Shown one piece after another: positions 1-9,530 of a stretch of 9,530 nucleotides of DNA. The stretch lies in the IMG/VR virus record IMGVR_UViG_2778261037_000010. One strand, given 5' to 3'. Made by a program: the position numbers and the translations under genes. The stretch comes from a virus (Duplodnaviria; Heunggongvirae; Uroviricota; Caudoviricetes). The notes under the pieces are model-generated. The model worked only from the letters and a program-made list of their open reading frames with translations. It was not told the origin of the DNA and did not search any database. Each line of letters opens with the position of its first letter. Positions within the stretch are counted from its first letter, which is position 1.

Positions 1-494
1 CCGAAATATCGATAACAGACGCTCTCTAGGGCATTGGGAGGGCGATTTAGTCTCAGGTACAAAAAACTCTCATATAGCCACACTTGTAGACCGAAAATCA
101 CGTTATACGATCATCCTCAGACTCAGGGGCAAAGATTCTGTCTCAGTAAATCAGGCTCTTACCGACAAATTCCTGAGTTTACCGTCAGAACTCAGAAAAT
201 CACTGACATGGGACAGAGGAATGGAACTGGCCAGACATCTAGAATTTACTGTCAGCACCGGCGTTAAAGTTTACTTCTGCGATCCTCAGAGTCCTTGGCA
301 GCGGGGAACAAATGAGAACACAAATGGGCTAATTCGGCAGTACTTTCCTAAAAAGACATGTCTTGCCCAATATACTCAACATGAACTAGATCTGGTTGCT
401 GCTCAGCTAAACAACAGACCGAGAAAGACACTGAAGTTCAAAACACCGAAAGAGATAATTGAAAGGGGTGTTGCATTGACAGATTGAATCTACA
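1..494 (+). mobile_element. IS30 insertion sequence, right-hand portion (window begins inside the element); right terminal inverted repeat ends at 494
   Basis: Seen: frame starting at position 2 is open to the TGA at 485-487 and translates to ...GHWEGDLVSGTKNSHIATLVDRKSRYTIILRL...YFCDPQSPWQRGTNENTNGLIRQYFPKK...RPRKTLKFKTPKEIIERGVALTD, which I recognise as the C-terminal DDE region of the IS30 transposase. The last bases (483-494, ATTGAATCTACA) are the reverse complement of TGTAGATTCAAT, which I recall as the IS30 terminal inverted repeat start. Established knowledge: IS30 family organisation. Exact end is an inference. Confidence 0.85.
2..487 (+). CDS. insI: IS30 transposase, 5'-truncated by the window edge (C-terminal ~161 codons present)
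   Basis: Continuous open frame from position 2 to stop at 485-487; protein motifs as above. The ORF track splits it only because it requires a Met (34..267 is off-frame, 221..487 is an internal Met of this frame). Confidence 0.9.
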   Translation, partial: RNIDNRRSLGHWEGDLVSGTKNSHIATLVDRKSRYTIILRLRGKDSVSVNQALTDKFLSLPSELRKSLTWDRGMELARHLEFTVSTGVKVYFCDPQSPWQRGTNENTNGLIRQYFPKKTCLAQYTQHELDLVAAQLNNRPRKTLKFKTPKEIIERGVALTD

Positions 495-761
495 AGTGCC
501 TTTTTCTGTCAGCGGTTCTCCTTTCCAGCCAATGAGAACCGTCAGGCGCGCGCCCCGTGGCGGTAGCTGCAACTGACCATCTGCATCATCCAGCGTGATG
601 GTGAGCTGGTCCGCCTCAAATCCCCGGTTGTCGGTCAGTGACAGGCTCATCAGGCGCTCTGCCACGCCTGACAGCGTTTTACCCTCCGCGAGAATATCAA
701 AATCCGGCACTTTCACGTGGTCTGTGCCCTGACTGAGCAATTGCATGGTGGTGTCGGTCAT
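495..761 (-). pseudogene. D: P2 gpD-family tail protein (late control gene D), N-terminal ~89 codons only; interrupted by the IS30 insertion at 494/495
   Basis: Seen: minus-strand ATG at 761..759 preceded by GGGAGGG (5 nt spacing); translation MTDTTMQLLSQGTDHVKVPDFDILAEGKTLSGVAERLMSLSLTDNRGFEADQLTITLDDADGQLQLPPRGARLTVLIGWKG... has the motif pattern I associate with the phage gpD family. The frame then runs into IS30 sequence and stops at 438. Full gpD proteins are ~380-390 aa, so this is a fragment. Confidence 0.75.
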
Positions 762-918
762 CTGTTCCCTCCCTGTGCGGCATGGTCGCATGTGCGTGCG
801 GAGGGGGTTACTGCTTTTTGTTGTCGCCGTGGCGGGAGAACGGCGCAGGGGTGAGATTACGCGCGTGGTGGGTGATGATTGTTGCCGAATCATTTAACGG
901 ATACAAGGGGCTGAAGCT

Positions 919-2103
919 ATGAGTGAAACTCGTTTTCATGGTGCCCGTGTTACGGAAAGTACCGACCTGGTAACAGCGATTAATGATGTTGATTCCAGTG
1001 TTATCGGTATCGTGGCAACGGCAGATGATGCGGACGCGGAGCTGTTCCCGCTGAACAAGCCCACACTGCTGACCCGCGTCAATGACGTGCTGGGAAAATG
1101 CGGGACTACGGGGACGCTTTATCGTGCGCTTAAGGCTATCGCAGACCAGGTGAGCACAAAAGTGATCGTCGTTCGCGTGGCTGAACACAAAGAAGAAGGC
1201 GGTAAGACGCAGGATCAACTGGTTATCGGTGGTTCTGAATCTGACGGCAGCTATACGGGGATGTATGCGCTGCTTGTTGCAGAGCAGGATGAAAGCATCG
1301 GATACCGTCCGCGTATTCTGGCCGCGCCGGAGCTGGACACGGAGGCGGTAACAAAATCCCTGTGCGTGATTGCGGGTAAACTGCGCGCGTTTGTGTATGC
1401 CACATGTCATGGTTGTAACACGATGGCTGAGGCGATTACCTACCGCCAGAAATTCAACGAACGTGAGGTGATGCTCTTATGGCCTGACTTCATCGCCTAC
1501 AACCTGAAAAGTGGCAAAAACGAAACGTTCCCCGCGCCTGCTTATGCGTGCGGCCTTCGTGCGTACATTGACCATGAGCAGGGCTGGCACAAATCGCTGT
1601 CCAACGTTCCGGTTAAAAATGTGCTTGGGATGTCGAGGCATGTGTTCTGGTCGTTGCAGGCCGAAGACAGTGATGCCAACAGCCTCAACAACAAAGAAAT
1701 CACGACCATTATTCGTCGCAACGGGTTCCGCTTCTGGGGCAACCGCACACCGGAAACGAACGCCTACATCTTTGAGGTGTATACCCGAACCGCACAGGTG
1801 CTGGCTGATTCAATTGCGGAAGCGCAGTTTGAAACCATCGACAGTCCACTGACACCTGCGAACGTGAAGGATGTTATCAGTGCCATCAGGGCAAAACTGG
1901 ATTCACTGGTTACTGCCGGGAAACTGATTGGCGCGGAGTGCTGGTATGACATCGAGGATAACAGCACCACGAATTTACGTCAGGGGCGTGTGCGTATTCG
2001 CTACAAATATACGCCCGTTCCTCCGCTGGAAGACATGGAGCTTTACCAGTCGTTTACTGATGAATTCTTTGGTCCCGCATTTGCGGTGCTGGGAGGTGCC
2101 TGA
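919..2103 (+). CDS. FI: Contractile tail sheath protein (P2 gpFI family)
   Basis: 394-aa ORF; ATG 919 with AAGGGG 8 nt upstream. Length and C-terminal motif ...RYKYTPVPPLEDMELYQ... fit the P2 FI sheath family from memory. First gene of the conserved FI-FII-E-T-U order. Stop TGA overlaps the FII start (TGATG). Confidence 0.9.
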   Translation: MSETRFHGARVTESTDLVTAINDVDSSVIGIVATADDADAELFPLNKPTLLTRVNDVLGKCGTTGTLYRALKAIADQVSTKVIVVRVAEHKEEGGKTQDQLVIGGSESDGSYTGMYALLVAEQDESIGYRPRILAAPELDTEAVTKSLCVIAGKLRAFVYATCHGCNTMAEAITYRQKFNEREVMLLWPDFIAYNLKSGKNETFPAPAYACGLRAYIDHEQGWHKSLSNVPVKNVLGMSRHVFWSLQAEDSDANSLNNKEITTIIRRNGFRFWGNRTPETNAYIFEVYTRTAQVLADSIAEAQFETIDSPLTPANVKDVISAIRAKLDSLVTAGKLIGAECWYDIEDNSTTNLRQGRVRIRYKYTPVPPLEDMELYQSFTDEFFGPAFAVLGGA

Positions 2104-2615
2104 TGGCTGTACCAAAACATCTTCGCTTTTTTACGCTGTTTGTGGATGGTGAAAACGAAGTGGGTAAGGTGACGTCCGTCACCCTGCCTAAACTGACGCG
2201 CAAAACCGACAGCTACCGGGGTGGTGGCATGATGGGTGCGGTAAGTATTGACCTCGGCCTGGACGACTCCGCGCTTGATGCGAGCTTTGTCATGGGGGGC
2301 GCAGTTCGTGAGCTGTTCCTGAAGTATGGCGGCACGATTGACGGCACGCTACTGCGTTTTGCGGGGGAATACTACACCGATGATGAAAGCGACCTGTATG
2401 AAGTCGAAATGCGCGGACGTGTGACGGAAATTGATATGGGGGAAGCCAAACAGGGCGAAGCCACATCACACACTTACGCCATTAAAAACACCTACTACAA
2501 GCTGAGTGTTAACGATCGCCCGTTGTGGGAGATTGACCTGCTGAACTTCATTTACCGGAAGGACGGCAAGGACATTGTGCCCGATCGCATCCGTTCCGCG
2601 CTTGGGCTTGGCTGA
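2103..2615 (+). CDS. FII: Tail tube protein (P2 gpFII family)
   Basis: 170-aa ORF starting in the TGATG overlap with FI; GGGAGG 6 nt upstream; size and position directly after the sheath gene match P2 FII (about 170 aa). Confidence 0.9.
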   Translation: MAVPKHLRFFTLFVDGENEVGKVTSVTLPKLTRKTDSYRGGGMMGAVSIDLGLDDSALDASFVMGGAVRELFLKYGGTIDGTLLRFAGEYYTDDESDLYEVEMRGRVTEIDMGEAKQGEATSHTYAIKNTYYKLSVNDRPLWEIDLLNFIYRKDGKDIVPDRIRSALGLG

Positions 2616-2627
2616 TAAGTAATATGC

Positions 2628-2648
2628 AGGCGGCGCAGTGCGTCGCCT
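2628..2648 (+). other. GC-rich intercistronic hairpin between FII and E (9-bp stem AGGCGGCGC / GCGTCGCCT with one G-U pair, 3-nt loop), no U-tract
   Basis: Seen directly in sequence; function (partial attenuator or mRNA stability element) is inference. Confidence 0.4.
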
Positions 2649-2669
2649 CTGACTGAAAGGAGTTTCCTG

Positions 2670-3035
2670 ATGAAAGAGACGAAAAACATCGATACCGAAA
2701 ACACGGTAGTTACTGACACTGTGAAAGAAACCAGTGAGCGTGGTGTAAAACTTACCCAACCAATTGAGCGAGGCGGCGAAAAAATCACGTATGTGGAGAT
2801 CACCGGGGCTATTGAGCAGGCTGGATCTCTGCGAGATTTGTCGCTGTCTGATGTGCTGAATCTGAAAGCGGAATCCATGTTTACGCTGCTGTCACGCGTG
2901 ACATCACCGCGACTGGATGAAGTGACGATCAAAAAAATGGCATCCCGTGACTTTATTCAGTTATGTGTGGTTGCCGTAAATTTTTTGAGCGGTGCGGACT
3001 CTGGCGGGAAGAACGAACAGGCGACGGAAGCCTGA
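2670..3035 (+). CDS. E: Tail assembly chaperone gpE (zero-frame product)
   Basis: 121-aa ORF, ATG 2670 with GAAAGGAG 8 nt upstream; located between tube and tape measure genes as in P2; contains the slippery heptamer near its 3' end. Confidence 0.85.
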   Translation: MKETKNIDTENTVVTDTVKETSERGVKLTQPIERGGEKITYVEITGAIEQAGSLRDLSLSDVLNLKAESMFTLLSRVTSPRLDEVTIKKMASRDFIQLCVVAVNFLSGADSGGKNEQATEA

Positions 3036-3199
3036 TCACGGTTGTGTGCTTTGAGCACATAGAAGACTTTGTGGCAGATATTGCCGTTATTTTTAACTGG
3101 TCGCCCGCCGAAATCTTCATGATGACGCCCGGCGAAGTGGTTAGCTGGCGTGAGCGGGCGGCACTTCGCAGCGGGAATGCAGACAATGAAGACTCTTGA
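2670..3199 (+). CDS. E+E': gpE+E' fusion produced by programmed -1 translational frameshift at 2981-2987 (frame of E to 2987, then -1 frame to stop at 3197-3199)
   Basis: Seen: T TTT TTG heptamer at 2981-2987 in the E frame; the -1 frame is open from there to 3199 (ORF-track protein ...FFERCGLWREERTGDGS...). Established knowledge: P2 and relatives make E and E+E' through a -1 shift on a TTTTTTG site, analogous to lambda G/GT. Confidence 0.7.
2981..2987 (+). promoter_or_regulatory. -1 ribosomal frameshift slippery site TTTTTTG
   Basis: Exact heptamer in the correct codon phase (T TTT TTG) for tandem tRNA slippage; downstream -1 frame open for ~70 codons. Confidence 0.7.
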
Positions 3200-5276
3200 T
3201 ATCCGGGTCGCTTTCAGCGCCGTTGACAGGCTGACCCGACCTGCCGAAAACGCACGCCGCCTGATGGGGCAGTTTGGTGACTCCATCCAGCGAACGCAGG
3301 GGGCGATCAAAAATCTCGAGCGTCAGGCGCGATCATTTGAGCGCGCCCGCGACGCTGTCAGTAAAGCGGATGCTGGCATCGTGAAAGCACGACGCCAGCT
3401 TAACGCCCTTAATCAGTTACAACGCACGGGTACAGTGCTCAGCGAAAAACAACAAAAGCTGATGCAGCAGTTAAGCACCCGGCTTGAACGCCTGAATGAA
3501 TCGCGCACACGGGAAATTCAGAAAATGAGGGAACTTGGCGGAGAGCTGAAACGCCACGGCATTTCCCTGACAGGCAGCGATAACACCATTCAGCAGGCCA
3601 TCAGACGCACCGAACAATACAACAACCAGCTTGAACGCGAACGGCAGGCGCTTGCGCGTGTAACGCAGGCGCGTGAGCGGTATTCGCACGCGCAGGAAAC
3701 CGCGGGAAAACTGAAAACAGGTGGTGCGCTGGCAATTGGTGCGGCAGCGGCGGGCGGCTATGCTGCCGGGCGTTTTTTGCAGCCTGCGATCGGGTTCGGC
3801 AAAGAGATGTCCCGCGTTCAGGCACTGACGCGAATCGACAAAAACAGCCCGCAGTTTAAGGCGCTGCGTGAGCAGGCGTTAAAACTTGCTGAAACACAGT
3901 TTACTGCGAGTGATGCCGCCAGTGGGCAGAGCTTTCTGGCAATGGCTGGTTTTACTCCGCAGGCCATTCAGGCCGCATTGCCCGGTGTTCTTAATATGGC
4001 GCTGGCAGGTGGCGTCGAACTCGGCGAGACGGCTGATATAGGCTCCAATATCCTCACACAGTTCAACCTGACAGCCGATCAAATGGACCGGGTGGGCGAT
4101 ACGCTGACAGCAGCATTTACCCGGACCAATACTGATTTACGCGCGCTGGGCGAAACCATGAAGTATACCGGTCCGGTTGCCGCAAAACTTGGTATCAGTC
4201 TTGAAGAAGCGGCGGCCATGGCCGGGATGCTTGCCAATAATGGTCTTCGCGGAAGCGATGCTGGCACGGCCATGCGCGCAAGTCTGTCCCGCCTTGCATC
4301 ACCGCCAAAAGCTGCGGCTGATGCACTGAAAGAGCTGGGGGTGTCAGTTGCTGACGCCAGAGGCAAAATGCGCCCGATGGAGGATGTGCTGCTTGATCTC
4401 TATAAGGCGACACAAAAATACGGACAGGTGGACCAGGTCTCCTTCTTCAAGGACATCGCCGGAGAAGAGGCGTTCGTTGGTTTGCAGACGCTTGTTGCGG
4501 CGGCTGGTTCAGGAGAGCTGCAAAAACTGACCAGAGAATTGCAGGGGGCAAGGGGAGAGGCCGATCGCGTCGCAAAAGTAATGGCTGATAATCTTGATGG
4601 GGACCTGAAAAATCTCGACAGCGCATGGGAAGGTCTTCGTATTCGCATCAGTGATCTGGTTGACGGTCCGCTGCGTTCTGTCACGCAGTGGCTCACGCGG
4701 GTGCTTGAAAAAATCACCTCGCTGGCGCAGGCCCATCCGGTACTGACGCGCCAGCTACTGATAGCAGGCGGTGCGTTGCTGGCAATGACTGCAACGATTG
4801 GCTCGTTGTCGCTGGTTATTGGGGTGCTTTACGGGAAGCTGGCCACCCTGCGTCTTGGTTTTGACATTCTTACCCGGTCAATGAATGTCGTCAGGGTGTT
4901 ACCTGCGCTATGGGGAATGGTGACGGGTTCCGTTTCTTTACTGGGAGGCGTTATCGGGGCGTTGTTCAGTCCGGTTGGTCTTATCGTGGCTGCGCTTGCC
5001 GGAGCTGCCGTTCTTATCTGGAAATACTGGGATCCTATCAGGGCTTTCTTTGCCGGGGTGTTCAGCGGGATTATGGAAAGGCTGACCCCGTTGCGCGACA
5101 CCTTTGAACGGTTTGGCCCTGTTTTTGACGTAATCGGAAGCGGTTCAGCCAGGTGTTTAACTGGTTTAAATCGCTGCTGTCACCGATGGAGTCCAGCAAG
5201 GAAACGCTGGATAAATGTACCAGTGCTGGCGAGGTATTCGGTAACGTTCTTGGTGGTGCGTTACAGCTTGTTCTGA
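3186..5276 (+). CDS. T: Tail tape measure protein gpT, upstream reading frame (frame is lost near 5144; see findings). Start uncertain: ATG 3186 preferred, alternatives ATG 3177 and GTG 3150
   Basis: Long ORF directly after E/E'; coiled-coil-like N-terminal half rich in Q/R/E/L/A, Gly/Ala-rich and hydrophobic stretches (…LLIAGGALLAMTATIGSLSLVIGVLYG…) typical of tape measure proteins. Start 3186 overlaps the end of E'. Confidence 0.85.
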   Translation: MKTLDIRVAFSAVDRLTRPAENARRLMGQFGDSIQRTQGAIKNLERQARSFERARDAVSKADAGIVKARRQLNALNQLQRTGTVLSEKQQKLMQQLSTRLERLNESRTREIQKMRELGGELKRHGISLTGSDNTIQQAIRRTEQYNNQLERERQALARVTQARERYSHAQETAGKLKTGGALAIGAAAAGGYAAGRFLQPAIGFGKEMSRVQALTRIDKNSPQFKALREQALKLAETQFTASDAASGQSFLAMAGFTPQAIQAALPGVLNMALAGGVELGETADIGSNILTQFNLTADQMDRVGDTLTAAFTRTNTDLRALGETMKYTGPVAAKLGISLEEAAAMAGMLANNGLRGSDAGTAMRASLSRLASPPKAAADALKELGVSVADARGKMRPMEDVLLDLYKATQKYGQVDQVSFFKDIAGEEAFVGLQTLVAAAGSGELQKLTRELQGARGEADRVAKVMADNLDGDLKNLDSAWEGLRIRISDLVDGPLRSVTQWLTRVLEKITSLAQAHPVLTRQLLIAGGALLAMTATIGSLSLVIGVLYGKLATLRLGFDILTRSMNVVRVLPALWGMVTGSVSLLGGVIGALFSPVGLIVAALAGAAVLIWKYWDPIRAFFAGVFSGIMERLTPLRDTFERFGPVFDVIGSGSARCLTGLNRCCHRWSPARKRWINVPVLARYSVTFLVVRYSLF

Positions 5277-5989
5277 CGCCTGCAAAAATGTTGCTGGATA
5301 CGCTGGCGTGGATACTTGAAAAACTCGGTGTGCTTCCGGATGAAGCGGAAAGGGCGCGCAAGAAAATCGAAGACGCACAACGTGCGGCCATTCTTCAGGA
5401 CAAGGTTGCTCTGTTTCAGGGAGACATTGCGAAAATCAATCCGCCGAAGTCTGCGGGAAATAGCAATGGCACCGGAGATGATAAACCCAAAGACAACAAA
5501 CCTCTCACAGACAGCAATACCGGCACGCTACGCAGACTCAGCAAAATTGCTGATAACACAGGTAAGCTGGTTGATGAGACAAAAAAACGCATTGGCCCCG
5601 GCGATATTGTCTTTAAGAACCTGCCCCGCGCACTTGCTGTTCGTGGGGAGTGGCAGGAGCGGAAGATTGCGCAGGTCAGTAAGCCTGCCCCCGCAATTAA
5701 TATCACACCCGTGGTCCCGGCTCCGCTGCCTCCGGCGCTGGTCCCTGTTGTTGCGGCCAGCTCCCGCCCGGTGGTGGAGGCCATACGATCGCCAGTGGCA
5801 TCAGTTCCTGCAACTTCCCGTAACCGGGAGCCTGTTGCCTCCGGATTTGGCGGTGAAATTCATGTTCATCTGCATAACGTTGTTACGCAGAATCCCCGCG
5901 AACTGGCGAAACTGGTCGGCGAAATGGTCAGGGCAGAAATGGAACGGCGCGCCCGTGCCAGGCGTGGCAGTTTTTACGATAAAGATTGA
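5153..5989 (+). CDS. T: Tail tape measure protein gpT, downstream reading frame (C-terminal ~280 codons, in the -1 frame relative to the upstream part)
   Basis: Frame open from 5129 to TGA 5987-5989; translation ...FSQVFNWFKSLLSPMESSKETL...GGEIHVHLHNVVTQNPRELAKLVGEMV... continues tape-measure-like sequence and ends immediately before U, as expected for the 3' end of T. Confidence 0.8.
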   Translation: MFNWFKSLLSPMESSKETLDKCTSAGEVFGNVLGGALQLVLTPAKMLLDTLAWILEKLGVLPDEAERARKKIEDAQRAAILQDKVALFQGDIAKINPPKSAGNSNGTGDDKPKDNKPLTDSNTGTLRRLSKIADNTGKLVDETKKRIGPGDIVFKNLPRALAVRGEWQERKIAQVSKPAPAINITPVVPAPLPPALVPVVAASSRPVVEAIRSPVASVPATSRNREPVASGFGGEIHVHLHNVVTQNPRELAKLVGEMVRAEMERRARARRGSFYDKD

Positions 5990-5995
5990 GGAGTC

Positions 5996-6490
5996 ATGGC
6001 CATGATGATGATCTACGGCATGTTTGTTTTTGAGCTGCGCACGTTGCCGCATCAGCAGTTACAGCAAAACAAAAGCTGGCGACATGTGAAAAATGAACGC
6101 GTTAACCGTTCAGCAAGCTGGCAGTATATCGGTGCAGGTGATGATCGCATCGTTCTTTCTGGTGTTCTTTATCCTGAGATTACTGGTGGCGAAGTGTCGC
6201 TGTCGTTGTTGACCACGCAGGCATATACAGGACGTCCTTGGCCTTTGATTGATGGCGTCGGGCAGATTTACGGCATGTATGTCCTGACCGGAACGAATAC
6301 GACCCGCTCCGAGTTTGATCGCTACGGTAAGGCGAAAAAGATAGAATTTTCACTGACTCTTGAACGCTGTGATGAGGATTTGCGGGAGCGCCTGCAATCC
6401 TCATCGTTCAGCGATATGCTGTCCGGCTTCAAAGATAAGGTGACATCATCCCTTAATAGCGCGGCCAGCTCAGTTAAGGGGCTGCTCTGA
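5996..6490 (+). CDS. U: Tail protein gpU (P2 U family)
   Basis: 164-aa ORF following T; N-terminus MAMMMIYGMFVFELRT... and ...YPEITGG...WPLIDG... motifs fit the P2 gpU family as I recall it. GAGGAG at 5988-5993 favours the ATG at 6002 (8 nt spacing) over 5996, so the true start may be 6002. Confidence 0.85.
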   Translation: MAMMMIYGMFVFELRTLPHQQLQQNKSWRHVKNERVNRSASWQYIGAGDDRIVLSGVLYPEITGGEVSLSLLTTQAYTGRPWPLIDGVGQIYGMYVLTGTNTTRSEFDRYGKAKKIEFSLTLERCDEDLRERLQSSSFSDMLSGFKDKVTSSLNSAASSVKGLL

Positions 6491-6566
6491 TTTAACGTAT
6501 GTCGCCAATTTCCTGATGAAGGTGACTGGCGACTTGCTGTTGTATGTCCTTCTCAGAAAATTGTTT

Positions 6567-6595
6567 TTGAATAACAAATAACAGGATTTTATAAT
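6567..6595 (+). promoter_or_regulatory. Putative sigma70 promoter for the acetyltransferase moron: TTGAAT (6567-6572), 17-nt spacer, TATAAT (6590-6595)
   Basis: Seen: near-consensus -35 and perfect -10 hexamers with 17-bp spacing, ~50 bp upstream of the moron start codon in an AT-rich region. Prediction only. Confidence 0.5.
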
Positions 6596-6646
6596 CTCTT
6601 AACCTTATAACATGTGTGGTCTGAAATAATAATTAAGGAGATTATC

Positions 6647-7219
6647 GTGCTATCTTACTTAATGGCAATTCACTTTGTTTTATTTGGAAACTCTACTAAT
6701 TTAAAAAACTTCTGGAAACATGAAGTAATTCGGCGGAAACGTATGGATATCTGGAGGCTTTTAAGAGAGAAAAAGCAGCGTAACCGGAATTTCCTTTTCT
6801 GGTGGCGGTTGGCTAACGAAATGTATATTAATGGTAATAAATTACATAAGAAAGCAGCCAAAAAGTTAAACAGTAAAATAATTAACAAGTTTGGTTGTGA
6901 AATAGGATTGGGCGCAAATATTGGAAAAGGGTTGACAATTCCCCATCATGCTGGAATTGTTGTTCATTTTGCTGTTGATGCGGGTGAAAATCTGGTATTA
7001 CGACAGAATACTACCATTGGACAGATAGATGGTGATATGCCTAGTTCAAGAGTAAAAATTGGTAGTAACGTTGATATCGGAGCTAATTGTTGCATCATTG
7101 GATTATCACGTAAAATTGGGGATAATGTAAAAATAGGTGCAATGTCTTTTATAAATAAAGATATACCATCAAACTGCACATATATAACTAAAAAGAGTGG
7201 TGTTGTATTGTATAAATAG
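6647..7219 (+). CDS. Hexapeptide-repeat (left-handed beta-helix) acetyltransferase, serine acetyltransferase-like CysE/WcaB/NeuO family; AT-rich moron
   Basis: Seen: GTG 6647 with AAGGAG 6 nt upstream (the ORF track starts at an upstream GTG 6614; ATG 6662 is a further alternative). Protein has imperfect hexapeptide repeats (GCEIGLGANIGKGLTIPHHAGIVV, VKIGSNVDIGANCCIIG, IGDNVKIGAMSFINKD) after a basic N-terminal region, the pattern of CysE/WcaB-type O-acetyltransferases. Composition is clearly more AT-rich than the flanking tail genes. Confidence 0.75.
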   Translation: MLSYLMAIHFVLFGNSTNLKNFWKHEVIRRKRMDIWRLLREKKQRNRNFLFWWRLANEMYINGNKLHKKAAKKLNSKIINKFGCEIGLGANIGKGLTIPHHAGIVVHFAVDAGENLVLRQNTTIGQIDGDMPSSRVKIGSNVDIGANCCIIGLSRKIGDNVKIGAMSFINKDIPSNCTYITKKSGVVLYK

Positions 7220-7228
7220 AGTACATAA

Positions 7229-7267
7229 AGCCATCGATATTTCTGTCGATGGCTTTTTCTTTTTATT
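7229..7267 (+). terminator. Rho-independent terminator (stem AGCCATCGA / TCGATGGCT, 8-nt loop, then TTTTTCTTTTTATT); probably serves the convergent tfa gene as well
   Basis: Seen: perfect 9-bp stem at 7229-7237 and 7246-7254 followed by a T-run. It lies between the convergent ends of the acetyltransferase gene (7219) and tfa (stop 7263-7265). Confidence 0.7.
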
Positions 7268-7841
7268 GTGGGGCGACTGGCCACTCAACATCCGCTGCTA
7301 CTGTTGTATCAACACGATTCAACAATACCCGATATGTCTTCCATGCAGCCAGTAACGATGCCTCTTCCTCCGTCGCAATATCCAAATCTACGGCATCCTG
7401 AAGTGGCGCAATATGCTCACTGGCTACCTGCATCAGGCTGTTTTTTGTTTCTTCTGCCTCCCGTACCCGAAACAGTTTTTCTGCTTCTGCATCTTTCGCC
7501 CAGGATGTGCCGTTCCACTTCTGACACTCTCCATCCGGCGACAACCAGGTAACATTTTCCGGTAACGGACCGAGTTCAGAAATAAATAACGCGTCGCCGG
7601 AAGCCACGTCATAAACCGTTTTACCCCGATGATCTTCAACGAGATGCCACGATGACTCATCACTGTTGAAAACAGCCACGAAGCCAGCCGGAATATCTGG
7701 CGGTGCAATATAGGTACTGTTTGCTGGCAGACCTGTATGAGGCGGAATATATGCGTCACCTTCACCAATAAATTCATTAGTTCCGGTCAGCAGATTATAA
7801 ATTTTTATGGTCCGTGGTTGTTCACTCATTCTGAATGCCAT
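7263..7841 (-). CDS. tfa: Tail fibre assembly protein (lambda Tfa / P2 gpG family)
   Basis: 192-aa minus-strand ORF; N-terminus [42 protein letters not shown]... is the lambda-Tfa-type sequence I recognise. Its ATG overlaps the stop of the upstream fibre gene (TAATG), typical translational coupling. Confidence 0.9.
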
Positions 7842-9453
7842 TATGCAAGCCTCACAATGTAGTTAAATGCGATGTTTTTGACAGTGTTTTCCGCGTTACC
7901 CGCAGCGTTAACGGTGATGGTGTGTCCATGTGAGCCAATCGCAACAGAGTGCGTATGAGCACCAATACCGACAGTATGTGCGTGAGCACCTGCAGATGCA
8001 GCTGTGCCGCTGACACTATGAGTGTGCGCTCCTGCAGCACTTGTATTCACACTGGCCGCAGACACTACCTTATGTACTGACCCATTTTGTGACCACTGGC
8101 TGACTGCTGATGCGCCTGTGACACTATGAGTATGGTTTCCGGCACTTGCGGCTGTACCGCTCACACTGTGCGTGTGCGCCCCGGTGTTATTCGTGGATTT
8201 AGTGCCGTAATCAAACGACGATGTGGTTTTCGTCCCCAAATCCGTACTGGATGCGCTGGCGCTGTGGGTGTGCGATTTAATGCCGTCCTGTTCCTGAGAC
8301 AATACGGCCCGACCACTGGCAGGTTTGCCCTTAATCGTCCAGCCACGCATATCAGGGATCACGCCTGACGGATAAGCGGCTGCAAGTTTCGGGTATGCAG
8401 ATTTGTCAAAAGTCTGCCCCTGCATCAGGGCATAGCCAGACGGAACGGTATCTGATGGCCACGGGATTGGTGCGCCAGGCGGATAAAACTGCTCTGATGG
8501 CGTATAGAGTGAATAAACTGTACCGTCCGTTAACCCTTCCGGCTTATTAGCAGAATATGCTGGTGACGTATGAATCGTCACGCTGGCATTACTGGTATAA
8601 TCCCATTGAATATTTACACCAGTCGCATAATTTCCGATTGCAACGTAAATATCGTAAGTATCACCAGATGTATTGACCCAGGCAAAATTTGTAAACCCTG
8701 TCGATGTGCGCTGCCATAAAGCACCAGTAATCCCCTTCGGATTACCATTACCTGCACGCAAAACAAGTTCAGATATACCTGCCTGTTGAGGTGACCCCAC
8801 GTTAAATCCCGCGCCACCAATCAACGTAATTGAAACAACAGAACTCGCCTGTGGCATGGTTACCGTTGCTAATTTGAACCAACCAGCACCACCGCTGAAT
8901 GACATTGTTGTTGAGTTAAGCGTACCAATATCTTTCGGCGTCAGTGTTATATCCGATGAAAGCGCCTTACCATTCACCTTACGGGCAGAAGGTACCCGAC
9001 CATTCGCATTATCATTAGCTGCTTTCACTGCTTTCGGTGTCGCGGCAAGCGTTTCAGATGCGCTGTTGGTTGCACTACTGAGCTGGACAATTCCTTTTTG
9101 TGCTGTCGTAGCGTCCTGAGCAGTATATTTCCCGTTAGCAAGGTCATAGGCTGCCTTTACCGACTTTGGCGTTGCCGCCAGCATTTCAGATGTGCTGTTG
9201 GTCGCGTTGCTAAGCTGAACTATCCCTTTCTGTGCTGTCGTTGCATCCTGTGCGGTGTATTTCCCGTTAGCCAGCTCATACGCGGCCTTAACGGCTTTTG
9301 GCGTTGCCGCCAGTGACTCGGAAGTGCTGTTAGTCGCACTGCTGAGCTGTACTATCCCCTTTTTCGTCGTGCTCGCATCCTCAAGCGCCACGGCGGATGC
9401 AATATCCTCTGCCCGTTTTGCCGCTGTCTCAGCGCGCGTTGCTGCAGATTCCG
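7841..9453 (-). pseudogene. stf: Side tail fibre protein (lambda Stf-like C-terminal part; P2 gpH equivalent), 5'-truncated by an IS3-family insertion at 9453/9454
   Basis: Seen: minus-strand frame open from the IS junction to TAA at 7843..7841; no plausible start (the ORF-track 'M' at 9391 is a GTG; the frame has an in-frame stop at 9481..9479 inside the IS end). Protein contains three tandem ~44-aa fibre repeats (…[32 protein letters not shown]…), His-rich HTHS repeats and the ending …[19 protein letters not shown], which match lambda Stf-type fibre C-termini as I recall them. Confidence 0.85.
8999..9391 (-). repeat. Three imperfect tandem copies of a ~132-bp unit inside the tail fibre gene (encode the 44-aa fibre repeat)
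   Basis: Seen at DNA level (e.g. ...TATTTCCCGTTAGC... recurring at 9126 and 9258; third copy about 8999-9124) and at protein level with period 44 aa. Confidence 0.8.
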
Positions 9454-9530
9454 TGAACCGCCCCGGAAATCCTGGAGACTAAACTCCCTGAGAAAGAGGT
9501 AAACAGGATGACTAAAAATACTCGTTTTTC
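9454..9530 (+). mobile_element. Left end of an IS3-family insertion sequence (resembles IS629/IS1203 from memory); continues beyond the window
   Basis: Seen: sequence from 9454 begins TGAACCGCCCCGG..., with an RBS (AGAGG) and ATG at 9508 opening MTKNTRF..., which I recognise as the start of the orfA product of IS629/IS1203-type IS3-family elements. The tail fibre frame breaks exactly here. Precise IS identity is a recollection, not a search result. Confidence 0.75.
9508..9530 (+). CDS. IS3-family transposase OrfA, first 7 codons only (3'-truncated by window edge)
   Basis: ATG at 9508 preceded by GAGAAAGAGG; translation MTKNTRF. Confidence 0.7.

Follow-up and report, generated by a model that had tools for sequence, protein, structure and literature searches.

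In phage P2 the F operon (pF-FI-FII-E-E'-T-U-D) is read as a single Ogr-dependent transcript running in the same direction as V-W-J-I-H-G. U (22312-22791) is followed on the same strand by D (22791-23954), so that D lies within the operon. Phage P88 is organised differently. On its map, H and G are followed by an invertible fibre segment and an invertase; next comes, on the other strand, the series U-T-E'-E-FII-FI, with D at the end. P88 is mitomycin-inducible and plaque-forming (PMC5285337), and the known substrate of its invertase is the fibre segment (bioRxiv 10.1101/2022.05.07.487787). Citrobacter phage phiSM (Shae_phiSM) is released spontaneously, forms plaques and lysogenises (PMC6456863). 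Phage tail-related blocks in inverted orientation are also known from the G segment of Mu, the C segment of P1 and the P segment of e14, with which the P88 fibre segment can be grouped.

Here we analyse a stretch of 9,530 nucleotides from the viral record IMGVR_UViG_2778261037_000010, referred to in its entirety as the window. Very probably it holds the tail genes of a P88-like prophage in decay (Peduoviridae, Xuanwuvirus or a close relative), whose split gene layout stems from one ancient inversion fixed in its clade and whose D and FI genes are suggested to share a promoter.

Gene content and strand layout

The ORF list together with a Pfam search puts two minus-strand flanks, D (495-761) and tfa/stf (7263-9453), around the plus-strand genes FI-FII-E-E'-T-U (919-6490), in agreement with the earlier note. 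FI (919-2103) is the tail sheath gene (Phage_sheath_1, Gp18_domIII_N, Phage_sheath_1C) and FII (2103-2615) the tail tube gene (Phage_tube, E = 1.3e-47). They are followed by the tail assembly chaperone gene E (2670-3035), whose Phage_TAC_7 match is weak and under the Pfam cut-off and which is a "tail protein" in the RefSeq annotation of the 493/89-type locus. Its frameshift extension E', likewise a tail assembly chaperone, reaches to 3199 (RefSeq equivalent 3044-3199, "GpE family phage tail protein"). The tape measure gene T (3186-5989; PhageMin_Tail) and the tail protein gene U (5996-6490; Phage_P2_GpU, E = 1.5e-38) complete the plus-strand block. The P2-type contractile-tail set of FI, FII, E/E', T, U and D is hence present, as judged by Pfam and, for the D fragment, by the matching RefSeq annotation.

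Compared with the P2 F operon, the same seven genes are found and the internal order from FI to U is the same. In P2, however, D directly follows U on the same strand, as is the order in Peduovirus, whereas in the window it is detached, sits upstream of FI on the opposite strand and is divergent from it, while FI-U converges on the fibre genes. Divergent D/FI and convergent U/fibre assembly genes are the arrangement of the P88 type.

State of the prophage copy

The prophage copy is decayed: its D gene is cut by IS30, its T gene is frameshifted, and its right flank is a lambdoid stf/tfa pair joined on inside tfa. The right end of IS30 (1-494, plus strand) finishes with ...GATTGAATCTACA at 494. 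The earlier note had placed the start of gene D at 761; start codon (761-759) and minus strand are correct, but only an N-terminal stump of 89 codons remains of this late control/baseplate hub gene (RefSeq: partial "phage late control D family protein"). Read in an IMG/VR contig identical to the window over 1-9453 (L169), the fragment shows 96.7% identity to P88 D (residues 1-90). Window positions 1-7835 are 99.86% identical to a locus of E. coli O157 strain 493/89, in which the IS30 transposase CDS ends at the window-equivalent position 487 and the D pseudogene comes next; the IS30 cut of D is thus common to the window and this strain. Relative to strain 493/89, T has lost one nucleotide near 5142 and, without a change of frame, three more at about 3889. 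The loss near 5142 makes it read as two ORFs (3150-5276 and 5153-5989). The P88-type gene set is complete in the near-identical prophage of strain 493/89.

At the fibre end, the tail fibre assembly gene tfa (7263-7841, minus strand; Caudo_TAP) is a hybrid with a crossover within 7570-7654: left of 7654 it matches the P88-like prophage of strain 493/89 exactly, and right of 7570 it does the same with a lambdoid prophage of O157:H7 strain 2571. The adjoining gene (7841-9453, minus strand; Phage_fiber_2, Collar) is the C-terminal part of a lambdoid side tail fibre gene, stf, 100% identical to that of the lambdoid prophage in strain 2571. The entire stretch 7570-9530 matches lambdoid prophage stf/tfa at 100%, with an IS1203 junction at 9453/9454. 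The IS1203 end (IS3 family; 9454-9530, plus strand) cuts stf; positions 9200-9530 are 100% identical to strains 2571 and F6321, where the IS1203 transposase comes next. In contig L169, which lacks the IS1203 insertion, stf runs unbroken into the lambdoid N-terminal domain.

Judged from these identities, the right flank of the window is of lambdoid prophage origin and contains no native P2-type H/G pair. This weakens the argument, made in the earlier note, that two independent flanks agree with each other against the block between them, although the native H/G genes of intact relatives do have the orientation of the window's fibre genes.

The right-hand edge and the cargo slot

Homology to P88-type phages ends at 6496, 6 bases past the stop codon of U. 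The right-hand edge of the block therefore lies at 6491-6496, and the breakpoint previously considered at 7220-7262 has to be abandoned. Beyond it follows a low-GC cargo gene (moron) on the plus strand (6567-7256 including promoter-like site and terminator; GC 0.34-0.38), annotated in RefSeq as serine O-acetyltransferase; as a hexapeptide-repeat acetyltransferase it gives a weak Hexapep match under the Pfam cut-off. A promoter-like TTGAAT-17-TATAAT lies at 6567-6595 and a terminator at 7227-7256. Among about 56 close relatives, 17 carry acetyltransferase cargo, 27 an invertase instead, and about 12 no cargo acetyltransferase. The convergent U|tfa junction would be a terminator zone combined with a cargo-gene slot, occupied by the acetyltransferase here and by the invertase in P88.

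Occurrence of the split layout

Over 494-6496, a segment that spans the divergent D|FI junction, the window gives a single continuous alignment, at 92-97% identity, with each of P88, phiSM, PhiR44_2, P884B11, Chuche and 500465-2. With P88 this alignment has 6016 columns (94.2% identity), with 500465-2 identity reaches 96.8%; the prophage part of the window amounts to only about 6 kb, and it is this stretch that the P88 figures cover, while membership of a genus is judged by an identity of roughly 70% or higher across complete genomes. The D|FI spacer of P88 and these Xuanwuvirus relatives is identical to that of the window; D, FI, FII, E, E', T and U have the same order and strands, and cargo is likewise accommodated immediately behind U. 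Unlike P88, the window copy is defective in D and T, has an acetyltransferase in place of the invertase and invertible fibre segment, and has had its fibre end replaced by lambdoid stf/tfa. The layout recurs in SEN5, phiT5282H, ST16-OXA48phi5.4 and Serratia phage KSP20, the last of which represents, with Novemvirus, Reipivirus and Senquatrovirus, four further Peduoviridae lineages of the same order. In addition, of the 5426 complete E. coli genomes, 516 contain at least 80% of the window at a single site.

Every one of the 80 IMG/VR loci whose D is of the P88 type has FI on the strand opposite to D. The 80 loci from GTDB species representatives divide cleanly: those with a D at least 61% identical to P88 D are all split (60/60, from about 27 enterobacterial genera), whereas in those with a D of at most 53% identity, U invariably precedes D immediately and on the same strand (20/20). 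Clearly, the split layout is native to functional phages and tracks the phylogeny of the D protein, and throughout this lineage the F promoter and the FI-FII-E-E'-T-U unit always occupy the strand opposite to D, the baseplate genes and the fibre genes. It is the standard working order of the P88 group and hence ordinary, implying neither a rearrangement nor an assembly error in this genome.

The earlier note had raised the possibility of misassembly. Apart from the general repeat-richness of O157-type prophage regions nothing specific speaks for an erroneous block orientation, while the D|FI junction lies within unique sequence and is seen again in phage genomes as well as in hundreds of complete genomes that are independent of this one, and positions 1-9453 recur at 100% in the independent contig L169. 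The chance of such an error is accordingly close to nil.

A recent inversion of about 5.7 kb, taking place in this bacterial genome or its near ancestors from a P2-ordered prophage, would account for the inverted block and would fit the other recent damage (IS30 in D, the T frameshift, the recombinant tfa). Nevertheless, we regard it as extremely improbable. The same junction sequences are present in isolated functional phages (P88, phiSM, SEN5 and others) as well as in the 516 E. coli genomes, the layout extends to about 27 other genera at divergences down to about 60% protein identity, and collinear order occurs in none of the 140 loci of the P88-type D clade. By the earlier note's own standard, a local event is refuted by the divergent D/FI and convergent U/tfa genes of phages such as P88 and phiSM, which are inducible or plaque-forming. 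Its observations that no inverted repeats link the two boundaries (762-918 against 6491-7262) and that no IS end coincides with either of them do hold and likewise argue against a recent inversion. IS-mediated inversion was rejected separately: IS30 (1-494) lies inside D and IS1203 (from 9454) inside stf, these are different elements with neither at a boundary, and IS-free phages show the same layout.

The DNA invertase right beside U in P88 and 27 of the roughly 56 close relatives could suggest that a site-specific invertase flips the block as a switchable segment, the more so as such enzymes occasionally use quasi-sites. We give this reading very little credence. No resolvase or invertase domain is present among the ORFs of the window, no inverted repeat pairs 762-918 with 6491-7262, most split-layout genera have no invertase at the junction, and the P88 invertase gene itself lies outside the inverted block. 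A single orientation is observed in the 140 related loci (80 IMG/VR, 60 GTDB). In contrast to the invertible segments of Mu, P1, e14 and P88, the window has neither a recombinase nor crossover repeats, its block exists in one orientation in nature, and the 5.6 kb concerned hold structural tail genes and no fibre tips.

A probable ancient inversion

Of the 521 phage records in which homologues of U or D occur, 387 have the two genes collinear, among them phages of Burkholderia, Ralstonia, Pseudomonas, Mannheimia and Xanthomonas; the P2 order is therefore the ancestral one. That loci with a D at most about 53% identical to that of P88 have kept this order points to one ancient, fixed inversion, the singleness of the event being argued from its distribution over clades rather than from a formal phylogeny. 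The earlier note was thus right that the block is inverted relative to the P2 map and that an inversion is its most economical origin; what does not stand is an event in this genome. One breakpoint of the ancient inversion would have lain between U and D, the other just upstream of the activator site of the F promoter. D would thereby have been put back to back with this promoter, and the resulting layout would have become fixed in a clade now spread across Enterobacterales.

The D|FI spacer as a candidate bidirectional late promoter

The spacer between D and FI (762-918) measures 157 bp, as noted before. Its length (mostly 145-161 nt) and plan are conserved over 59 distinct sequences from about 27 genera. 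Its sole conserved dyad is of the Ogr/Delta activator type (820-841; GTTGTCGCCGTGGCGGGAGAAC) and has a TGT-N12-AGA core (822-839). The window's dyad is imperfect, an exact TGT-N12-ACA having no match in the spacer. In relatives, the perfect form GTTGTC-N10-GACAAC occurs, and others are symmetrically changed at the same aligned position. Applied to the whole P2 genome, the same scoring gives a single hit, the annotated pF activator site, and with respect to FI the window's dyad occupies the same upstream position as the P2 site. The distance from the FI start codon to the right edge of the dyad is 67-77 nt, that from the D start codon to its left edge 55-60 nt or, in one subgroup, 65-69 nt.

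A candidate -10 element for FI, GATGAT (874-879, plus strand), stands at a fixed offset from the dyad, and GATGAT, GATTAT or GAATAT is found at the identical offset in four genera. At the equivalent offset, P2 pF has GAAAAT, about 7 nt upstream of the mapped start site. On the minus strand, GACCAT (782-787) at the mirror-image offset is a putative -10 element for D; it is adjoined by a GC-rich block (788-801). The D-side motif family GATTxCC-CGCGCGCG is conserved and recurs on the P side of the P|O spacer in P88, phiT5282H and ST16-OXA48phi5.4; the P|O spacers of P88-type phages follow the same plan and have the GC-rich block in common with the D side of the D|FI spacer. Within P2 itself a close parallel is pP/pO, where one activator site (3057-3087) is recorded for two divergent promoters with starts at 3016 and 3127. 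In both cases, back-to-back late units about 150-170 nt apart have a single, roughly central dyad at about 55 nt from either annotated or predicted start. The P2 starts are annotated in GenBank, whereas the likeness of the D|FI spacer is one of geometry and conservation.

These features make the spacer a candidate for a bidirectional late promoter of about 150 nt. Lying about 55 nt from both predicted starts, the single Ogr/Delta-type dyad (820-841) would switch on both FI-U rightwards and D leftwards. The window itself contains no ogr/Delta activator gene; downstream of D, the near-identical prophage (locus L001, gene at 11340-11600), phiT5282H and ST16-OXA48phi5.4 each carry an ogr/Delta-like gene.

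Alternatively, the layout may be fixed and ancestral for the clade with D and FI served by two independent promoters that share no activator site, D either having an activator-independent promoter or being co-transcribed with downstream genes by another route. The D-side -10 candidates match the consensus poorly (3-4 of 6 positions), a start at -55 from the dyad centre predicts a D leader of only about 11-16 nt, which is short, and the bimodal D-side spacing fits a strict single-site model less well. Moreover, the ogr gene that closely follows D in P2 is served by a sigma-70 promoter of its own, so the region tolerates independent promoters. On the other hand, the spacer has one conserved dyad and no site resembling a sigma-70 consensus promoter was found within 700-960, the distance from the D start to the dyad is kept within a few nucleotides across genera while the sequence drifts, and the D side has the GC-rich block of the pP side of the P|O spacer. 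On balance, we consider independent promoters unlikely, though a good deal less so than the recent or switchable inversions discussed above.

Implications

The shared-dyad promoter leads to a proposal of how the rearranged order could have worked: the dyad nature of the late activator site may have made the inversion viable, since one Ogr site placed beside D could drive both units. Tentatively, and at somewhat less than even chances, we suggest that an ancient inversion of the unit from the F promoter to U defines a large enterobacterial subclade of Peduoviridae and was viable through a dyad activator site driving FI-U and D. We found no description of the split order in the literature searched; if this gap is real, both the subclade-defining inversion and its dyad-based viability would be new.

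Orientation of the tail genes in the window and in its source prophage

The ORF listing of the window together with Pfam scans places FI (sheath; 919-2103), FII (tube; 2103-2615), E (2670-3035), the tape measure gene T (3186-5989), which reads as two ORFs, U (5996-6490) and, following U, a gene for a hexapeptide-repeat acetyltransferase (6614-7219; GC content 0.34-0.38) on the plus strand. Both tfa (7263-7841) and the fibre gene (7841 onward) are located on the minus strand, as is D, the start codon of which (761-759) is separated from FI by 157 bp. The strand pattern described in the earlier note is, according to these data, real.

The prophage of E. coli O157 strain 493/89 matches window 1-7835 at 99.86% identity. 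It adjoins the glyW-cysT-leuZ tRNA genes and harbours a full P2-like gene set. On its first strand ogr is followed by D, which is interrupted by IS30; FI-FII-E-E'-T-U and the acetyltransferase gene occupy the other strand; back on the first strand are tfa, the fibre gene, I, J, W, V, S, R, the lysis genes, X, L, M, N and O, with P and Q oppositely oriented. Compared to P2, the FI-U unit constitutes the sole departure from the textbook orientation.

The copy present in the window is damaged. An IS30 end (1-494) is inserted in D after codon 89, leaving 89 codons of this gene; strain 493/89 has the same insertion, with the remainder of D found across the IS. With respect to that strain, T shows an in-frame 3-nt deletion at about 3889 and, within a short G run at about 5142, a 1-nt deletion which shifts the reading frame to yield the two ORFs and which could be either a genuine pseudogene mutation or a sequencing error.

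The same gene order in functional phages

The region comprising the D stump, the D|FI spacer and FI through U (494-6496) aligns in a single unbroken piece to isolated phages, with 96.8% identity to 500465-2 and 94.2% to P88. Further single-piece matches are provided by PhiR44_2, 520873, 503458, P884B11, Citrobacter phage Shae_phiSM and Chuche. In the annotated P88 genome one strand carries H, G, an inverted G'/H' segment and a DNA invertase gene, after which U-T-E'-E-FII-FI lie on the other strand, while D is back on the first one. Plaque-forming P88 was recovered after induction with mitomycin C (PMC5285337), and phiSM is released spontaneously, forms plaques and establishes lysogeny (PMC6456863). 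The existence of functional phages with an identical layout refutes the reading put forward in the earlier note, namely that FI-U had been inverted locally in the window, and it is the very outcome which that note had specified as refuting. The window element belongs, in decayed form, to a known phage group with ICTV classification, whose ordinary gene order it displays. While the split order, i.e. FI-U opposite D, is plain in deposited annotations, it is unmentioned in the literature on P88, phiSM, SEN4/5 or the related literature that we searched.

Distribution of split and collinear order

At least 80% of the window is present in one place in 516 of 5426 complete E. coli genomes. Among 492 relatives in IMG/VR, 80 loci were retrieved with P88 D as query, all of which carry FI and D on opposite strands. 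The split order is likewise annotated in Enterobacter phage phiT5282H (Novemvirus), Klebsiella phage ST16-OXA48phi5.4 (Reipivirus), Salmonella phage SEN5 (Senquatrovirus) and Serratia phage KSP20.

GTDB was scanned, one genome per species, using four aligned D proteins as query, and 80 loci were returned. Wherever D is at least 61% identical to that of P88 (60 of 60 loci), U, FII and FI are found opposite D with FI directly upstream of D. These loci stem from about 27 genera, including Salmonella, Klebsiella, Enterobacter, Citrobacter, Serratia, Erwinia, Pantoea, Pectobacterium, Brenneria, Edwardsiella, Hafnia, Yersinia, Providencia, Morganella, Xenorhabdus and Photorhabdus. Where D identity to P88 does not exceed 53% (20 of 20 loci), it is U that lies directly upstream of D on the same strand. 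A tblastn search of 50,697 phage records with a fused U+D query matched 521 records, 387 of which have U and D collinear in one place; the collinear records comprise P2-type coliphages as well as phages of Yersinia, Burkholderia, Ralstonia, Pseudomonas, Mannheimia and Xanthomonas. Among the matches listed, records with D alone all show at least 62% D identity and collinear ones at most 51%.

Because of this distribution across D identity classes and phage records we consider the collinear U-D order ancestral and the split order derived in a single enterobacterial clade. Across the loci and phage records examined, no lineage was seen to contain both orders, and the inversion is therefore fixed rather than a switch.

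A P88-type prophage region with 96-99% protein identity to the E. coli one was also encountered in a contig labelled Vagococcus sp., a Gram-positive organism, which is probably due to contamination or a mislabelled assembly.

Edges of the inverted unit and the adjacent cargo slot

P88-type homology stops at 6496, six bases beyond the U stop codon, and the right edge of the FI-U unit must therefore be placed at 6491-6496. Its left edge falls somewhere between the start codon of D and the F-promoter activator site. In accordance with the earlier note, which had reported boundaries devoid of inverted repeats, our renewed search of the window detected none joining the two edges, for which reason repeat-mediated and invertase-mediated mechanisms were dropped. 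Inversion by the P88 invertase acting via a quasi-site was rejected as well: the invertase gene is located outside the inverted block, most split-order genera have no invertase there, and only one orientation occurs.

The acetyltransferase gene is not part of the unit since it possesses its own promoter-like site and terminator, travels with tfa/stf and resides in a variable slot. The region concerned (6567-7256; low GC content, about 0.35) starts with the promoter-like site (6567-6595) and ends with a strong terminator (7227-7256), and the acetyltransferase-tfa-stf cassette also occurs in the unrelated large phages JL22 and vB_EcoM-Ro157c2YLVW. In close P88 relatives the slot after U holds the acetyltransferase (17 cases) or an invertase (27 cases) or is empty (about 12 cases). 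The acetyltransferase gene is a typical moron and possibly a lysogenic-conversion gene. In other genera the convergent genes tfa and U are usually separated by just 44-250 nt; the tfa/U gap of phiT5282H contains a GC-rich hairpin terminator, and none was detected in that of SEN5.

The hybrid tfa gene and the lambdoid right flank

Window positions 7570-9530 match a lambdoid prophage of O157:H7 strain 2571 (J, lom, stf::IS1203, tfa) at 100% identity, the shared stretch covering the 5' part of tfa, the C-terminal part of stf and the IS1203 junction. Up to 7654, and thus including the 3' part of tfa, the window is identical to the P88-like prophage of strain 493/89. As the two stretches overlap, the crossover must have occurred within tfa at 7570-7654. 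Judged from these identities, the hybrid gene resembles a junction formed by recombination between two prophages, and it might reflect a deletion or a large rearrangement of the chromosome. The joint was absent from the complete E. coli genomes of the collection and present at 100% identity in two IMG/VR contigs (L169 and L200); a 101-nt probe intended for the recombinant tfa proved to match a common allele found in 47 contigs, of which only these two contain the entire joint. The end of IS1203 (IS3 family) cuts stf at 9453/9454, the identical position as in the lambdoid prophage of strains 2571 and F6321; in L169, stf is free of IS1203 and runs into a lambdoid stf N-terminal domain. The right flank invoked in the earlier note hence originates from another prophage. 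Since the native H and G genes of intact relatives nevertheless share its orientation, the conclusion on the layout is unchanged.

A putative bidirectional late promoter between D and FI

Alignment of 59 distinct D|FI spacers (762-918 in the window), mostly 145-161 nt in length, reveals one conserved 22-bp dyad, GTTGTC-N10-GACAAC. Its window form, GTTGTCGCCGTGGCGGGAGAAC (820-841), contains one mismatch, and the dyad emerged through comparative alignment only: an exact search for TGT-N12-ACA yielded nothing in the spacer and a sole match in the window, inside stf. Scoring the whole P2 genome for the dyad returned exclusively the annotated pF activator site. The distance between the right edge of the dyad and the FI start codon is 67-77 nt, and that between its left edge and the D start codon is 55-60 nt (65-69 nt in the Morganellaceae/SEN5 subgroup), these ranges omitting a few loci with wrong starts (outliers of 30-36, 82, 99 and 307 nt). 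On the FI side a -10-like hexamer (GATGAT, GATTAT or GAATAT) is present at an identical offset in four genera; at the equivalent offset P2 pF has GAAAAT, just upstream of the mapped start. The D side shows a weaker hexamer at the mirror position, adjoining a conserved GC-rich block. A sigma-70 consensus promoter is absent from the spacer. Relatives carry an ogr gene downstream of D.

The F operon of P2 ends with D. The inversion left D without an upstream operon, and we propose that the D|FI spacer may act as a second bidirectional late promoter in which one Ogr-type site would serve both FI-U and D. This is put forward as a hypothesis; the window dyad has its one mismatch, the -10 hexamer on the D side is weak and the predicted D leader short. 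A comparable arrangement is contained in the P2 GenBank record, where one activator site (3057-3087) is assigned to the divergent promoters pP and pO, whose starts (3016 and 3127) are each about 55 nt from the centre of the site. The P|O spacers of P88, phiT5282H and ST16-OXA48phi5.4 measure 154-159 nt and contain one mid-spacer dyad, in P88 62 and 70 nt from the two start codons; their leftward side carries a GATTxCC-CGCGCGCG block, as does the D side of D|FI.

In two Providencia loci (L124 and L130) the spacer dyad reads GTTCTC...GAGAAC, both half-sites being changed symmetrically (TGT to TCT, ACA to AGA), as would be anticipated from co-evolution of a dimeric activator and its site. A second D|FI-like dyad, GTGGTCGCTGGGCCGGGAGAAC, is found inside the lysis gene upstream of R (P88, 18642-18663; prophage locus of strain 493/89, 29811-29832) and may represent the late promoter for R-S-V-W-J-I-H-G in P88-type phages, which have no intergenic gap before V.

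Implications

The split order is real as an observation and is explained; the shared-dyad promoter hypothesis is the only, mildly new element. For genome scanning this means that a tail operon appearing "inverted" on the P2 map is a false alarm, being normal for P88-type prophages, which are common, occurring in about one in ten complete E. coli genomes and across Enterobacterales. The order moreover provides a synteny marker, divergent D|FI indicating P88-type and collinear U-D P2-type, with no exception in the 140 related loci examined. Finally, the analysis offers a testable model of late control in this clade, according to which two divergent late units may be governed by a single activator site at two places in the same genome, P|O and D|FI.

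What the first reader, a model, noticed from the sequence alone, without database searches (positions are those of the whole stretch)
6491..7267. AT-rich single-gene moron: a hexapeptide-repeat acetyltransferase with its own promoter and terminator in the tail-fibre/sheath accessory hotspot
Between U and tfa lies a compact cassette: a near-consensus sigma70 promoter (TTGAAT-17-TATAAT, 6567-6595), a strong RBS, a ~190-codon LbH acetyltransferase gene (6647-7219) and a perfect 9-bp-stem intrinsic terminator (7229-7267). Its base composition is clearly AT-rich against the GC-balanced tail genes, indicating horizontal acquisition and expression independent of the late operon, probably in the lysogen. 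The junction between the fibre genes and FI is the Z/fun position in P2, which I recall as a recognised hotspot for accessory and anti-phage genes in P2-like prophages. Prophage-borne LbH acetyltransferases such as NeuO of the K1 CUS-3 prophage O-acetylate surface polysaccharides. This gene is therefore a candidate for lysogenic conversion or superinfection exclusion via glycan O-acetylation, or for an uncharacterised single-gene defence function.
Basis: partly seen in the sequence, partly recalled or inferred. Interest (0 to 1): 0.7.

Follow-up and report, generated by a model that had tools for sequence, protein, structure and literature searches.

The report
Tail-fibre-linked acetyltransferase moron in prophage
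A small, AT-rich gene with its own promoter and terminator sits beside the tail-fibre genes of a decaying P2-like prophage of E. coli O157; databases call it a serine acetyltransferase, but it more likely acetylates a cell-surface sugar, probably in the lipopolysaccharide core that such phages use as receptor.

Summary
Promoter (6567-6595), RBS, a 190-codon left-handed beta-helix (LbH) acetyltransferase gene (6647-7219) and a strong terminator (7227-7267) are all present. The cassette has 34% GC against 50-57% in the tail genes.

The window is the defective Sp13/CP-933T-type prophage, a P88/Xuanwuvirus relative. Its FI-U operon is inverted relative to P2, so the cassette lies between U and tfa.

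The gene is not a recent isolated insertion. It travels with the fibre-tip/tfa module in P2-like, P1-like and other myovirus prophages. In P1-like plasmids it lies inside the invertible C segment. A convergent tfa follows it in 68 of 80 viral contigs. Alleles show dN/dS of about 0.1.

It has the serine-acetyltransferase fold and catalytic dyad but lacks the serine-binding residues and fails all curated family cut-offs.

Homologues sit in LPS-core (waa) clusters or next to prophage GT25, GT9-like and HtrL genes. Two related phages were shown experimentally to bind the LPS core.

Best model, inferred rather than shown: a lysogen-expressed LPS-core O-acetyltransferase that alters phage adsorption. 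There is no evidence for a defence system. No functional study of the family was found.

The parts
6497..6566 (+). Left junction of the cassette. It lies downstream of the U stop codon and contains a hairpin (about 6500-6533) without a proper T tract, which may be a leaky stop for the FI-U operon.
   Evidence: P88 homology ends at 6496 and L008 homology starts at 6565. The fold of 6460-6560 gives dG -34.9 kcal/mol, z = -2.76.
6567..6595 (+). Sigma-70-type promoter-like site: TTGAAT, 17 nt, TATAAT.
   Evidence: It is conserved in the L007, L009, L106 and L109 alleles and weaker in L008 (TTAAAT / TACACT). Transcription was not tested.
6635..6640 (+). Shine-Dalgarno sequence AAGGAG, 6 nt before the GTG start.
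   Evidence: It is invariant in six aligned loci.
6647..7219 (+). Gene for a 190-aa serine-acetyltransferase-like LbH acetyltransferase (PHROG 2154; RefSeq WP_000954203.1 'serine O-acetyltransferase').
   Evidence: The start codon is supported. dN/dS is 0.07-0.14.
7227..7267 (+). Intrinsic terminator shared with the convergent tfa gene. It is strong for the acetyltransferase transcript and weak in the tfa direction.
   Evidence: It is conserved in L106 and JL22.
7263..7841 (-). Tail fibre assembly gene (tfa, Caudo_TAP), convergent with the acetyltransferase gene. It belongs to the co-transferred module.
   Evidence: PF02413, E = 6.4e-40. Linkage is shown.
7841..8476 (-). 3' part of tail-fibre gene H, encoding the C-terminal tip. 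It is co-transferred with tfa and the acetyltransferase gene between phage types; 7979-8197 is a variable insert.
   Evidence: 7841-7978 and 8198-8476 (or to 8930) are 90-97% identical in P1-like and other myovirus loci. Collar and fibre repeats are seen.

Best explanation
The cassette is a self-contained moron (promoter, RBS, gene, terminator). It encodes a soluble, very basic, cytoplasmic LbH acetyltransferase with the serine-acetyltransferase fold, and it is not a serine acetyltransferase.

It belongs to a conserved three-part module (fibre tip, Tfa chaperone, acetyltransferase) that moves between temperate contractile-tail phages.

The most likely mechanism has four steps, all inferred:
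1. The gene is transcribed from its own sigma-70 promoter in the lysogen, independently of the late operon.
2. The enzyme uses acetyl-CoA and the conserved His100/Glu85 dyad to O-acetylate a sugar.
3. The target is a sugar of the lipopolysaccharide core oligosaccharide while that core is being built on the cytoplasmic face of the inner membrane.
4. The modified core changes the receptor that P2-, P1- and Mu-type fibres recognise. This would give adsorption blocking (superinfection exclusion, or less loss of progeny on debris) and a changed surface epitope.

Shown here: the anatomy, the fold, the conserved catalytic dyad, loss of the serine-binding residues, purifying selection, linkage to tfa and fibre genes, and association of homologues with LPS-core genes.

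Inferred: transcription in the lysogen, the substrate, and the phenotype.
For: **Anatomy and foreign composition.**

**Fold and active site.**
- The model has pLDDT 95.4, with five N-terminal helices followed by the LbH domain.
- The best PDB neighbours are serine acetyltransferases, TM-score 0.72-0.76 on the query.
- In the HMMER alignment to solved serine acetyltransferases, Glu85 aligns with their Asp143 and His100 with their His158. The positions of Asp157, Arg192 and His193 are Pro, Ser and Arg.
- His100 is nearly invariant in 47 family members.
- No 19-residue window reaches a Kyte-Doolittle hydropathy above 1.1, so no transmembrane segment is predicted. There are 31 K+R against 12 D+E.

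**Selection.** dN/dS is 0.07-0.14 between alleles. The gene is intact in a prophage that has lost D to an IS30 insertion and carries a frameshift in T.

**Linkage to the fibre module.**
- The same block (acetyltransferase gene + tfa + fibre tip, 90-93% nucleotide identity) is found in Xuanwuvirus-type prophages, in P1-like plasmids and in a third myovirus prophage.
- In JL22 it lies between the 602-nt inverted repeats of the invertible C segment.
- 68 of 80 IMG/VR contigs have a convergent tfa 16-87 nt downstream (1424 nt in one contig). This includes 8 of 9 alleles at 60-85% identity and 3 of 9 assessable alleles below 60%.
- Acetyltransferase and Tfa identities fall together: 90/92, 71/84, 65/45 and 45/38 %.
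- Phages phiNP (44%) and Hafnia yong2 (35%) have the same convergent arrangement.

**LPS-core association.**
- Xenorhabdus prophage: acetyltransferase, GT25, then a convergent fibre gene.
- Morganella prophage: acetyltransferase, a GT9 heptosyltransferase-like gene, then a convergent fibre gene.
- IMG/VR L182: acetyltransferase, then convergent HtrL_YibB, Tfa and fibre genes.
- Leminorella grimontii waa cluster: GT4, GT8, WaaY, WaaZ (402 bits), acetyltransferase, WaaL.
- Halomonas: WaaZ (223 bits) next to the acetyltransferase.
- Pseudomonas: WaaP-family kinases and a GT2 next to it.

**Receptor evidence from experiment.** phiNP, which carries a family member, needs core GlcII. The P88-like phage PhiSM needs outer-core GlcIII (PMC6456863).
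Against: - There are no experimental data on this protein or any family member.
- Many homologues are singletons with no glycan genes nearby: Pantoea, Erwinia and Citrobacter chromosomes, the EPEC EAF plasmid, a Salmonella island, and prophage ends.
- The tfa/fibre-tip type is present in 4709 of 5426 E. coli genomes, but the acetyltransferase in only 530. It is therefore an optional rider, not an obligate partner.
- Physical linkage could reflect a convenient insertion point behind a terminator rather than a functional tie.
- From memory, published E. coli core structures do not list O-acetyl groups. The usual de-O-acylation step in such analyses would remove them.
- The promoter is a consensus match only.
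Confidence: 0.45

Rival explanations
1. One reading: the enzyme O-acetylates the O-antigen repeat unit or a capsule (NeuO-like or WbbJ-like), causing serotype-type lysogenic conversion.
For: It belongs to the same enzyme superfamily as NeuO, WbbJ and WcaB, although the matches to these are weak. Prophage-borne glycan acetylation is well known. In Pseudomonas L029, O-antigen-type genes (assigned from their N-terminal sequences, not profile-tested) lie a few kb downstream.
Against: - The same allele (97-100% identity) occurs in strains labelled O157, O55, O111 and O84, whose O units, from memory, are unrelated.
- None of the neighbours examined was an O-antigen polymerase, flippase or capsule gene. 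The glycan neighbours that were profile-tested are core-type: GT9, GT25, HtrL, WaaZ, WaaY and WaaL.
- From memory, the published O157 repeat unit carries no O-acetyl group, although every O157:H7 genome listed has this gene.
- There is no 5' tandem repeat of the kind that makes NeuO phase-variable.
Confidence: 0.15
2. The enzyme acetylates some other substrate, such as a small molecule, a xenobiotic or antibiotic, a signalling nucleotide or a protein. It would then act as a detoxification, resistance, defence or counter-defence gene.
For: The gene occurs singly on many kinds of mobile element: prophage ends, an island next to an integrase, the EAF plasmid, and next to hicAB or hok. LbH enzymes include xenobiotic and sugar-detoxifying acetyltransferases, and there are weak matches to Maa and LacA.
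Against: - No PADLOC model matches.
- The best sequence and fold neighbours are the serine-acetyltransferase, EpsC and WcaB group, not CatB/Vat-type enzymes.
- This reading does not explain the repeated adjacency to LPS-core genes and tail-fibre genes.
Confidence: 0.17
3. The database annotation is right: it is a serine O-acetyltransferase (CysE-like) that boosts cysteine synthesis as an auxiliary metabolic gene.
For: RefSeq, GenBank and the phage records all name it so. The fold and the catalytic dyad match serine acetyltransferase.
Against: - TIGR01172 cysE scores 62 bits against a cut-off of 210.65, and PRK11132 scores 36.6 against 397.
- The residues at the positions of Asp157, Arg192 and His193 are not conserved.
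- The N-terminal domain is much shorter than in E. coli CysE: 190 aa in all, against 273 aa listed for CysE.
- The C-terminus ends ...VLYK, not with the CysK-binding tail ending in Ile (the motif itself is from memory).
Confidence: 0.03
4. It serves the virion or the infection process, for example by modifying something needed for fibre assembly or function. That would explain why it stays with tfa and the fibre tip.
For: Linkage to tfa is tight and ancient. In P1-like plasmids the gene lies inside the invertible fibre segment, downstream of and co-oriented with the alternative fibre gene and its chaperone.
Against: - It is always convergent with the expressed tfa and has its own promoter and terminator.
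- It is missing from most phages that carry the same tfa type (530 against 4709 genomes) and from P88, so fibres assemble without it.
- It is kept intact in a prophage that can no longer make tails.
Confidence: 0.07
5. It is a functionless hitch-hiker that survives only because it sits between two selected genes.
For: The prophage in the window is decaying. No phenotype is known.
Against: dN/dS is 0.07-0.14 over dS up to about 1.9. The ORF is intact in alleles from 35% to 100% identity in several genera. The promoter and RBS are conserved.
Confidence: 0.03

Closest known systems
NeuO, the polysialic-acid O-acetyltransferase of the K1 prophage CUS-3
   Same: It is a prophage-borne, cytoplasmic, acetyl-CoA-dependent LbH enzyme carried as accessory cargo and acting on a surface glycan (PMC3046976, listed).
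   Different: It belongs to a different LbH subfamily: NeuD/NnaD scores 30.7 bits against a cut-off of 160.8. The window gene has no phase-variable 5' repeat. It is not tied to a capsule type, and its relatives sit with LPS-core genes rather than sialic-acid genes.
Serine O-acetyltransferase CysE (EC 2.3.1.30)
   Same: It is the best fold match, with a helical N-terminal domain followed by an LbH domain. The Asp/Glu-His catalytic dyad aligns.
   Different: The window protein fails the curated cut-offs, lacks the serine-binding residues, has a truncated N-terminal domain, has no CysK-binding tail, and is encoded in a phage fibre module.
WcaB / EpsC-type exopolysaccharide O-acetyltransferases (serine-acetyltransferase-like LbH)
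   Same: Similar size, and the closest named sequence families: EpsC 76 bits, WcaB 54-56 bits. These are soluble enzymes that acetylate sugars during cytoplasmic glycan assembly.
   Different: The scores are far below the cut-offs of 150 and 194-196. The gene is not in a wca or eps cluster. The N-terminal FLFWWRLANEMY motif is specific to this family.
Serotype-converting phage enzymes Oac (Sf6) and GtrABC
   Same: They share the proposed biological role: a temperate phage changes the host surface glycan and thereby blocks adsorption of related phages (reviewed in PMC13123978).
   Different: From memory, Oac and Gtr are integral membrane proteins acting on O-antigen at or beyond the inner membrane, and their genes sit next to int/att. 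The window enzyme has no predicted membrane segment, sits next to the fibre genes, and points to the core rather than the O-antigen.
Receptor-blocking genes linked to receptor-binding genes (T5 llp next to pb5; cor next to the tail genes of phi80/N15-type phages). Recalled from memory.
   Same: The logic is the same: a gene that masks the receptor is inherited together with the gene that recognises it.
   Different: Those are lipoproteins that block the protein receptor FhuA. Here the masking would be enzymatic modification of a glycan. The functional link is inferred, not shown.
P2 Z/fun variable locus
   Same: It is an accessory slot just downstream of the fibre-assembly gene G/tfa. A 67% allele sits in the true G-FI slot in P2-order contigs. 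The locus is known as a mixed hotspot with fibre swaps and invertases.
   Different: In the window the neighbouring operon is inverted, so the slot is bounded by U rather than FI. From memory, Z/fun itself blocks T5 and is unrelated in sequence.

Membership tests
Left-handed beta-helix (hexapeptide-repeat) acyltransferase superfamily | Hexapeptide repeats forming an LbH domain | tested here: met
   Pfam Hexapep is below its gathering score (24.4 bits against 27). The AlphaFold model (pLDDT 95.4) matches LbH serine-acetyltransferase structures at probability 1.0, TM-score 0.72-0.76.
Left-handed beta-helix (hexapeptide-repeat) acyltransferase superfamily | Catalytic histidine at the subunit interface | tested here: met
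   His100 aligns with the catalytic His158 of serine acetyltransferase and is nearly invariant in 47 family members. Trimer formation was not tested.
Serine O-acetyltransferase CysE | Score at or above the curated equivalog cut-off | tested here: not met
   TIGR01172 scores 62.4 bits against 210.65. PRK11132 scores 36.6 against 397.
Serine O-acetyltransferase CysE | Serine-binding residues (E. coli Asp157, Arg192, His193) | tested here: not met
   The HMMER alignments to solved serine acetyltransferases place Pro, Ser and Arg at these positions. Residue roles are from published structures, recalled from memory.
Serine O-acetyltransferase CysE | Enzymatic activity on L-serine, or complementation of a cysE mutant | not testable with these tools
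   This needs an enzyme assay or a genetic complementation test.
Colanic acid acetyltransferase WcaB | Curated cut-off, and location in the wca cluster | tested here: not met
   Scores are 55.8 and 54.4 bits against cut-offs of 196 and 194.65. The gene lies in a prophage fibre module.
NeuO/NeuD sialate O-acetyltransferases | Subfamily profile score, and for NeuO a phase-variable 5' heptanucleotide repeat | tested here: not met
   NeuD_NnaD scores 30.7 bits against 160.8. No tandem repeat is present in 6400-7400.
Moron (independent accessory transcription unit in a prophage) | Own promoter and terminator, deviating composition, and absence from close relatives | tested here: met
   The promoter-like site is conserved between alleles. 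The terminator has z = -4.96. GC3 is 0.29 against 0.56-0.62 in FI, FII, T and U. The cassette is absent from P88, where an invertase and a second fibre set fill the slot. Actual transcription was not tested.
P2 Z/fun-slot cargo | Located between G (tfa) and FI | tested here: inconclusive
   In the window the slot is tfa-U because the FI-U operon is inverted, which is the layout of this genus. The 67% allele in L176 lies exactly between tfa and the sheath gene, antisense to both.
Known anti-phage defence systems (PADLOC-DB 2.0) | Match to any defence-protein model | tested here: not met
   No families matched at E <= 1.
Phage serotype-converting O-acetyltransferases of the Oac type (acyltransferase-3) | Multi-pass membrane acyltransferase-3 domain | tested here: not met
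   There is no acyltransferase-3 hit. The maximum 19-residue hydropathy is 1.1, so no membrane segment is predicted.
LPS-core modifying enzymes (waa-cluster accessory genes) | Encoded in or beside core-biosynthesis genes | tested here: inconclusive
   Met for homologues: Leminorella WaaY-WaaZ-acetyltransferase-WaaL, Halomonas WaaZ-acetyltransferase, Pseudomonas WaaP-type kinases, and prophage GT25, GT9-like and HtrL neighbours. Not met for the window gene itself, and many homologues are singletons.
LPS-core modifying enzymes (waa-cluster accessory genes) | Demonstrated acetyl group on a core sugar that depends on the gene | not testable with these tools
   This needs MS or NMR of intact LPS from isogenic strains.

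The most novel reading that the evidence does not exclude
The acetyltransferase is the third member of an ancient, portable 'recognise-and-mask' module: fibre tip, Tfa chaperone and acetyltransferase. The enzyme acetylates the LPS-core sugar that the co-inherited fibre tip binds. Any phage that acquires a new receptor specificity by fibre swapping therefore also acquires the matching superinfection block.

Two observations would be signatures of this coupling. The mosaic replacement of the central, acceptor-binding part of the gene between conserved flanks would track receptor specificity. The gene also sits inside the invertible fibre segment of P1-like plasmids.

This would be the first LbH-type LPS-core O-acetyltransferase and the first enzymatic counterpart of the cor/llp principle.
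Probability: 0.25. Interest if true: 0.7.

Novelty: new member of a known kind. Interest (0 to 1): 0.5.

Why it matters
- **Prevalence.** The gene is present in every listed E. coli O157:H7 genome and in about 10% of complete E. coli genomes (530 of 5426). It is also found on P1-like phage-plasmids and in phages of Citrobacter and Hafnia.
- **Annotation.** It is annotated everywhere as a cysteine-biosynthesis enzyme, which the sequence evidence contradicts.
- **If it acetylates the LPS core.** It would be an overlooked determinant of phage host range. This matters for phage therapy and biocontrol of STEC, and for P1/P2/Mu-type adsorption assays. It could also affect LPS antigenicity. It would add an enzymatic case to the rule that receptor-masking genes travel with receptor-binding genes.
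- **Testability.** One plasmid, a His100Ala control, mass spectrometry of intact LPS and spot assays would suffice.

Tried and rejected
1. **Remnant of an invertible segment in the window.** The stretch 6550-6575 looked hix/cix-like by eye. The inverted-repeat search found only one 20-nt, 85% pair (6507-6526 / 7755-7774), which is at chance level, and nothing comparable to the 602-nt repeats of JL22 or the 65-nt repeats of P88. Rejected for the window. The invertible-segment location holds only for P1-like plasmids.
2. **Obligate pairing with one tfa type.** Rejected: the tfa/tip type is in 4709 genomes and the acetyltransferase in 530.
3. **Defence-system membership.** No PADLOC hit.
4. **Literature.** Ten searches found no functional work. 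The Gifsy defence gene gipd474 is an ATPase and is unrelated. The search on locus tags Z2984-Z2986 returned only noise.
5. **Protein evidence for expression.** The supplement of the O157 proteome paper lists some CP-933T proteins (Z2969, Z2987, Z2991) but not this one. The stored file is truncated, so this is uninformative.
6. **Structured RNA in the 5' UTR.** The fold of 6596-6660 is no better than shuffles (z = 0.02). Rfam finds nothing in the cassette.
7. **Limits of the context statistics.**
   - The IMG/VR set is redundant: 44 of 80 contigs carry alleles at least 95% identical to the window's. Counts are therefore also given by identity band.
   - The Tfa profile was built from six sequences.
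   - Neighbour genes come from a simple longest-ORF caller.
Full report
**What the window is**

The 9.5-kb window is the tail region of a P2-like prophage of the E. coli O157/O55 lineage (Sp13/CP-933T type). The gene order is as follows:

| Coordinates | Strand | Feature |
|---|---|---|
| 1-487 | + | End of an IS30 element, which truncates gene D |
| about 438-761 | - | Gene D remnant |
| 919-2103 | + | FI (tail sheath) |
| 2103-2615 | + | FII (tail tube) |
| 2670-3035 | + | E |
| 3150 to about 5989 | + | Tape-measure gene T |
| 5996-6490 | + | U |
| 6647-7219 | + | Acetyltransferase cassette gene |
| 7263-7841 | - | tfa |
| 7841-9391 and beyond | - | Fibre gene H |

- T is 100% identical to the EDL933 copy. 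It carries a 1-nt deletion near 5142 relative to the intact gene of strain 493/89, so it is frameshifted.
- The prophage therefore cannot make tails. It has lost D and T function.
- Relative to P2, the FI-U operon is inverted. The same layout is seen at another chromosomal site in an unrelated strain and in phage P88, genus Xuanwuvirus. It is a lineage trait, not a local accident.

**Check of the observation**

- TTGAAT-17-TATAAT lies at 6567-6595, AAGGAG at 6635-6640 and GTG at 6647.
- A hairpin at 7227-7256 is followed by a T tract. Its dG is -20.9 kcal/mol, z = -4.96, and none of 200 shuffles folds as well. In the tfa direction the same hairpin has only a weak U tract.
- The CDS has GC 0.34 and GC3 0.29. 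FI, FII, T and U have GC 0.50-0.57 and GC3 0.56-0.62.
- The promoter match is not significant on its own: 4 sites found against 4.8 expected. Its weight comes from conservation. In the L106/L109 allele the promoter, RBS and start codon are kept at 93-97% identity while the centre of the gene is only 45-80% identical.
- JL22 has ATG at the position of the window's GTG and no ATG at the next in-frame candidate. This fixes the start at 6647.
- Homology to P88 ends at 6496, right after U. In P88 the slot holds a DNA invertase and a second fibre/tfa set instead. The cassette is therefore exchangeable cargo.

**What the protein is**

- Pfam gives only sub-threshold hexapeptide hits.
- NCBIfam ranks EpsC, CysE and WcaB first, all far below their cut-offs.
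- PHROG 2154, of unknown function, matches at 2.9e-87. PADLOC gives nothing.
- The AlphaFold model is confident (pLDDT 95.4). It shows five N-terminal helices followed by a left-handed beta-helix. Its best PDB neighbours are serine acetyltransferases.
- In the alignments to solved serine acetyltransferases, Glu85 and His100 take the places of the catalytic Asp143 and His158. The positions of the serine-binding Asp157, Arg192 and His193 are Pro, Ser and Arg.
- The protein has no predicted membrane segment and is strongly basic.
- In short, it has the serine-acetyltransferase fold and chemistry but not the serine-acetyltransferase substrate site. The database name 'serine O-acetyltransferase' is most likely wrong.
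- A 47-member alignment shows a family-specific FLFWWRLANEMY helix and RQNTTIG and IGDNVDIGAN motifs.

**Distribution and selection**

- The gene is in 530 of 5426 complete E. coli genomes, with 66 copies on plasmids.
- Relatives occur in Salmonella, Citrobacter, Buttiauxella, Enterobacter, Xenorhabdus, Morganella, Pantoea, Pseudomonas, Orbaceae and others.
- Pairwise dN/dS between alleles is 0.07-0.14, with dS up to about 1.9. The protein is under purifying selection.

**Linkage to the fibre module**

- BLAST shows one block, window 6648-7978 plus 8198-8476 (or to 8930). It comprises the acetyltransferase gene, tfa and the fibre tip. At 90-93% identity it is shared by Xuanwuvirus-type prophages, P1-like phage-plasmids (JL22, Ro157c2YLVW, pEC5502-2) and a third myovirus prophage.
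- In JL22, 602-nt inverted repeats enclose S', U', the acetyltransferase gene, tfa and Sv. The gene therefore lies inside the invertible C segment.
- A 71% allele sits in the same U-tfa slot of related prophages.
- A 67% allele sits in the canonical P2 slot between tfa and FI, antisense to the late genes.
- Phages phiNP (44%) and Hafnia yong2 (35%) again have the acetyltransferase gene convergent with tfa and a collar-type fibre gene.
- Of 80 IMG/VR contigs with a homologue, 68 have a convergent tfa 16-87 nt downstream (1424 nt in one contig), 5 end too early and 7 lack it. By identity band the counts are 42 of 42 assessable at 95% or more, 15 of 15 at 85-95%, 8 of 9 at 60-85%, and 3 of 9 below 60%.
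- Acetyltransferase and Tfa identities decline together, as expected for an old, co-inherited pair.
- The reverse does not hold. This tfa type is almost universal in E. coli (4709 genomes), so the acetyltransferase is an optional rider.

**Clues to the substrate**

Where family members have glycan genes as neighbours, the ones that were profile-tested are LPS-core genes.
- Xenorhabdus prophage: acetyltransferase and GT25 facing the fibre gene.
- Morganella prophage: acetyltransferase and a GT9 heptosyltransferase-like gene facing the fibre gene.
- An IMG/VR prophage: an HtrL_YibB gene lies between the acetyltransferase gene and the tfa/fibre genes.
- Leminorella grimontii: the homologue lies inside the waa cluster, between WaaZ and WaaL and after GT4, GT8 and WaaY.
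- Halomonas: it follows WaaZ.
- A Pseudomonas genome: it follows WaaP-family kinases and a GT2.

Two experimental results fit this. phiNP, which carries a family member, requires core GlcII. The P88-like phage PhiSM requires outer-core GlcIII (PMC6456863).

The window allele occurs in strains labelled O157, O55, O111 and O84. This argues against an O-unit-specific enzyme.

Against the core hypothesis, many homologues are isolated single genes: on chromosomes, on the EPEC EAF plasmid, beside an integrase, or at prophage ends. There is also no biochemical evidence at all.

**Mechanism proposed**

*Shown:* an independent cassette, a fold with an acyltransferase dyad and no serine site, purifying selection, long-term linkage to the receptor-binding module, and association of relatives with core-assembly genes.

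*Inferred:*
- transcription from the sigma-70 promoter in the lysogen, possibly with some read-through from U, whose downstream hairpin lacks a T tract;
- acetyl-CoA-dependent O-acetylation of a core sugar on the cytoplasmic face of the inner membrane, where core kinases and glycosyltransferases act;
- a consequent change in adsorption of core-binding phages and in surface antigenicity.

I put 0.45 on this full statement and about 0.6-0.7 on the broader claim that it acetylates some envelope glycan. Rivals and their refutation tests are listed separately.

**Comparison with what is known**

- It works like prophage glycan-modifying conversion genes (NeuO, Oac, Gtr). By the tested criteria it is a member of none of these families.
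- It fails membership of CysE, WcaB and NeuD/NeuO.
- It fits the definition of a moron.
- It is cargo of the fibre-adjacent variable slot known in P2 as Z/fun. The iLund4u preprint describes that locus as a mixed hotspot with fibre swaps and invertases.
- The anti-phage hotspot of Rousset et al. is a different locus.
- The only paper found that comments on the gene, the JL22 paper, calls its presence unexplained.

**Verdict**

- This is a new, uncharacterised and probably mis-annotated member of a known kind: a prophage surface-glycan acetyltransferase moron.
- Its additional feature, not reported in the papers searched here, is stable linkage to the tail-fibre tip/tfa module across several myovirus lineages.
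- Interest is moderate (0.5). The idea is not surprising in principle, but the gene is widespread, includes all listed O157:H7 genomes, and can be tested cheaply.

Noticed in passing
window 1-487 and 438-893: The end of an IS30 element (transposase C-terminus, + strand) abuts and truncates the late-control/tail gene D (minus strand; the real start is probably near 761). The 157-bp gap between the D and FI starts is a divergent intergenic region that must carry the late promoters in this inverted layout.
   Followed up: partly
window 3150-5989 (indel near 5142): Tape-measure gene T is split into two ORFs by a 1-nt deletion relative to the intact gene of O157 strain 493/89. The sequence is 100% identical to the frameshifted EDL933 copy. 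With the broken D gene, this makes the prophage defective while the acetyltransferase gene stays intact.
   Followed up: yes
window 919-6490 versus 7263-9391; L005, L006: The FI-FII-E-T-U operon is inverted relative to the P2 gene order, so it converges on the fibre genes and diverges from D-ogr. The same layout is seen in phage P88 and at a different chromosomal site in another strain. It is a lineage (Xuanwuvirus) trait.
   Followed up: yes
L004 19854-20756; L005 21361-22263 (absent from the window at 7841): The nearest relatives carry a 300-aa macro-domain gene (ADP-ribose-binding/hydrolase type, weak matches) inserted between fibre gene H and tfa. In the window, H abuts tfa directly. This is a second piece of exchangeable cargo in the same region and a possible counter-defence gene.
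   Followed up: partly
window 7300-7498, minus strand: Rfam family IS009 (RF02111) matches at 191 bits, above its gathering score of 117, entirely inside the tfa coding sequence. The 'RNA family' here coincides with a conserved piece of a prophage tfa gene.
   Followed up: no
window 6725-7110 versus L106 5079-5464: Allelic mosaic. In the 71% allele the promoter, the 5' end (to about 6700) and the 3' end plus terminator (from about 7115) are 93-100% identical to the window. The central part, which holds the helical domain and most LbH coils, is only 45-80% identical in most 30-nt windows (one window falls to 20%). This suggests recombinational replacement of the substrate-facing part between conserved flanks.
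   Followed up: partly
L002 (JL22) 5401-6002 and 10263-10864: In P1-like phage-plasmids, 602-nt inverted repeats (99% complementary) flank a segment holding S', U', the acetyltransferase gene, tfa and Sv. The acetyltransferase gene therefore flips with the invertible C segment. A different, 490-bp AT-rich upstream region replaces the window's promoter there.
   Followed up: partly
L027 5132-6519 (Leminorella); L036 5001-6384 (Halomonas): A WaaZ (Kdo III transferase) gene lies immediately upstream of the acetyltransferase homologue in two distantly related genera, scoring 402 and 223 bits against a cut-off of 200. This hints at a specific tie to the inner-core/Kdo region.
   Followed up: partly
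L017-L020 (about 5001-5594): A 50%-identical family member sits on EPEC EAF-type virulence plasmids, just downstream of the bundle-forming-pilus genes and near an IpaB/EvcA-family (TrcA-like) gene.
   Followed up: no
L106-L108 5617-6605: In the 71%-allele prophages, a truncated tfa remnant (87 aa) and a class I SAM-methyltransferase gene lie between the acetyltransferase gene and the functional tfa. This is further accessory cargo in the same slot.
   Followed up: no
window 9000-9391: Fibre gene H contains internal direct repeats (three Phage_fiber_2 units, with self-similar segments around 9012-9381) and a histidine-rich GxHxH repeat region near its C-terminus. The stretch 7979-8197 has no counterpart in the otherwise homologous fibre tips.
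   Followed up: no
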